From: a virus
Lineage: Duplodnaviria; Caudoviricetes
IMG/VR virus record: IMGVR_UViG_3300029319_000047
Coordinates: 1 to 59,705 of that record
DNA length: 59,705 nucleotides
Strand: one strand, 5' to 3'
The notes under the pieces were generated by a model that saw only the letters and a program-made list of their open reading frames with translations, was not told the DNA's origin and searched no databases. Shown here in pieces: positions 1-59,705 of the stretch. The translations under genes and the position numbers were made by a program. How positions within the stretch are numbered: the stretch's first letter is position 1; the number at the start of each line of letters is the position of its first letter.

Positions 1-1225
1 ACAGCCTCTCAAGGAACTCTAGGCACTTCTCGCTGCCGTACTTGATGTTGAGCTTGATAAGCATGTAGTGCAGCCCTGTGACGCCTAGACCAATCCTGCG
101 CGAACGCTCGCCAACAGTCTTGCACTCCTCAGTTGGGAAAGTGTTAACGGTAAGAACATTGTCCAGGAATCTAATACCAGTTCGAACAGTCTTGGCAAGA
201 CGCTTCCAATCCAGATCAGAACCGTTATCAAGAACCATATTGTTCAGGTTGATGTTAGCGAGGCAGCAGTTACCGTAAGAGGGGAGAGAGATCTCACCAC
301 AAGGGTTAGTGCTGTCAAGGTTCTCAAAATAGGAGACATTGGTGTAGCTGTTGGCTAGATCAATGTTGTAGATACCAGGATCACCAGATTCCACAGAGTT
401 CTTCCAAATGAGATCCCAAAGCTCGCGAGCTTTCATATCGCGCTGACCAATCATCTCGAAGGTGTCAGTCCACTTTACCTTGTGGAAGTTTTCTGCGCGG
501 GTGATTGCATCCTCTTCGTCAAGACCCAGGACACTAATAACCTCATCTCCATTACGCGAGATATCATAGGAGTGATACTCTTTGTTACCAAAGGTGAAAT
601 ACCAAGGCTCGTTTAGCTCGACAGCCTCAAGGAATCTGTTAGTAATAGCAACAGAGATGTTAAAGTTGTTTAGCTGGCCGTGATCAAGCTTTACAGAAAG
701 GAACTCAAGGAGATCAGGGTGAGTAACATTTAGGATACCCATGAGAGCAGTGCGACGGTTTTTACCAGCACGCACATGCTCACCAACCTCGTTGATCATC
801 TTGAGGACAGAAACGGCACCTGGGGCAGAGTTCTTGACGCTGCCAATGTGGTCACCTTTGGGTCGAATCTTGGACACATTGAAACCAACACCACCGCCAG
901 CACAGGAGATACGATACATATCCATGACCGTCTTGCCAATGCTGTCTACATTATCCTCTGGAATAATGACATAACAATTGAGAAGATTGTGTCGGCCACG
1001 ATTACGACCAGCACCATAAATAATACGGCCACCAGGAATAAGATCTCCAGACCCAATTGAATCATAGAAGAGCTTCTCGACCTTTTCCTTGTCTTCATCG
1101 TTCTCAGCCGAAGCCATAGTCTTAGCGACTACTTTAGCTCTTTCTGCCCATTTGGTTTCGCCTGGGTAAGCGTATCGGGTTTCAAAAATTTCTTGTCCAA
1201 GACCTTCTAGGTTTGCATTTGCCAT
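1..1225 (-). CDS. nrdJ: Ribonucleotide reductase catalytic subunit, probably class II (B12-dependent); runs off the window start
   Basis: Not in the ORF track. Manual translation from ATG 1225: MANANLEGLGQEIFETRYAYPGE...LIPGGRIIYGAG...LLNCYV...GGGVGFNVSKIRPKG...RRTALMGILNVTHPD...GDPGI...TNPCGEISL...CCLANINL. Contains the NPCGE catalytic loop; no ATP cone. Confidence 0.85.
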   Translation of the reverse strand, partial: MANANLEGLGQEIFETRYAYPGETKWAERAKVVAKTMASAENDEDKEKVEKLFYDSIGSGDLIPGGRIIYGAGRNRGRHNLLNCYVIIPEDNVDSIGKTVMDMYRISCAGGGVGFNVSKIRPKGDHIGSVKNSAPGAVSVLKMINEVGEHVRAGKNRRTALMGILNVTHPDLLEFLSVKLDHGQLNNFNISVAITNRFLEAVELNEPWYFTFGNKEYHSYDISRNGDEVISVLGLDEEDAITRAENFHKVKWTDTFEMIGQRDMKARELWDLIWKNSVESGDPGIYNIDLANSYTNVSYFENLDSTNPCGEISLPSYGNCCLANINLNNMVLDNGSDLDWKRLAKTVRTGIRFLDNVLTVNTFPTEECKTVGERSRRIGLGVTGLHYMLIKLNIKYGSEKCLEFLERL

Positions 1226-1226
1226 A

Positions 1227-2813
1227 TTATTTTCCTTTGAGTGTAGAGATGCCGTTCGCCTTAATCATAGTGAGGCTCTTGCTGTTATCCATTAAAGATT
1301 TAAGATAATTATTGTGCGTAATTACGAACAAACTCTTGTCTTTCTTTAGTTCGGATAGTAGTATGTAGAGACCTTCGAGACCTTCTTGGTCAAGATTCTC
1401 GGCAACTTCATCAAAAAACATAAGATTTGTCTTTTGATTGTTAGACATCTTGAGTAGCTCCTGCAATCCAAGCATTACGGCAAGGCTAATTTTCTTTTTC
1501 TCTCCACCTGACAGAGAGATGTATGCTATGTCTCTCTCGTTATGTGTGATAGTTTCTTTCAACTCTTCATCGAAAGTAATGAAGAACTTTCCCTGGGAGA
1601 GATGTGCCAGATAAAAGTTCACCTTTGAGTTGAAATACTTCAACACATTCCTAATGATATACTTTACAATGCCAGATTCAGAGAAAGCTTTTTCCCAAAA
1701 CTTCATGATGTCATACTGACTCATATAATGAGCCTTCTCATCATGATGTTGCTGAAGCTCAACTATAGTATCTTTCTTCAGACTCTGATAAGTCTCCGTC
1801 TCCTTTTTGAGGGTTCGGTATTCGTGAACTTTATAGTAATCGAACGAAGAGATCGGAGGGGTCTCGATGCTTTCTGAGATTGTGCGTACCTCTTTCTCTT
1901 TCTCCTTAATTTCCGATTGGACATCAGAGAGTTCCAGCATGAGACGCTTTGGGTGTATGTTATTGGGCAATGGCTGCCCACAAGACTTGCATTGTATAGT
2001 CGCATTTGGATTTTCTAAGCTCTTATTAATCTGTTTGTGTCTAGTATGTAGTGTCTCTAGCTGCTTGTTTATGTTCGCAATCTCATACTGTTTTGACTGA
2101 TTATTAGATTCTATCTTCAGGATATCTTGCAACTCGCATTCTAGAGCCTTAGAAACATTTGTCTTCTCAATCTGCTTCTTAAGTGAGGCAAGAGACTCAA
2201 GTTCTTTATCAAATTTTGATATAGTTTTTTCGCATTGAGAGATCAGTGTGCTTTGCTTTTTGATTTCAGAGTTAAAATCAGACTTAAGTTTTTTTACAGT
2301 ATCTCGCAAAGAAAATAGCTCATCAAGATTCAGAAAGTTCTTAATGATTGTGCGCTTATCATCTGGCGTAGCATTGATGAACTCAATATTGTTCTGCTGA
2401 CCGAACACTGTCGAGGCTAAAAATACCTTGTAGTTTGTGTGGAGGGTCTCCTCAATCAGCGCCTGAGTGTTTGTGGCGTTGTCCCTGGTAAGCTCCTTGT
2501 TCTTGTGAAAGAACTTGAGGAACACAGGTTTCTTGCCACGCTCGATGACATAATCATCATTGATTGTAATACGAACACGGCAACCTTTCTTAGCCTGATT
2601 GTTTACTAGGGCCTCTTCGGTAGACTTACGAATAGTCCTACCGAAGAGGCCCCACACAACAGCTTCAATCAAAGCACTCTTGCCTGAGCCGTTCGATCCA
2701 CCAGTATCTTTGTTCTTGCCCTCGATCAGGACAATACCTTTGTGTTTATCTAGCGAGAGCGTAACATCTTTGATGGAATAGAAGTTAGCGATTTCTACTT
2801 TGTTGATTTTCAT
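1227..2813 (-). CDS. gp46: Recombination endonuclease ATPase subunit (T4 gp46/SbcC/Rad50-like)
   Basis: Walker A NGSGKS, coiled coil with CxxC zinc hook (CKSC), LSGGE signature, Walker B FFDE, H-loop VITH. Confidence 0.95.
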   Translation of the reverse strand: MKINKVEIANFYSIKDVTLSLDKHKGIVLIEGKNKDTGGSNGSGKSALIEAVVWGLFGRTIRKSTEEALVNNQAKKGCRVRITINDDYVIERGKKPVFLKFFHKNKELTRDNATNTQALIEETLHTNYKVFLASTVFGQQNNIEFINATPDDKRTIIKNFLNLDELFSLRDTVKKLKSDFNSEIKKQSTLISQCEKTISKFDKELESLASLKKQIEKTNVSKALECELQDILKIESNNQSKQYEIANINKQLETLHTRHKQINKSLENPNATIQCKSCGQPLPNNIHPKRLMLELSDVQSEIKEKEKEVRTISESIETPPISSFDYYKVHEYRTLKKETETYQSLKKDTIVELQQHHDEKAHYMSQYDIMKFWEKAFSESGIVKYIIRNVLKYFNSKVNFYLAHLSQGKFFITFDEELKETITHNERDIAYISLSGGEKKKISLAVMLGLQELLKMSNNQKTNLMFFDEVAENLDQEGLEGLYILLSELKKDKSLFVITHNNYLKSLMDNSKSLTMIKANGISTLKGK

Positions 2814-3789
2814 TAATCAGTTTCAGCCCATCTAGCAAATCCCCTTTGTTTATCTTGGTGTTGCTAGAATTTATATAGTGTTCAATTAAATCATCACTCA
2901 TTACAGAGGAGACAGATCGCTCATCAGGAACAAAAACTTCCTTATCATCCAGCAAAGGTTTGTACTTGACCTCAACGACAGGGGCTTTGATGCTCTGAGT
3001 TAGTTCAGCGATGTTTTTAATACCATCGTCCAAGGTTCCTACATTCACACGAATCATATTGTAGTCACCAGAGTTCAACCACTCTAGGTTGTCCTCTACC
3101 TTGTCATAGTCTATCACCAAATGTCTTGGTCCATATTCACATGATACTTTTTCTAGTCTAGTATCAGAGAGGACTCCGTAGTAGCAGTCTTTCCCTGCTT
3201 CTCCGAAGTTAGTGGTGTAGGGGGTTCCAAGGACTGAAACATTCCCGTTCCTACCTGCTTTGTGAATGTGCCCAAGGATTGTCGGATTCTTGAAATCGGA
3301 TACAGACAACTCAAAATCAGCGTCTCCAGCAGAATTAAGAACGCCATGATAACCAAAGTGGCCGAAAACAACATAGCCTTCGGGAACATTAGCAAGATAT
3401 TCTTTGATTCTTTCTTCGTCTTCATAGTGCGGGATGAATACCCATTTGTTTTTGTGATCTTCATGATACTCTGTATACACACGAATATTTTTATCTTTGA
3501 GCAGCGACAGTGCAGTAACACCATCATCTGCCTTTGTCACGCTATCATGGTTACCCCGAACAATATGAATCTTATATCCCAAGTAAGAGATGTCGGTCAT
3601 CAACTCTTTCAAAGCAAGCAGGACAGTGGGCTTTGGACTCCTGTGCATCATCAGATCCCCCAGGAATACTAGCTTGTCACAATCTCCGCAGCGATCTTTG
3701 CAAATTTGCATCACAGCATTAAACTGTGCTTGCAGCATACCACGAGGCTTATCCTCGAAGTGTAGGTCTCCAATTACGAGTGTTCGCAT
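2785..3789 (-). CDS. gp47: Recombination nuclease subunit (T4 gp47/SbcD/Mre11-like metallophosphoesterase)
   Basis: GDLH, GD, GNHD and GHIH motifs; adjacent to gp46; likely start is MRTLVIGD at 3789 (track gives 3801). Confidence 0.93.
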   Translation of the reverse strand: MRTLVIGDLHFEDKPRGMLQAQFNAVMQICKDRCGDCDKLVFLGDLMMHRSPKPTVLLALKELMTDISYLGYKIHIVRGNHDSVTKADDGVTALSLLKDKNIRVYTEYHEDHKNKWVFIPHYEDEERIKEYLANVPEGYVVFGHFGYHGVLNSAGDADFELSVSDFKNPTILGHIHKAGRNGNVSVLGTPYTTNFGEAGKDCYYGVLSDTRLEKVSCEYGPRHLVIDYDKVEDNLEWLNSGDYNMIRVNVGTLDDGIKNIAELTQSIKAPVVEVKYKPLLDDKEVFVPDERSVSSVMSDDLIEHYINSSNTKINKGDLLDGLKLINENQQSRNR

Positions 3790-4424
3790 AATGCTTTCCA
3801 ACTGTGAGGGAACATCTCCTGCATCAGGAAACCAATCTCTTGAGCGTACTCCTGCGTCTCTAGCTGCGTGTGCTCTTCGGTCCTGAGCTTCCAGAGGTGA
3901 TGCCAGCCTAGAAGCGTTCCTGTGACCACACAGGTGGTGTACATGGACTGTGGCAGGATGGCACGAGCTTGCTCAGGAGCTACACCTTGGCGAAGCAGAA
4001 CATCGTATCTTTTCATGGCTTCTTCATTAGCTGCGTGGAACTGATTCCAGATGGCATCATAATCCTCTCCCCAGTCCTTACTCTCGCTGCCCTGCTTGAT
4101 ATTGTCTGGACGAGATCTAATATCTTCAGGCATCCAGAACTCAGGCTCACCAGTGATATATCGTCGGCTAACCTCACTCCAAGAAAAACCTACTTGGTGC
4201 TTACCCAACTGACGAAGCACGAAAATAGGGCAAGTGATGCGTAGAGTAGCCACAGGATGACGAAACGGTAGAACATGCTGCTCTCTTGCCAGATAGTTGA
4301 GAAGCTTTGCATCTTTCTCTTGATCAAATTCTTCATGCTGTTTATCGAACGAACATCTAGCTGCATTCACAACTAGTAGATCTCCTTTGGGGGTAAAGTT
4401 TAGAACATCAATATTTGTTTTCAT
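3774..4424 (-). CDS. thyX: Flavin-dependent thymidylate synthase
   Basis: VNAARCSF, H..PF.H, RQLGKHQVGFSWSEVSRRY (variant ThyX motif), EQARAILPQ, LR...HTQ.E. Confidence 0.93.
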   Translation of the reverse strand: MKTNIDVLNFTPKGDLLVVNAARCSFDKQHEEFDQEKDAKLLNYLAREQHVLPFRHPVATLRITCPIFVLRQLGKHQVGFSWSEVSRRYITGEPEFWMPEDIRSRPDNIKQGSESKDWGEDYDAIWNQFHAANEEAMKRYDVLLRQGVAPEQARAILPQSMYTTCVVTGTLLGWHHLWKLRTEEHTQLETQEYAQEIGFLMQEMFPHSWKALCEHS

Positions 4425-5485
4425 AGATTGTATTCCTGTACATCTCCGAATGAAGTGCCCACCTCAATATCAATAGCAAGGGGAACATCAAAATGAATAT
4501 TGAATACCTCTTTGATGGTGGGATAGTTAACCATCTCATCATAGAGGATCTCCACGGTCTTCTGCACTTCTTCTCTCGGACAAATAATCTCGATAGAGTC
4601 GTGAACCGTGGCAACTGGCGTAGCTTCTAATCCTTCTTCCTTGAACCTGCGCGATGCTCCAAGCAGCGAGGTGAGTAGAATATCAGATGCGGAGCTTTGA
4701 ATCGTAAAGTTTAGTCCTTGCCTGAGTGCTCGATTTACGACTTGGCGATCACGGCTATAGACATCAGGAAGATTGCGCTTGCGGCCAAAAATAGTATAAG
4801 CATATCCGTTGCTCTTAATGAAGTTGTTCACATGGTCCATATATGCAAAGATGCCTGGATACACATTCTCGTAGTCTTTGATGATCTTCTCAGCACGCTT
4901 CATGGGGATGTTCATGGTCTCACTGAGATTGAATGCACCTCCACCATAAACGATCAGGAAGGATACAGCCTTGGCGATCTGTCGCTCCTCCTTGCTGATC
5001 TGCTCCTTGTTAAATAGAAGCTTGGCGGTGTAGGTGTGTAGGTCCGCGCCCTGATTGAAGGCTAGTTGCATATTACCCTCTTTGGCAATATGTGACAGGA
5101 CGCGGAGTTCCATCGCTGCATAGTCCGCAGCAATAAATGCCCAACCCTTGGGAGCAGCAAAGAGAGATCGAATGTTGTTCTCAGTCTCCCTGGGCAAGGT
5201 ATGGAAAGATACGCCCATGGCTTTCTGTGCATTGTATGCTGCACAGGACAGGCGACCTGTTGCCGTGCCATCGAAACGAAAATCACAGAACACCTTGTCC
5301 ATGCCATTGTATTCAATGGCTTTCTTGGTGCCCTCGATATAAGTCTTGGTCAGCTTCTCCGACTTGCGAAGATCAAGCAACCCTTTCACGAATTTTCTAG
5401 CATTACGCAGTTCGTCCGTAGACTTGTCTGCGATGACAGACTTGCTGATACGCTTGCCCTCATCCCTGTGCTTCCATTTACTCAC
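4421..5485 (-). CDS. polA: Family A DNA polymerase, C-terminal fragment (thumb base, palm, fingers)
   Basis: TATGRLS, motif A DYAAMELR, motif B RQIAKAVSFLIVYG, IQSSASD, motif C TVHDS; GTG start with GAGGAG about 10 nt upstream. Confidence 0.95.
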   Translation of the reverse strand: MSKWKHRDEGKRISKSVIADKSTDELRNARKFVKGLLDLRKSEKLTKTYIEGTKKAIEYNGMDKVFCDFRFDGTATGRLSCAAYNAQKAMGVSFHTLPRETENNIRSLFAAPKGWAFIAADYAAMELRVLSHIAKEGNMQLAFNQGADLHTYTAKLLFNKEQISKEERQIAKAVSFLIVYGGGAFNLSETMNIPMKRAEKIIKDYENVYPGIFAYMDHVNNFIKSNGYAYTIFGRKRNLPDVYSRDRQVVNRALRQGLNFTIQSSASDILLTSLLGASRRFKEEGLEATPVATVHDSIEIICPREEVQKTVEILYDEMVNYPTIKEVFNIHFDVPLAIDIEVGTSFGDVQEYNL

Positions 5486-5957
5486 GAGTCTGTAGCTCCT
5501 CTTCGATGTGCTCTAGCAGTAGTTTCAGTGTGGGTGCGGATACGGAAGGCTTGCCCTTCCCTGTACGGTCGGGGGGATAAAGGCCCATGCCCTCCTCACG
5601 CAGATAAAGAATCTCAATCAGATCGTTGTTTGACGAGAGGTTGTCAGTATTCTCTACGCCCTCACATAAGTAAAGAGAATCCTCTTCGTTCATGTTCTTG
5701 GAACGCAGTTGCCTACCGACAGCATCCAGCTTGTCCGTGTCCACGATCAGACCATTATACTCCATCTCCGCGAAGGTTTCAAGAGAGGGCATCACGACAT
5801 TCTCAATGAGAGTCATGACGGGATCGCCCTCAAACTTTTCCATGATAAGATCAAACAGCTTCAGAGTGAAGTAAGTATCCATCGCGTTGCCCTCACAGCA
5901 ATCGGATAGATCCATATTGGCCCAGTCAAACTTACTGGGGTTGTCAATCGTAAGCAT
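5478..5957 (-). CDS. polA: Family A DNA polymerase, middle fragment (ExoIII region and thumb)
   Basis: NAMDTYFTLKLF (ExoIII-like), MPSLETFAEMEYNGLIVD, NLSSNNDLIEILY, TGKGKPSVSAPTL (thumb); TAATG overlap with upstream ORF. Confidence 0.85.
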   Translation of the reverse strand: MLTIDNPSKFDWANMDLSDCCEGNAMDTYFTLKLFDLIMEKFEGDPVMTLIENVVMPSLETFAEMEYNGLIVDTDKLDAVGRQLRSKNMNEEDSLYLCEGVENTDNLSSNNDLIEILYLREEGMGLYPPDRTGKGKPSVSAPTLKLLLEHIEEELQTRE

Positions 5958-6979
5958 TACAGATCCTCTAGCTCATTGGCGAAGTAAAGTTTGGTGAGAT
6001 CCATCAGACCCTTGGGCATGTTCTCATCCAGGAGGTGGTGCATGATCTTGGTGTCCCAAACATTCTTAGTATAGATACCATAGTTGATGAGGAACTTGAG
6101 ATCAAACTTGGCATTATGAAAGACCTTCCTGCTCTTAGGATTCTCAAGAATCCGACGCAAACATCCCCACACCTTCGCATAGTCAGGCTGCCCTTTCCTG
6201 AACGGACTGTCCTTATGATCTAGCGGGATGACCCAAGTATTCTCTCGTGTGGTGAGAGCGATGGTCATAATGTCATCCTTGAGGAAGTTCAGTCCAGTGG
6301 TCTCAGTATCTACGGCAATCGTCGCTTCGGAATGCTGAAGCGTTTCTGCGAGAGCTTGTACCTCTCCGATCTCCATGAGGACTTCATAGGAGAAGTCTCC
6401 TCTAGCCTTCTGCCCAAGTACATATTTTTCATATGCATTTGAGATATCTGTCTTGAAGAGCGATAGGTGTCGGGGCTCCTTGATACAAGAATAGGGATGA
6501 AAAATAGGCACAACGGTGCAATTATGCCCAGAATTAGTAGTGTAGTCATAGGACTTTCCTCGTTTGTTTGTGATGCCGCTTTTCTTGATAAGCATCTTCA
6601 TTGCAAGGTTACCGCAAGCGAAAACAAGCTTGGGCTTTACCTTATCAATAGTTGCATCAAGATGCTGGCGGCACAAGTTCATGTTGTTCGGACTCATATC
6701 TGCCTCCTTAACAGAAGGACACTTGACCGAAGCAGCCATGACAAACTTCTCAGGATAACATTCCTTGAAAAGTTGAATCTCCGCTTTCGAGAATGCCTGT
6801 GTAGACCCAAGCTTATACTTAATTGAGTCCGATAAAAACAGGACAGGCGCTGGCGAAAGCTCCTCATAGTCCATCACCGAATGGCAAGGCTTGGACTTCT
6901 CCAGAATGGAGCAGCCATGACACAAAGGATTGTCACCATGGGCTTTGTGGCCTTGGTACAATTTGTCTAAATCAAACAT
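5957..6979 (-). CDS. polA: Family A DNA polymerase, N-terminal fragment: family-4 UDG-like (Fe-S) domain plus 3'-5' exonuclease ExoI/ExoII
   Basis: CHGC...SVKCP...CRQHL...ACGNLA...PIFHP (UDG-F4 pattern), then VDTETTGL (ExoI), FHNAKFD (ExoII), DTKIMHHLLDE. Confidence 0.88.
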   Translation of the reverse strand: MFDLDKLYQGHKAHGDNPLCHGCSILEKSKPCHSVMDYEELSPAPVLFLSDSIKYKLGSTQAFSKAEIQLFKECYPEKFVMAASVKCPSVKEADMSPNNMNLCRQHLDATIDKVKPKLVFACGNLAMKMLIKKSGITNKRGKSYDYTTNSGHNCTVVPIFHPYSCIKEPRHLSLFKTDISNAYEKYVLGQKARGDFSYEVLMEIGEVQALAETLQHSEATIAVDTETTGLNFLKDDIMTIALTTRENTWVIPLDHKDSPFRKGQPDYAKVWGCLRRILENPKSRKVFHNAKFDLKFLINYGIYTKNVWDTKIMHHLLDENMPKGLMDLTKLYFANELEDL

Positions 6980-6993
6980 ACCTATTATAGAGT
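6980..6993. promoter_or_regulatory. Putative bidirectional promoter core CTATTATAG (TATAAT on minus strand) in a 14-bp divergent gap
   Basis: acctattatagagt lies between the ATG of polA-N (-) and the GTG of the gp55-like gene (+). Confidence 0.55.
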
Positions 6994-7335
6994 GTGAAGA
7001 AACATTATATAGATAACACGAAATTCGAAGAGATCATCCTATCATACCAGGAGGATCCTGAAAGCCATGAAGAAGAGCTTGTTTCTTTATTTGATGTCTT
7101 AATACAGAACATCATCGAGACCTTCAAGTTTAATGTAGATCCCGATGACGCGAAGCAAGAGTGTTTCACACTAGTGCTTAGAACTGTTAAGAATTTCAAA
7201 CCAAGAAAAGGCTCGGCGTTCAACTATTTTACAACAGTGATCATAAATAATCTCAAGCTGTTGTATACTCGTGAGAAGAAGTACAATAAGAAGATCGAAA
7301 ATTACATCGACCTTCACAAAGACGATATCATCTAG
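6994..7335 (+). CDS. gp55: Late-transcription sigma factor (T4 gp55-like)
   Basis: HYIDNTKF N-terminus, DDAKQEC, NFKP..GSAFNYFTTVIIN; short sigma-domain-2-only size. Confidence 0.8.
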   Translation: MKKHYIDNTKFEEIILSYQEDPESHEEELVSLFDVLIQNIIETFKFNVDPDDAKQECFTLVLRTVKNFKPRKGSAFNYFTTVIINNLKLLYTREKKYNKKIENYIDLHKDDII

Positions 7336-7663
7336 CCTTCTTCTTCTTTGGCATGAGCGTGTTATAAATCATTGGAAGGTAATCCTCCGAGTGCACGCCC
7401 TTATGATTTAGGTGTACAAGGTGTGGGAGCTTCGTAGTATTGTAGATCACGAAGCTATGTGGCATATAGAAGCTATCAACAATGTACAGGGGCTGACCCT
7501 TGTCACTGTCTCCATACTTCTCCTTGAGCTTTTCTACAAGCTCTTGGCACCACTCGTCCCACAGAGACACGAACAAGATGTTAATACTTTTCTTGTCGCG
7601 CTTGTACGCCTTGATGATCTTGTTCAGATCATTTTCCTTTGATAGGAACTGTAGATTATACAT
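7328..7663 (-). CDS. Thioredoxin-fold protein with a degenerate single-Cys active site
   Basis: ILFVSLWDEWCQEL at the WCxxC position; YIVD and cis-Pro-like KLPHLV. Confidence 0.6.
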   Translation of the reverse strand: MYNLQFLSKENDLNKIIKAYKRDKKSINILFVSLWDEWCQELVEKLKEKYGDSDKGQPLYIVDSFYMPHSFVIYNTTKLPHLVHLNHKGVHSEDYLPMIYNTLMPKKKKAR

Positions 7664-7998
7664 CAGTTATTTTCAGATTCTTCTAGCCTAACTCCGTCCT
7701 CATCCTCAATGACGGTGATACCAGAGGCTGCAAGCTCTTCCTTATTTTCACTAGCATATTTTGACACCATTTCTGCAAGCTGCCGATTAAGAGCGTCAAT
7801 ACCAGTGACAAATACAGTTTTAAGGAAATCATCATCAGAGATTTCTTCAGGCTTGCATACATCAGCAAAGTTTTTGAATGCGGTGGCCTCGTCCTTCGAA
7901 AGTTTAATTTGTAGTTTCATACGATTACGACTCCGCTCATCTACGCGGATTCTCCATTGACTAACATCGAGTTTAATATTTTTGGTCTCGGCGTCCAT
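7663..7998 (-). CDS. Hypothetical protein, possibly ribbon-helix-helix DNA-binding
   Basis: 111-aa ORF coupled to the next gene; MKLQIKLS strand followed by two helices. Confidence 0.6.
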   Translation of the reverse strand: MDAETKNIKLDVSQWRIRVDERSRNRMKLQIKLSKDEATAFKNFADVCKPEEISDDDFLKTVFVTGIDALNRQLAEMVSKYASENKEELAASGITVIEDEDGVRLEESENN

Positions 7999-8002
7999 TG
8001 GT

Positions 8003-8011
8003 CTATTATAG
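8003..8011. promoter_or_regulatory. Putative bidirectional promoter core CTATTATAG
   Basis: Lies in a 28-bp divergent gap; minus strand reads TATAAT-AGACCA-ATG. Confidence 0.55.
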
Positions 8012-8026
8012 TGCAGGGCACAGATT

Positions 8027-8539
8027 ATGAAAGATAATTATGATATTTCTGCTTTGAAGAAGAAAAAGAAAGTAAACAGCAGGGCGAAGGGCTCCACCTT
8101 TGAGAGGCAGATCGCCAAGATACTTAATGATAGACTAGGCACCACAGAATTTTCAAGAACTCCTGGGTCTGGCGCATTCGCCACCACGCACTCGTTGCCC
8201 GATCACCTTAAAATTTATGGGGACTTGATTACTCCACAAAACTTTAAGTACTGCCTAGAGTGCAAGAAAGGATACAATAACCAAAACTTATATAGCTTAT
8301 ATAATCATAGTAGCGACTTCTGGAAATTTATAGAGCAATGTCAAAAAGATTCAGAGAAGTGCGGGAAAATACCAATGGTCATATTTAAACAGGATAGGCA
8401 GCCAACACTAGCCATCATCCCCTCTCATATAGTAGTAGAATCTAATAACTACATAGAGATACACAAAGAAAGCCAGTACTATAGGATTTATATGTTCGAT
8501 GATTTACTCAATGAAGATGATTCTGTTTGGGTGAGTTAA
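8027..8539 (+). CDS. Holliday junction resolvase (Hjc/T5 D14-like PD-(D/E)XK)
   Basis: NSRAKGSTFERQIAKIL, RTPGSG, GDLI, LECKK. Confidence 0.8.
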   Translation: MKDNYDISALKKKKKVNSRAKGSTFERQIAKILNDRLGTTEFSRTPGSGAFATTHSLPDHLKIYGDLITPQNFKYCLECKKGYNNQNLYSLYNHSSDFWKFIEQCQKDSEKCGKIPMVIFKQDRQPTLAIIPSHIVVESNNYIEIHKESQYYRIYMFDDLLNEDDSVWVS

Positions 8540-10874
8540 GAATATTTTCTAATAGTTTCATTTGCCCCTTAAGAAATTTAGTAAGCGTGCTTTCATTTTG
8601 TTCTTTACCAAGCATGTTAAGGGACTCAATACTCTCAGGAGATATCTTAGTCACAGAACGAGTAGTTGCTTTACCCCCGCTGTAAGATCGCTCCTGATTA
8701 AACGATACAGAAAGACCATCAGGAGTTGTAATTGTACAGGTCATGCCCTTTACTTCTATAGTTGGCTTCTTGCTGGGATCATCAGAACTTTCTCCCTCAC
8801 AAATTTTTTTGAATACCTCATTATGTGGGACAGCGTATGTCTGCCCTGCGTCAGTGGTGATTAGCTGTGTCATGTCTTTAGCGTTCATACCGCAGACCAT
8901 GACTTGACGAATCATGGCGTCTCTTGCAGCTTGGTTTCCTGACTCAATTTCATCTTTATACTTTTTCATTCGAGCTTCTCTGGCAACTAACTCGGCAACC
9001 TTACCCTGCGTAGCCTCATTGCTGAAATCTTGAAAGTCTCCACTACCCTTGAACAAAGCTTTACCTAAAGCAGATCCTCTAAGTGCATTGTACCCCAGCA
9101 ATCCTTTCACTCGATTTCCGATGAGTCTAAGTTTAGACTCGGGATCACTGGCTTTAATCTTGCCATTGGCATCCACATAAGTTTGAGTTTCTGTAAGAGG
9201 AGCTACGGTTCTTTGAATCTCTGCTTCGGTATCCTTCATAAAATCGTTAGCTGCTTGCTGACGATCAGAGCCTGAACCTTTGTACTGGGTATCATCCATT
9301 TTTTTTTGGAATCCCGCTTCTAAGTTATCCCCTGCTTGGATCTCACCTGTGGCAATACCATTCAATCTTTCTATAGAATTAATCTCTCCGAATTTGACTT
9401 TTCCAATTTCTTTAATTCTTTTCTGTCCTACACCTACAATAAACTTCCCCTTGTTTGGTCCTTCTTTTATTCGCTCGGGTTCACCCATAAAAGAGGGTAC
9501 ATCTGCCTCTGTCTCGTATCCCATGTTGGCATCTGCTCTTCCACCTGTACGAACTACTTTTGCTGCGTCTTCCACAAAGGAAGCTCCCGCCTTATTAATA
9601 AACTCTGATTGATAAGACAGTTCTCTAAGTAAAAAGTTTTTAAGTTCATCAGGGTCTTCCGCGATACCTGCCTGTTCCAAGATTACATCTCTATCAAAGG
9701 TCTCGCCAAGATCTAAAGCCACATCAGACTCATCTCTGTAGTCCTGTGCAATCTCAAGTAACTGAACTTTTTTCTTATCTAGTGCAACAGCGATTTCAGC
9801 AAAGGCGGCTCTAGCTTCTTCTTCTGTCTTAGCAGCATTTAATCTAACACCCATTTGGAAAATAGTTTCATTAAAGGTTCCTCTAATGGTGTTAATGGTA
9901 TTTTGCGCTAGGCCACCTTTTGCAACCTCTTGAAACCCTGTGTCATCTATCCCACATTCTTTTTTAGCTTTGTCTACTGCATCATTTTGAAGAGGGTTGG
10001 GGGTAATGGTAACACCTTCGCTAGTATTACCACCAAATACCACCATACGATCCTTGTAAAAACCAATTTTATCTGTGATTGTATCACAGTCACCCTTGCC
10101 ACCTAAGAAATCCATAAGAGCATCGTGGCTTTCTGCTACATCATTGAGCAACCCTGGAGCGATCCCCTCCTTCTCATCAAGCTTTCTGCCTGTTTCAGGA
10201 TCTATGACTAAAGTTCTACCCGCTGCAAGTTTATGTGCAAAACCAGCATTTGATATTCCTGTAAGATAGCGTCCTGGCTCCTTACAATACTTTGGCTGAC
10301 TTGCCTTATCATATTGTTCACACGCTTGTTGAACAGTTTTGATACTATTGTCAATAGAATCTAGAGCAGGACCAATTTCTTTTAAGTTATACTTATATCT
10401 CTCCTCAAAAGCCCCTCCAGGTTTTGCTAGATCTGATAGTCTCTGCTGCTCTGCCTGTTGTTGTTGCGCCTCTAGATTATCTCCAACTTGATCTGATGCA
10501 CTAGGCTCTTCTCCCTTACCACTCATGGCCTTGAACAGCCTTTCCCACATTTTATCGCCAGCGTTATTAGGCTGGCCCTTAGCATTCACTTTTGCTCTGC
10601 TTCCATTTTTATCTAACACAGTAGCTTGACCATCTCGGGGAGATAGCACTGTGACACCACCATCAGCAGATTTTCTATACTTAAAACTTTTTAAACCAGG
10701 ATAATTTGGATCTTCAATGCTCTGCTCATAACCTGGAGTTTCGGGGGCATTACTTAGTATTTTTGTAAGAACACCTTCAGCGTTAGGATCATCCTGCTCA
10801 GAAATATATGTCAGCTTGAACGTCCTCTTTTTTAGCTTACTGTAGCTCTCTAGTAACTCGGAAAGGTAATCCAT
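8508..10874 (-). CDS. Large hypothetical protein, probable virion or internal head protein
   Basis: 788-aa ORF; terminal LLE/ISE/NES segments resemble prohead-protease sites. Confidence 0.7.
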   Translation of the reverse strand: MDYLSELLESYSKLKKRTFKLTYISEQDDPNAEGVLTKILSNAPETPGYEQSIEDPNYPGLKSFKYRKSADGGVTVLSPRDGQATVLDKNGSRAKVNAKGQPNNAGDKMWERLFKAMSGKGEEPSASDQVGDNLEAQQQQAEQQRLSDLAKPGGAFEERYKYNLKEIGPALDSIDNSIKTVQQACEQYDKASQPKYCKEPGRYLTGISNAGFAHKLAAGRTLVIDPETGRKLDEKEGIAPGLLNDVAESHDALMDFLGGKGDCDTITDKIGFYKDRMVVFGGNTSEGVTITPNPLQNDAVDKAKKECGIDDTGFQEVAKGGLAQNTINTIRGTFNETIFQMGVRLNAAKTEEEARAAFAEIAVALDKKKVQLLEIAQDYRDESDVALDLGETFDRDVILEQAGIAEDPDELKNFLLRELSYQSEFINKAGASFVEDAAKVVRTGGRADANMGYETEADVPSFMGEPERIKEGPNKGKFIVGVGQKRIKEIGKVKFGEINSIERLNGIATGEIQAGDNLEAGFQKKMDDTQYKGSGSDRQQAANDFMKDTEAEIQRTVAPLTETQTYVDANGKIKASDPESKLRLIGNRVKGLLGYNALRGSALGKALFKGSGDFQDFSNEATQGKVAELVAREARMKKYKDEIESGNQAARDAMIRQVMVCGMNAKDMTQLITTDAGQTYAVPHNEVFKKICEGESSDDPSKKPTIEVKGMTCTITTPDGLSVSFNQERSYSGGKATTRSVTKISPESIESLNMLGKEQNESTLTKFLKGQMKLLENILNSPKQNHLH

Positions 10875-10877
10875 GAT

Positions 10878-10886
10878 ATATTATAG
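10878..10886 (-). promoter_or_regulatory. Putative promoter CTATAATAT; TATAAT ends 5 nt before the ATG of the 788-aa gene
   Basis: Minus strand gCTATAATATATC-ATG directly after the gp19 terminator; no SD. Confidence 0.45.
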
Positions 10887-10893
10887 CTAAGAG

Positions 10894-10933
10894 AAAAAAG
10901 GCCCAGTCTGAACGTATAAGCAGACTGGGCCTT
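10894..10933 (-). terminator. Rho-independent terminator after tail tube gene
   Basis: Perfect stem aaggcccagtctg/cagactgggcctt, 10-nt loop, followed by a T-tract on the minus strand. Confidence 0.85.
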
Positions 10934-10954
10934 ACCATTTAAATCTCTACTTTA

Positions 10955-11554
10955 TCAAACTCCAGTGGGATTCGAATAGTTATAGACATTGAGGAAATCG
11001 TACTTGAAGGTAACAGTCAACTGATGGAACTGATTAGTTGCGTAGTTAAATTCAGCAGCTTGCCAAGAAATTGGGTAAACACCATAAAGCTCGATGGTCG
11101 AGTGAGGAGTAAGGGTGTTGTCCAGCATTACAACTTCAACCTTGTCAGCCTTAAAAGTATTGCCCGCAGTGCCCCCAGGTTGAGAGCTTTTGGTCATCTC
11201 ACCTGTGAGAGGATCATAGGTATGACGGAAGAAGCGATAAAGATCAGCCGCAGTCTCACGAAGATAAAGATTATCAAAGTCTACAGAAAGCTCGCCAGGA
11301 GTGTTCTTTCCTGGATAGTGAACTCTATCGTTGACACGATCAATTGTCAGAGTTTCGTTCTTCATCTCAATGCCACCAACTCTTTTGGCTGCTAGAGTAA
11401 GATCTACTTGGTTCGTGACATCCTCTGGAAGACCAAAGAAGTGAATCTCAAACTGATATGCTCTAACCGAATCAAGATCAGTGGAAATAGTAGGCAGTCC
11501 CTGACCTGGGGTAAAGTCTCTACCGTATTTATTCTTGTAATATGATGTTGCCAT
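10955..11554 (-). CDS. gp19: Tail tube protein (gp19-like)
   Basis: HYPGK, IELYGVYPISWQAAEFNY, LTVTFKYD; directly follows sheath gene. Confidence 0.9.
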   Translation of the reverse strand: MATSYYKNKYGRDFTPGQGLPTISTDLDSVRAYQFEIHFFGLPEDVTNQVDLTLAAKRVGGIEMKNETLTIDRVNDRVHYPGKNTPGELSVDFDNLYLRETAADLYRFFRHTYDPLTGEMTKSSQPGGTAGNTFKADKVEVVMLDNTLTPHSTIELYGVYPISWQAAEFNYATNQFHQLTVTFKYDFLNVYNYSNPTGV

Positions 11555-11565
11555 TAATTATCTCC

Positions 11566-13773
11566 TTATAGGCTTCCTAACTGAGCCGACTGGTTAGTCA
11601 GGTTAATTTCAAAGATGAGGATCTCAGCAGTCTTGGTTGGCTTGATAAGAACCTTAGTCCAGAGTTCATTACGATCAACTCTGATTGGTGTGTTTACTGT
11701 CTCATCACAGATGACACGGAACTCGGTGATGCCCCTGCGTCTGCGGATGTCATCAAGGAATGGGTTGAGAACACCTTCGATTTGTGCGTAAGTAAATTCA
11801 TCGTTAGGTTCAAAGACAAATCTTTGAGTTGAAAGAAGAATTACTTTTCTAATAGCAATCATGAGCCTACGAACATTGATTCTATCAAGAGCCGTGGGAG
11901 CACGCTGAGTAGTTCTTTGCCCGAAGATTGTGATGCCTTGTTGTGGGAAGTTAACAATTGGGTTGATAACATTACCGCCACTATAGAGGCTATCTCTGTC
12001 GCCCTGATTTAGCTTGACCTCAACTTCAGTTGGCTTTGTAAGGCGACCTCTACGGAAACCAGCAGGAGCGAACCAGCTATCTGCAACTGCGTCAGTGAAG
12101 GCCATTTGTCTTGCACCAAAGATAGTGGGATCTAGGAAGCGATCTTTACCATCAAAGACTGAGAAGATCTTAACATGAGGCCAGTAGACAGCGGCGTAAG
12201 AACTGTTAAGTGCGGCAGTTCTTGAGTTTGCTGTAGAGGACGACTTGCCATTGGTCCAGTCAATCGCAGCCTGAACATTACCAATTGCAAGAGGTGGAGC
12301 CAGCAGGGCTAAGAAGTTTTGGGTTCTCTCAGCTAAGGTCACTAACTCATTCTGAACACTTTGAGTGTAGATTCCAGGAATAAGTGCTATACCGATGTTA
12401 AGAAGAGGATCATCTAGAGCTTGCATGCCAGTTTTTGGATCTTGACTGGCATCCCCGATTAGAGCGGTGGCTTGATCACTGTCATCACCATTTGTGCCAC
12501 CAGTAAGATTAGTTGCTGCGGCTTGAAGAAGTTTTACAAATCGACCACCAGAATCTGTTACAGGAGTTTCTACAGTTGCAGTTCCTACACCATCGGTCTC
12601 TGTCCCAGTGGGGAGTAAAGTTCTAGTTGTAGCATTAAAACCTGTTGCTCCAAAAAGAGTTTGAGCAACATCAATAAATCTGTTTAGCTTTGACGCTGTG
12701 GCATCAGCACCATCTTTTCTAAGGTTACCTTTGATAATTTCTGATGTGGCGTTTGTTTCTCCAGTATTAATTACGTCTTCTAAGAAAACACCAGAGCCGA
12801 GGAAGTTAGCTTTAAATGTTTCTTCAGCCACACCATCTTGATTTACAACAACACTAAAGTTTTGTGATCCAAGACCATTAATTGTAACACTGTTACCGCT
12901 AGCGTCCCCGTTAGTTTTAGTTCCACCATTATATCCAGTTCCTGGATGAATACTTTCTACTAAGTAGCTACAACTATTAGTGCCAGTAGATTCGAATGAA
13001 GTTCCGAAAGCTCTAACTGCGGAAGCATAGTTTCCTGAAACACCAAAGCTTGTTAGTGAACTTGGACCATAAGAAAGCCTAAGAGCAGAAACTCCAAAGG
13101 CAGGATTAAAAGTGGTGCCAGAACATGCAGATACACCAATAGAGGCACCAGATCCAGCGAAGGAACCCACAATGGCTCCTGAGAGTCCTAAGCTTCCATT
13201 TGTTATGGAGTCATCATCAAAAATTCCTACTTTATCAGCATCTAAACTTCCTCCAACAATATTTCTTAAAGCTAGAGCCTGGGTATTAGCAGTGCCTTTG
13301 ATAATCGTGAAGTCTTTTCCTGCTCCACTATTTTGAGTAAATTGTGCAACACCATTATTATCAAAAGCTTGAATTCTTAAAGTTAAGGAAGAAGCCCCAG
13401 TTCCTGTTCCGCCAAAGCAGTTAGCAGCATCAGTTCTACTTGCTGGTCCTGAAACAATGATCGCAGGGCAAAGACCCACTGACATTGTGGCAGAGGCATC
13501 AGTGGCGGCATCATTAGCGGCTCTCACAAAGAAAAGAGAATTTGTAGTTTCAAGAATCTCAAGACTTCCTTCAAGCGCCTGACCAGTTATATCCTCACTA
13601 GGAAAACCAAAAGTTTTAACAAGATTATTTTGATCAGTGATCAAAGTAGCTTTGTTAACTGGGCCTTTTGAAGCAAAACCAACAATACCTACGATTGATG
13701 TGTTAATCGAAGGAGCGAAATCTGATATGTCTTTTTCAATGGTGTAAACACCAGGGCTCACATAATTAGGCAT
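11566..13773 (-). CDS. gp18: Tail sheath protein
   Basis: SPGVYTIEKD N-terminus, SSYAAVYWP, WFAPAG, FGQRT, RINVRRL, FEPND. Confidence 0.97.
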   Translation of the reverse strand: MPNYVSPGVYTIEKDISDFAPSINTSIVGIVGFASKGPVNKATLITDQNNLVKTFGFPSEDITGQALEGSLEILETTNSLFFVRAANDAATDASATMSVGLCPAIIVSGPASRTDAANCFGGTGTGASSLTLRIQAFDNNGVAQFTQNSGAGKDFTIIKGTANTQALALRNIVGGSLDADKVGIFDDDSITNGSLGLSGAIVGSFAGSGASIGVSACSGTTFNPAFGVSALRLSYGPSSLTSFGVSGNYASAVRAFGTSFESTGTNSCSYLVESIHPGTGYNGGTKTNGDASGNSVTINGLGSQNFSVVVNQDGVAEETFKANFLGSGVFLEDVINTGETNATSEIIKGNLRKDGADATASKLNRFIDVAQTLFGATGFNATTRTLLPTGTETDGVGTATVETPVTDSGGRFVKLLQAAATNLTGGTNGDDSDQATALIGDASQDPKTGMQALDDPLLNIGIALIPGIYTQSVQNELVTLAERTQNFLALLAPPLAIGNVQAAIDWTNGKSSSTANSRTAALNSSYAAVYWPHVKIFSVFDGKDRFLDPTIFGARQMAFTDAVADSWFAPAGFRRGRLTKPTEVEVKLNQGDRDSLYSGGNVINPIVNFPQQGITIFGQRTTQRAPTALDRINVRRLMIAIRKVILLSTQRFVFEPNDEFTYAQIEGVLNPFLDDIRRRRGITEFRVICDETVNTPIRVDRNELWTKVLIKPTKTAEILIFEINLTNQSAQLGSL

Positions 13774-13783
13774 AACTTAATCC

Positions 13784-13960
13784 TCAAGCGTTAGAGATTT
13801 TAAAAATTCTGCGTCTGTGCAGAGTTTTAATTTGTTCTGTAATGTAAGTCTCAGGAACAACAATTGATTCCCCAGGCTTCATGTATTTTTCTAAACACCC
13901 CGTTTCAGTGTTAAAAAAGACAACGATGGTTTGCATACAGTCATTCTTAACTATTTTCAT
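13784..13960 (-). CDS. Small hypothetical protein
   Basis: Start placed at ATG 13960 (MKIVKND), preceded by SD GAGAGGA. Confidence 0.65.
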   Translation of the reverse strand: MKIVKNDCMQTIVVFFNTETGCLEKYMKPGESIVVPETYITEQIKTLHRRRIFKISNA

Positions 13961-13971
13961 AACAAATCCTC

Positions 13972-13984
13972 TCAATACTATGTA
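13972..13984 (-). promoter_or_regulatory. Candidate late promoter TACATA-GTAT-TGA upstream of the sheath/tube genes
   Basis: Imperfect match to the TANATA-N3-4-TAG motif seen before other structural operons. Confidence 0.35.
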
Positions 13985-14015
13985 CTATACCTTGATACTA
14001 CTTTGTGAAACTTTT

Positions 14016-14831
14016 TTATCCACAAGCGTTAGAAACTCGCACTCTAATTGTAGCTATAGAGTTTTGTTCATCAGGCTCAGTAACTGTTTGATAAATATCA
14101 GGATAAACACCAAATACATAGTCTCCAATATCCGCTCTATAAACTTCTGGGAACACAAAAGTTCCAGAAAAAGTTTGTCCAACTAGTAATGAAGGTACAT
14201 CTGCGGTAGCCACTAACACAGCATCAGGATATGTTTCTGCTGCTTGAATAGTTAGAATAGCTTGAGTTGGAGCGTTGGCTGTGTCAGTAAATCTCCAGAA
14301 ACCCACAGTCTGTGGTTGGCTTGTATCTGTTCCCGTATTTTTTATCTCATAAGAATAGGTCAGATTAGGTGGTGATGGTCTACTTGAATATATTGAATTT
14401 GGGTCAGCACAATTATAAAATGCGTTTTGCATATTTGTAGGGGGATATATGCCTGTCCCTGAGCAAAATAGTTCAATTATGCCATTTCCATAGTTTGTGG
14501 TAAACTGTGTAGTAATAATATCTGGCCGAGGTGCAAACCCTGTACTAGCAGAATCACCTGCAAATCCTGTTCCTACAAAAACTTTTTGTTGAGTTGAGGT
14601 AGTTCTGGCACTAGAGTGTGGGGATTTACCATGAGAGGCTATGGCATCCCCAACTAAGGAAACTTTAATATTTTCTACAAAAACATTCTGAGACCCTGGG
14701 CCAATAATGAGTCCACCAGCGGTATCTACTTCTACCCTAGAAACACCGTTGCCTTGAACGAATACTCTACTGCTCCCTGTCTGCACATGTCCACATGATG
14801 CAGGTGCACTTTTATGAGATACTAAAGGCAT
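14016..14831 (-). CDS. PAAR-type spike tip protein (gp5.4-like) with C-terminal CARDB/Ig-like domain
   Basis: CGH...GSSRVFVQG...GSQNVFVEN..VSLVGD...HG..PH...KVFVG; C-terminal YEIKNTG...GDYVFGVYPD...VTEPDEQN. Confidence 0.8.
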   Translation of the reverse strand: MPLVSHKSAPASCGHVQTGSSRVFVQGNGVSRVEVDTAGGLIIGPGSQNVFVENIKVSLVGDAIASHGKSPHSSARTTSTQQKVFVGTGFAGDSASTGFAPRPDIITTQFTTNYGNGIIELFCSGTGIYPPTNMQNAFYNCADPNSIYSSRPSPPNLTYSYEIKNTGTDTSQPQTVGFWRFTDTANAPTQAILTIQAAETYPDAVLVATADVPSLLVGQTFSGTFVFPEVYRADIGDYVFGVYPDIYQTVTEPDEQNSIATIRVRVSNACG

Positions 14832-16978
14832 TATGTAATCTCAATATTAAATTCTTCAATCTCGCCTGTAGAAGTGACGAGAAACTTAGGACTTGGTATG
14901 TAAGTTCTTAAAACTACATTAAGAGTCTTTTTAATAACTCTATCCTCTTTATCATTAGCAGTCATTGAACCTGCTGCCTCCTCAGATTCCAAGAAGGCTT
15001 TTGCTAATGTTGAATACTCTGTGGGGACATTCATCTCTGGATTAAATTTGAGTCTAATTTGTTCAAGAATTTGATCCATATCTGCCATATACTTAGTATA
15101 AACATTAACCTGGTAGCTAATATTTACGGGTCTGGGAGATAAACTTAAAACTCTAACGGCTCTATGTTTTTCTTTATCGAAAAATTTTTCATGAACTAAT
15201 ACACTCTCATAACGTCTGCGCTCATCATCATTATTAGATATTGTTTGTGACACAGAAATTATTGGAAGAATAATATTATTTTCTTGTTTAAGTTTAGCAA
15301 TTGCACGTTCTGCGTTACCATGAATACATTTTATCTCTACAAAATCATCTTCTGAGTTAAAGTAACCAATATCATTAAAGGATGCGATCATGGATCGGAG
15401 AGATTCCTTGTAGATGAAGGAAATATTAGACTTAGCTTGAGTCATCTTGAAGATCTTAGCTCTAACATCACCTTCTCTAGTGGGCCATCTACGACTTCGA
15501 CTCTCTAACGATGATCCATCCCAAGTTGTATTTAAAGCTGAAGCATTCTCTACAAAACCAACGGTCGCTCCCGATTTAGATTTACCACCAAAACCGCCAG
15601 TTAGAGGGTCACTAGGGCTGGGAGCAGGAGGATCACTGACCGCTTGACTGACGACTGGAGCAGACGTATCAAAAACAAAAGTGATTCCTGACGTTGTTCC
15701 AAAATCATTTGTCAGATCCACTCTCCAATAGTATTCTTGTGAGTTATCGAGAGATGTTTCTAGAGTTACTGGTGGCGCTGTAGTTGCAACTATATTAGAG
15801 TCGGTTAAAGTAGAAGAAGTTCCTAGTAATACTTTTCTACTAGTAATTTTTTGATCAGGCTCAGACCAGCTAAGAGTTGTATTAACATCTACATTCTCTG
15901 CTCCATTTGCAGGAAAGGGGTTAGTAACAAGTCCAGGAACCTCAGTTGAAATAGTTTGTGCAAAAGCTCCAGGCTGGGTTGTTGGCCCACTTCTAGCAAA
16001 GCCTTCAATACCACTCGCTGGCACGTTAGAGTCTACACTAGGCCCTACGCCTTGATTAAGAGCAGTATTGCTTTTACTATCAAGTAATTGGCCCGTTGAA
16101 CCACTGAAAATAGAAAAACTTCCATCCCCAGGATTGGCACTGGTTGTTGGCTGAAGAACTATACCGATGCCCCCTCCAAGTGAACTAAAACTGTAAGAAC
16201 TGTTACTGGCCGCAGAGTTGCCTACATTATTCCTAGAACCAGTGATATCAACACCACCACCTGTGATATTAGCATCATCGCTTGCATTTTGTGCTAGGTT
16301 AATACAATTGATAATCTTGAATGAAGCATCAGGCATACCGCCAGTTAAAGCCCAGTTCCAAACTTGGTTTGTTGAACTTCCACTATTTAGATGGGTGCAG
16401 TTTACAAAAAGAATATGCGCCCCTTTTGTATGACTACCTCCTGAAATAAATTGAGACGTAGAAACAACAGAGCTTGTTACAACATTTCGAACTGTAATTG
16501 GTTCCGCACTCGTTCCAAGTGCATTATCTTTACCAAATTTTTGGCACTTAATTGCTGTTGTGTCCGCAGTTAGTTTTGCGTTCTGAATAATTGTTCCTGC
16601 TTGATCTGTGCCATAACCACTATCTGCACGAATTTGATAACAAGTGCCAGATTCCGCATTTAAATCAATACCATCCCAGGTAGTGTATGGATTAAAAATT
16701 CTAATCGCATTACCTGTTCCAGTATATTTATAAATTGGTTGTCCACTTGCGGCAGTGTACGATACATTTCTTGTGGCATCTGTGGTCAGTGATGTGCTTT
16801 GAATACTAAATACGCCAGCATTTGTGAAAGTTTCTGGGTCAACTTTAAAGACAATAGCTTCGTCATTTGCAACAAGATCGGCTGAAGTGCCGATAGTTTC
16901 AGTGGCAGCTTCTGCCAGTTGAAAAGTTGCAAAATCTCGCCCACTAGAGCCAATCGTTCTTGTAATAACTGTAACCAC
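14831..16978 (-). CDS. gp15: Tail completion/sheath terminator (gp15-like, C-terminal ~210 aa) fused to a large N-terminal beta-rich region
   Basis: C-terminal IILPIISV...PRPVNISYQVNVYTKYMADMDQILEQIRLKFNP; position after gp13/gp14; N-terminus beta-helix-like plus Ig/FN3-like (YYWRVD). Confidence 0.75.
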   Translation of the reverse strand: MVTVITRTIGSSGRDFATFQLAEAATETIGTSADLVANDEAIVFKVDPETFTNAGVFSIQSTSLTTDATRNVSYTAASGQPIYKYTGTGNAIRIFNPYTTWDGIDLNAESGTCYQIRADSGYGTDQAGTIIQNAKLTADTTAIKCQKFGKDNALGTSAEPITVRNVVTSSVVSTSQFISGGSHTKGAHILFVNCTHLNSGSSTNQVWNWALTGGMPDASFKIINCINLAQNASDDANITGGGVDITGSRNNVGNSAASNSSYSFSSLGGGIGIVLQPTTSANPGDGSFSIFSGSTGQLLDSKSNTALNQGVGPSVDSNVPASGIEGFARSGPTTQPGAFAQTISTEVPGLVTNPFPANGAENVDVNTTLSWSEPDQKITSRKVLLGTSSTLTDSNIVATTAPPVTLETSLDNSQEYYWRVDLTNDFGTTSGITFVFDTSAPVVSQAVSDPPAPSPSDPLTGGFGGKSKSGATVGFVENASALNTTWDGSSLESRSRRWPTREGDVRAKIFKMTQAKSNISFIYKESLRSMIASFNDIGYFNSEDDFVEIKCIHGNAERAIAKLKQENNIILPIISVSQTISNNDDERRRYESVLVHEKFFDKEKHRAVRVLSLSPRPVNISYQVNVYTKYMADMDQILEQIRLKFNPEMNVPTEYSTLAKAFLESEEAAGSMTANDKEDRVIKKTLNVVLRTYIPSPKFLVTSTGEIEEFNIEIT

Positions 16979-16981
16979 GAT

Positions 16982-17323
16982 TTATGCCTCCCTGTCGATC
17001 GTAAGCGCCTGAATTTCAGACCATGTTTTTTCGATCCCCGCAGCCGCCGCTTGATCTTCAGGCACCCAAGTTTCAAACTCTGATCCTGTTAGCGTAACTT
17101 GATAGCGCCTCTTTAAAAGTAGTTCGCTAGGGGAATCCATCAGAGCCAGAACCTCTGGATCATCATGATTCTTATCGGTGATGTAACAGAATAAAAAACC
17201 ACTATCGGTGGGTGTAACAGATGATCCAGGATTTTGACCACCATCAAGCACTTGGATAACATCGTTATCTTCGTAGGTTAACCCACCACTTGGTTTAGCT
17301 GTGATAATAAGTGCGTGTGCCAT
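16982..17323 (-). CDS. Hypothetical protein
   Basis: 113-aa ORF tightly packed between gp14 and the gp15 fusion. Confidence 0.75.
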   Translation of the reverse strand: MAHALIITAKPSGGLTYEDNDVIQVLDGGQNPGSSVTPTDSGFLFCYITDKNHDDPEVLALMDSPSELLLKRRYQVTLTGSEFETWVPEDQAAAAGIEKTWSEIQALTIDREA

Positions 17324-17324
17324 G

Positions 17325-17894
17325 TTAGTCTATACCTGCGTAGCCCCCAACATCATCGCTGACCCTGGTAAGTGGGGTGTCCTGAATATCATCAGAATCG
17401 CGGAGGAGTTTAGCAGAGCATACTAAATGGTAAACACCATACGCTTCGAAGCTATCCTCAACCACTTCGAAGATTTCGTACTTCTGCTCCTGGAACATGG
17501 GCTTGATCACATCGCCAGGAATGACAGGGCGACCAAGCTTTCTTTCAATATAGCTTTTATTGAAAGTAAATAGTTGATCGTTAGTAAGCTCAATGCCAAA
17601 CTGAGTAAGCTCCTCACTCATAGCTACGGGATCGTAGTGACCATGAACCGTGATGGGAGTTTTCGATATGGGCTTGTTACGAGACTCCATATACACTTCA
17701 TCGTACTCGTCAGTTTGGTAGTATTTGTAGAATAAAAACTTAGAGCCAGCAAGGCGAATCATCTCATCATCTACAAGGTTGAACAGATTGATGTCAGGGT
17801 TATCCTGATCAAATAGGTTCAGAAGCCCCTCACCCCCATCCAGATCAGGAAGTTCGGGAAGCTTCGTAGTTACCTTGTAGTTTTTGTTTTTCAT
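17325..17894 (-). CDS. gp14: Neck protein (gp14-like)
   Basis: DEMIRLAG, DEVYME, LTQFGIEL, PGDVI, YEIFEV; order gp13-x-gp14-x-gp15. Confidence 0.8.
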   Translation of the reverse strand: MKNKNYKVTTKLPELPDLDGGEGLLNLFDQDNPDINLFNLVDDEMIRLAGSKFLFYKYYQTDEYDEVYMESRNKPISKTPITVHGHYDPVAMSEELTQFGIELTNDQLFTFNKSYIERKLGRPVIPGDVIKPMFQEQKYEIFEVVEDSFEAYGVYHLVCSAKLLRDSDDIQDTPLTRVSDDVGGYAGID

Positions 17895-18670
17895 ACGGGA
17901 CGATCAAGACCTAATTCTCTAGTCTTTTTTCTTTTAGCTGCCATTTCTTCTTTTCCTTTAGACAAAGGCTTAGGTGTATCTAAACCACCAACAGCAGCCA
18001 TGGGGGAAACCCCCTTACCACGCATTACTTTGCCCATTCTATCTGCTCTTCTTTTTGCTGCCTCTTCACCACCGCCAGATACTTCGGCGTGCTTTTTTGG
18101 GCTATAAACCTCAGATAAGACTTTGCCTATTTGCTTGTATACAGTCCAAGATTCCTCCTGCTGCTCTGGCTTCATCTTATCAGTTGCCATTTCTGCTCCT
18201 TTTTTAGCAGCCTTTTTTGCCACACCACCAACAACTTTTTTACCAATAGCTTTTGCGGCCATACCTAGAACAGGAGCAATTTCATCAACACGATAGCCGA
18301 GAGCTTCTGCCATCATGAGGCCCATGCGTTTGTACTCAGTATGGCTTTCATTTTTTTTACCCATGGGAGCAATATTTTGATCAGGGTTTTTGAGAGTCTT
18401 TTTGCCTTTGGGGAGCTTGCTAAGATCCGTTTTTTTGGCACCTGTGAAACCCATGTCAGCTAACATAGATCCTGGTTTTACTCCTCGTTTTTCTTCTTCG
18501 CTAATGCTAAGAACTTTTTCTAGATAACTCATTTTAGATTCCTCTGTTTTTTCTACACCTGAGATGGTGCCTTTATTTTTGGAGGCGTAGAAAACTTTCT
18601 CGCCCTCTTTTTCGCCATACTGCTTACGCATAGCCCGCATGATCTTCTTACCTTTTTGTGATAGTGGCAT
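17891..18670 (-). CDS. Lys-rich putative internal head protein
   Basis: 259 aa, basic and low-complexity, with repeated E-terminated motifs (ISEE, MAEA, LSEV). Confidence 0.65.
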   Translation of the reverse strand: MPLSQKGKKIMRAMRKQYGEKEGEKVFYASKNKGTISGVEKTEESKMSYLEKVLSISEEEKRGVKPGSMLADMGFTGAKKTDLSKLPKGKKTLKNPDQNIAPMGKKNESHTEYKRMGLMMAEALGYRVDEIAPVLGMAAKAIGKKVVGGVAKKAAKKGAEMATDKMKPEQQEESWTVYKQIGKVLSEVYSPKKHAEVSGGGEEAAKRRADRMGKVMRGKGVSPMAAVGGLDTPKPLSKGKEEMAAKRKKTRELGLDRPV

Positions 18671-19554
18671 CAGAACATCGTGAAGGCAGGGGGCTCTTCA
18701 ATTTCAGATAGAAGCTCTTCTTTGAGCTTTTCTTTTTCTTGATCACTCTGTTGAGTCAGAGCAGCGCCGTTAAGACTAGCTCCACCTCCTGGCGAGGGAA
18801 GGGAGGAATATTTACCTCTTACTTCACCAAGGATTCCCTTGGACACAGCAAGAGCGTATCGTTGAATCCAGTTCCTGTAGTATGGATGCATCGTAGCAGT
18901 ATCAAGACCACGATATACTAAGATAACTGTCTCACCATTGAAAGTGGGTGTGGGGTATAACTGAAGAATGTTACCATTGATGAGATCCCAAGAACCCTCC
19001 TGACTGAGAATCTTGCGTATCATCTCTAAGTGTGTTTGTAACAAATAAAAATCAGATACAGCAAAATTACTGAACAAGAAGTTATCTTGGAAATATTTGA
19101 TAAAGAAATCAAACTCTAGACTTCCTGCCATATTTTGAATACTAAGTAGAGATTTTTTATATGCACAATAGCTAAGACCATTTGCAATGTGCATTGGTAG
19201 CATATACATGTTTATACCACCAGAGGTCTCAAACGCTGCTATCTGTGTGCACCAGAAAGGAGCATGATAATCTAGATGAGTGATCGACTCATCAATAGCA
19301 GATTTAATCTGAAAGTCTGTAAGCTCTACTCTTACAACTGGATGTCCCAGTCGGCCAAGGATAAAATCCTTGATTGTTTGTTCAAATTGGTTGAGTTCTA
19401 TTCCCTCTTCAAAAGTGCTTTTATTTAACTTATCCGAGTCAATAGCAGTTGAAAAAATATCTGTATCACCGAGGTTCCTACCTGCGTAGGTTCCAAAGGT
19501 GTCACCGTAACCTAGTAATCTAGGATCTACTTTGGGTGCTGCTGCTATTGGCAT
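18670..19554 (-). CDS. gp13: Neck protein (gp13-like)
   Basis: ILGRLGHPVVRVELTDFQI, WIQRYALA..K.ILG..RGKY..LP.PGG..LNG, EEPP. Confidence 0.9.
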   Translation of the reverse strand: MPIAAAPKVDPRLLGYGDTFGTYAGRNLGDTDIFSTAIDSDKLNKSTFEEGIELNQFEQTIKDFILGRLGHPVVRVELTDFQIKSAIDESITHLDYHAPFWCTQIAAFETSGGINMYMLPMHIANGLSYCAYKKSLLSIQNMAGSLEFDFFIKYFQDNFLFSNFAVSDFYLLQTHLEMIRKILSQEGSWDLINGNILQLYPTPTFNGETVILVYRGLDTATMHPYYRNWIQRYALAVSKGILGEVRGKYSSLPSPGGGASLNGAALTQQSDQEKEKLKEELLSEIEEPPAFTMF

Positions 19555-19732
19555 CTAAAATCTCCAAATTTTTCTTAGGACGACCCATCTTTTTTGGTGC
19601 TGAAACTAATTCTAAGTATCTAGACTCAACAATCCCTTTTGATTCAAAAAGTTCTGATGGTCGAATCTCAACCACTTCCCCATCTATGTGAAGAAGCATA
19701 TTCCAACGGCATTTGCTTCTATACTTGTACAT
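19520..19732 (-). CDS. Small hypothetical protein
   Basis: 70-aa ORF between MCP terminator and gp13, with KMGRPKK basic motif. Confidence 0.6.
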   Translation of the reverse strand: MYKYRSKCRWNMLLHIDGEVVEIRPSELFESKGIVESRYLELVSAPKKMGRPKKNLEILDANSSSTQSRS

Positions 19733-19739
19733 AATTGTT

Positions 19740-19751
19740 CTATTTTATATA
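19740..19751 (-). promoter_or_regulatory. Candidate late promoter TATATA-AAA-TAG
   Basis: Directly after the MCP terminator, upstream of the neck genes. Confidence 0.45.
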
Positions 19752-19753
19752 GC

Positions 19754-19793
19754 AAAGAAAGAGGGCCAGAGGAACAAAAAACCTCTGACCCTC
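19754..19793 (-). terminator. Rho-independent terminator after major capsid gene
   Basis: Minus-strand stem gagggtcagagg/cctctggccctc (one G-U pair) followed by tttcttt. Confidence 0.8.
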
Positions 19794-19814
19794 AGATTTA
19801 GTTACCTAATCAGA

Positions 19815-21515
19815 TCAGCTTACTGCTGTGCCGAAAACTTCAGAGTTTCTAGCGAATGGGCTGAAGAGATAGTTGGCGGTTGGGCCAATAATACGGATGA
19901 TACGATAGTATCTGTTTCCTGGCTCGATCTGTACCTTGCCATAGCGGGTAAGGATGCCCTTTCTGGGCTGGAAGGACTCAGGATCCGTAATGGTTGGAAG
20001 CTGCTGGAGTGGGATGTATGGAGCGTAGATAAGACCAGCATCCATTGCATTGGCACCCTTGTAGCCAACCATAATCTCGTCTGTGGGGTACATAGGATCG
20101 ACATAAAGGTCGTAACGGCCCATGAACTTACCACGGAACTCAATGGCGTTTGCACCAATGTTGGTGGGGCCATCAGCAGGCTGAACACCACCCTCAAGCT
20201 TGGCAGCACTCTCAAGAAGAGAAGCGACCAGAGGTGAGGTAAGGAGCCAGTTGCCTGGACCACGCATTGTGGTGCGGTAGATGTCCTGCGAAGCAAAGTT
20301 AATTATTGCAAGCAGGTTTGCATAAACCTCACCAACGTGGCGTGGGTAGAGGCTAAGGCTATCCTGGCTGAAATCAATCACAAAGACATTGGAGCTTTCC
20401 CGATTAGGTATATCAAACTGGGTAGCAGTATTAGTACCTTGAGCACCAGAGAAGTCGTAGGTGAATTGAGCAGGAACAAAGACGCCAGTTGCAGCAGAGT
20501 CTTGAACGCCTGGGAAACGGCCAGCAGCACGATCACCCATAGTGATATAGCTGTTATCCATGAGGTTCTGGTTTACACCACCAAGATTACGATCACGAAC
20601 ACCATAAGCGATCAGACGAAGATCTTCAATAAGCTCGCGGTCGATCTCAAGCTGAAGCTCCTTCGAGAGAAGGTCAGTAAGCTCCCGCTCAAGGTCAAGG
20701 TTGTGATAAGCCTTGAGATCTTGTGAAGCCTCAAGAGTCCAGAGAGCACGCATCTTACGAGTGTTGGCGACAACGGCCTCCTGCTCGATATGGAAGGTCA
20801 TCTCAGGGATGCCAGTTCCAGTCAGGCGCTCACCAGCGGAGAGCATGTAGCCCATGACGGCAGAAGTGTTAGGCCAAGCAGCGATTTGACCACCGAAAGT
20901 ACCAGAACCAGCACCAGCGCCAATGATATCATTGACACCAGAAGTACTGGCAAGGACGTTGGAGAGGTCGAAGCCAGCACCAGCAAAATCACCATCAAGA
21001 CCAAGAGATGCCGCAGAGAGTTGGTTGCCGTCCTCATCAGTGAAAGTACCCTGAGCAAAGGCAGTTCCACCACCCTCGACATTTCTTTGAGAAGTAGTAC
21101 CAGAAGCAGAACCAATACGCTGGGCAGTCTTACCCAGGTAGGTCAGGTTGAACTTGCTGAAGACAGTCTGACGGTCACCAGCACCAGCGCCGCCGTTACG
21201 AGCACGGCTGTTACCAAGGTAGAAAACCTGCGAGACTGGACCCTGCATGGGCTGAACGCCAACAAGCTGGTTGGCAATTAGTTGGGGATAAACCCGACGA
21301 ACAAGAGGGAAGGCAAACTTTTGGAAAGTACCAAGCTGACCAGTTGTGGTGGCAGCGGCACTAATATCCTCGGAAAGCTTCTCCTCAACAATAGACTTAG
21401 CTTGGTTCTCAAGAAGTTGAGCGGTTACGCGACGAGTGTAGTCACTGCCAATGCCCTCAAGGACAGGCTCCCACTTCTGGACTAGCGTGTCATCAGTTTG
21501 ATGCATCATATCCAT
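19815..21515 (-). CDS. gp23: Major capsid protein (T4 gp23-like)
   Basis: KWEPVLE, LLENQ, PLVRRV.P.LIA..LVGVQPM.GP, TRKMRALWTLEASQDLKAYH, EIDRE, YAPYIPL, DPESFQPRKGILTRYG. Confidence 0.98.
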   Translation of the reverse strand: MDMMHQTDDTLVQKWEPVLEGIGSDYTRRVTAQLLENQAKSIVEEKLSEDISAAATTTGQLGTFQKFAFPLVRRVYPQLIANQLVGVQPMQGPVSQVFYLGNSRARNGGAGAGDRQTVFSKFNLTYLGKTAQRIGSASGTTSQRNVEGGGTAFAQGTFTDEDGNQLSAASLGLDGDFAGAGFDLSNVLASTSGVNDIIGAGAGSGTFGGQIAAWPNTSAVMGYMLSAGERLTGTGIPEMTFHIEQEAVVANTRKMRALWTLEASQDLKAYHNLDLERELTDLLSKELQLEIDRELIEDLRLIAYGVRDRNLGGVNQNLMDNSYITMGDRAAGRFPGVQDSAATGVFVPAQFTYDFSGAQGTNTATQFDIPNRESSNVFVIDFSQDSLSLYPRHVGEVYANLLAIINFASQDIYRTTMRGPGNWLLTSPLVASLLESAAKLEGGVQPADGPTNIGANAIEFRGKFMGRYDLYVDPMYPTDEIMVGYKGANAMDAGLIYAPYIPLQQLPTITDPESFQPRKGILTRYGKVQIEPGNRYYRIIRIIGPTANYLFSPFARNSEVFGTAVS

Positions 21516-21530
21516 TTGAAAAAATCCTAA

Positions 21531-22175
21531 TTAGTTTTGGGAGGAAAAGGGCATGAACTTCATGACCTCATCAGTTAAAAACTCATTACCAGTATGAGCT
21601 TTCGATTCGTTGATCTCAACATCCGCTTGAGATACAACAACTGCCTGTTCAGAGGAAGCAAAAGCCTCATCCCGCGCAGCGACCAGATTCTCAACTTCTT
21701 CGAGAAGCTGTATTTTGTGACCCTCAAGTTCCTCAACAGCGTTTTCTTGAATAGAAACTTTATCGTTGAGAACCTTAACAGTGCCCTGAAGCTTTTCGTT
21801 TTCAACAACCAAAGCGTTAAGCTGGTTTGTTAAAACGTCAAACTCTTCCTGAAGTTCACCATGTTGGCTAGTCATTTCAGAAAGAGCATTCTCATCATCA
21901 GAGTTGTTAAGTTCTAGGGCCATTAGAGTTCTAACTGATTCAAAGAGGCGAGCGTTGCGGAAAACCTCGCTTTCTTCACTAAGTTCAGCCAGAGCTTGTT
22001 CTTTTAGCCTATCAACCTTAGTTCTGAGATAGGCATTTACTTTGGCCTCAAGTAAACCAACTTTCTCAGCGACTTGCTCGTTAATAGTCGAATCCACCAG
22101 TTCAAAAACAGCTTGAACGGTGGATTCATCAAGTCCATCAGGAAGAATATCGGCAATATTCTTTAAATTACTCAT
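21531..22175 (-). CDS. gp22: Prohead core scaffold protein (gp22-like)
   Basis: Acidic coiled coil between gp21 and gp23; KVNAYL motif. Confidence 0.8.
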   Translation of the reverse strand: MSNLKNIADILPDGLDESTVQAVFELVDSTINEQVAEKVGLLEAKVNAYLRTKVDRLKEQALAELSEESEVFRNARLFESVRTLMALELNNSDDENALSEMTSQHGELQEEFDVLTNQLNALVVENEKLQGTVKVLNDKVSIQENAVEELEGHKIQLLEEVENLVAARDEAFASSEQAVVVSQADVEINESKAHTGNEFLTDEVMKFMPFSSQN

Positions 22176-22193
22176 GAGTAGATCTCCTAGATT

Positions 22194-22206
22194 CTATTGA
22201 TATCTA
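22194..22206 (-). promoter_or_regulatory. Candidate late promoter TAGATA-TCAA-TAG
   Basis: Intergenic, upstream of SD AGGAG and gp22-gp23. Confidence 0.45.
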
Positions 22207-22247
22207 TGTATGTGTTTTCTAAATTATGATTTTTTTTAGAAAATGTA

Positions 22248-23666
22248 TTAGATAAGGTCAAAAGCCTCAGCAAGGCGAAGACCAATCATTTTGTAAGCGG
22301 TTGCTTCAGGGACTCCTGCTCCAAAGGTTCCCTTGGGTCTAACCTTTGTGGGCTTGGGTGCTTCCTCTGCTGGCTTGTCTGAAGATGCAGCAGCTAGACG
22401 GGCACTAACATTCGCTTTTTTTCTATCTGCAATGTTACTTTGGGAGGTTCTACGAGCCTGAGCCTTACGGACCGCTCCAGTGCCAGCATCTTTTGCAGCC
22501 TGTGAAAGCTTTTCAGCCCCTCTAACAATCTTGCCAGGAGCGGCAGCAAGACCCTTACCAATTTTACCAGCACCAGCAGCGACTTTTTCACCAGTTGTTA
22601 CGGGCTTACCCTCAGCGGCAGCCGCCTTGGCTTTGTCCATCTTGCGGGCTAGTTTAATCTGACCCTTTTGTCTAATAGCAGCGGCTTTTACATCAGCCTT
22701 GGCCGCCGATTTTCTACCAGCAGCATCCCTGCGACGATCCATGAAGCTGGGGCCACCCGCCTTTACTCCTCCACCAGCAGTGCCTTGATCTACTTTTGTT
22801 TTGTCTACTTCATCAGCGAAAGCCTCTGCAAGGGCATTAGCAATCTGATGCCAACTACCCTCTTCCTTAACGGCTTTCATAGCCTTACCTTTTTTGCCCA
22901 TAGCTTTGGCGATGGCCTTTCTACGATTCATAAGGTACTTGTCGCTGGAATCAGTGTCGCCGTCATTATCAATATCAGCATCCCCCTGACCAACGGGATC
23001 CATTCCATCGCCATCATCAGTAGGCCCAGAGTCTTTTTTCTTCTTTGCTTCTTCAATCCAAGGATCATAGGCTTCACGCAGTTTAGACCGAAGCATTACT
23101 AGAAAATTAGATTCTTTCTCAAGTTTACTTTGGCTTTCTCTTGCAAACTGCGACTGAGTAGACTCAGAGAGACCTGGGAATGCACCACGGGTCGAGGGGT
23201 CAGCAACAAGATCGAAGGTGACTAGGCGGAAATCTTCGTTAACAATCTTATTACCTTTAGCATCTTCTGACAGAGTGCCCATGCCACGGGATGAGATACC
23301 GATCTTTACACCGCCCTCTACGAGAGCTTTGGCAGTCAGGCCAGCGGGAGTCTTGAGGATCTCAGCCTCTCCAATAAGTTCGTCCCCCTTCATCTCAAGC
23401 TTAGTGATTAAGTGAGATGCGTTGGAAAGCTTTACGGTGTCATTTTGTGGGTGATCGAGTTCACCGCATAGACGCCGCTCAGAGATGAGGGGCTGAACCT
23501 TTTGTAGTTGACCTTCAAGAACATTGGTAGGATAAATTCTACCGTTGTTGTTCTTTTCGTTACACCGTCCGAAGACACCCTTAATCTTCATGGTGTCACT
23601 ATTCTTACCCTCGGTAAGAATTTGAAGGTTTTCTACGATAAATACATCTTGGAGTAGCTGTGTCAT
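22248..23666 (-). CDS. gp21: Prohead protease (gp21-like) with ~300-aa C-terminal extension
   Basis: NNNGRIYP, GELDHP, SHLI, TPAG, GISSRGMG, DLVADPS. Confidence 0.95.
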   Translation of the reverse strand: MTQLLQDVFIVENLQILTEGKNSDTMKIKGVFGRCNEKNNNGRIYPTNVLEGQLQKVQPLISERRLCGELDHPQNDTVKLSNASHLITKLEMKGDELIGEAEILKTPAGLTAKALVEGGVKIGISSRGMGTLSEDAKGNKIVNEDFRLVTFDLVADPSTRGAFPGLSESTQSQFARESQSKLEKESNFLVMLRSKLREAYDPWIEEAKKKKDSGPTDDGDGMDPVGQGDADIDNDGDTDSSDKYLMNRRKAIAKAMGKKGKAMKAVKEEGSWHQIANALAEAFADEVDKTKVDQGTAGGGVKAGGPSFMDRRRDAAGRKSAAKADVKAAAIRQKGQIKLARKMDKAKAAAAEGKPVTTGEKVAAGAGKIGKGLAAAPGKIVRGAEKLSQAAKDAGTGAVRKAQARRTSQSNIADRKKANVSARLAAASSDKPAEEAPKPTKVRPKGTFGAGVPEATAYKMIGLRLAEAFDLI

Positions 23667-24082
23667 TTGTACTTTAATCCTCGTTCTTTCTTGATAGATC
23701 GACTACCATATTTTTGAGCTAACTTGTCAGAGCCTTTTCCGTACCGAAGCACGGTTCGTGCTGCGTGTTTTTTTACGCTATCAAAATCCGCAGAGGGAGT
23801 TGCACTACCTCTAGTGAATCCCTTTGCTATTTTCCCTCTTCCGCTTTTATCACCCCACTTACCCTTAGATATTACATACAATCTACCAGCAGCTTTTGTA
23901 GTGAATATGTCTCCAAACTTACCGTCTGAGAGAGCCTGTTTTATGCTGTTATAATTTCTAACTCTACCTTTGAAAGCCTTTTTAGTATCACGCTTTGCGC
24001 CTTGTCTGGAGGTATAAGTTTTTCTCCCCTCCTTTGAACCACGCGCTTCGTTCATTACATCTAAGGCTTCCGTCAGTTTCAT
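23663..24082 (-). CDS. Very basic hypothetical protein, probable prohead core/internal protein
   Basis: 139 aa K/R-rich, N-terminal LTE/MNE, coupled to gp21. Confidence 0.7.
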   Translation of the reverse strand: MKLTEALDVMNEARGSKEGRKTYTSRQGAKRDTKKAFKGRVRNYNSIKQALSDGKFGDIFTTKAAGRLYVISKGKWGDKSGRGKIAKGFTRGSATPSADFDSVKKHAARTVLRYGKGSDKLAQKYGSRSIKKERGLKYK

Positions 24083-24567
24083 TTTCTTTTTAGTTTATTT
24101 CTAATTGATTGCTTAAGAATATCTTTCTTTGAGTTTGCTGGGCGAGCAGAAATATAACCATATTTCTTCTCAGTTTTGCCGATGCATCCATCATCCTTCT
24201 GAGGACCAGCCATGTTTACTCCCATCATGCCAGCGGTTGACATCTCTTTGAGAAGATCTCTAACCTCCTCAAGAAGGGGTACAAGCTGCTGTGCAGTCTC
24301 TTCAGTCAAAGATTGAGGAGCTTGTTCAGGCTCTGCATCTGTCCAAACCAGTTCAGGAATAGCGTCTGCGGCAGGAGTATCTTGAGGATGAAAACTTTCA
24401 CCAAGGACTTCACGCATGAAATCATCAGGAACTTCAATATTCGAAATATCTCTGCCAGCAGGAGCCAGACCAGCAGCCTTAGCTTGGGGAGGGAGTTCTT
24501 TTCCTTCCCTTATGCTTTGGGTTTGGTTTAGGATTAGCTGTTCTGCGAAGTCTCCGATACTGTTCAT
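24079..24567 (-). CDS. Hypothetical head-cluster protein
   Basis: 162-aa ORF with SD GGAGG. Confidence 0.75.
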   Translation of the reverse strand: MNSIGDFAEQLILNQTQSIREGKELPPQAKAAGLAPAGRDISNIEVPDDFMREVLGESFHPQDTPAADAIPELVWTDAEPEQAPQSLTEETAQQLVPLLEEVRDLLKEMSTAGMMGVNMAGPQKDDGCIGKTEKKYGYISARPANSKKDILKQSIRNKLKRK

Positions 24568-24586
24568 CCGATGATCCTCCGTCTCC

Positions 24587-24991
24587 TCACTCTTCCTCTA
24601 GATCTTGAAAAAGAAGCTCGGCAAGAGTTTCGTCGATGATAGAATCAATGTCCTCATCACCCTCTTGAAGCTGGGTAAGGCGATCAACTAGGCCAACGAC
24701 AATGTTAAGGTGCTCAAGGATACGCTCCTCATCAATGGCCTCGTCAAGGTGGGAGGTGCAGAGGGGGCAAACATGGGCGACTTCTTCAGCCTCCTCCATC
24801 TTCTCCTCTTTCTTCTCCTCTTTCTTCTCCTTTGGCATGTCCTTTTTCTTTTCTTTCATCTTTTCCTTCATCTCTTTGGCCTTGTCATCATGCTTGGCCT
24901 CATCAAGACGAGGAGTTACGCCAGCCTTGCCCCAGGCAGCGGACTCAAGTAGTTGCTGACGAAGTTCGTCACTTAATTTATAATGATCCAT
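24587..24991 (-). CDS. Hypothetical head-cluster protein (K/E-rich tract, CPLC)
   Basis: 134-aa ORF, first gene of the head cluster. Confidence 0.75.
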   Translation of the reverse strand: MDHYKLSDELRQQLLESAAWGKAGVTPRLDEAKHDDKAKEMKEKMKEKKKDMPKEKKEEKKEEKMEEAEEVAHVCPLCTSHLDEAIDEERILEHLNIVVGLVDRLTQLQEGDEDIDSIIDETLAELLFQDLEEE

Positions 24992-25030
24992 TTCTTTATC
25001 TCATAAAAAATAGGGTTAAGATTTGCATCT

Positions 25031-25043
25031 CTAAACATATCTA
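25031..25043 (-). promoter_or_regulatory. Candidate late promoter TAGATA-TGTT-TAG
   Basis: Intergenic, upstream of the head cluster. Confidence 0.45.
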
Positions 25044-25087
25044 GCGTAGATTCGCAGGAATGTGTGTTTTATTTTGTTTTTTGTGAA

Positions 25088-28000
25088 CTAGGATGCTGGG
25101 CCAAAGCCGCCCACGCCATCTTCATTTGGACTAATAATGTTGAGACCATCATTAGTAGCTTTAATTGGTTGGAAAGTGTCAGCCCCTGCTGTAGTCTTTC
25201 TTTGTACCAACTGAGTTTTATTAATAACAATTCTGTTATCAGCGTTTTCTATGGGGGGAATAAGCTTGACCTCATTTATCAGGCCATTAGAAATAGCTCT
25301 GTTGATTTCATTAAAATTTTCTAGCCTAGACAGTATATTGAACTGTTTAAGGTTTAATCTACTAAATGCATCAAACTCAGTTAAAGTTTTTCCAATACCA
25401 TTAAAAGAGAGTTCATAGTTTGTATCTAACTCATTAATGATTTCACGCAATAATCTAAATCCTGTTTTTGATCTGTTTATACCATACTCAGAAGCTGATA
25501 CAAGCTCATTATTTTTTCTAAAACCAGTTTTAAATATACTATCAGTGGGATCAATAAACGATATTCTAGTTTGAGAATCTGTATTTCCTAGAATATCACT
25601 AGCGTCTCTTCCCACTGTCCCATATCTAATAAACTTATTAGTTTGCGGTTGTGTAAACTCTGGATTTATATGAGTTTTGCATCTTAATTCTCTAGTAACT
25701 GCTCCATCATTGGCTATTTCAAGAATTTTAGATTTATCATTAAAAATATTATATTCGGGTCTATTTGTTGGATAAACCATAATGTAAAACGGAACTTGTC
25801 TTACTAATAATGGAATATTTTTGTTTACTTTTGGAGAATTAAATAGTATATCTGTTTGAGTTAGATTAACTGACTCTGTATTTTCTATGTAATCTATAAT
25901 TAAATCTTCATGATCGAGAACGAATATTCTTTTATTTGCTTTAAATTTAATAAACTGATTAGTTGCTCTAAGCCCCTCTGCACTAGAGGTGTCCATTAGT
26001 TGATACCTTAGTGTAGTATTTTTAAGAAGAAACGATCCGCCAAATGAAGGTGAAGTTTGTACTGAGCTAAGAACAGCACTTAACACATAAAATGGCTGCC
26101 TAGAACTGGAAAGTGAGGAATCGAATTCGATTCCTGATGCTGTTGCCGCATCTCCACTAACACTTAGAATTCTGCCAGACTCCCCTCCAAGGAGAGCTAT
26201 GGCTCTCTGTCTTACATCTTCGGGGATCAAGAAAGCATGATCAACCTCTGATTGTGTAAATAAACGAGTTACTTTATCACCAGAGGATATCTCAAAGAAA
26301 TCTCCATCTTCGATAGAGAGTGTTGTTCTATCAATAAACGTGTCATCATCATTTATATAAAATCGTCTATCAGCACCATTGATTTTCATAGGAAGAAATT
26401 TATCAACATCAGATGATAGAATTTTAAAGTTCTTAAATATCTGCCTCTCTCTGCCAATTAGTTTAGATGTATCTAAGGGAATTTTATTTCTATCAATAAG
26501 TATTAAAGCTGCTACTTCATTAACTTTATTGATAGAGCTTCTTGTTATCGTGGTGGGCACACGCTTTTGACTGTCATCGGCTAGTGTTTGTAAAAACCTT
26601 TTTGTTATATTTCCTATTGATCCATCTAGAATTCTAGAACCAATCATATTAAATATTTGATTTTGAGTCAGATTTGTGCCATCATAGTTTTTAATTTTAT
26701 TTATAATACTTCTAATCTCTGGCTTTAAGCTACTAAGAACAGTTACAGCAGTTACACCAGCAGCTTTTGTGCTATCCCAATTTTTACTATTATTTTTGTT
26801 TTTTAAAATGTAATATATATTACTATCTATATTTTCGTTAAATAATTCAGTAAATTCAGTATCATTTTGAACTAAAGTAGGGACTTGCGGACTTTTATTA
26901 AAAGCTATTACATTGTCTTCAATTCCATTTGGTTTTAACTTTAATATTTCTCTTATAACAGCAGGGTTATTTAAATCTATATCTTGTGTGGCTAGGGCAT
27001 TATTAACTAAATTGCCATCAAGACTAGATTCAGAAATTAGGCCCTCTCCTGCGGGAGATGGGGAGGCGTCTCCTGGAATTGGCACGGGAGGAGGAGTGGT
27101 TGGAAGATCCCCTTTTGTAGAAATTCCAGTCTTACCTCCCGCATCAGGGCCTGGAGTAATACCATTTCCTCCTGGTCCCCCTGGAGTTTGAAATGGAGGT
27201 GCACCAGCCCCTAGCCCCAGATCTGGCCCTGGGGTAATAACATCTCCCCCTGGACCGTCATCAGGCACCTCACCTGCTCCTCCAAAATTACCAGGAGGAG
27301 GGGGGCATTCTCTCCATATTACGAAGCCATCTCCGCAACTTCCCCCACAATTATTAGGTCTACAAGTTCCAGAGTATCTACCACGGTCTGTTATTTCTGC
27401 TATAGTATATCCAGGTCTAGGAGTCGGCTGAAAACTTTGCTCTGGATTTTGACCAATCTTTGGACCAACCACGGGGTCATCAGGATCGAGAACCTCACAC
27501 GAATATTCCCAGGTAGCCCTTCTTAATACACAACCATTGTTAAGAGTTACCCCGTTAGAAATTTCTGGATTGATATTCACTACAACACAGCCGCAAGGAA
27601 ATGGAACTCTACCTGGGGGAGGTGCTGTCCCTGGAGGAGTTGTTGTTGGTCCCTGCGGGGGAGGGGCTGCTCCTCCAGGTATTCCAGTGGTGTCGGTGTC
27701 TCCCGTTGTTGTGGGCCCTGCGGGAGGAGGTCCAGTTATTGGAGGTGCGGGTGTTGTTCTCCCCCTTCTCCAACGTGTAGTGACTGTGATGGGAGGACAA
27801 AATAAACTACATTGACCATTAGGAAGCTGACAATCTTTTCCTATTTCTCCTGCAATGATGGGGCCATCAATTAATACCCAACCATCTAACACAGGAGGAG
27901 GATCCTGGTTTATAATAATTTGTTTAGCAGACTCAATTTCTAAATTAGCTAAGTCTTGATTAGGAAACTCAGTGCATGTTTGATCATAGACCCTAGTAAC

Positions 28001-28246
28001 GATAGCGATTCCAAAACCATCGGGAGGATAGATCACATTTTCGGCAGGATCCGTAGTGTCTGGTATACAAGCACAAACTTTATCAGGATCCGATGGATCT
28101 GGGTCTATTGGGGTAGGGGGATCGGGATCGTCTCCTCCGAAGCCCCCGCCACCATCAATTGTCCCTCCACCAGTAAACTCAGGAAAATTACCAGGGCCTT
28201 CCCCTGGTAGGAAGACCCCACAACCGAATGTGGGATTTTGGCTCAT
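25088..28246 (-). CDS. Large putative virion protein with Pro/Gly-rich N-terminus and two Cys-rich modules
   Basis: 1052-aa ORF, last gene of the baseplate/fibre cluster. Confidence 0.75.
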   Translation of the reverse strand: MSQNPTFGCGVFLPGEGPGNFPEFTGGGTIDGGGGFGGDDPDPPTPIDPDPSDPDKVCACIPDTTDPAENVIYPPDGFGIAIVTRVYDQTCTEFPNQDLANLEIESAKQIIINQDPPPVLDGWVLIDGPIIAGEIGKDCQLPNGQCSLFCPPITVTTRWRRGRTTPAPPITGPPPAGPTTTGDTDTTGIPGGAAPPPQGPTTTPPGTAPPPGRVPFPCGCVVVNINPEISNGVTLNNGCVLRRATWEYSCEVLDPDDPVVGPKIGQNPEQSFQPTPRPGYTIAEITDRGRYSGTCRPNNCGGSCGDGFVIWRECPPPPGNFGGAGEVPDDGPGGDVITPGPDLGLGAGAPPFQTPGGPGGNGITPGPDAGGKTGISTKGDLPTTPPPVPIPGDASPSPAGEGLISESSLDGNLVNNALATQDIDLNNPAVIREILKLKPNGIEDNVIAFNKSPQVPTLVQNDTEFTELFNENIDSNIYYILKNKNNSKNWDSTKAAGVTAVTVLSSLKPEIRSIINKIKNYDGTNLTQNQIFNMIGSRILDGSIGNITKRFLQTLADDSQKRVPTTITRSSINKVNEVAALILIDRNKIPLDTSKLIGRERQIFKNFKILSSDVDKFLPMKINGADRRFYINDDDTFIDRTTLSIEDGDFFEISSGDKVTRLFTQSEVDHAFLIPEDVRQRAIALLGGESGRILSVSGDAATASGIEFDSSLSSSRQPFYVLSAVLSSVQTSPSFGGSFLLKNTTLRYQLMDTSSAEGLRATNQFIKFKANKRIFVLDHEDLIIDYIENTESVNLTQTDILFNSPKVNKNIPLLVRQVPFYIMVYPTNRPEYNIFNDKSKILEIANDGAVTRELRCKTHINPEFTQPQTNKFIRYGTVGRDASDILGNTDSQTRISFIDPTDSIFKTGFRKNNELVSASEYGINRSKTGFRLLREIINELDTNYELSFNGIGKTLTEFDAFSRLNLKQFNILSRLENFNEINRAISNGLINEVKLIPPIENADNRIVINKTQLVQRKTTAGADTFQPIKATNDGLNIISPNEDGVGGFGPAS

Positions 28247-30696
28247 TGTCCACCTTTAAGCGTGATGGTTGGGTTAGTTCCGTTTAGATTTCCATAAAGA
28301 AAACTAGAATCATCTTCAGGTACTCCAGTTATTTTCCACATGACCGTGGGATATGTGCATTTTCCCACTCGTGGATTTCCTTCGTAACCTTGTCTTCTGC
28401 TTGAGGTTCGGTTATCAGTAATTGAAGTTGTGTTAGAATATAAAATATCTCCTACTGGGACAATGAACCCACTAAACCTCTCTCCACCTCTCTCTGACAC
28501 AGTGACTCCCTGATCTGTTACATATGGCGCTGGGAATCTTGGGTTAGGATTATTGGAGGTCTCCGCTGTGAAAGCGACATAAATTGTAAATTCATCAAAA
28601 CCTTTTTCTACCCAAGTGCCAAAATAACAACCAGTCGAAGTTCTATTATATGTATTTCCTGAATGATTTTGAGCTAGGCAGTTAATCAGGCTAACATCCA
28701 CGTTGTAATCAGCAAGCCAAGATGGTCTCGCAAATTTTATTTTCTTAGAAACATAATGAAAATAAACATTTGCAACTGCATCATAAACAAAAGTGTTTAT
28801 AAAGTTTCTACATCTACCAGAGGGTGAAGCATTTTCCGATGGTGTAACTCGACCTCTGTTACTTCCAGCGACGATTGATTGATCAGGCACATCACGCGGC
28901 GATCTCCCAGAAATAAAGGTATTAATATAATCATTAGGGAAAAACCCTTTTTCTTCAATGTCTTGTTGGATACACCATTGAGATAAGTCCCAATCTGGAT
29001 AATCTGGGACATTTATCTGTGCTAGTCCACTGCCAAATGCATAGGTTGATGTGATGTGGTTTTTAATTGTGGTTATAGCATCATTATCTGGATTATTATC
29101 AGAAGCAAAAACGCCCTGCCAGTAATCGAATAAAGCACCTTCTGGGCCAAAATTGTAGCCACCAAAAATATAGCCTGTTGCTAGGGTATTAATTTGAGCC
29201 CTCGCATCGTTCACTTCTTCATTGGCAGCTATTCTTGAATTTAAATTATTGTATAATCGGTTAATTTCATAATCTAAATGTGATTTACCGACTGCTGGAT
29301 TGGCTAGAGAAAGCTGTGGGAACGCTGCTCCAAGGCCAGCCCGCTCATTATAAGTAAGCTCCGCAGTTCTAAACAATGGTCTAATATCAATGACATCTGA
29401 ACTTAAAACTACCTGCGAGTTTCCCTGAACAAAAACATAAGCTACAGGAAGAATAGATTGCCCAACAAGCTCATAAGCATTGTCTTCTAGACTTTGAGAA
29501 ATTAAGGGAGCTATGTTAAGGAGATCATCAGGAGCAGGGAAGCTGCCTCGCACTGAAGTTACAATATCATTTGCTGAGGTGCTCGTAAAGCCCATATCTG
29601 TATTGTATTGATCCCCAGGGGCCGCTAGGATGGAATCATTGGTTTGCTCCTTATACCCTGCTGCAAGGTCGGAAATTTTTGCCTCAAAATTAGCTCTAAT
29701 ACCCGCGCCCTTGACAACGCCAAGAGTAGGTTTACTAATTCTATCCAAAGAGCCATTTCGAATAATTCTAACGGAGCTTGTGTCTACGGGTTTACTGTAA
29801 ATAAAGACTAAATCAATTCTTTGCTGGACGTTATCTACAGAAACACTGTTACCATTAGCATCAGTATACGAGAAGTCTTCAGGATCAAACTGAGGGATTT
29901 GAATAGTAAGCTCATCATCGACATCAACTATGGCTGTTCTAGATACACCACGCCAAGCTTTGATAAAGTAGCTTTCTGTTAAAGGAAATTTTGACCATCC
30001 ATAGTTACTATTCGTAGTTTCATAACTTGGTAAAGCAAATTCATCTGTATTAGCGCCCTCAGATTTTGCCCAAAGAATAGCTTCAGTTATGAGGAAGGGG
30101 GACTTAGAAGCTCCCCCACCAGGGAGGTTAAACTCTGGCCCCCCATAAGTTAGCCAAGATCTAGATTGGTCTATATCAACGCCAGTGATATTTACTACTT
30201 GATCAGTATTAACAACAGGCCAAGTGAACGCTCTTTCCACCAGACCATTCATTCCTAGCGCATTTTCTGTAACAGCTTGTTTAAACCGATCTAAGGCTGC
30301 TGATAGTAATTCGTTTCCTACTTGGGCTCCAGGGTTTGGAGTAACCGCTGCCCAAGCGTCTAGGTCGTCGATTGCTTCGCCTAAGACCTTCCTAAGATAA
30401 GCAAGCGGCGTTCTAGTCGAAGCGTCATTAATTCTAGCTGAATAACGTCCAGGCTTTACTCTAACCAATCTATCCGCACCAGTGGCGTAGGGCAGTAGTT
30501 CGTCAATATCAGCCCGCTTCACTCCTGTTAGCCTGTTAGCATCCTTTCTAACTTGATCTTTCAACCACAGGCAATTTTCCTGAAGCTGTTTAAGAGGAAT
30601 GTTATCTACTTCAAAGTAGTAAGGATCATTCGCTTTAAAGAAACGAATAGGATCGGTGAACCTATAATTACTTTCTTGATATATTTGTTCGGCCAT
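28243..30696 (-). CDS. Putative baseplate-attached fibre protein
   Basis: 817 aa; N-terminal DNIPLKQLQENCLWLK resembles fibre attachment helices and is shared with the upstream ORF. Confidence 0.65.
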   Translation of the reverse strand: MAEQIYQESNYRFTDPIRFFKANDPYYFEVDNIPLKQLQENCLWLKDQVRKDANRLTGVKRADIDELLPYATGADRLVRVKPGRYSARINDASTRTPLAYLRKVLGEAIDDLDAWAAVTPNPGAQVGNELLSAALDRFKQAVTENALGMNGLVERAFTWPVVNTDQVVNITGVDIDQSRSWLTYGGPEFNLPGGGASKSPFLITEAILWAKSEGANTDEFALPSYETTNSNYGWSKFPLTESYFIKAWRGVSRTAIVDVDDELTIQIPQFDPEDFSYTDANGNSVSVDNVQQRIDLVFIYSKPVDTSSVRIIRNGSLDRISKPTLGVVKGAGIRANFEAKISDLAAGYKEQTNDSILAAPGDQYNTDMGFTSTSANDIVTSVRGSFPAPDDLLNIAPLISQSLEDNAYELVGQSILPVAYVFVQGNSQVVLSSDVIDIRPLFRTAELTYNERAGLGAAFPQLSLANPAVGKSHLDYEINRLYNNLNSRIAANEEVNDARAQINTLATGYIFGGYNFGPEGALFDYWQGVFASDNNPDNDAITTIKNHITSTYAFGSGLAQINVPDYPDWDLSQWCIQQDIEEKGFFPNDYINTFISGRSPRDVPDQSIVAGSNRGRVTPSENASPSGRCRNFINTFVYDAVANVYFHYVSKKIKFARPSWLADYNVDVSLINCLAQNHSGNTYNRTSTGCYFGTWVEKGFDEFTIYVAFTAETSNNPNPRFPAPYVTDQGVTVSERGGERFSGFIVPVGDILYSNTTSITDNRTSSRRQGYEGNPRVGKCTYPTVMWKITGVPEDDSSFLYGNLNGTNPTITLKGGQ

Positions 30697-33600
30697 CAGT
30701 TGTCCCTCGAAAGATCAAAGATTGCTGCGGATTTAAATCCTAGTGAACCAGAAGTATCTCCTGGATAAGGCTCTGAGCCTCTATTAGTATCACTTCTAGC
30801 TCTAGTAAGAGTAACTCTTCTTGGAGTTCCAGCTATGCCTACGCTTGCATGCTGAGAATTAGCAAAAGTTCTAGCAGCAGACTCGTCTAGGATACACTGA
30901 GAAGGATCATCATCTAGCATTTCTGAACAATAATAAAATCCAGAAGTCCAAAGCTGATCAGGAACCCCATCGCCATTTGAATCGTAAGACAACCTTAATA
31001 GATCTGGGAAGTCTCCACTAGCGTTTAACTTGCCTGTTGGAACAACTGCTGAGAGAGGAGCAGAGCAGTTATATCCTTGAGCAAAAATTTGATACGCTGG
31101 GCCAACAACTCCAGAGAAGTTTCCGCTATGCGGAAAGGATCCTTTGAAATATCCACTAAGATCCGTTTGTAAAATTTTTGCGCTAGATTTAGGAGTAAAA
31201 TAAATTCTAAACGGCCCTTGATTTCTACTGGCATGAGGACCAGCGCCGATTAGATAAGTTTTAGTGCCACTAACATTAATACCTGCATCACCAAGAGCAG
31301 TCGCTGTTTCATTATTAAGTGCTCCTGACACAGGATAAACTCTATCAAAGGTGCTATTTACATCCACGCCTGAAGGCACGGCCCAAACACTACTTCCCGC
31401 TCCAAAAACATCCAGAACACTTAAACTACCAGTGTCAGGTGTGAGGGCAGGGGCACCAAAAGCTGCTCTATTATGAAGATCACCAGAGTCTGTTCCATTA
31501 AAGGAGGAAGCCCAGAAGGCGCTGGGTCCATGATATTGTGTGCTGATAGGATGCATACCACTCACAGAGAGATACGAGGCGTTTAGTCTGGAAGTATCAG
31601 CGATATTCCAAATCATGAATCTATTACAATCGCTACCGCTGGTGGTATAGTAAAAGCCATCAAGCGGAGAGCCATTAGTGCCCAAGGGGAAGTGAACATT
31701 TTTAGCATTTACTACGCTGTTCTCTGTAGCTCTAACCGCAACTCCCCCTTGTGTAATTTTTGCCTGAGTTCCATAAGTGGGTGCTGAATTAATTATTGCT
31801 TGTTTTATAAAGAAGCGGTTCAAACCAGTGAAAGGATCAAAGGTAGGAATTGTTCCTGGATTAAAAGCAAGACCAGCGGCAGCGGTTATATCGTCTAATT
31901 TGCCCTCGTTTACAGCGTTGTCATCTTGTGGGTTTGGGTAAAACTGAAGGCACCCAGATGCAGTGTATGAGCTAGTGTCAAAAGTAGCAAGATCATAGTC
32001 AGCACCAAAATCAAGGAACTCTGTTCCAGCGGCTGTTCTGGGCCAATTGACTGAATATGCTCCAAGATCAGTTAGATTTATAGTAGAATTTTTATTTGCA
32101 ACCAAGCATGCCCTAGTAGCGTGTAGTTCCACTGACGTATGATTCTCTCCATCTTCCAGATCAAAACTGCTAACTTCTAAAGCATATTCATTTCTTTTCC
32201 TGGCAGGTTCAATATTAAGGACGGAGTTATCTTCAACTAAAACATCAACACCAAACTGACCTATCGCGGTTGGTCCATGCAAGTTAATTGTTGAGTTATT
32301 TGAGCCGTAAATTCCAGCCATCTTCTTCTGAAAATTAAGCCCTGCTGGTCCAAATATAAAGTTGCATCCAGTTTTGCTACCAAACAAGGAAACCTTTGAC
32401 GAGTTAACAGCTTTAATAGCTCTTCCAAAGGAGGGTAGATTAGCAAAATTATCTGCTGTTTTTGTAACTTGAATATTTGGATGAATAAGATCTAAAATTG
32501 ATCCATCATTTACTGAGATTGAAGGGAGCGCATATCTTGTCTGACCCTCATCCCAGGTTATTGCACCATGTGAATCAAAGAATCTACAGTTTCCGTAGAT
32601 CGTAGGAGTGCTATTTTTTCTTACAAAGCCAAATGAGCTATTATTTTGAAGACTAATGTGCTGTGCATTAGCAGATAGGTCTAGTTGCTGTCTATCACTT
32701 TGCCCAGCACTGCCAGGACTGGCTGCGGAATCAAAGATAAATTTTGAGTTTCTACTGATGATGGCCTCATTACTGTGTGCCTCTACACAAAGATTCTCAA
32801 AAATAAACTTTGAGTTGTCTGCCTGAATCCCTTTGTTGTTTCCATAAACATCAACAAGACCCTCAAGATCCACCACAGAATTATTTAAGATAAATCCAAA
32901 GCCCGTGTTAAGCTCTGCACCTGTAATGCTTGCTCTATCAGCCACAGTAGAAATTAACCTCTGCACACCACCAGTGAGCTTAGAGTTATCTAAAACAAAA
33001 CCAGCATAGTTTCTAGAGGAGATTAACTTGCAGTCAGAACCCGAAGCTCCGTTATCCCCAATCGAAGTGAAGTCGAATCCAAGAGGAACGGAGCTAACAG
33101 TTACTTCACTATTTACAGCGTGGAAGCCAAAACCAACTTCAGAAGCACGAGTGGTCGTAGTTTCTAGAGTGTAGTTTCTATAAGCAAAGGCGGATCTAGA
33201 GAGCGTTACATCAGAATTATTGAATTTAAAGCCAGCCTTTTTACATCTTACAGAGGCACAGTTCTCTAGCACAACCTTCGAGTTGACCACTTCGATACCA
33301 TTTTCATTTACCGCTGCTGTGTTCTTCGCGCCATCAACAAAGAAGTTTCTTATGAAAATTGGGCCATCACAGTTCTTAACAGAAATTTTGCCAAGAGTAT
33401 TGAAGTGCATATTGCCTCCAATTAGAGTGCCAGCTTCCGCCACATCCCTGATTATTTCACTATCATCAGACTGTTTGGTACAACTCGTGTCAAGTTTCGC
33501 AAGGGTATTATCAAATGTTGTATCCACAACATGTTCATAAGGATTCGCAGAAAATCTATTTGCCTGGATGAACCCTGGATCTTGTCCAATGCCTACAGCG

Positions 33601-34250
33601 AGTGGCGCTTTTCTTAAAGCGTGCTTAGGATAAACAATTCTGTTACAATTGTTTACGGCTCTGATATCACCTCCTGCTCCACTAAACACCAAGGCTGAGA
33701 TATGCACACAAGAAGCATCATTCAACGCATTACTAGTGTCCAAAGAACTAAGCTTCAATGGTATGTTGTGGCTTGAATTTTGTGCTGGGGCTTGAACGCT
33801 GCGTACATCACTAGAGGCATCATAAAATCTAGCAAAGTTTCTATTGATGATTTCAATAGATCCGCCCTCTTCAATTCGGAAATTATGTAGCTCTAAGTCC
33901 CCAATATCACCAAAGCTCCCGACCTCTACAAGAACAGGGAATCTTACGACTTTAGGAATAGCCGCAATACAAGAGCTTAGTTGTGTGAAGATATTTCTAT
34001 TTGCAGCGAGACTAGTTGAATCAGCATCAGCGGATACACTTAAGGCAAGCCCTGGAACTCCAGCGGATGTGGTAAATCCCTGCTGCTCCCAAAGCTCGTA
34101 TGTTCTATCTTCTAGGTCATAGATGGGAAGATTGTCCTGCTCCCAGTTATAAAAAGAGCTAGTGTCAAACTTGTGAACATAAGGAACCCACTCATTAAAT
34201 AGTTGGACGCTCCCGCTAGATGTGTAAATGTCGTTAGGATTAAAAGGCAT
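30696..34250 (-). CDS. Putative tailspike/fibre with parallel beta-helix
   Basis: 1184 aa; recurring NS.V/I/L turns (VVNSKV, FNNSDV, AVNSEV, LDNSKL, LNNSVV, ADNSKF, SRNSKF). Confidence 0.7.
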   Translation of the reverse strand: MPFNPNDIYTSSGSVQLFNEWVPYVHKFDTSSFYNWEQDNLPIYDLEDRTYELWEQQGFTTSAGVPGLALSVSADADSTSLAANRNIFTQLSSCIAAIPKVVRFPVLVEVGSFGDIGDLELHNFRIEEGGSIEIINRNFARFYDASSDVRSVQAPAQNSSHNIPLKLSSLDTSNALNDASCVHISALVFSGAGGDIRAVNNCNRIVYPKHALRKAPLAVGIGQDPGFIQANRFSANPYEHVVDTTFDNTLAKLDTSCTKQSDDSEIIRDVAEAGTLIGGNMHFNTLGKISVKNCDGPIFIRNFFVDGAKNTAAVNENGIEVVNSKVVLENCASVRCKKAGFKFNNSDVTLSRSAFAYRNYTLETTTTRASEVGFGFHAVNSEVTVSSVPLGFDFTSIGDNGASGSDCKLISSRNYAGFVLDNSKLTGGVQRLISTVADRASITGAELNTGFGFILNNSVVDLEGLVDVYGNNKGIQADNSKFIFENLCVEAHSNEAIISRNSKFIFDSAASPGSAGQSDRQQLDLSANAQHISLQNNSSFGFVRKNSTPTIYGNCRFFDSHGAITWDEGQTRYALPSISVNDGSILDLIHPNIQVTKTADNFANLPSFGRAIKAVNSSKVSLFGSKTGCNFIFGPAGLNFQKKMAGIYGSNNSTINLHGPTAIGQFGVDVLVEDNSVLNIEPARKRNEYALEVSSFDLEDGENHTSVELHATRACLVANKNSTINLTDLGAYSVNWPRTAAGTEFLDFGADYDLATFDTSSYTASGCLQFYPNPQDDNAVNEGKLDDITAAAGLAFNPGTIPTFDPFTGLNRFFIKQAIINSAPTYGTQAKITQGGVAVRATENSVVNAKNVHFPLGTNGSPLDGFYYTTSGSDCNRFMIWNIADTSRLNASYLSVSGMHPISTQYHGPSAFWASSFNGTDSGDLHNRAAFGAPALTPDTGSLSVLDVFGAGSSVWAVPSGVDVNSTFDRVYPVSGALNNETATALGDAGINVSGTKTYLIGAGPHASRNQGPFRIYFTPKSSAKILQTDLSGYFKGSFPHSGNFSGVVGPAYQIFAQGYNCSAPLSAVVPTGKLNASGDFPDLLRLSYDSNGDGVPDQLWTSGFYYCSEMLDDDPSQCILDESAARTFANSQHASVGIAGTPRRVTLTRARSDTNRGSEPYPGDTSGSLGFKSAAIFDLSRDN

Positions 34251-34251
34251 T

Positions 34252-34872
34252 TTAGAAATTTAGTGTCCAACGGAAAATGAGACTGAAATCATCAGTCTTT
34301 CGGATATTACTAAATGTACGATAACAAACTAAAATAGGTCTATCATCGTTGCTTCCCGTAGGATTTTTCATGAACATACCTATCTCATTAAGATTTAAAT
34401 CTGCGGAGTTTCTACTTATACCATTACATGCCTCCTCATCCAAGACAAGCGTATATCTAACCGAGGAATCTCCGATTCTTGTGATTTTATTAGCAGGTAT
34501 TCTAGCGAACGCTCTATTAGTTGCCTCCGCTCCATCTACAAGCTGGTTGTTAACAGATATAAAAAGATTACTACCTGCGCCATATTCAGTATCAGTAAGT
34601 TGTCCTGATAATTGAAAGATACCACTAGTTACTCCTCCAGCAGGAGGACCAGAAACGCCAACCTGGAAACGATCAATCTGATAATCTAGAACTGTATCTG
34701 ATCCTGAGCCTGTGAATAAATAGGATAGACCCACACCCATGCCAGATACAATGATATTACTATCATCCAAAAGAACTTCTTCCTGACCATCTCTCCACTG
34801 TCGGATGATAGTCAGATGTCCGTTTATGCCCATATCTTCAGCAAAATTTTTCATCGGAAATGTATTCTCCAC
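34252..34872 (-). CDS. Baseplate wedge/fibre-attachment protein
   Basis: NIIVSG, LNEIGMF, RTF..IRK..DFSLIFRWTL pattern typical of myophage baseplate proteins. Confidence 0.6.
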   Translation of the reverse strand: MENTFPMKNFAEDMGINGHLTIIRQWRDGQEEVLLDDSNIIVSGMGVGLSYLFTGSGSDTVLDYQIDRFQVGVSGPPAGGVTSGIFQLSGQLTDTEYGAGSNLFISVNNQLVDGAEATNRAFARIPANKITRIGDSSVRYTLVLDEEACNGISRNSADLNLNEIGMFMKNPTGSNDDRPILVCYRTFSNIRKTDDFSLIFRWTLNF

Positions 34873-35945
34873 TTGATAGTAAGGTCTTCATACTTATCAA
34901 CATCAGTAATATGTGTCAAGTCTTTACTTAAGCCTTTTCTACAGAACAACTTGTACTTTCTAGGATTATTTAGTACACTAAACGCAAACGGTGGTGTATT
35001 TCCATTCAGAAGTGATCGTTCCATGTCAATGGTCCAAAGACCTAGATGTGTGATACCTCCATATGCGTGAGCAAAGTTGCAATCTCCAGAAGCTAAACTA
35101 ACGGTGTATTCTGCAAAAGGAAAACCTTCATTAGTTTCTTCAGCGGGAGCAGACAGGCATAAGCCACTAGCACCACCACTAAATTGTAGTCCAGCATTAG
35201 GAACGGAACTCATGACCATATTAACAAAGCCAGACAGATCCATGGAGCTAACTTCATTGAAGAAGCCACCGTCTATTACTGCAAATTTTTCTGCTCCACC
35301 TGTAGGTCTATACGCTATCCTATTTATGGCTAACGAATATGGCGCACTGCTTCCATCAGGAAAAGCTCCCATCAGAGAGGCAGCCACACTTGCAGAAGTA
35401 GTGCTATCAAAAACAGTGCTATCGTACACAGAAGAATAGATGGCTGACGGTATAAAGTTAGTTAGCTGACCATTACCAGGGGTTATAGCACTAACTGAAT
35501 ACTCTTTACCTGCGCTGTCAGGCAATTTAGACGATACACTGGTATCCTCTTCTAAAACAGCCATGGCAGGATTTGGGCTATCTGGTAACCCAATTACAGC
35601 AGGGAATCCCACGCCAGGGTTGTTAGGCAAACTGTTTACGGCAAGCATTCCTAAGAGCCCGTCTAAATGATTGTCCCGTCTACTACCAGTAAGCTGCTGT
35701 AAAGAATCTTCTCCCAAAGCATGTGCGTTTGCTCTAAAGGCGTCCTTACCAGTTCCAAACGATATGGCATTGATTCTGTAGTTAGAAGCATCTAGAATAG
35801 ATGAGGTAGCATGATCTTCTATACCTGAAAGAGAGGGAGATACAGTCATGATGTCAGCCAATAACTCTCCAGCACCATCAACAAGCATGTTGGGCTCTTC
35901 AAGGATTAACTTATCCCCTCTCCATACTTCTACTACTCCTCTCAT
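34851..35945 (-). CDS. Baseplate protein, paralog of 34252..34872
   Basis: NMLVDG, ISFGTG, ITHLGLW, LTIKWRIHF. Confidence 0.55.
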   Translation of the reverse strand: MRGVVEVWRGDKLILEEPNMLVDGAGELLADIMTVSPSLSGIEDHATSSILDASNYRINAISFGTGKDAFRANAHALGEDSLQQLTGSRRDNHLDGLLGMLAVNSLPNNPGVGFPAVIGLPDSPNPAMAVLEEDTSVSSKLPDSAGKEYSVSAITPGNGQLTNFIPSAIYSSVYDSTVFDSTTSASVAASLMGAFPDGSSAPYSLAINRIAYRPTGGAEKFAVIDGGFFNEVSSMDLSGFVNMVMSSVPNAGLQFSGGASGLCLSAPAEETNEGFPFAEYTVSLASGDCNFAHAYGGITHLGLWTIDMERSLLNGNTPPFAFSVLNNPRKYKLFCRKGLSKDLTHITDVDKYEDLTIKWRIHFR

Positions 35946-38900
35946 CAGTTATTGAACTCCACTTCTGTATAGTTTTCATGTGTACCGTTGGTATGCTTTA
36001 CCCATTCTGGGGAGATTCTATAGTTAAGTCTACTTCCTCCACTTACTTCCAGAATACCAGAGGTAATCGTAGCATCTCTAGAAGCAAGATTTGTAGCATA
36101 AACACCTGTGCCTTGGCCTATCAATCCATTATAGAACTTTAAAATATCTCTAAGTTGATCTTTAGATAGCTCTAATTTAGTTTCCTTAGCAAAAGGGCGT
36201 AAAGGGGTTCCTTTACTTAGAATACCATACCCAGTTCCTATGCCCGCACGATCACGAAGTGTCTTATCCTGTAATTCAATAGAATCAATTAATAAATATT
36301 TTTCTGAGTCAAGGTTTGGTAAGAAAAAGATTTCTACAATATAATTAGTAGAATCCATATTAACTTGCTCTGTTATGATGTATTCACTTTCTTGAATTGG
36401 AATAATTTTTAAATACTCAGAATTATTTTGATCAGTGAAGTTTCTAGTGTCAAAGTTGATAGAGAAAGTTTCAAAATAGCTTTCTTTTATATTTCCTAAA
36501 GAAACATTATTTACTGCTTGTTCTGTTTTTATAGTGTTTCCTAAGCAAAAAACTTTTTCGTCTCTATCTGGACTCTTGAACTCAAAGTTATAAATATGTG
36601 CTAAAGTATTTTTAACTACATCTATGGATATTCTATTTTCTCTTATGGGTTCCCACTTTCCTCTGGGTGTCCAACTCCACACTAACCCGTCCTTGCCGCC
36701 ACCACTCGCATCGGTGTGAATCCAAACTCCCAGCTTTCCCCCTCCAAGAGTATTAGAATACTCTTCAGCAACTAAAGACTTTATCTTTAATTCAAATTCA
36801 TGATCCTTAATAAATCTATTTCTTCTCTCACCATACGAAGATAAATCAAATCGAATCCTGGGTAATCCTCCTTGAGACTTGCATTTAATTATTCTGTTAC
36901 CAACTAGATAATTTTCTAATCCAGGGACTTTAAATTTTGAATCTATATCAAAAATAGAAAATTGATTTTGTGTGGGTGCGCCCGAAATATCACAAAACTC
37001 AATGCCGCTTAAAATATTAGGATTACGGAACTCGGCGTTATTAACCTTACCAGCAATAAATGTTCCCGATAGGGGCACTACGCCTTGTCGAGTTGAAGAG
37101 GCAATGTATGTTCCGTTAGCACTTTCATTCCATACGTTTACAGTGTTGATTGGGGTAGCGGAATTGACACTGGAGGCCACAAAATTACTAACTTCTGATC
37201 CATCAAGCTTTAGATCACAATTGTAAAGACCCAATCCAAATACATGCCCAAAAATGTTTCCTCCCGTTTTTTCTATCTCAGTTAAGCCTAGTGGGTGTTT
37301 TGCGAAATACTTGCAATAATCTTGGTGAACTTTTTGGATTCCTCTACCGAAACTAAAGTTTTCATAGTCAGCGAACGAGTTTAGTACGAGACCACTAGCC
37401 ACCGCCTCATTGGCTAGACTTTGAGCGTTATTTTTCCAATAAGAATCAGAGTCATAGACAGTGGTGCCTGAAAGTATTTGAGTAGCATTAAAAAGGGCCT
37501 TAGCCTCAAATATCTCATGCATTGTGTTGTAAAGTTCAGGCAGTTGGCCTCGATCCACATATCTCGCTGTGGCGGATGCGTTTGCATCACGAGCGACTGA
37601 TCCTAATTCAAATAATCCCCGATAGGGAAAAGTATTACTAGTATCAATACTAGAAAAAGCTCTGCTAGAATCAAGGTCTTCACAAATATCCCAGACCCCA
37701 GAAGGGCTTACGGGGTCTACAACAGGGTGAAACTTGCCAGCAGAGGCCACATAACCTAGTGTAAGCTCTCCTAACGAGGAAGGCATGGATAGCTCTAGAG
37801 TCGAAGGATCGTAGCTCACAGGGCCATTGAAGCCCGTTCTATCGTAGTATCCTTCGTGAGGCAGAAGATACTTTAGGTTGCGTCTGCGTAAAGCGCGACG
37901 AGCAACAGATCCAAGATCAGCAACAGTAGAGGTCCCTGACAATAAAGGATCTGAAATATTATCTACGTCAGTTCTTCTAAACTTGTTAGTCTCAGAATTT
38001 AGCTCCATCAGAACTCCGCTAAACTCAAAGTTTCCGAAGATTGAGGCTGAAGTATAACTAGCTCTAGAATCATCATGATCTAAGGCAAGATACTCCATTC
38101 TGGTGCTGCTGGTTTCGAATGAATCTTCAGCACTCGCGGCTAAGTTTACCCGTGTGATTGCGTGCGCTGGTGAGAACTCCCTGGCTGTCCTAGCTGCTTC
38201 ATACAGAGCATATCTTCCATCTCCCTCTAAAGTAGTTTTTGAAAAATCAAAATCTGTATCCTTGAAGTTTATAAAGAGATGTGAAGACTTTCCATTCCAC
38301 AAAGAAATAAGATTTTTCTCATAGTCAGAAATACTCAGCATTACGTCGTTAAAGTTTGATGGTGTCTGCTCAGAGCTAAAGAACATTAAAAATTCATTTA
38401 ATGATCCTAAATCACTGTCATCTGTCACCGCACTACTGACAATAAAGTTACCTACTTGATCTGCAAAGTCTTCTCTGACCTGGAAACACTTAAGACGCTC
38501 AACTAATAGATCCACCATGGGCTTAGTAACAGAGCTATCACGATAGTATTTTACTTCTTCAAAAGGGGGTATAGGATAATTATTTTTACCTCTGTAATTA
38601 AAAAGGAACTCTAAATCCCCCTTGAATTTGAGATATATGGGGCGCTCTCCTACAGGATGCTCTATCCCCGCCATATACACACCCTCACCTAAAGGACCAT
38701 TTCCAACTGCTGCGTCAAAGGCGTTACTCTCTCCATTTATTTTAGCACTTAGTTTTAGAGATTCGAATGACGAATCATTTATGCTATGAATATGGAAAGG
38801 CTTCATTGCAGGGTCTCCTACAATTGTGTATATTTCCGTTTCGTTTCCGTCGTTATCGAGAACATAAAACTGTGGGACTGAAAAAGGTCTACCATTAAAT

Positions 38901-40315
38901 AAGAAATTTTCTGGGAAGCCTTTATATAAATCTAGAAGAATACTATCCGTTACTATTTTCAGATTATCTTCTAAGCTACTCGTGCTATATGATTGAACTC
39001 CCGCTTTTGCAGCAAGGGATGCAGTCCAAGTTTCAAGATTTTTAAATAAGGGAGACTCTGTTCCCAAAGAATACCAAATTAAATTAGGAATGTAGGATTC
39101 AAAAAGTTCTTGAACCTTGCCTGAAACATCGAAAACCGAGTCAACTATTAACGCATTTATAGCTGTCTGAATTGCTTCTAAGGTCCCTGATTTTTTATAT
39201 AAATCAATGGCTAAACGAAGCTGGTGTCTCCACTTGGATGGAGATGATCCTCTTAGTTTAAACCCAATAAGATCTGCTATGTATTGTAAATGTTCAGAAC
39301 GAACATTCTCTATATCGTAAATGAGTGATAGATTTTCTATTTCATTTGATATGTCAGCAAATTCAAAACCCAGCACTGTATTAAATTTTCTGTGTGGTCC
39401 TTTTGATACTAAATCATCTAGTTCCACACCAGCGTCAATAAAGCTATCAAAAGCGTCTTTAACTGTGTAATCTCTTTGGTCCACATATAGAGGAGAATAG
39501 ACTACATCAAGTAATGTATTGAGCGAATCGAGCTTTTGAACTCCACTGGTATAAGTTGCTACCACACCGTCGCTTGCGTCAAGCACAGCGTCAGCAGTGC
39601 CAGATACAAAAGAAGCAGGCAAGTACGCCCCGAAGGAACAAGTTTCATTATTTCTCCAAAGATATTCGGTTAGTCCTTTTATTCCATCAACAGTCTCTAA
39701 AGTGTTACCAACATATAAAGAATTGAAAGAGTCCAGAACATAGCTTGACGGAGAATAGTTAAGACCGCCATTTGCTGATGTATTTAAAAAGTAAAACCAC
39801 CCTAAACTATCGACAAGGTAATTATGAACAGAGCTTGCATTAATGTTATTAGTTAACGCAGAGAGAGTTGCAATATTTGCTTCTAGCGCGCCTGGTTCAG
39901 TTTTGCTGGCTGGGACTAATAGTGGTAGTAACGTGCCTGATAAGTAAGAATTAAAAGCACCACTTGTTTCGTAGTTCTTTAAAGTTGTCCCAAGGGGGTT
40001 TAATATCTTACTTTCTAGAGTATATGGATTTATATTTGTAAGGTTATTTTGCTTTACAAAATATTGAGATATACCATTAATGTTCCCTAAAGAACTTGTT
40101 TGAGTGTTGGCAACTCCAGATAAAGAAATAATATCAGAAATATTATTAGCGATTTGCACATGCTTATTAACTATATCCGAGATAGGATTTAGCTCTGTAC
40201 CACTTAGCTCTAGGTCTTTCTGTCGATATATCTCAGGACTAATAAGCTCAACTAATTCTACAAAATTTGTTTTGTAGAAATTTCTAGAATCAGGAGTGTG
40301 CTTATTAAAACCCAT
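35945..40315 (-). CDS. Large baseplate wedge protein (gp7/P2 gpI-like domain)
   Basis: LQYIADLIGF...WRHQLRLAIDLYKKSGTLEAI; follows gp25-gp6. Confidence 0.75.
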   Translation of the reverse strand: MGFNKHTPDSRNFYKTNFVELVELISPEIYRQKDLELSGTELNPISDIVNKHVQIANNISDIISLSGVANTQTSSLGNINGISQYFVKQNNLTNINPYTLESKILNPLGTTLKNYETSGAFNSYLSGTLLPLLVPASKTEPGALEANIATLSALTNNINASSVHNYLVDSLGWFYFLNTSANGGLNYSPSSYVLDSFNSLYVGNTLETVDGIKGLTEYLWRNNETCSFGAYLPASFVSGTADAVLDASDGVVATYTSGVQKLDSLNTLLDVVYSPLYVDQRDYTVKDAFDSFIDAGVELDDLVSKGPHRKFNTVLGFEFADISNEIENLSLIYDIENVRSEHLQYIADLIGFKLRGSSPSKWRHQLRLAIDLYKKSGTLEAIQTAINALIVDSVFDVSGKVQELFESYIPNLIWYSLGTESPLFKNLETWTASLAAKAGVQSYSTSSLEDNLKIVTDSILLDLYKGFPENFLFNGRPFSVPQFYVLDNDGNETEIYTIVGDPAMKPFHIHSINDSSFESLKLSAKINGESNAFDAAVGNGPLGEGVYMAGIEHPVGERPIYLKFKGDLEFLFNYRGKNNYPIPPFEEVKYYRDSSVTKPMVDLLVERLKCFQVREDFADQVGNFIVSSAVTDDSDLGSLNEFLMFFSSEQTPSNFNDVMLSISDYEKNLISLWNGKSSHLFINFKDTDFDFSKTTLEGDGRYALYEAARTAREFSPAHAITRVNLAASAEDSFETSSTRMEYLALDHDDSRASYTSASIFGNFEFSGVLMELNSETNKFRRTDVDNISDPLLSGTSTVADLGSVARRALRRRNLKYLLPHEGYYDRTGFNGPVSYDPSTLELSMPSSLGELTLGYVASAGKFHPVVDPVSPSGVWDICEDLDSSRAFSSIDTSNTFPYRGLFELGSVARDANASATARYVDRGQLPELYNTMHEIFEAKALFNATQILSGTTVYDSDSYWKNNAQSLANEAVASGLVLNSFADYENFSFGRGIQKVHQDYCKYFAKHPLGLTEIEKTGGNIFGHVFGLGLYNCDLKLDGSEVSNFVASSVNSATPINTVNVWNESANGTYIASSTRQGVVPLSGTFIAGKVNNAEFRNPNILSGIEFCDISGAPTQNQFSIFDIDSKFKVPGLENYLVGNRIIKCKSQGGLPRIRFDLSSYGERRNRFIKDHEFELKIKSLVAEEYSNTLGGGKLGVWIHTDASGGGKDGLVWSWTPRGKWEPIRENRISIDVVKNTLAHIYNFEFKSPDRDEKVFCLGNTIKTEQAVNNVSLGNIKESYFETFSINFDTRNFTDQNNSEYLKIIPIQESEYIITEQVNMDSTNYIVEIFFLPNLDSEKYLLIDSIELQDKTLRDRAGIGTGYGILSKGTPLRPFAKETKLELSKDQLRDILKFYNGLIGQGTGVYATNLASRDATITSGILEVSGGSRLNYRISPEWVKHTNGTHENYTEVEFNN

Positions 40316-41886
40316 TAGTCAAGTAAAATTATATTAATGCTAAGGTTATTTAGTTGTGCAATCTCATTGAAATCAATTGGCACATTTTGATCTAAATTAT
40401 CTATTGTAGAAAATCTTACTTCGTCCACTTCAAAAATTTGTCTATTCAATTCAGCGATATTAAGATCTTCCCCGAAACTCCTGTTATCAGCACTCATGTA
40501 AGTTAGAATTTTATCTCTAACTTTACTTTTGATAACATTTTGATTCTCTTCCTCTTCTTTATCCACCCTAATTGAAACTGCTAGGTCTAATGTTCTAATG
40601 AGACCGTCCACGATAGCTATGTCATCAGTAGCCATTTTCTTTTTATTTATGGCATTTAGTAACTGTGTTTTAAAGTTTGTAGTGGCTCTTTGAAGCTGTA
40701 AGTCTGACGCCTTTTCAAGAACATAAATATCAACAATATTTGCTGAGGCATAAGCTTTTCGTGTTGCAGCGGCGGCTTTTCCTACTGTTCCAAAATCACT
40801 GATAAATGTATTAGCAAATACTGCGTAGTCCTCCAGAGTTACTAACCTATCCTGTCTTCTGAAAGTTAGAGGTGCATATTTTTTGGCGTGTTCAATGGTC
40901 TCAGCGTTTGCGCCGCCAGTAGCTTTACTGATATTTGTTATAGTTCCTGGGGCTCGGGCTGTATTGATAGAAGCATTAATAGTATCCTTTTCCAGGTTAC
41001 CTCTTGTCCCTCCCCCAACGCGATACTCAACTCTGAACGATGCGGTATCCTCTGGGGAAGCACCTACTGATCCATCTCCGAAGACCACAGTGGCATTGTA
41101 GTCTTCATCATAGACTACCTCAAAAATCTTATCAGAGGACCCTGATGCATAGTATACATTAGGGACCTCAGTATAAGCTCCTTGGGTAGCTGCGTTTGGG
41201 CTTGTAATAAAAACAGCGATGCTACCCTCCACTACAGGGCCTTGAGATAGCTTTACTGTTTTTACCCCCTCAGTGGCTGCAAACTCCCCCTGTTCATCAA
41301 CTAAAGCACCTTCTTGAATAACAAAGTTAGTGTATACTTTTCCAGCAGGATCATCAGATTCAGTATTACTGAATAAGATATTTCCAGTATCATTTGCAGT
41401 ATCAACTAAACCGTTTACAACTTTATACAAAGTGAAAGAAAGATTACCACCGTCTTCAGGAGAGGTCACAGTGATTACCCTATCTTGTGGAGTTATTTGA
41501 TTAGTTGCAAAGGAGTTATCAAATACTAACTTCACATCCGCTGCTGAAGATAATGGACCCCTCATTCTTACGCCGATTAATTCAAGTAATTTTTTAACGC
41601 TAGATCTTTGCTTGGCTGTAGCTAAGAAGTTTTCGTTAGCCAACATGTCTGCTTTCATTGACATGACCGCTCCCATATATGCGGTTAGTTCTAAAAACAT
41701 TAATCCTAAATCAGATTCTACGAAATACTTATAATCGTCAGGATAAACCGCCTTAGCGTAATCAATAAGAGAGTTTCTAAGAGAAACAAAATCTGTTGCG
41801 GCAAAATTAATTAGTGATGGTCTTTTAGAAACTGGTATGTTAGACAGCTTCATAAAATCTGAAGATATTGTTCCTGAAAAATTCAT
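40315..41886 (-). CDS. gp6: Baseplate wedge subunit (gp6/baseplate J-like)
   Basis: DFVSLRNSL, NENFLATA, VFGDG..G, YRVGGG..GN, ATGGANAETIE, QDRLVTLEDY. Confidence 0.93.
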   Translation of the reverse strand: MNFSGTISSDFMKLSNIPVSKRPSLINFAATDFVSLRNSLIDYAKAVYPDDYKYFVESDLGLMFLELTAYMGAVMSMKADMLANENFLATAKQRSSVKKLLELIGVRMRGPLSSAADVKLVFDNSFATNQITPQDRVITVTSPEDGGNLSFTLYKVVNGLVDTANDTGNILFSNTESDDPAGKVYTNFVIQEGALVDEQGEFAATEGVKTVKLSQGPVVEGSIAVFITSPNAATQGAYTEVPNVYYASGSSDKIFEVVYDEDYNATVVFGDGSVGASPEDTASFRVEYRVGGGTRGNLEKDTINASINTARAPGTITNISKATGGANAETIEHAKKYAPLTFRRQDRLVTLEDYAVFANTFISDFGTVGKAAAATRKAYASANIVDIYVLEKASDLQLQRATTNFKTQLLNAINKKKMATDDIAIVDGLIRTLDLAVSIRVDKEEEENQNVIKSKVRDKILTYMSADNRSFGEDLNIAELNRQIFEVDEVRFSTIDNLDQNVPIDFNEIAQLNNLSINIILLD

Positions 41887-42347
41887 GCTATTGTTACTTC
41901 TACATCAAATATTTCTAAGTCAGATTTATCTAACTTTAACGATAGGATCACTTGTAAAGAGTTGCCGCCCGCTGGTCCTGCGTCTCCTGTAGGGAATATT
42001 GACAGCTTTGCTATTCTTGCCCCTACAATATAATTATTAAATGATGTTTCTATCTCTCTTCTTATATTGTTAAAAGTAGTCTCGTCTAATGGTTGAAATA
42101 AGTAACGCCTAAGATTGCATCCAAAATTTGGTAACATTACTCGTTCGCCACGTTCAGTCAGTAAAAGCTGCTCCACGGCAGCTTTTATCATATTTATTCC
42201 AGATGTCTTATTAAAGACACCTCCATTTCTGCTAGATCCCAGGGGGTAGTGCAATCCAAATACTTCTTTTCTAGCAGACTTAGGTGCTTGTATGTTGTAC
42301 CTATCCTGAATAGATCCATGAACTGTTACTGTCTTATTAGCGGCCAT
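41883..42347 (-). CDS. gp25: Baseplate wedge/sheath initiator (gp25-like)
   Basis: LLLTERGERVMLPNFGCNLRRYLFQP. Confidence 0.93.
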   Translation of the reverse strand: MAANKTVTVHGSIQDRYNIQAPKSARKEVFGLHYPLGSSRNGGVFNKTSGINMIKAAVEQLLLTERGERVMLPNFGCNLRRYLFQPLDETTFNNIRREIETSFNNYIVGARIAKLSIFPTGDAGPAGGNSLQVILSLKLDKSDLEIFDVEVTIA

Positions 42348-45070
42348 TATATTTTAATATTTTTGAAAAAGCCTTGTTGGGCATTGTAATTCTTTTTTAC
42401 TTCTGTACTATTTAGGGGTCTTGAATAGAACTTTAAACTTCCTACATGCCCACGAAGACCACTAATCACACCACCCCGATCTCCTCCCATAAAGTTTCCG
42501 TATTGATACATGCCATCAGTGTAGCCTCCACCAACAATCCAGGGAGTGTAGAATGGATAAAGCAGGGGTCCTTGTTTTAAAGTTGTAGGTCCATCAACCG
42601 TGGTTGAGGAATATTGGAAACTATTATCTTTTTTGAAGCTTGGAAGGGCAGCAGGTTTTTTAACATCAACTCCAAAAACTTCTGAAAGAGCAGAAGTAGC
42701 AACAAGGGAACCATCAGCATACATCTTCATGGTGTTCTCGTTAACGTCGCAAGCTATGTCTATCAATACAAACTGAGAAGAGACATTTCCAAAAGCAGTT
42801 GAAGATAAATCAACTTTCATTTTATGAAAATGTGGTTCATTCTGACATTTATCATTATTAATGAAAGATGCAGACGAAAGGTCTCTGGCTTGTGTGGGTG
42901 CCACAAAAAAGCTTAGAGATGATGTAGGATTATTAAATTCATTATTATTACTAAATCCAGCCCCCTCTTGAGTAATCCTTCTGTCTCGGGTAAACCCACA
43001 AATCATGCCTCTAACAAATTCTCCTCCTCGCTCAGGCTTTAAGAAGTCTAAGTCCCTAATGGTCCCTGTATGATCAATTGCCAAAGAGTTAGGATTGTGT
43101 CCTACATTTTCAGAACCAAATAAAACTTTAGTTAGACTGGAGGCTGCTGGAGTGCCGACCGCTGTGCCGCTGGCCCAGCCAAGCGCCCCATCCGTAATAT
43201 AAGGCACATGCACCCAACATTCGAAGGTAAATCCATTTGACGAATAAGTTAGATCTCTAAACTCGGTGGTGTCAGGTAACTTTATGAAAGATCCTAACGC
43301 AGAAGCTGCTGGTGGATCTGAGCTTTTATTTTTTACAATACCTTCCAGGTATGGGATGCTTATGCCAGAAGCAAAAATGGATCTTCTGTTTGCACCGACT
43401 AGCTGTGCGTTATTATACATATTTTCTGTTGCACAGTTAGTTACGTTAAAATTTGTAGATGAAGGTAATTCTATGCTAGTATCTAAAAAGTTATAGATAG
43501 CAAAAAGATCTTCATACACAATCTGATCATTCAAAGCTAACACCGTTCCAGAAGAGGATCCTGAAGGTGAGTAAATGATACTACCTTTACCTATTGGGGG
43601 AACAGATAATTGATCATAAGATATGGAGGGAGCTTTATCTCTAGCGGGTGTCACATATTTTGTTTCTACAGGTAAAACAATGCCTTGCACATCTGCTTGC
43701 TTAAAAACTAAAGATCTTTGTTTTTCTAAATCAATTGATAAATTATATTTTTCAAGATAAGAAAAATCATTAATTGGAATATCTCCTGGACCAAACTCTG
43801 GGCCGCTTAAATCTCCATATATTTGCCCAGCCTTCACAGCTACTTCAATTTGTTTTTTTCTACGATTAATTTTTGTATTGTGGTTAGCAATCTCACTTAT
43901 GATAAGTTTTCTTTGATTAATCACAACTGAGGAATCCTCTCCAAACTCGTCAATAAATCCCTGTAGATCAGATGATAAATCAAAGATATGCTTATCCCTT
44001 TGCTGTTTTACCACAGCAAGGAAATGGTCCTCATTGTAGTAATGCTGAAGACCTGCACTGTCGTCAATTTTATTTGGATCAAAAATATTATCAGTAAATT
44101 TATTTAAGGAGGCTATGGAAATGGCTTGTCCCTTTCCTCCTAGATTTGGGTCATAATTGTACTTCCACGCATCTCCCACAGGGACCATTCCCGAAATAGC
44201 TAGATATACGGGATCCAGCCCACCATTGTAGGAATCATAATAAAGACCATCGTTTGTCAGAACATAGGAGCCATCAGTGGATATCGGAGGTCCATACGTC
44301 AAGCGGAAAATAGAGTCGTCCTCCTCTAGTCCAGGATCTTCTAATTCAAATCTATCAAAACTTGTTCCTGATAAAAATTGATCTAGCTCCCTGCTATCTA
44401 AAAACTTAGGCTCTAATGATGGATCTTCAGTTCTGGCCGCAAAGATATCATTTATTTCAGAAATTTTTGCGTCAGCAGCTACAATAAAATCTCTGGCCTG
44501 TTCCAGAGATGCCTTGTCCGCCGCATACATGGAATTAAAAGACTCTTCAATTTCTTGCTGAGACAGCGTTGCTCTTTGATCCGCTGAATTACCCGATTGA
44601 AATTTTTGAAGTTCACTAAACTTATTCAAACAATCTTGAATAGCTTCTATCTCATTTCTAATATCTGTGTAATTTTGATAAAGCTCTGCTCCAAAAGATG
44701 CGGCATACTGAAAAGCCCCTAAAACTCCTGCTAGATTATTTTTAGTTTGAGAATCATCATTATCCATGCCCATCCAAGCTGAGTCCGATTGAAATTTAAA
44801 TGTTCCTGTTTCAGTATCAAACTCTATAATGCCCGTGTTAAGCATCATTTTTTTAAAAACTTGCTTTGTAACTTCGTTTGCTTTTGCCTTCCCTGTAGCA
44901 ATCTGTGATCTCACATCTGAAAGCACAGAGCTAGGTAATAGGTTTAAAGCTTGGCTCGCTAAATTTAGCATACAACTGGGCATACCATAAGACATGCCCA
45001 GAGCTTGAATGGCTCCTGTGCCTGTTTGTCCTTGAACTTTTAGGAATGTTTCTAGATCGAAAGATGCCAT
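42347..45070 (-). CDS. Baseplate-associated protein with C-terminal LamG/concanavalin-like domain
   Basis: FTFECWV, MKMYADG, GHVGSLKFYSRPLNSTEVKKNY; N-terminal coiled coil. Confidence 0.7.
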   Translation of the reverse strand: MASFDLETFLKVQGQTGTGAIQALGMSYGMPSCMLNLASQALNLLPSSVLSDVRSQIATGKAKANEVTKQVFKKMMLNTGIIEFDTETGTFKFQSDSAWMGMDNDDSQTKNNLAGVLGAFQYAASFGAELYQNYTDIRNEIEAIQDCLNKFSELQKFQSGNSADQRATLSQQEIEESFNSMYAADKASLEQARDFIVAADAKISEINDIFAARTEDPSLEPKFLDSRELDQFLSGTSFDRFELEDPGLEEDDSIFRLTYGPPISTDGSYVLTNDGLYYDSYNGGLDPVYLAISGMVPVGDAWKYNYDPNLGGKGQAISIASLNKFTDNIFDPNKIDDSAGLQHYYNEDHFLAVVKQQRDKHIFDLSSDLQGFIDEFGEDSSVVINQRKLIISEIANHNTKINRRKKQIEVAVKAGQIYGDLSGPEFGPGDIPINDFSYLEKYNLSIDLEKQRSLVFKQADVQGIVLPVETKYVTPARDKAPSISYDQLSVPPIGKGSIIYSPSGSSSGTVLALNDQIVYEDLFAIYNFLDTSIELPSSTNFNVTNCATENMYNNAQLVGANRRSIFASGISIPYLEGIVKNKSSDPPAASALGSFIKLPDTTEFRDLTYSSNGFTFECWVHVPYITDGALGWASGTAVGTPAASSLTKVLFGSENVGHNPNSLAIDHTGTIRDLDFLKPERGGEFVRGMICGFTRDRRITQEGAGFSNNNEFNNPTSSLSFFVAPTQARDLSSASFINNDKCQNEPHFHKMKVDLSSTAFGNVSSQFVLIDIACDVNENTMKMYADGSLVATSALSEVFGVDVKKPAALPSFKKDNSFQYSSTTVDGPTTLKQGPLLYPFYTPWIVGGGYTDGMYQYGNFMGGDRGGVISGLRGHVGSLKFYSRPLNSTEVKKNYNAQQGFFKNIKI

Positions 45071-45071
45071 G

Positions 45072-46175
45072 TTAGTATGTGGTTACTCCTGTATTTTGAT
45101 ATTGGCTCTGGGGACTAGGTATAACTGGAGAATCTGGACTAGCAGTATCGCTTGCTAGATTAATGACAGATCCATCAATATCTACCCCACCACCGCATGC
45201 TACATCCATTTTTGTGCAGTTAACACTATATTTTTGACAGTCAATGTTCAGATTACCGCCAGACCTCATATTTATATCTTGATCGGCTGATATATTAACA
45301 GCGCCTTTAGTTTTAATTGTGATGCCCCCTGCTGTTCCATTAGTCTCAATCACAATCTCTTGATTAGTTCCATCCTGATTCAAGCACTCAATGAAAATTT
45401 TTCCTTGTTCAGCCTGAGTGAAAATATTTACATCCTTCCACTTACTTTGTATATTTACATTTCCAGACTCGACACTGTTTCCCCAAGGCACCCCATTAGC
45501 ATTGTTAAGAACCTGTAATTCTCGGCCACCAGCCCCAACGACTATATCAGTTTGAGATTCTGTATTAATATACTTTTGAGGGCCAACAGACTCCACTTGA
45601 ATTGATCTAGCAGCGAGACTTTGATTTTGTGGATCATCTGTTAAGGTAATCTTACTACCGTTTCCGCTGTCTAATATGATTGAATCAATCGTAGGAGCCT
45701 CAGTCATGGTAATTTTTTTAGCTCCCCCCGAAGACATTTCAGTTTTTGGATTAAAGAATTCGGGATTATACTCGTCGGACATGGTTATTCCTGCGCCCTG
45801 TGGACTTTTGAAAGTGTATTTCATGGGAGTCCCGCGAGCCTTGTATATCTCAGGATCTACTCTTTCAAAAGGTAAAACTTTCGCATCCTTCAGTTTAGAA
45901 CCATCAACCTCTGCGGGTTCTGGTGCGAAGGTCGTGCCTAAATAATACCAGCTTGTTCCTCCAGCCACCTTGCAAACAAGAACTTGTGTTCCTACTTCAG
46001 GGACCGCTATAAACGCCCCCTCTGCGTTTGAACCATAAGGGCTGACGTAATATACAGTTTGCTCATCATTACCTTCAGAGGCAACCTTAGCTCTGAATGC
46101 GCCGCTTCTACCAGGGTCCACGCGGCTACGGACCTCGGCTAATGATATAGCTCCTTGGTTTTTGCCCTCTTGCAT
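45072..46175 (-). CDS. gp5: Baseplate central spike (gp5/VgrG-like OB fold plus beta-helix, no lysozyme domain)
   Basis: DPGRSGAFRAKV, AVPEVGTQVLV, YYLG; C-terminal beta repeats ending IDGSVINL. Confidence 0.75.
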   Translation of the reverse strand: MQEGKNQGAISLAEVRSRVDPGRSGAFRAKVASEGNDEQTVYYVSPYGSNAEGAFIAVPEVGTQVLVCKVAGGTSWYYLGTTFAPEPAEVDGSKLKDAKVLPFERVDPEIYKARGTPMKYTFKSPQGAGITMSDEYNPEFFNPKTEMSSGGAKKITMTEAPTIDSIILDSGNGSKITLTDDPQNQSLAARSIQVESVGPQKYINTESQTDIVVGAGGRELQVLNNANGVPWGNSVESGNVNIQSKWKDVNIFTQAEQGKIFIECLNQDGTNQEIVIETNGTAGGITIKTKGAVNISADQDINMRSGGNLNIDCQKYSVNCTKMDVACGGGVDIDGSVINLASDTASPDSPVIPSPQSQYQNTGVTTY

Positions 46176-48752
46176 TTATTCCTCTGTTTTAAACTTTGGC
46201 GCATTTTTTACAAGCTTAAATTCTGATGTTGCCGCGCCAGTTGTAATGGTATGCTTAAATCCCATTATTTTATAGAGTCCACTAAAAAATTTATTTAATG
46301 AAGTTGATGGTTGTCGAGTTGATTGTGTAATAGGTTGATCCTGTCCAAAAAAGATGCAGGGTGTTCCTAGTGAAGATGTTTTAGATATATGAAAAAGAGG
46401 TAGAGTGGTTATACTCATTTGAAGTGCTTTTCTATATAACTCTTCTGTGAAGTCTGCCATGATAGAGTTTGGGTTGCCAGGAAGTTGTTGATCCACTAAA
46501 ACTAACCCGTGTAGATTTTTTTCTTCTAGCTCCTCTACAATAACAGCTAAGGAGTCTGCGGCTGCCTCAGAGGAATCAACATCAAGGTCTTCTGCTAAAT
46601 CAGGAGATACTCGTAGAGCTAGTTGATTTATTATATCTCTTTTTTCTTTATCTCCAAGACCTTGAGAATACCCCTTGCTTCTCAGATATGCGATAGCTGC
46701 TCCTCGCTCTCTAATAGGAAATGTTCCAACCCCTGTGGGTAAAACACCTTCAGCGACCGCTGAAGTAAGCCTTTTTATTTCTTTTTGATATCCTGCTTTT
46801 AGTAATGCAAAGTATATGGCTCCAAACTTAAATTTCATATCTATTGTATTTGGGTTTTCCGTGTTATATCTAAAAACAGGAATGCCATTTTCTTCAATAT
46901 ACTCTTTTTCTTTATCACTAAAAGATTCATCCTGATAAGCAAAATCATCAGGCAAGTAAGAAATGTCTCCAAAAGATCCGACCCCTTTCAATACTGGATG
47001 AGCAATTGCTCTTACTTTCTTGTTGTATTCTACATTATTCAATGCAAAGTTATCTAAGGGGTGTAGGGGCACTTGAGTAGCCGCTGCAAATAAGTAATCC
47101 GCTGAGGTAGGGTCAGAAGCCTCATTTGATTTTTTGGCCTTTTTACTAAAAGTTTTTAGTAAACCTGATTTTACTTGCTTTGCAATAGCGATGGCCGCCT
47201 TGGCTCGTAATTCATCAACAGCAGCTTTCTTTTGTTGTAAATTTACTGATCCATAAAGATATTCTTTTATTAATGCAAGATCTCCTACTATTATGGCTGA
47301 ATCTCCCTCAAATGAATCATATCCTCCAAATGTGTAGAATTTATTAAAAGGACTTGTCGTCCATAAATTCATCATGTTTACTTCTGTTTCATTTACAACA
47401 GCTAGGCTGGACATCTTATAGGATTCGTGGGATAGTTTTTTTATTTTATCAAATACAGTTTGTAGAACTGCCATGTGGTCAGGAACCTGCCTGTCAGTTT
47501 TATCAATCACTGCTGTAAAATACCTTTCTTTGTAGTATCCTTTCACAGCACTACTTGATGATGGGTACTTTTCATTCTCTGCATGTTTTGCGATTGGACC
47601 AAAAGGGATTGCCTGTTTTTTTAAAGAATCATCCTTACTTCCCATATGCATTCTTAAACCAAAAGCAGCGAGAGTGCCATCTACAAATAATTCTGTCTTA
47701 CCTAACTCCTTATCGGTTGGTGTAACTAAATCATTTACTCTAGAAAGTAGGAAGGGCCCTGGGAATGGGACTGATGAGGCAGCGGTTGATAGTGCATCAA
47801 CAACTTTACTACTAACATAAAACTTTCTAGCTTCATCTTTAATCGCTTGTCTACAGGTAATATTTAAATTAGGCAGTAGAACAATAACATTTTTGTTACT
47901 AGTAGCTTTTTGAACATAACTACGAATGGCATCAACGACCATGCAGTGAAAATCAAATTTTTCTAGCTTTTCAGAAACTTCTTCAAATCCTAGATCAGCC
48001 AAAAGTTTTCTTTCTTCTTTTAAAGCATTCGCTATTGCTGAATTTTCACCAGCACCTGAGATGTATTCGGTGGGGTCATACGGCTTTCTAGAATTAAATT
48101 TAATCTCCTGTGATTCCCCTGCATATCGTATCTTTAGACCAAGAAGATTTAAGTTAACTTTTTCATTATATGCTCCTCTTCTGTTATTAAGATTAAGAGC
48201 ATTAGGAGTTGGTGTTAAGGTTAGTGTAATTTTTCTAGCTCCCTCAACGGTTATGTCTGCGTTAGTCATAACAGTTCTATGGGGACCTGACCAAAGATCT
48301 AAATTATTACCTGTTCCATATGCAACATATATTTCTCTTTCACCTATATTTTTTTGTAATTCTTTTTTATATTGAACAACATATTCTTTTGAATAATTTT
48401 CTTGGCTTTGTTTTACATCATCTGGTTTATCTGTTATGAAGCCTTCAGTTTTTTCAATTGCAGGATTTGAAAAACCTTCAATAATTTTAGTTGGGTTATT
48501 AGTAAAAAATCTTTTTTCAAATTCATTTTTAGGATCAATAAACGATAAAACTATTTTAAACCCACCCCCCAAACCAAGACTATGTTCTAATGATATGAAA
48601 TTTGGATTAGCAACATTGTCAAAAAGCAAAACATTATCTAATCCCTCAGATAACTCAGACACCAAACTTTTGTAGGTAGCGCCTGAAGAAAATAGTCTTT
48701 CCATAACTTTCTTATCGAAAGCGACCACTATGTTTGCTGTGGGTATGTTCAT
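46176..48752 (-). CDS. Baseplate hub protein (gp27-like), enlarged
   Basis: C-terminal FSGLYKIMGFKHTI...SEFKLVK; located between gp53-like and gp5-like genes. Confidence 0.65.
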   Translation of the reverse strand: MNIPTANIVVAFDKKVMERLFSSGATYKSLVSELSEGLDNVLLFDNVANPNFISLEHSLGLGGGFKIVLSFIDPKNEFEKRFFTNNPTKIIEGFSNPAIEKTEGFITDKPDDVKQSQENYSKEYVVQYKKELQKNIGEREIYVAYGTGNNLDLWSGPHRTVMTNADITVEGARKITLTLTPTPNALNLNNRRGAYNEKVNLNLLGLKIRYAGESQEIKFNSRKPYDPTEYISGAGENSAIANALKEERKLLADLGFEEVSEKLEKFDFHCMVVDAIRSYVQKATSNKNVIVLLPNLNITCRQAIKDEARKFYVSSKVVDALSTAASSVPFPGPFLLSRVNDLVTPTDKELGKTELFVDGTLAAFGLRMHMGSKDDSLKKQAIPFGPIAKHAENEKYPSSSSAVKGYYKERYFTAVIDKTDRQVPDHMAVLQTVFDKIKKLSHESYKMSSLAVVNETEVNMMNLWTTSPFNKFYTFGGYDSFEGDSAIIVGDLALIKEYLYGSVNLQQKKAAVDELRAKAAIAIAKQVKSGLLKTFSKKAKKSNEASDPTSADYLFAAATQVPLHPLDNFALNNVEYNKKVRAIAHPVLKGVGSFGDISYLPDDFAYQDESFSDKEKEYIEENGIPVFRYNTENPNTIDMKFKFGAIYFALLKAGYQKEIKRLTSAVAEGVLPTGVGTFPIRERGAAIAYLRSKGYSQGLGDKEKRDIINQLALRVSPDLAEDLDVDSSEAAADSLAVIVEELEEKNLHGLVLVDQQLPGNPNSIMADFTEELYRKALQMSITTLPLFHISKTSSLGTPCIFFGQDQPITQSTRQPSTSLNKFFSGLYKIMGFKHTITTGAATSEFKLVKNAPKFKTEE

Positions 48753-49084
48753 TATATTTTAGGAATAAAAATTCTATCGCTTTCATTAAATCCTTCAAAA
48801 GGATCATTGATACCATTAACCATCATTAGCAACCACCAATTTTTAGGAGTGCCATAAAATAAATTAGAAATTAAGTCTGGTCGATGAGCATACCCTGCTG
48901 GAATGTACCCAATTTCATATTCAAAAGCCTCCTCTAAATCAGATAAAAGAAGATCAAACTTTTCTGAATTTACAATAGTGTTAGTCATGATGTTACGGTG
49001 ATCCACACGAACTTCATCTAAACTGTAGGGGCCTTTATCTGTACTAGTCATTGGTATATCCTGGATCCATGCTATTTGTTTCAC
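48752..49084 (-). CDS. gp53: Baseplate wedge LysM-like protein (gp53-like)
   Basis: RPDLISNLFYGTPKNWWLLMMVNGINDPF. Confidence 0.85.
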   Translation of the reverse strand: MKQIAWIQDIPMTSTDKGPYSLDEVRVDHRNIMTNTIVNSEKFDLLLSDLEEAFEYEIGYIPAGYAHRPDLISNLFYGTPKNWWLLMMVNGINDPFEGFNESDRIFIPKI

Positions 49085-50039
49085 CTAAAATAACTGCTTC
49101 CCAGCCAGCTAAATTATCTCGTTCTATTGGGTTACCTTTAGGAATAAACTCACCAAAGTCGCCTGTTCTAATTTCTTCTAATTTTAGATTAATTTTTAGT
49201 TGCCTGGGAAGAAGAGTATCTAAGTCATATCCTGCTGCTTCATTATAATCAATTGAATAGTCAGTGCAAATACAGGGTATATCCTGATATAAAATTCCAT
49301 GGCGAAGTCTAATAATGGGAGGCCCATAGATCGGGTTCTTTGAGTAGTTTACCACACTTGATCGTATAATATTTGTCCAATAAATAATTAGATCTATTAT
49401 TCTATATTTTAATTGCTGAGTTTCGTTGTATTCAATGGCGTTTTGTTGAAAACCTGTGTTTGGCCTATCCGTAACCACGGAAGTTGGTGTCTGAGCTATT
49501 TGAGATATGGCTAGTGATTCTAGACCATAGCGTGCGCCAAAGTGTTCGCGATCCTCTACATTTAAAGATCCTGATAAAGTAGATTCTAAACTATTAAGAA
49601 CTTGTTTAGCAGAATCTCTTGCCAAGCTTTTTGTATATTTAGTGCCTAGCTGGAAAGCCATGCCTTTAGGTATAGATTGAACTTTGTAGGGCTCTAAAAA
49701 CTTTTGCTTTTCAAGTTCTGAGTTATCCTTATCCTGCATGTAGCTAATATATTTATCTAAATTTATATCAGGATGTTCCTCAAGCAGATGGGGTAAACTC
49801 ATATTGAACGTAAGATTCAACATTCTAGAGTCGGCTCCAAGATAACTATACAAATTACTTGATCTAGAGATCAAAGAATACTTTTGATATCGAGCCCTTT
49901 TGGATTCTTGAATAGCTACATTTTCAAAAAATGGCAATTCAATAACATAGTAATCATTCCCCGTGCTTGGCATGGGGAAATAAAACATAAGTTTGGCTCT
50001 TTCAGGTAATGCTCTGTCTACTATGTGTCTATTAGTCAT
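49044..50039 (-). CDS. Tail tube initiator/baseplate protein (gp48/gp54-like)
   Basis: PPIIRLRHG, CICTDYSIDY, LPRQLKINLKLEE; follows tape measure. Confidence 0.65.
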   Translation of the reverse strand: MTNRHIVDRALPERAKLMFYFPMPSTGNDYYVIELPFFENVAIQESKRARYQKYSLISRSSNLYSYLGADSRMLNLTFNMSLPHLLEEHPDINLDKYISYMQDKDNSELEKQKFLEPYKVQSIPKGMAFQLGTKYTKSLARDSAKQVLNSLESTLSGSLNVEDREHFGARYGLESLAISQIAQTPTSVVTDRPNTGFQQNAIEYNETQQLKYRIIDLIIYWTNIIRSSVVNYSKNPIYGPPIIRLRHGILYQDIPCICTDYSIDYNEAAGYDLDTLLPRQLKINLKLEEIRTGDFGEFIPKGNPIERDNLAGWEAVILGETNSMDPGYTND

Positions 50040-50041
50040 GA

Positions 50042-51832
50042 TTAGTTTCCAGTTTCTATTTTGCCGTCAGCCACGATAAGCTTTTGTTCGGCTCTTTGCT
50101 GATTGGCGACTTTGAGTTCTTCCAGAATTTCTGCTGATGTAGCATCCTTACCTATGCCCAAAATACCCTCGATGCTTCTGCCTAGCATGTTTGCCGTTTC
50201 ATCTAAAAACTCGGGAGTGGTTGCAATCTCTGGGGTTTTTCTATTTATCTCTTTTGATTCTTTAACCAGCTTTTCCATATTTTCGTTTTGCTTTCTGCCA
50301 AATCCATTACCCTCTTCAATCTTTTTTCTGGCAGCCTCAAGTGCTTTAACAGTTGGATCATTCTTTGCCGCAGCATCCATGCTTTTTTTAGCATCAACTA
50401 GCAGCTTACCCAGGGGGCTGGTTGTTCCATCCTCACCACCCCTTTCTGCTAAAGCTTCTTTCATAGCCTCATAAGTATTACCTTCATTAGCTTTAATTCT
50501 AGCCTCCAAAGCATCCGCAGTTTTCTTAGCTTCAGCTTCTCTTGCCATCGCTCTGTCATCAGCATCACCAAATAAGACAAACTCCATGGCATCGTTGAGA
50601 ACTTCTAGGAATCTAAAGAACGCCATCTTAACCTTATCAATGATGCCGCCTTCTCTGAAGACTTCAAAGAAAGCTCCTTGTAGTTTGTCAACCAGCATAG
50701 GAATGCCTTCAGTAATTATTTTGCCTGCAAAATCAAAAGCTCCTCTAAGCTTCCCTATGGCGTTAATTGCAAAATCTATAATACCTAATTGCAGATTTTT
50801 TAGAGCCTCTTTACCATCTCCAAGCCCGTCAGCAAACGCCTTAAACCTTTGTCCTACAATATTTGCAACTCCTGAAATAACATCAGCGAGTTCTACCAAG
50901 AATGGATATAAATTAGTTAATCCCTCTTGGAAAGGCACAAAGATTTCAGCCTTCAAGTTTTCCAGAGTCATACCAAAGTCTACCGCTTGATCCGACTCCT
51001 TTGCAACACGCTTTCCTAAATTGTCTGCGATGGTCGTTAGTTGAATCGCCTGTGAACCGAAAATTTCACTAGCAACGCCAATCTGGAAGAATCCATCTTC
51101 AGCACCTCCTGCCACTGATTCAAAACTACCTGCCGCTTTTACGAAAGCGTCTTTTAAAATTTGTTGTGCCTCAGCAGCGTCTTTAGCCGCAGATAATCTC
51201 TCTCTTACATCACCGATACCTAGCTTAGTAAGTTTCTCGTAACCCTCCATGCTGGTATCCATCACCATCTTCATGGCAGCATTAAGAGGGCCAGCTAACT
51301 GGGGTCCTAACTCACCCTGTAGACCAGCAACGGCTCCCATCACCTTATCACCCATGCCAGCGAGCGCCTGAGCAGGGAAGGTTTCTTTCAACGAATCAAT
51401 CGCATCTACTAGCTTATCAGTGCTGATTTGATATTCTTCTCCAGTTTCAATCAGGCTATTGGAAAGCAGGTTTGTCTGATCTCTAGACAGACCTAAAGAA
51501 GATTCTAATCCAGCAAAGGCCGTTGCAGTTTTTCCAAATGCAGTTCCTGTTAGCTGTTGCTGATTAATTAATCTGGCTACTCCAGCGGTGTTTCCTTGAA
51601 GACCAGCCTCCAGGCCAGCAATTGCTGCACCAAATCTCTGGTTGATATCGCCACGGAGACCTTGCATTGTACCACCTAGTTGATCTTTTGTGGTATCGTA
51701 GGTCTGCCCCAAGGCTAGAGACGCTTTTTGTGCTTTATCAGCAAAAGCTAAAGCTTGCTGAAGCTGATTAGATAGCACATTCATGGACTTAGTTAAGCCC
51801 GTTAAAGCTACATCAAGTGCTGCTCCTATCAT
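50042..51832 (-). CDS. Tape measure protein
   Basis: 596-aa Ala/Gly/Leu-rich helical protein directly upstream of tube initiator, LysM, hub and spike genes. Confidence 0.7.
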   Translation of the reverse strand: MIGAALDVALTGLTKSMNVLSNQLQQALAFADKAQKASLALGQTYDTTKDQLGGTMQGLRGDINQRFGAAIAGLEAGLQGNTAGVARLINQQQLTGTAFGKTATAFAGLESSLGLSRDQTNLLSNSLIETGEEYQISTDKLVDAIDSLKETFPAQALAGMGDKVMGAVAGLQGELGPQLAGPLNAAMKMVMDTSMEGYEKLTKLGIGDVRERLSAAKDAAEAQQILKDAFVKAAGSFESVAGGAEDGFFQIGVASEIFGSQAIQLTTIADNLGKRVAKESDQAVDFGMTLENLKAEIFVPFQEGLTNLYPFLVELADVISGVANIVGQRFKAFADGLGDGKEALKNLQLGIIDFAINAIGKLRGAFDFAGKIITEGIPMLVDKLQGAFFEVFREGGIIDKVKMAFFRFLEVLNDAMEFVLFGDADDRAMAREAEAKKTADALEARIKANEGNTYEAMKEALAERGGEDGTTSPLGKLLVDAKKSMDAAAKNDPTVKALEAARKKIEEGNGFGRKQNENMEKLVKESKEINRKTPEIATTPEFLDETANMLGRSIEGILGIGKDATSAEILEELKVANQQRAEQKLIVADGKIETGN

Positions 51833-52218
51833 TGTTCAACCTCATCTGGCGATTCTTTGCTAATTCTATGAAGAGGCCCAAAAATATTGGACATAATATA
51901 TGTTCGGTATCCCTCTTCTGGGAGTTCGCTATTACTATATAGCGTTTCGAGTGATTCTGGAGAATAAGAGCCTTCTGGTGGAACCTTAAACCCTGTTAAC
52001 AACAGGTTACCTGTTTGAGCGTCTTTAGTAACTGGCTCAGTAATAAGTAGTATCCTCATCCCCCTACTACCCTTTCCAGTTCCTAACCTGTATCTAAAAA
52101 ATACTATATCCCCTGGGTCGCCACAGGAATCGCTCTTGGGGACTATACCTACTCTCAAGGAACTGTTTGCTCCAACCTGAGTAAGAAAACCAATGATTTC
52201 TTTTGAAAATTTTGCCAT
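51829..52218 (-). CDS. Hypothetical protein, possibly gp2-like DNA end protector
   Basis: PGDIVFFRY...LLTGF...YRTYIMSNI is weakly gp2-like. Confidence 0.5.
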   Translation of the reverse strand: MAKFSKEIIGFLTQVGANSSLRVGIVPKSDSCGDPGDIVFFRYRLGTGKGSRGMRILLITEPVTKDAQTGNLLLTGFKVPPEGSYSPESLETLYSNSELPEEGYRTYIMSNIFGPLHRISKESPDEVEQ

Positions 52219-52220
52219 GT

Positions 52221-52248
52221 CTCTATATTATATATTAAGAATATAGAG
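52221..52248. promoter_or_regulatory. Divergent intergenic element: inverted repeat ctctatatt/aatatagag containing TATATA-ATA-TAG (minus)
   Basis: 32-bp gap heading the ~27-kb baseplate/fibre cluster and a + strand ORF. Confidence 0.5.
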
Positions 52249-52250
52249 CT

Positions 52251-52547
52251 ATGAGTTATAACCTAGATGTAGATATTATTGATTTTCTTGATCTTATAAA
52301 TGAAACACTTAGTTACTCTTTTGTAGAGAAATGGAGACATAAGTATAGTGAAAAGTTTATTAAGCACTTTCAGTTTAAGATATTGGATGCTATGACTAAA
52401 CAGAAGCCTATCAAGGCTGAAATGCTATACAATTACTTAACTAAGAAGTGTAAGTATTCACATGATCAAGTACAAAACTTTTTTGTCTCTGTAGAGATTG
52501 ATATCTACACACCGTTCATTTACGGTTCTTACCCGAAGACTTTTTAG
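52251..52547 (+). CDS. Hypothetical protein
   Basis: 98-aa ORF filling the gap between minus-strand genes. Confidence 0.7.
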   Translation: MSYNLDVDIIDFLDLINETLSYSFVEKWRHKYSEKFIKHFQFKILDAMTKQKPIKAEMLYNYLTKKCKYSHDQVQNFFVSVEIDIYTPFIYGSYPKTF

Positions 52548-53304
52548 CCTTTAGCTCTTCGATCTTGCTCTGAACTTCATGCATGGTGCAGAACTCAGGG
52601 CAAGCACTTTTGTAGGCGCACCAATTACAGAAGTCGTTCCTGTTGGGCTTCATGTCGTCCTTTTTGCTCTTGCGGATCTTCCATACCTCGTCAACAATCT
52701 TACGAGCGTGGGCTGAGATCTGGGGAATAGAGTATTGAACATGCACGAAATTGTTAGTCAGCGGGTAATAGTGTGCCGCCACGATCTTTGAGATGGGGAC
52801 ATCGTAGAGCTTGCTGATCGCGTACACATACCCCTTGAGTTGGGAGTCCTGGTAAAGCTCAACCTTACTTTTCTCACGCTTAGAAGTTTTATAGTCGATG
52901 ACTAAATAACCTCCATCCTTGCCTTTGATCACGCGGTCAATTACTCCATTGAGTGTAATGTCATCTTTGACATCAACTTCGAACACAAGCTCACAGGCTA
53001 CGGTGCCTTCTAGTTGCTCATTGAACTTGAGAAAATTTTGGATACACTTTAAATCCTTGCCATCGTACTTCTCTGATACCTTGTATGTGCCCTTCACTTC
53101 TTCAGCGATCTGAACAAGCTCGTCCTCGGTCTTGGCATTCACACCATCCTCAAGGATCTTGTGAATATATGATCCAAAGTGTAGAGCGTCCGTGTTGGAC
53201 TCTTCTGGCTCAGGCAGTCGATCAACATACCGATAGCGATATTTCAGTTTGCACTGCTTGAAAGTTTGATACTTAGATTCGGAAATAGTTTTTATGTACA
53301 TCAT
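52516..53304 (-). CDS. RecB/Cas4-like PD-(D/E)XK exonuclease with a probable Fe-S cluster
   Basis: SESKYQTFKQC, FGSYIHKILE, GVIDRV, VIDYKTS, QLKGY, CNWCAYKSAC. Confidence 0.9.
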   Translation of the reverse strand: MMYIKTISESKYQTFKQCKLKYRYRYVDRLPEPEESNTDALHFGSYIHKILEDGVNAKTEDELVQIAEEVKGTYKVSEKYDGKDLKCIQNFLKFNEQLEGTVACELVFEVDVKDDITLNGVIDRVIKGKDGGYLVIDYKTSKREKSKVELYQDSQLKGYVYAISKLYDVPISKIVAAHYYPLTNNFVHVQYSIPQISAHARKIVDEVWKIRKSKKDDMKPNRNDFCNWCAYKSACPEFCTMHEVQSKIEELKAKKSSGKNRK

Positions 53305-54286
53305 TGCACCTCAGTTTATTAGAGACTACATCACCCAAAACTTTGCTGACAAAGGCAGGTTATCCTCTACAGGTAGGGAATTCATCATGGAGTCTATCTT
53401 CGTTCAGAATGATTGGAAGAAGCACATGAGCGTCAATGTAGATAGTGGTCTTTGGCAATGTTTCAAGACTGGGCGCTCTGGTAACTTCGTGCGACTGTAC
53501 GCTGAAATTGAGGAGATCCCCTACTTCCGTGCCTACAGGGACCTGATGATTAGGAACTTCGAGTTTCTGGGTGAGGACATCCCCGAGCAGATCAAGGAGG
53601 AGCGCCAGCTAGAGCTTGACACCAGTAAGCTTGTTCCCCTCAATATCGAGTCTGGGTTCTCTGATGACCCTAGCGTGCTCGCTGCATGGAGTCTTCTCTT
53701 TGAGCGAAAGCTTTTCACAGAGGATGAAGTACCTGAAGCAGAATACTATCTCTGTCAAGAGGGCAAGTTTGCCAATAGAATTATCGTGCCATTCAAGAAG
53801 GAGGGTATCGTTTATTACTTTCAGGGACGAGCCCTGGGTGACCAACGACCTAAGTATCTCAACCCATCTACGGAGATCGCCCCCAATCCTTCTGAGATCC
53901 TGTATCCTTATGATGAGGAGGCTGATCATGTTGTTGTTTGCGAGGGACCACTGGACGCCAAGTCTCTTCAGCTTCAAGGGATCAATGCCACGGCGACTAT
54001 GAAGAACTATATCAGCCCACGCCAAGCTGAGATCCTCTCCACGTTCGATGGACGAGTCATCATTGGGTTCGATAATGACGAGGCAGGACTCCGTGGGTGT
54101 CAGCGGTTTGATCAGCTACGACGGGAGCGCCTGATGGAAGACTTCTGGGTATGCTCTCCTCCTAAAAGGTACAAGGACTGGAATGAAGCACACACAAAAG
54201 GAGAAGACCTCCCCGCTTGGATTGAGCGAGAAAGTCTTCTCTATAACTTTGAATACAAAATGCTAAATGAAATTAGCTCACTGTGA
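53294..54286 (+). CDS. DNA primase (DnaG-type TOPRIM)
   Basis: NRIIVPF, FQGRAL, PKYLNP, VCEGPLDA, FDNDEAG, KDWNE. Confidence 0.92.
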   Translation: MYIIAPQFIRDYITQNFADKGRLSSTGREFIMESIFVQNDWKKHMSVNVDSGLWQCFKTGRSGNFVRLYAEIEEIPYFRAYRDLMIRNFEFLGEDIPEQIKEERQLELDTSKLVPLNIESGFSDDPSVLAAWSLLFERKLFTEDEVPEAEYYLCQEGKFANRIIVPFKKEGIVYYFQGRALGDQRPKYLNPSTEIAPNPSEILYPYDEEADHVVVCEGPLDAKSLQLQGINATATMKNYISPRQAEILSTFDGRVIIGFDNDEAGLRGCQRFDQLRRERLMEDFWVCSPPKRYKDWNEAHTKGEDLPAWIERESLLYNFEYKMLNEISSL

Positions 54287-55226
54287 AATAGTAGGGTGGT
54301 GATATAATAGTCTCGTTCAGTAGGTTATATTTCACCACCGCTCTATATGTGCCCGTGAGACCCCCAAAATCTGCGACTCTAGGGTGTGTTGCAAGTTTAG
54401 TGGTATCGAAACTAAAGATCAAAGTATTATCGCTAGTAACATCCACAGAGGATTCAGTATCTTCAAAAGATGAAACTACTACAGTGGCAGGTAGCGTAGT
54501 AGAGTCCTCATTTACTTTTTCAATCTTAATTGTTGCACTAGTGATAGCAGAATCTTTAAATATATTCTTAACACTTTGATCAATGTCCTTATTTTGAACA
54601 GTGATCTCAGTTGTCACTTTAAGATTCTCGATGGAACTTAAAGTGACATGTTTATTAATCAGTTTATTTCTAGAGGTAAGAAGTAGCGGCTGAGTGATAC
54701 TGAAGAATGTATCATTAAAAAGATGAAAATCATTGATTAATGTTTGATAATCAGAACCAGCGGCAAACCTAATTGTCCAACAATCAATATAATCATTCAC
54801 AGCAGATGCTGTGTTTTTTACGACTAGAGAAGATCCATGAAAATCGTATAGCCCTGATGTTGTTTGTGTTCCATCAAGAACAACCATATATTCTCCCTTA
54901 CTAATGCGATAGACCCCACTAGTGGATAGAATATCAGTTCCTGGATTATAGCCGCTGGGGTCCTGACCTGCTGTTCCTCCATCATCTGCTGAGGGAGTAA
55001 AATGCATTAAGATAATGTCAGATGGGATTGAACTTGCTAGAATGTTATTAGAGCCCAGAACAGTGCTTGGAGAAAAGTTAGATGCTTTTTGAAATATTGT
55101 TACGCCACTGATGTCATTAGGATCATAAAATTCTCCATCATTAATAAAGAATGCCCTTAATGCGACCTTCTGAATTACAGTTGGTCTATTATGCCTGTCA
55201 ACTACTTGTGTTCCGTTTAATTGCAT
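54273..55226 (-). CDS. Hypothetical beta-rich protein, probably structural
   Basis: 317-aa ORF downstream of the gp26/gp51-like pair. Confidence 0.7.
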   Translation of the reverse strand: MQLNGTQVVDRHNRPTVIQKVALRAFFINDGEFYDPNDISGVTIFQKASNFSPSTVLGSNNILASSIPSDIILMHFTPSADDGGTAGQDPSGYNPGTDILSTSGVYRISKGEYMVVLDGTQTTSGLYDFHGSSLVVKNTASAVNDYIDCWTIRFAAGSDYQTLINDFHLFNDTFFSITQPLLLTSRNKLINKHVTLSSIENLKVTTEITVQNKDIDQSVKNIFKDSAITSATIKIEKVNEDSTTLPATVVVSSFEDTESSVDVTSDNTLIFSFDTTKLATHPRVADFGGLTGTYRAVVKYNLLNETIISPPYYFTVS

Positions 55227-55389
55227 TGCTTTCCCTCTCCAAGTCCTCTTTAAGGAGCTTAAGGAATATAGTTCTCTCTGTGCGAGTCATCTCTTTTACA
55301 TCAGAATATGTGAAGTTGGCTCGTTTCACAAGTATATAGGCTTCTAAAAGAAGATTATCAACATCAATTACTTCTTCTAGTTCACGTCG
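55198..55389 (-). CDS. gp51-like assembly chaperone domain, probably expressed by -1 frameshift from the upstream gene
   Basis: Manual translation RRELEEVIDVDNLLLEAYILVKRANFTYSDVKEMTRTERTIFLKLLKEDLERESNAIKRNTSS*; no suitable own start; not in the ORF track. Confidence 0.7.
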   Translation of the reverse strand, partial: RRELEEVIDVDNLLLEAYILVKRANFTYSDVKEMTRTERTIFLKLLKEDLERESNAIKRNTSS

Positions 55390-56120
55390 AAAAAATTTGC
55401 ATCAATTGGTAAGTCTACGACTGTTACCCCTCCGCAATTGTTGCACTCAAATTTAATTTTTGTATCAACACCAAAATCAGTCTTGATTGAGTTTAGAATG
55501 GTGCGAATATCTTTAAGAGGAAGCTTATCGACAACTGCTGCAATAATAGATTTATCTGTGTGTCCGTCAATTTCAGAAACAAATCTCCACAACTGATCTA
55601 AAGCAGCCTCAGTATCTACCATTACTTTTTCATCACGAACTCTAGGAAGTCTTACTTTAGCTTCTTTATTAATGCTAGGTAAAAGAACGGTTACTGGATC
55701 CTCAAAATCATCAGGAACAGGATTCACATTTAGTTGAGATAGCTTGACTACAGTGGGGTTTTCTGCTTTACAGTGAGAGCAAATTAAAAGAGTATTATAA
55801 TCATCACCATATGAAATTTCTCTAAGTTTCATGAGAAGATATAACTTATCCATAGCAAGAAGATCCATTACTTGAATATTAGTGGTGCATCGCTGAAGAA
55901 TTAAGTTAACTGGGTCCTGTCCTTTCCCTGCGCTAACTAAAGCCTTCTCATCTTCAAATGTCATTGGACGAATACTAACTGGAGCCCCTGGATCCTCCAG
56001 TTTGTATACTTTACACTCGGAGGGTAGCTCTACTTCAACTGCTGTATCTACTGGCAGTTCCTTTAAAATTTCATCAATGACTGCTTGTTTTGCTTCGTCA
56101 TTTTGCGGACCATTTAGCAT
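55377..56120 (-). CDS. gp26: Baseplate hub/tail assembly chaperone (gp26-like)
   Basis: VELPS, IRPMTFEDEKAL, DKLYLLMKLREISYG, CSHC and CNNC, C-terminal ANFF. Confidence 0.85.
   Translation of the reverse strand: MLNGPQNDEAKQAVIDEILKELPVDTAVEVELPSECKVYKLEDPGAPVSIRPMTFEDEKALVSAGKGQDPVNLILQRCTTNIQVMDLLAMDKLYLLMKLREISYGDDYNTLLICSHCKAENPTVVKLSQLNVNPVPDDFEDPVTVLLPSINKEAKVRLPRVRDEKVMVDTEAALDQLWRFVSEIDGHTDKSIIAAVVDKLPLKDIRTILNSIKTDFGVDTKIKFECNNCGGVTVVDLPIDANFFDVN
55389..55398 (-). other. Candidate -1 ribosomal frameshift site A AAT TTT TTC
   Basis: Two overlapping in-frame X XXY YYZ heptamers (A AAU UUU and U UUU UUC), 3 codons before the TAG. Confidence 0.65.
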
Positions 56121-56150
56121 ATTTCAACTCCTTTGGGTATAATCCCTATT

Positions 56151-56159
56151 CTATAATAG
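56151..56159. promoter_or_regulatory. Putative promoter core CTATAATAG between divergent gp26 and uvsW
   Basis: Plus strand TATAAT-AGTGTG-ATG. Confidence 0.55.
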
Positions 56160-56160
56160 T

Positions 56161-57534
56161 GTGATGAAGATCCATGTCGAAAACCTAAATTCTCGCATAG
56201 AGACCGACAATCCTGAGCTTCTAAAAGCACTATACGAGCTTTACTCATTCAACGTCCCAGGTGCGCGGTATTCCCCCGCGTACAAGCGCAGACAGTGGGA
56301 TGGTAAAACTCATTTCTTAACCAAGTCGGGTGTTTTTAAGACTGGCCTATTATCTAGGCTTCTCGCGGACCTAAAGAAGATTGATTGCACGCCAGAGGTA
56401 ATTCAGAATATTCGAATGCCTGATTTACAGCATTCAGACCATGAAATCCCAGGGTTCACATACTATAACTATCAAGAAGATCTAATCTCTCAAGGGCTAG
56501 ATAATAAGAGGGGTATCATTAAGTCTCCAACAGGTTCAGGTAAAACTTTGATCATGGCGGGGTTGATCAAGGCGTTGGAGGGTAGAAAGATGGTAATTCT
56601 TTTCAATGCAAAGCAACTCCTAACGCAGACCTATGATTTTCTTACTGAAGCTTGTGGCATGGATAATGTTGGCCTTTGTTTTGGTGAGGGTTATATTTAT
56701 GGCGATATCATGCTTTGTACTGTTCAGTCTGTTGAACGAATACTTGATACCCACCTCGAAGAAGCGGAAGTCCTCATGGTGGACGAGTGCCATGAGTTTT
56801 CTAACGGGAAGACCACGTTAGCTGCGCTCAGGAGCTTCCCAAAGGCCGTGTATCGCCTTGGCTTCACTGCTACGCCTCCTAGCGAGGATATCCCTAGATA
56901 CAACCTAGAGGGCGCTCTAGGAGGCGTCATGCAGAGTGTAGGAACAGCAGACCTTGTAGACGAAGGCAAACTAACCAAACCAATTATTCAGCTAATAGAC
57001 AGACCATACGAAGCCAGCGGTGTAGATGAAGATCTAGGATTCCTGGATGTGTACGAGGATTACATCGTTTCCAATGAATCTAGAAACAATATTATTAAGG
57101 AGATAGTTAATGACATTAGGCGTACAAATGAAAAAGCCCGCATACTTATTCTTACCAAATCACTTGATCACGGACGAACGCTTAAAGAACTGGTTGGGGG
57201 CTCCGTCGAGTTCCTGGAGGGGGCTAATTCGATCGGAGAGCGGTATGACTGTATATCTAGATTCCGAGGAAGTGATGAATCTAGTGTCCTTATTGGAACA
57301 AAGATCTTGCAAACGGGTGTCAATATCGAAGAAATTACCCACTTCATCAACGCAAGAGGTATGAAGTCTGAGATTGCTACACTACAAGCTTTGGGTCGAG
57401 CACTAAGACGCCATGAGAGCAAAGATGTAGTATATATCTACGATTTCCTGGACAAGGAAAAATACTTGTCAGATCACTCGGTAGCTAGAAAACGTCACTA
57501 CGAAAGAGAAGGGCATACCGTTAAGATCCTATAA
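56161..57534 (+). CDS. uvsW: Superfamily 2 helicase (UvsW-like)
   Basis: WDGK N-domain, SPTGSGKT, VDECH, FTAT, TGVNI, QALGRALR; ATG at 56164 is the probable start. Confidence 0.92.
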   Translation: MMKIHVENLNSRIETDNPELLKALYELYSFNVPGARYSPAYKRRQWDGKTHFLTKSGVFKTGLLSRLLADLKKIDCTPEVIQNIRMPDLQHSDHEIPGFTYYNYQEDLISQGLDNKRGIIKSPTGSGKTLIMAGLIKALEGRKMVILFNAKQLLTQTYDFLTEACGMDNVGLCFGEGYIYGDIMLCTVQSVERILDTHLEEAEVLMVDECHEFSNGKTTLAALRSFPKAVYRLGFTATPPSEDIPRYNLEGALGGVMQSVGTADLVDEGKLTKPIIQLIDRPYEASGVDEDLGFLDVYEDYIVSNESRNNIIKEIVNDIRRTNEKARILILTKSLDHGRTLKELVGGSVEFLEGANSIGERYDCISRFRGSDESSVLIGTKILQTGVNIEEITHFINARGMKSEIATLQALGRALRRHESKDVVYIYDFLDKEKYLSDHSVARKRHYEREGHTVKIL

Positions 57535-57547
57535 TTGAGGTAAAACA

Positions 57548-57771
57548 ATGAGAGCTAGAGAAACAATAGAAAAACAAATATTTTCTATCTCTGAGGATGA
57601 TAGAAAAAGCATGCCCTGGCTGAAGAGATCAGGATGGCTACAGCGGGCAAGGTCGTGAATGAAGAACTGATTCACAAGCTGGACAATATCATCACGACAC
57701 TTAGCACTCTAAGAGATAGCTACATGTGGAGATTGCTCAGGGCAGCCAAACAAAATCACATGATTGACTAG
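57548..57771 (+). pseudogene. Small ORF interrupted by an apparent frameshift (pseudogene, sequence error or recoding)
   Basis: SD GAGG then MRARETIEKQIFSISEDDRK; the -1 frame continues ALAEEIRMATAGKVVNEELIHKLDNIITTLSTLRDSYMWRLLRAAKQNHMID*. Confidence 0.55.
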
Positions 57772-57998
57772 TCGTTAATATCAGGTATAGAAATATCTGG
57801 GTTCTCCATTTTGAAGCGGAGGCCCCAGTTTTCCATATCTCTCTTAGTCCATTGATCCTCTAGCTTTTGCTCTAGAGTATCCAGCTTAAAATTTATATTA
57901 TTAAGCTGTGTGCTAATCCAAACAACGCCAACGCAAATGGTAATAACCATGCCTAAAGGTAGCATCGTATCTTTTGATATAAGTGTTTTCTTTTCCAT
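57768..57998 (-). CDS. Small membrane protein (possible holin-like)
   Basis: One hydrophobic segment LPLGMVITICVGVVWI followed by a coiled coil. Confidence 0.6.
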   Translation of the reverse strand: MEKKTLISKDTMLPLGMVITICVGVVWISTQLNNINFKLDTLEQKLEDQWTKRDMENWGLRFKMENPDISIPDIND

Positions 57999-58015
57999 GG
58001 TATTACCTTATAAAA

Positions 58016-58246
58016 TCAGGTTGGACGATCCTCATCGCCTTTTCTAGGCACGGGCTGCGGAGCCCATGCTGTTATTGTGACATCAGCTTCTCGGACTGTA
58101 ATTGGTCCGCTAGTGTCGTGTTCTATGTCAGTTAGCCAACCACCAAGTGTGCCATCTGGAAGAGCTTCTTTTTCAGCACCACAGATAATGACTCTCCAAC
58201 TGGCTCCGTCCCAAGAGACGATATCTCCTACTTTTAAGTTAGTCAT
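58016..58246 (-). CDS. Hypothetical protein
   Basis: 76-aa ORF coupled (ATGA) to the fibre gene. Confidence 0.65.
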   Translation of the reverse strand: MTNLKVGDIVSWDGASWRVIICGAEKEALPDGTLGGWLTDIEHDTSGPITVREADVTITAWAPQPVPRKGDEDRPT

Positions 58247-59705
58247 GCTCCTTTCCTCTGTATTTTAATAATTACTGTGCTGGCGTCAATAGTAACAGAG
58301 CCAAGAACTAGAGCCACTCCTAATATGTCACCAGCAGCAACATCCACATCAAGTGTAAAGTCACTGAAAGTATCAACAGCCCCTAAAACACCAGTTTGAA
58401 CTATACCAGTGGTGTTCGTTCCTCCACTGTTTTTATCAATTCTTGCATTCCAACCATTAAAGGTCGTTGAACTATGTCCCCTCCACCCAGTGATCACCAT
58501 ATCATGGGGAACAAGCCACCCCTTCTCCTGCGTGGTCGCTGCTGTGCCCTGATGACCAACATACAAGAAGTGCCCCACTCCAGCGCCAGTTGCGGCATTT
58601 GCCTTTCCCATGCTGATGTAATAAGGGCATCCAAGCCAATGTCCACGCCCTGAGTCATAGGTGTATAACTCATCATGAGTGGTGTTGTACCAAAGATCTC
58701 CCTCAGCGGGAGATGGTGGGGCAGCAGTTCCTGCACTAACACCCAGCATGTTTCTTGCAGTGGCTTTATCAACAGATTCTACAGGGGCACCTAAAGTATT
58801 AGGGTTGCCCAGGAAGTTACCTGCTGCTATGGGAGTTAGTTTATTTAAAGCAAGTCCACCTATGGCAATATTTCCACTCGCTGCTCCTGTCTGTAATTGA
58901 TTTGGGCCAACAGAGTCATCAGCAAGTGCAGCTTCACCTATCTCATTATTTCCGATATTTATAGCTCTAATTTTTCTAAAAGCAAGTTTTCCATCTGCTT
59001 CATTTAAAGATAAAACTGAACCACCTTCTGGCGTGTCTATAACAGAACCATCAGCACCAGAAATCTCCACAGAAGACCCGTTTGCCACAAACAAAGCACT
59101 AGCTACAGCCGATCCGCCACCTACTCCTTGAAGAAAGTTAGAAGACAGAGTTGTTAGGTTGCTCCATGCACATAAGCTATAATCGAAGGAAGAAGCTGCT
59201 TTATTAATTCCAGTTTTGGTCCAAGTAGCAGTATCAGTTCTACTAGGACCAATTCTAATTCCACCCTCTGGGCTTGTTAAAATCAAAAATGTAGATGATA
59301 GATCTAATATACCACCAGATCCACTAACCGATGCACAATTGCTAATAGAGTTTCCATTGGCATTAAGATTTGCAGCTAGTTGAGAATTACCTGCAAAGGT
59401 ATTAGTCACAATGGTATTAGGATAATTTGTAGACCCATCAAGTATACCAGACAAGTTTTGTGTTGATACTGCAAGTTGCGTTAAAAAGGTATTTCTATTT
59501 GATATGTTTACACCATCAACAGTGCCTGGATTTGTAATATTATTACTATTACAATCAAGGTTTACTTTTAATCTGCCTGCTTGATCAAATGTTCCATCGG
59601 CAAAAGTATTAGGATAATCAGTGGAACTATCAAGTATACTAGAAAGATTTCTAGTGGACACTTCAAGACTAGTGACTAAAGTATTTGGGTAGTTTGTAGA
59701 TCCAT
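58243..59705 (-). CDS. Tail fibre-like protein, 5' end beyond the window
   Basis: Frame stays open to the window end; LADDSVG-type repeat, PSPAEGDLWYNT motif, C-terminal beta-sandwich. Confidence 0.75.
   Translation of the reverse strand, partial: GSTNYPNTLVTSLEVSTRNLSSILDSSTDYPNTFADGTFDQAGRLKVNLDCNSNNITNPGTVDGVNISNRNTFLTQLAVSTQNLSGILDGSTNYPNTIVTNTFAGNSQLAANLNANGNSISNCASVSGSGGILDLSSTFLILTSPEGGIRIGPSRTDTATWTKTGINKAASSFDYSLCAWSNLTTLSSNFLQGVGGGSAVASALFVANGSSVEISGADGSVIDTPEGGSVLSLNEADGKLAFRKIRAINIGNNEIGEAALADDSVGPNQLQTGAASGNIAIGGLALNKLTPIAAGNFLGNPNTLGAPVESVDKATARNMLGVSAGTAAPPSPAEGDLWYNTTHDELYTYDSGRGHWLGCPYYISMGKANAATGAGVGHFLYVGHQGTAATTQEKGWLVPHDMVITGWRGHSSTTFNGWNARIDKNSGGTNTTGIVQTGVLGAVDTFSDFTLDVDVAAGDILGVALVLGSVTIDASTVIIKIQRKGA
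59409..59705 (-). repeat. Protein-level repeat VSTxNLSxILDxSTxYPNT (two full copies and one partial)
   Basis: GSTNYPNTL, VSTRNLSSILDSSTDYPNTF, VSTQNLSGILDGSTNYPNTI. Confidence 0.75.

What the first reader, a model, noticed from the sequence alone, without database searches (positions are those of the whole stretch)
4421..6979. Family A DNA polymerase split into three translationally coupled genes
Seen: PolA motifs run in order across three ORFs: UDG-like+ExoI+ExoII (340 aa), ExoIII+thumb (159 aa), thumb base+motifs A/B/C (354 aa). Junction 1 is a TAATG stop/start overlap with AGAGGA upstream. Junction 2 is an 8-nt overlap (CGT GAG TAA / GTG AGT AAA) with GAGGAG upstream. No intein, intron or homing endonuclease lies between them. 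The breaks fall inside the proofreading domain and in the thumb tip. The thumb break has an acidic end (EHIEEELQTRE) facing a basic start (SKWKHRDEGKRISK). Known: PolA is normally one chain, and split phage polymerases are usually intron/intein-related or two-part PolB. Inference: a heterotrimeric PolA that reassembles non-covalently. Caveat: ORFs 1 and 3 share a frame, so two compensating indels are formally possible.
Basis: partly seen in the sequence, partly recalled or inferred. Interest (0 to 1): 0.82.

Follow-up and report, generated by a model that had tools for sequence, protein, structure and literature searches.

The report
Phage DNA polymerase in three genes
An uncultured marine phage encodes its family A DNA polymerase as three separate, tightly coupled genes, a layout conserved across a large phage group, so the enzyme most likely assembles from three protein chains.

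Summary
Three minus-strand ORFs (340, 159 and 354 aa) cover one UDG-like/3'-5' exonuclease/PolA enzyme in order.

- **Conservation:** o1 and o2 are separate genes in 55 of 55 close and 73 of 73 more distant IMG/VR relatives.
- **Selection:** dN/dS is 0.02-0.05 for all three ORFs.
- **No artefact:** contigs from other studies show no indels.
- **Break 1:** it lies inside the exonuclease fold, between ExoII and ExoIII. It unites the whole clade. In relatives it is an ordinary intergenic site that holds unrelated genes.
- **Break 2:** it lies in a thumb insertion and is always overlapped in close relatives. It is absent from a large two-gene sister group. The tree and AU test indicate it arose at least twice at the same site, each time with extended termini.
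- **Alternatives excluded:** frame relations differ among relatives, which rules out compensating indels and programmed frameshifting. No intein or intron was found, and no recognised homing-endonuclease domain apart from one PD-(D/E)XK nuclease at junction 1 in some relatives.

Non-covalent assembly is inferred, not shown. Two-gene PolAs are already published, and LUZ24 is annotated in three scattered pieces. This is therefore a new variant of a known kind.

The parts
5957..6979 (-). o1 (340 aa): UDG-like domain plus the ExoI and ExoII part of the 3'-5' exonuclease
   Evidence: Pfam UDG 74-169 and DNA_pol_A_exo1 206-334. The Asp and Glu of the ExoI stretch DTETTGL and the Asp of the ExoII stretch HNAKFD are invariant in 27 sequences.
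6473..6760 (-). UDG-like (family 4) domain of o1
   Evidence: PF03167, 32.1 bits against a cut-off of 24.3. (PDB family-4 UDGs 4zbx, 1ui0, 1vk2). Four invariant Cys at 20, 23, 87 and 103.
5978..6364 (-). ExoI and ExoII part of the proofreading domain in o1
5955..5969 (-). Junction 1: Shine-Dalgarno-like AGAGGA (5969..5964), o1 stop TAA (5959..5957) overlapping the o2 ATG (5957..5955) by one base
   Evidence: The same TAATG occurs in 26 of 55 close relatives. The other 29 carry inserts of 151-1565 nt.
5478..5957 (-). o2 (159 aa): last exonuclease helix with the ExoIII Asp (motif GNAMD), then the first thumb helices including the DNA-contacting tip, ending in an acidic helix
5877..5891 (-). ExoIII motif in o2 (residues 23-27, GNAMD): Asp kept, the usual Tyr replaced by an invariant Gly
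   Evidence: G23, N24 and D27 are invariant in 50 of 50 sequences and G23 and D27 in 8 of 8. Four unsplit relatives have Y-x-x-x-D.
5478..5501 (-). Junction 2: GAGGAG (5501..5496), o3 GTG start (5485..5483), o2 TAA stop (5480..5478), giving an 8-nt overlap
   Evidence: 52 of 61 have the same 8-nt GTGnnTAA overlap, 6 have ATGA, 2 have a 26-nt overlap and 1 is broken.
5381..5537 (-). Thumb insertion that carries break 2: o2 C-terminal helix (residues 141-159) and o3 N-terminal basic segment (about residues 1-35)
4421..5485 (-). o3 (354 aa): rest of the thumb (helix I), palm and fingers with motifs A, B and C
   Evidence: D121 and E126 (motif A), R168, K172 and Y180 (motif B), and H295 and D296 (motif C) are invariant in 28 sequences.

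Best explanation
The window comes from an uncultured marine myovirus. Its replicative family A DNA polymerase (UDG-like domain, proofreading exonuclease, polymerase) is encoded by three separate cistrons. The products most likely reassemble non-covalently into one enzyme.

o1 supplies the UDG-like domain and the ExoI and ExoII half of the exonuclease. o2 supplies the last exonuclease helix with the ExoIII Asp, so the proofreading site is built from two chains. o2 also supplies the first thumb helices. o3 supplies the returning thumb helix, the palm and the fingers.

Balanced amounts of the three chains probably come from co-transcription and stop/start overlap (TAATG and GTGAGTAA), that is, termination-reinitiation coupling.

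Break 1 is old and is shared by a whole clade of marine phage PolAs. It behaves as an ordinary gene boundary where other genes have been inserted. Break 2 is a later gene fission in a thumb insertion and happened more than once. Each time both new ends became longer (an acidic helix on o2, a basic tail on o3), and these ends probably help hold the cut thumb together.

Shown: the gene structure, its conservation, selection on each piece and the absence of recoding, introns or inteins. Inferred: assembly, the translational coupling mechanism and the role of the charged ends.
For: **Gene structure and colinearity:**

**Close relatives:** one search gave 67 IMG/VR loci at 50-97% o3 identity.
- o1 and o2 are separate in 55 of the 55 loci that hold both ends.
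- o2 and o3 are separate in 60 of the 60 loci that hold the junction. With the window this gives 61 junctions: 52 with an 8-nt overlap, 6 ATGA, 2 with a 26-nt overlap and 1 locus (L032) with a frameshifted o2.

**Frames:** the frame of o1 relative to o2 and o3 differs among relatives. The o2-to-o3 shift is +1 in the 8-nt type and -1 in the ATGA type.

**Selection:** window against L005 gives dN/dS of 0.046, 0.054 and 0.024 for o1, o2 and o3. Six further pairs have saturated synonymous sites with pN of 0.11-0.33, except o1 against L010, which gave 0.061.

**Read-level check:** a 2361-nt contig of a run from another study covers 4300-6112 with 4 mismatches and no gap. Contigs of another study bridge each junction without a gap. 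No insertions or deletions are listed.

**Breadth of the o2 family:** 172 representatives at E <= 1e-3. Of the best 150, 82 are full-length stand-alone o2 of 200 aa or less, 38 are fragments, 8 are o2-o3 fusions that start at the same MLT N-terminus, 14 are unsplit, 7 are other and 1 is an o1-o2 form.

**More distant relatives:** of 80 loci, 62 encode o1 plus a fused o2o3, 14 encode three pieces and 4 hold only o3. o1 is separate in 73 of the 73 loci that hold both ends.

**Genes between the pieces in relatives:** glutamine-synthetase-like, saccharopine-dehydrogenase-like, ThyX, PD-(D/E)XK nuclease and glycosyltransferase at junction 1. A DUF6445 gene and a 75-aa ORF at junction 2.

**Tree:** 99 rows and 474 columns, with the junction columns removed. 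All split forms group against unsplit PolAs (SH-aLRT 100). A three-piece group of 4 rows is nested in the two-piece clade. Forcing all three-piece rows into one clade is rejected (p-AU 0.00013).

**Complex prediction:** score 0.92 against a best control of 0.71. The mark was reached by 58 of 80 solved complexes and 2 of 110 mismatched pairs. Partner pLDDT is 88 and the runs agree in at least 95% of contacts. The o2 ExoIII helix lies against the o1 ExoI and ExoII strands, and the o2 C-terminal helix lies against o3 residues 7-40.
Against: - No experiment or proteomic data show the three chains, their assembly or any activity.
- The complex prediction resembles solved single-chain PolAs, so it may pass from memory. 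It used my own alignments, so its calibration counts hold only roughly.
- The ExoIII Tyr is replaced by Gly in the whole split clade, so proofreading may be weakened or lost.
- The Shine-Dalgarno-like hexamers lie in conserved coding sequence. Their conservation cannot be separated from protein constraint.
- One close relative (L032) has a frameshifted o2 and one (L066) has many frame changes. Either could be assembly error or decay.
- The AU test group was named after the tree had been seen. Recombination of polymerase segments could mimic a second origin of break 2.
- The RNA run held only short contigs at 90-95% likeness, which does not show transcription.
Confidence: 0.85

Rival explanations
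1. Artefact: one intact gene is broken in this assembly by two compensating sequencing or assembly indels.
For: o1 and o3 share a frame in the window.
Against: The same stops and starts occur in 55 of 55 and 60 of 60 close relatives from many assemblies and in 73 of 73 distant ones for junction 1. Frames differ among relatives. Contigs of other studies cross both junctions without gaps. Genes lie between the pieces in relatives.
Confidence: 0.01
2. Recoding: programmed ribosomal frameshifting or bypassing at the overlaps yields one fused polypeptide, or a fused form alongside the separate ones.
For: Both junctions are short overlaps. The net shift across the two junctions is zero in the window.
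Against: Junction 1 holds 151-3732 nt of other genes, some antisense, in 29 of 55 close relatives and 48 of 73 distant ones. The o2-to-o3 shift is +1 in 52 junctions and -1 in 6. Two relatives have a gene inside junction 2. I did not look for a slippery heptamer.
Confidence: 0.03
3. The pieces do not re-form one enzyme. For example, o2 and o3 act as an exonuclease-free polymerase, and o1 acts as a separate UDG-like or nuclease protein or is inert.
For: The ExoIII Tyr is lost. o1 is often far from o2, up to 3.7 kb away with other genes between. I did not examine the UDG catalytic motif.
Against: The ExoI and ExoII acidic residues in o1 and the ExoIII Asp in o2 are invariant. o1 evolves under purifying selection as strong as that on o3. 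The first 45 residues of the o2o3 form fold with low confidence without o1. In the complex prediction, o2 still scores 0.71 against o1 when o3 is replaced.
Confidence: 0.08
4. The chains are joined after translation (split inteins) or at the RNA level (trans- or cis-splicing).
For: Phage polymerase genes are frequent homes of introns and inteins. One unsplit relative, P0114 (1208 aa), has a large insert in the polymerase domain.
Against: Pfam finds no intein or Hint domain in o1, o2 or o3. The ends are short and conserved as polymerase sequence. Rfam finds no intron in the window's stretch or in 9 relatives' loci. Every relative has a stop after o1 and an ATG for o2.
Confidence: 0.01

Closest known systems
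Exo/pol split PolA of T7-like cyanophages (S-SBP1, S-TIP37; PMC10201439 section 32 read whole, PMC12695635 passages)
   Same: A family A polymerase encoded by adjacent genes after gene fission, with a new stop and a new start at an overlap. Association of the pieces was inferred there from structure prediction too.
   Different: That case has two genes, described as exo and pol domains, and is a recent event in one subgroup. Here there are three genes. Break 1 lies between ExoII and ExoIII, so the exonuclease site is shared by two chains. Break 2 lies in the thumb. There is also an N-terminal UDG-like domain. The clade is large and old.
LUZ24-like Pseudomonas phages: DNA polymerase part I and part II (PMC3890496 passages; RefSeq NC_010325)
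   Same: PolA in pieces. LUZ24 itself is annotated in three pieces: gp25 exonuclease subunit, gp34 part II, and gp36, which matches DNA_pol_A 295-381.
   Different: The pieces are scattered over 5 kb among unrelated genes. An endonuclease VII gene lies between gp34 and gp36. In UFV-P2 part II is a single 546-aa ORF. The gp25 sequence shown contains a Y-x-x-x-D stretch near its end, so ExoIII seems to stay with the exonuclease piece there. No detectable profile similarity to o1 or o2.
OM43 phages MEP401 and MEP402 (PMC10580990 passages; OP830906)
   Same: A marine phage PolA in two ORFs with a small unknown ORF between them. The split is conserved in related metagenomic genomes.
   Different: The break lies between DNA_pol_A profile positions 132 and 154. 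Here break 2 is at about position 60 and break 1 is inside the exonuclease domain. Those phages are podovirus-like (Zobellviridae-related), and I saw no UDG domain in gp13.
Genes in pieces of T4-related phages: split nrdA of Aeh1 and split gene 43 (43A/43B, PolB) of Aeromonas phages (PMC2988022 passages)
   Same: An essential replication enzyme is cut into separately translated chains that reassemble, which was shown biochemically there. The break sites host inserted genes. A UAAUG-type stop/start overlap is discussed there as translational coupling.
   Different: Those are different enzyme families. Their inserts are recognisable homing endonucleases or an untranslated spacer. Here the inserts are metabolic or unknown genes. 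The only nuclease seen is a PD-(D/E)XK domain protein in some relatives.
UDG-PolA of N4-like, SPO1-like and other phages (PMC10201439 passages)
   Same: A family-4 UDG-like domain N-terminal to the exonuclease and PolA, with Phe at motif B position B3 (KxxxF in o3).
   Different: Those enzymes are single chains of about 800-900 aa. The nearest unsplit relatives found here share only 30-35% identity over the o2 region.

Membership tests
Family A DNA polymerase (PolA) | Polymerase domain with motifs A, B and C | tested here: met
   PF00476 E 5.9e-80. PDB Bst and Klenow E 1e-38 to 1e-48. The acidic and basic motif residues are invariant in 28 sequences.
Family A DNA polymerase (PolA) | One polypeptide carrying exonuclease and polymerase | tested here: not met
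   Three cistrons, conserved. This is the variant feature, not a reason to exclude the enzyme from the fold family.
DEDDy 3'-5' proofreading exonuclease | ExoI D-x-E and ExoII N-x2-(F/Y)-D | tested here: met
   PF01612 E 3.4e-22. D224, E226 and D293 are invariant.
DEDDy 3'-5' proofreading exonuclease | ExoIII Y-x3-D | tested here: not met
   Asp is invariant, but Tyr is replaced by an invariant Gly in 50 of 50 and 8 of 8 sequences. Unsplit relatives keep Tyr.
Family 4 uracil-DNA glycosylase domain | UDG fold | tested here: met
   PF03167 32.1 bits against a cut-off of 24.3. PDB 4zbx, 1ui0, 1vk2 and 1l9g.
Family 4 uracil-DNA glycosylase domain | Catalytic motifs and Fe-S cysteines | tested here: inconclusive
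   Four invariant Cys (20, 23, 87, 103) fit the Fe-S pattern as I recall it. I did not align the catalytic motif against a characterised UDG.
Split intein / intein-interrupted polymerase | Intein (Hint) fragments at the ends of the pieces | tested here: not met
   No such Pfam hit in o1, o2 or o3. The ends are conserved polymerase sequence.
Intron-interrupted phage polymerase gene | Group I or II intron between the exons | tested here: not met
   No spacer in the window. No Rfam family at gathering score in the window's stretch or in 9 insert-bearing loci.
Genes in pieces created by a free-standing homing endonuclease | HNH, GIY-YIG or similar endonuclease gene at the break | tested here: not met
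   None in the window. 14 insert ORFs with no Pfam hit (10 of 10, 3 of 4, 1 of 6). Other inserts are metabolic genes. One type is a PD-(D/E)XK nuclease, which leaves an endonuclease origin possible but not shown.
T7-like exo/pol split (S-SBP1 type) | Break at the exo/pol domain boundary, two genes | tested here: not met
   Break 1 lies 26 residues before the ExoIII Asp, inside the exonuclease fold. There is also a second break.

The most novel reading that the evidence does not exclude
The thumb of this PolA clade is a recurrent fission point. The chain was cut independently at least twice at the same place. Each time the new ends grew into a complementary acidic helix and basic tail that act as a built-in zipper.

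Together with the older cut through the exonuclease fold, which has become a landing site for auxiliary genes, this would make the enzyme a naturally evolved, self-assembling three-piece polymerase. Its subunit structure would then be selected for, for example to set subunit ratios or to allow exchange of modules, and would not be merely tolerated.
Probability: 0.3. Interest if true: 0.75.

Novelty: new variant of a known kind. Interest (0 to 1): 0.62.

Why it matters
Family A polymerases are the textbook single-chain replicases and the main tools of molecular biology. A 2023 reclassification reported an exo/pol split in T7-like phages as the first seen in PolAs.

This case goes further in four ways:
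- A large, abundant group of marine phages cuts the enzyme inside the proofreading fold.
- In many members the enzyme is cut again in the thumb.
- All catalytic residues except the ExoIII Tyr are kept under strong selection.
- The thumb cut appears to be recurrent.

It therefore offers natural split sites and natural "zipper" ends for engineering split polymerases. It is a test case for how essential enzymes tolerate gene fission. It also matters for surveys: metagenomic work that uses PolA as a marker will see these genes as truncated or exonuclease-less polymerases.

Tried and rejected
- **blastn of the 2.6-kb region against 50,697 GenBank phage records:** no match.
- **tblastn of o3, o2 and the tail sheath against the same records:** only distant hits of 38% identity or less, and no stand-alone o2. 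No cultured relative could be named.
- **The search for related loci:** P0113 gave one irrelevant locus, L069. P0057 and P0020 gave nothing.
- **Tree on the o2 region alone** (113 rows, 159 columns): too weak to place the fused forms, with 4 starred branches. It was replaced by the 474-column tree.
- **hhalign of the o1 and o2 profiles against LUZ24 gp25 and gp34:** no significant alignment.
- **Promoter and terminator scan of 3700-7400:** 7 promoter-like sites against 5.8 expected, so no evidence of internal signals.
- **RNA run X20:** four short contigs at 90-95% likeness on parts of the three ORFs. This does not show transcription.
- **Runs X6 and X7:** they share contigs of identical size and may be one data set.
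- **Papers opened but not relevant:** PMC11348598 and PMC10547690.
- **Print searches for a three-gene PolA of this type:** six full-text searches found none. The library lacks most subscription journals, and supplements were closed. Supplementary tables of PMC10201439 may list truncated PolAs of this clade. Nasko et al. 2018 was seen only in a reference list.


Full report
**What is in the window.** The window is an IMG/VR virus record of 59,705 bases, estimated 53% complete. Nearly all its genes lie on the minus strand. Neighbouring genes encode ribonucleotide reductase, SbcC, SbcD, ThyX, a RusA-like resolvase, a tail tube and a tail sheath. It is therefore a tailed phage of myovirus type. 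Seawater and estuary metagenomes hold it.

- o1 matches Pfam UDG and DNA_pol_A_exo1.
- o3 matches DNA_pol_A from profile position 61 to 380.
- o2 has no Pfam hit but fills the gap on the PHROG polymerase profile. The three ORFs match phrog_17 at 539-785, 797-927 and 931-1237.
- The junction sequences, TAATG preceded by AGAGGA and GTGAGTAA preceded by GAGGAG, are as stated.

**Where the breaks fall.** Against solved structures:
- o1 residues 219-319 align with Klenow chain positions 27-128.
- o2 residues 39-146 align with Klenow 193-293.
- o3 residues 26-321 align with Klenow 294-584.

The ExoI and ExoII residues lie in o1. The ExoIII motif lies in o2 at residues 23-27, within the first long helix of the o2 model (helix 17-42). 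Break 1 therefore cuts the exonuclease fold 26 residues before the ExoIII Asp.

Break 2 lies between the o2 C-terminal helix (141-158) and the start of o3. Compared with Klenow and with unsplit relatives such as P0121, about 37 extra residues sit here. In a natural fused relative (P0098) the same place is the end of a helix (149-168) followed by a low-confidence loop (169-182) and two further helices.

The DNA-contacting thumb tip itself stays in o2. "Thumb tip" is therefore slightly imprecise, and "insertion in the thumb before helix I" is better.

**The split is real.**
- A search of IMG/VR with o3 gave 67 loci at 50-97% identity.
- 55 loci hold both the end of o1 and the start of o2. In all 55, o1 ends in a stop and o2 starts at its own ATG. 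26 have the TAATG overlap and 29 have inserts of 151-1565 nt.
- 60 loci hold junction 2. Together with the window that makes 61 junctions: 52 with the 8-nt GTGnnTAA overlap, 6 with ATGA, 2 with a 26-nt overlap, and one locus (L032) with o2 itself frameshifted.
- Seven loci were left out of that count. Six lacked the flank, and L066 has many frame changes in o1 and o3.
- The frame of o1 relative to the others varies among relatives. The o2-to-o3 shift has opposite sign in the 8-nt and ATGA types. This excludes both compensating indels and a conserved programmed frameshift.
- Contigs from a different study cross both junctions with no gap. No insertions or deletions were listed in any of four runs.
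- All three ORFs are under strong purifying selection. dN/dS is 0.046, 0.054 and 0.024 against L005. Six further pairs have saturated synonymous sites with pN of 0.11-0.33, except o1 against L010 at 0.061.

**How large the family is.** A search of 1.84 billion representative proteins with o2 found 172 at E <= 1e-3. Of the best 150:
- 82 are full-length stand-alone o2 proteins of 200 aa or less.
- 38 are fragments.
- 8 are o2-o3 fusions that begin at the same MLT N-terminus.
- 14 are unsplit polymerases, 7 are other forms and 1 is an o1-o2 form.

A second IMG/VR search with an alignment of the fused forms gave 80 loci. Of these, 62 encode o1 plus a fused o2o3, 14 encode three pieces and 4 hold only o3. 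In all 73 loci that hold both ends, o1 is a separate ORF. The gap is 0 or less in 15 loci, 1-93 nt in 10 and 172-3732 nt in 48. No GenBank phage record contains a close relative.

**Junctions as gene boundaries.** In relatives, junction 1 holds many unrelated genes.
- Small ORFs without a Pfam match, in sense or antisense orientation.
- Full-size genes: glutamine-synthetase-like, saccharopine-dehydrogenase-like, ThyX, a PD-(D/E)XK nuclease and a glycosyltransferase.
- None of these insert genes occurs in the window.
- Two three-piece relatives also carry a gene inside junction 2: a DUF6445 protein in L145 and a 75-aa ORF in L135.
- No Rfam intron was found.

**History of the breaks.** A tree was built on 474 columns of the o2 and o3 regions, with the junction columns removed (99 non-identical rows).
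- All split forms form one group against unsplit polymerases (SH-aLRT 100).
- Clade A holds 45 three-piece rows plus the fused L070.
- Clade B holds 42 two-piece rows, with a strongly supported group of 4 three-piece rows (L128, L129, L137, L138) nested inside.
- Forcing all three-piece rows together costs 131.5 log-likelihood units (p-AU 0.00013). I named that group after seeing the tree.

In the nested group the cut lies at the same place as in the window, with an ATGA overlap. From the PS motif to the TY(I/V) motif:
- Fused clade-B enzymes have about 42 residues.
- The nested three-piece group has about 63.
- The window has about 72.
- The fused L070 has 83.

Both fissions therefore coincide with longer ends, but L070 shows that a long insertion can also exist uncut. 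Break 1 fits a single old origin. Break 2 most likely arose at least twice, although recombination is not excluded.

**Assembly.** The complex prediction used o1 residues 190-340 with o2 and o3, and scored o2 as the partner.
- It gave 0.92 in three runs, against a best control of 0.71. That control replaced o3, so o2 still sat on o1.
- Controls in which o2 was replaced by unrelated proteins scored 0.00.
- The mark was reached by 58 of 80 solved complexes and 2 of 110 mismatched pairs. Partner pLDDT was 88 and contact agreement at least 95%.
- The o2 ExoIII helix contacts the o1 ExoI and ExoII strands. The o2 C-terminal helix contacts o3 residues 7-40.

These are pieces of a fold with many solved single-chain structures, so the pass shows likeness, not binding.

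**Comparison with what is known.**
- Two-gene PolAs are in print: T7-like cyanophages, called there the first case in PolAs (PMC10201439, section 32 and passages read; PMC12695635, passages); OM43 phages (PMC10580990, passages); and LUZ24-like phages (PMC3890496, passages).
- LUZ24's RefSeq record annotates three scattered pieces, with an endonuclease VII gene between two of them.
- Reassembly of split replication enzymes has been shown biochemically for T4-related phages (PMC2988022, passages).
- None of these has a break between ExoII and ExoIII or in the thumb. None has three adjacent overlapped cistrons.
- Six full-text searches found no description of such an enzyme. Supplements and most subscription journals were not searchable.

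**Verdict.** It is a new variant of a known kind of system, widespread in marine viromes, with an apparently recurrent thumb fission as its most unusual aspect.

Noticed in passing
L088:1782-2783, L090:2961-4004, L115:2974-3975, L082:2811-3770, L129:2228-3190, L075:2762-3844, L107:2952-4004, L101:3266-3940, L097:3526-4023, L124:3130-3990: In relatives, the gap between the o1 and o2 genes holds full-size unrelated genes: glutamine-synthetase-like (6 scanned), saccharopine-dehydrogenase-like, ThyX, PD-(D/E)XK nuclease and glycosyltransferase. The polymerase break is a hot spot for auxiliary genes.
   Followed up: partly
L028:3224-3499 (-), L009:2515-3504 (-), L032:2660-3202 (-) and others: A family of antisense ORFs lies inside junction 1 of close relatives, in one to several tandem copies. 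They share an N-terminal motif (about 20 residues containing GESIW-TY) followed by basic low-complexity tails. They have no Pfam match and are absent from the window.
   Followed up: partly
window 5877-5891 (-), o2 residues 23-27: The ExoIII tyrosine of the proofreading site is replaced by an invariant glycine in the whole split clade. Unsplit relatives keep it. Proofreading may work differently or be weakened.
   Followed up: partly
window 6671-6922 (-), o1 residues 20-103: Four invariant cysteines (20, 23, 87, 103) in the UDG-like domain fit an iron-sulfur cluster pattern. I did not check the catalytic motif of family-4 UDGs.
   Followed up: no
L152:2055-5080 and L153: A 130,604-base contig filed under a Prochlorococcus single-cell genome carries the same three-gene polymerase (o3 73% identical, with an antisense ORF at junction 1) and a tail sheath 52% identical to the window's. 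This is a weak hint at the host or at a co-sorted phage.
   Followed up: partly
L145:4473-5039 and L135:4482-4706: Two distant three-piece relatives carry a gene inside junction 2: a DUF6445 protein of 189 aa and a 75-aa ORF. The o2/o3 boundary can therefore also accept genes.
   Followed up: partly
L032:3590-3957 and L066:2491-5036: Two relatives break the pattern. L032 has o2 in two frames. L066 has several frame changes in o1 and o3. The cause may be assembly error or decay and was not resolved.
   Followed up: no
window 5754-5782 (-): A near-consensus sigma-70-like site (TTGAAA, 17 nt, TATAAT; 11 of 12) lies inside o2, upstream of o3. The number of such sites in the region is not above the shuffled expectation.
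   Followed up: no
window 6994-7335 (+) and L070:2375-2713 (-): A divergently transcribed ORF of about 112 aa next to o1 is conserved in position in a distant relative. It has no PHROG match at E <= 1e-05 and its function is unknown.
   Followed up: no
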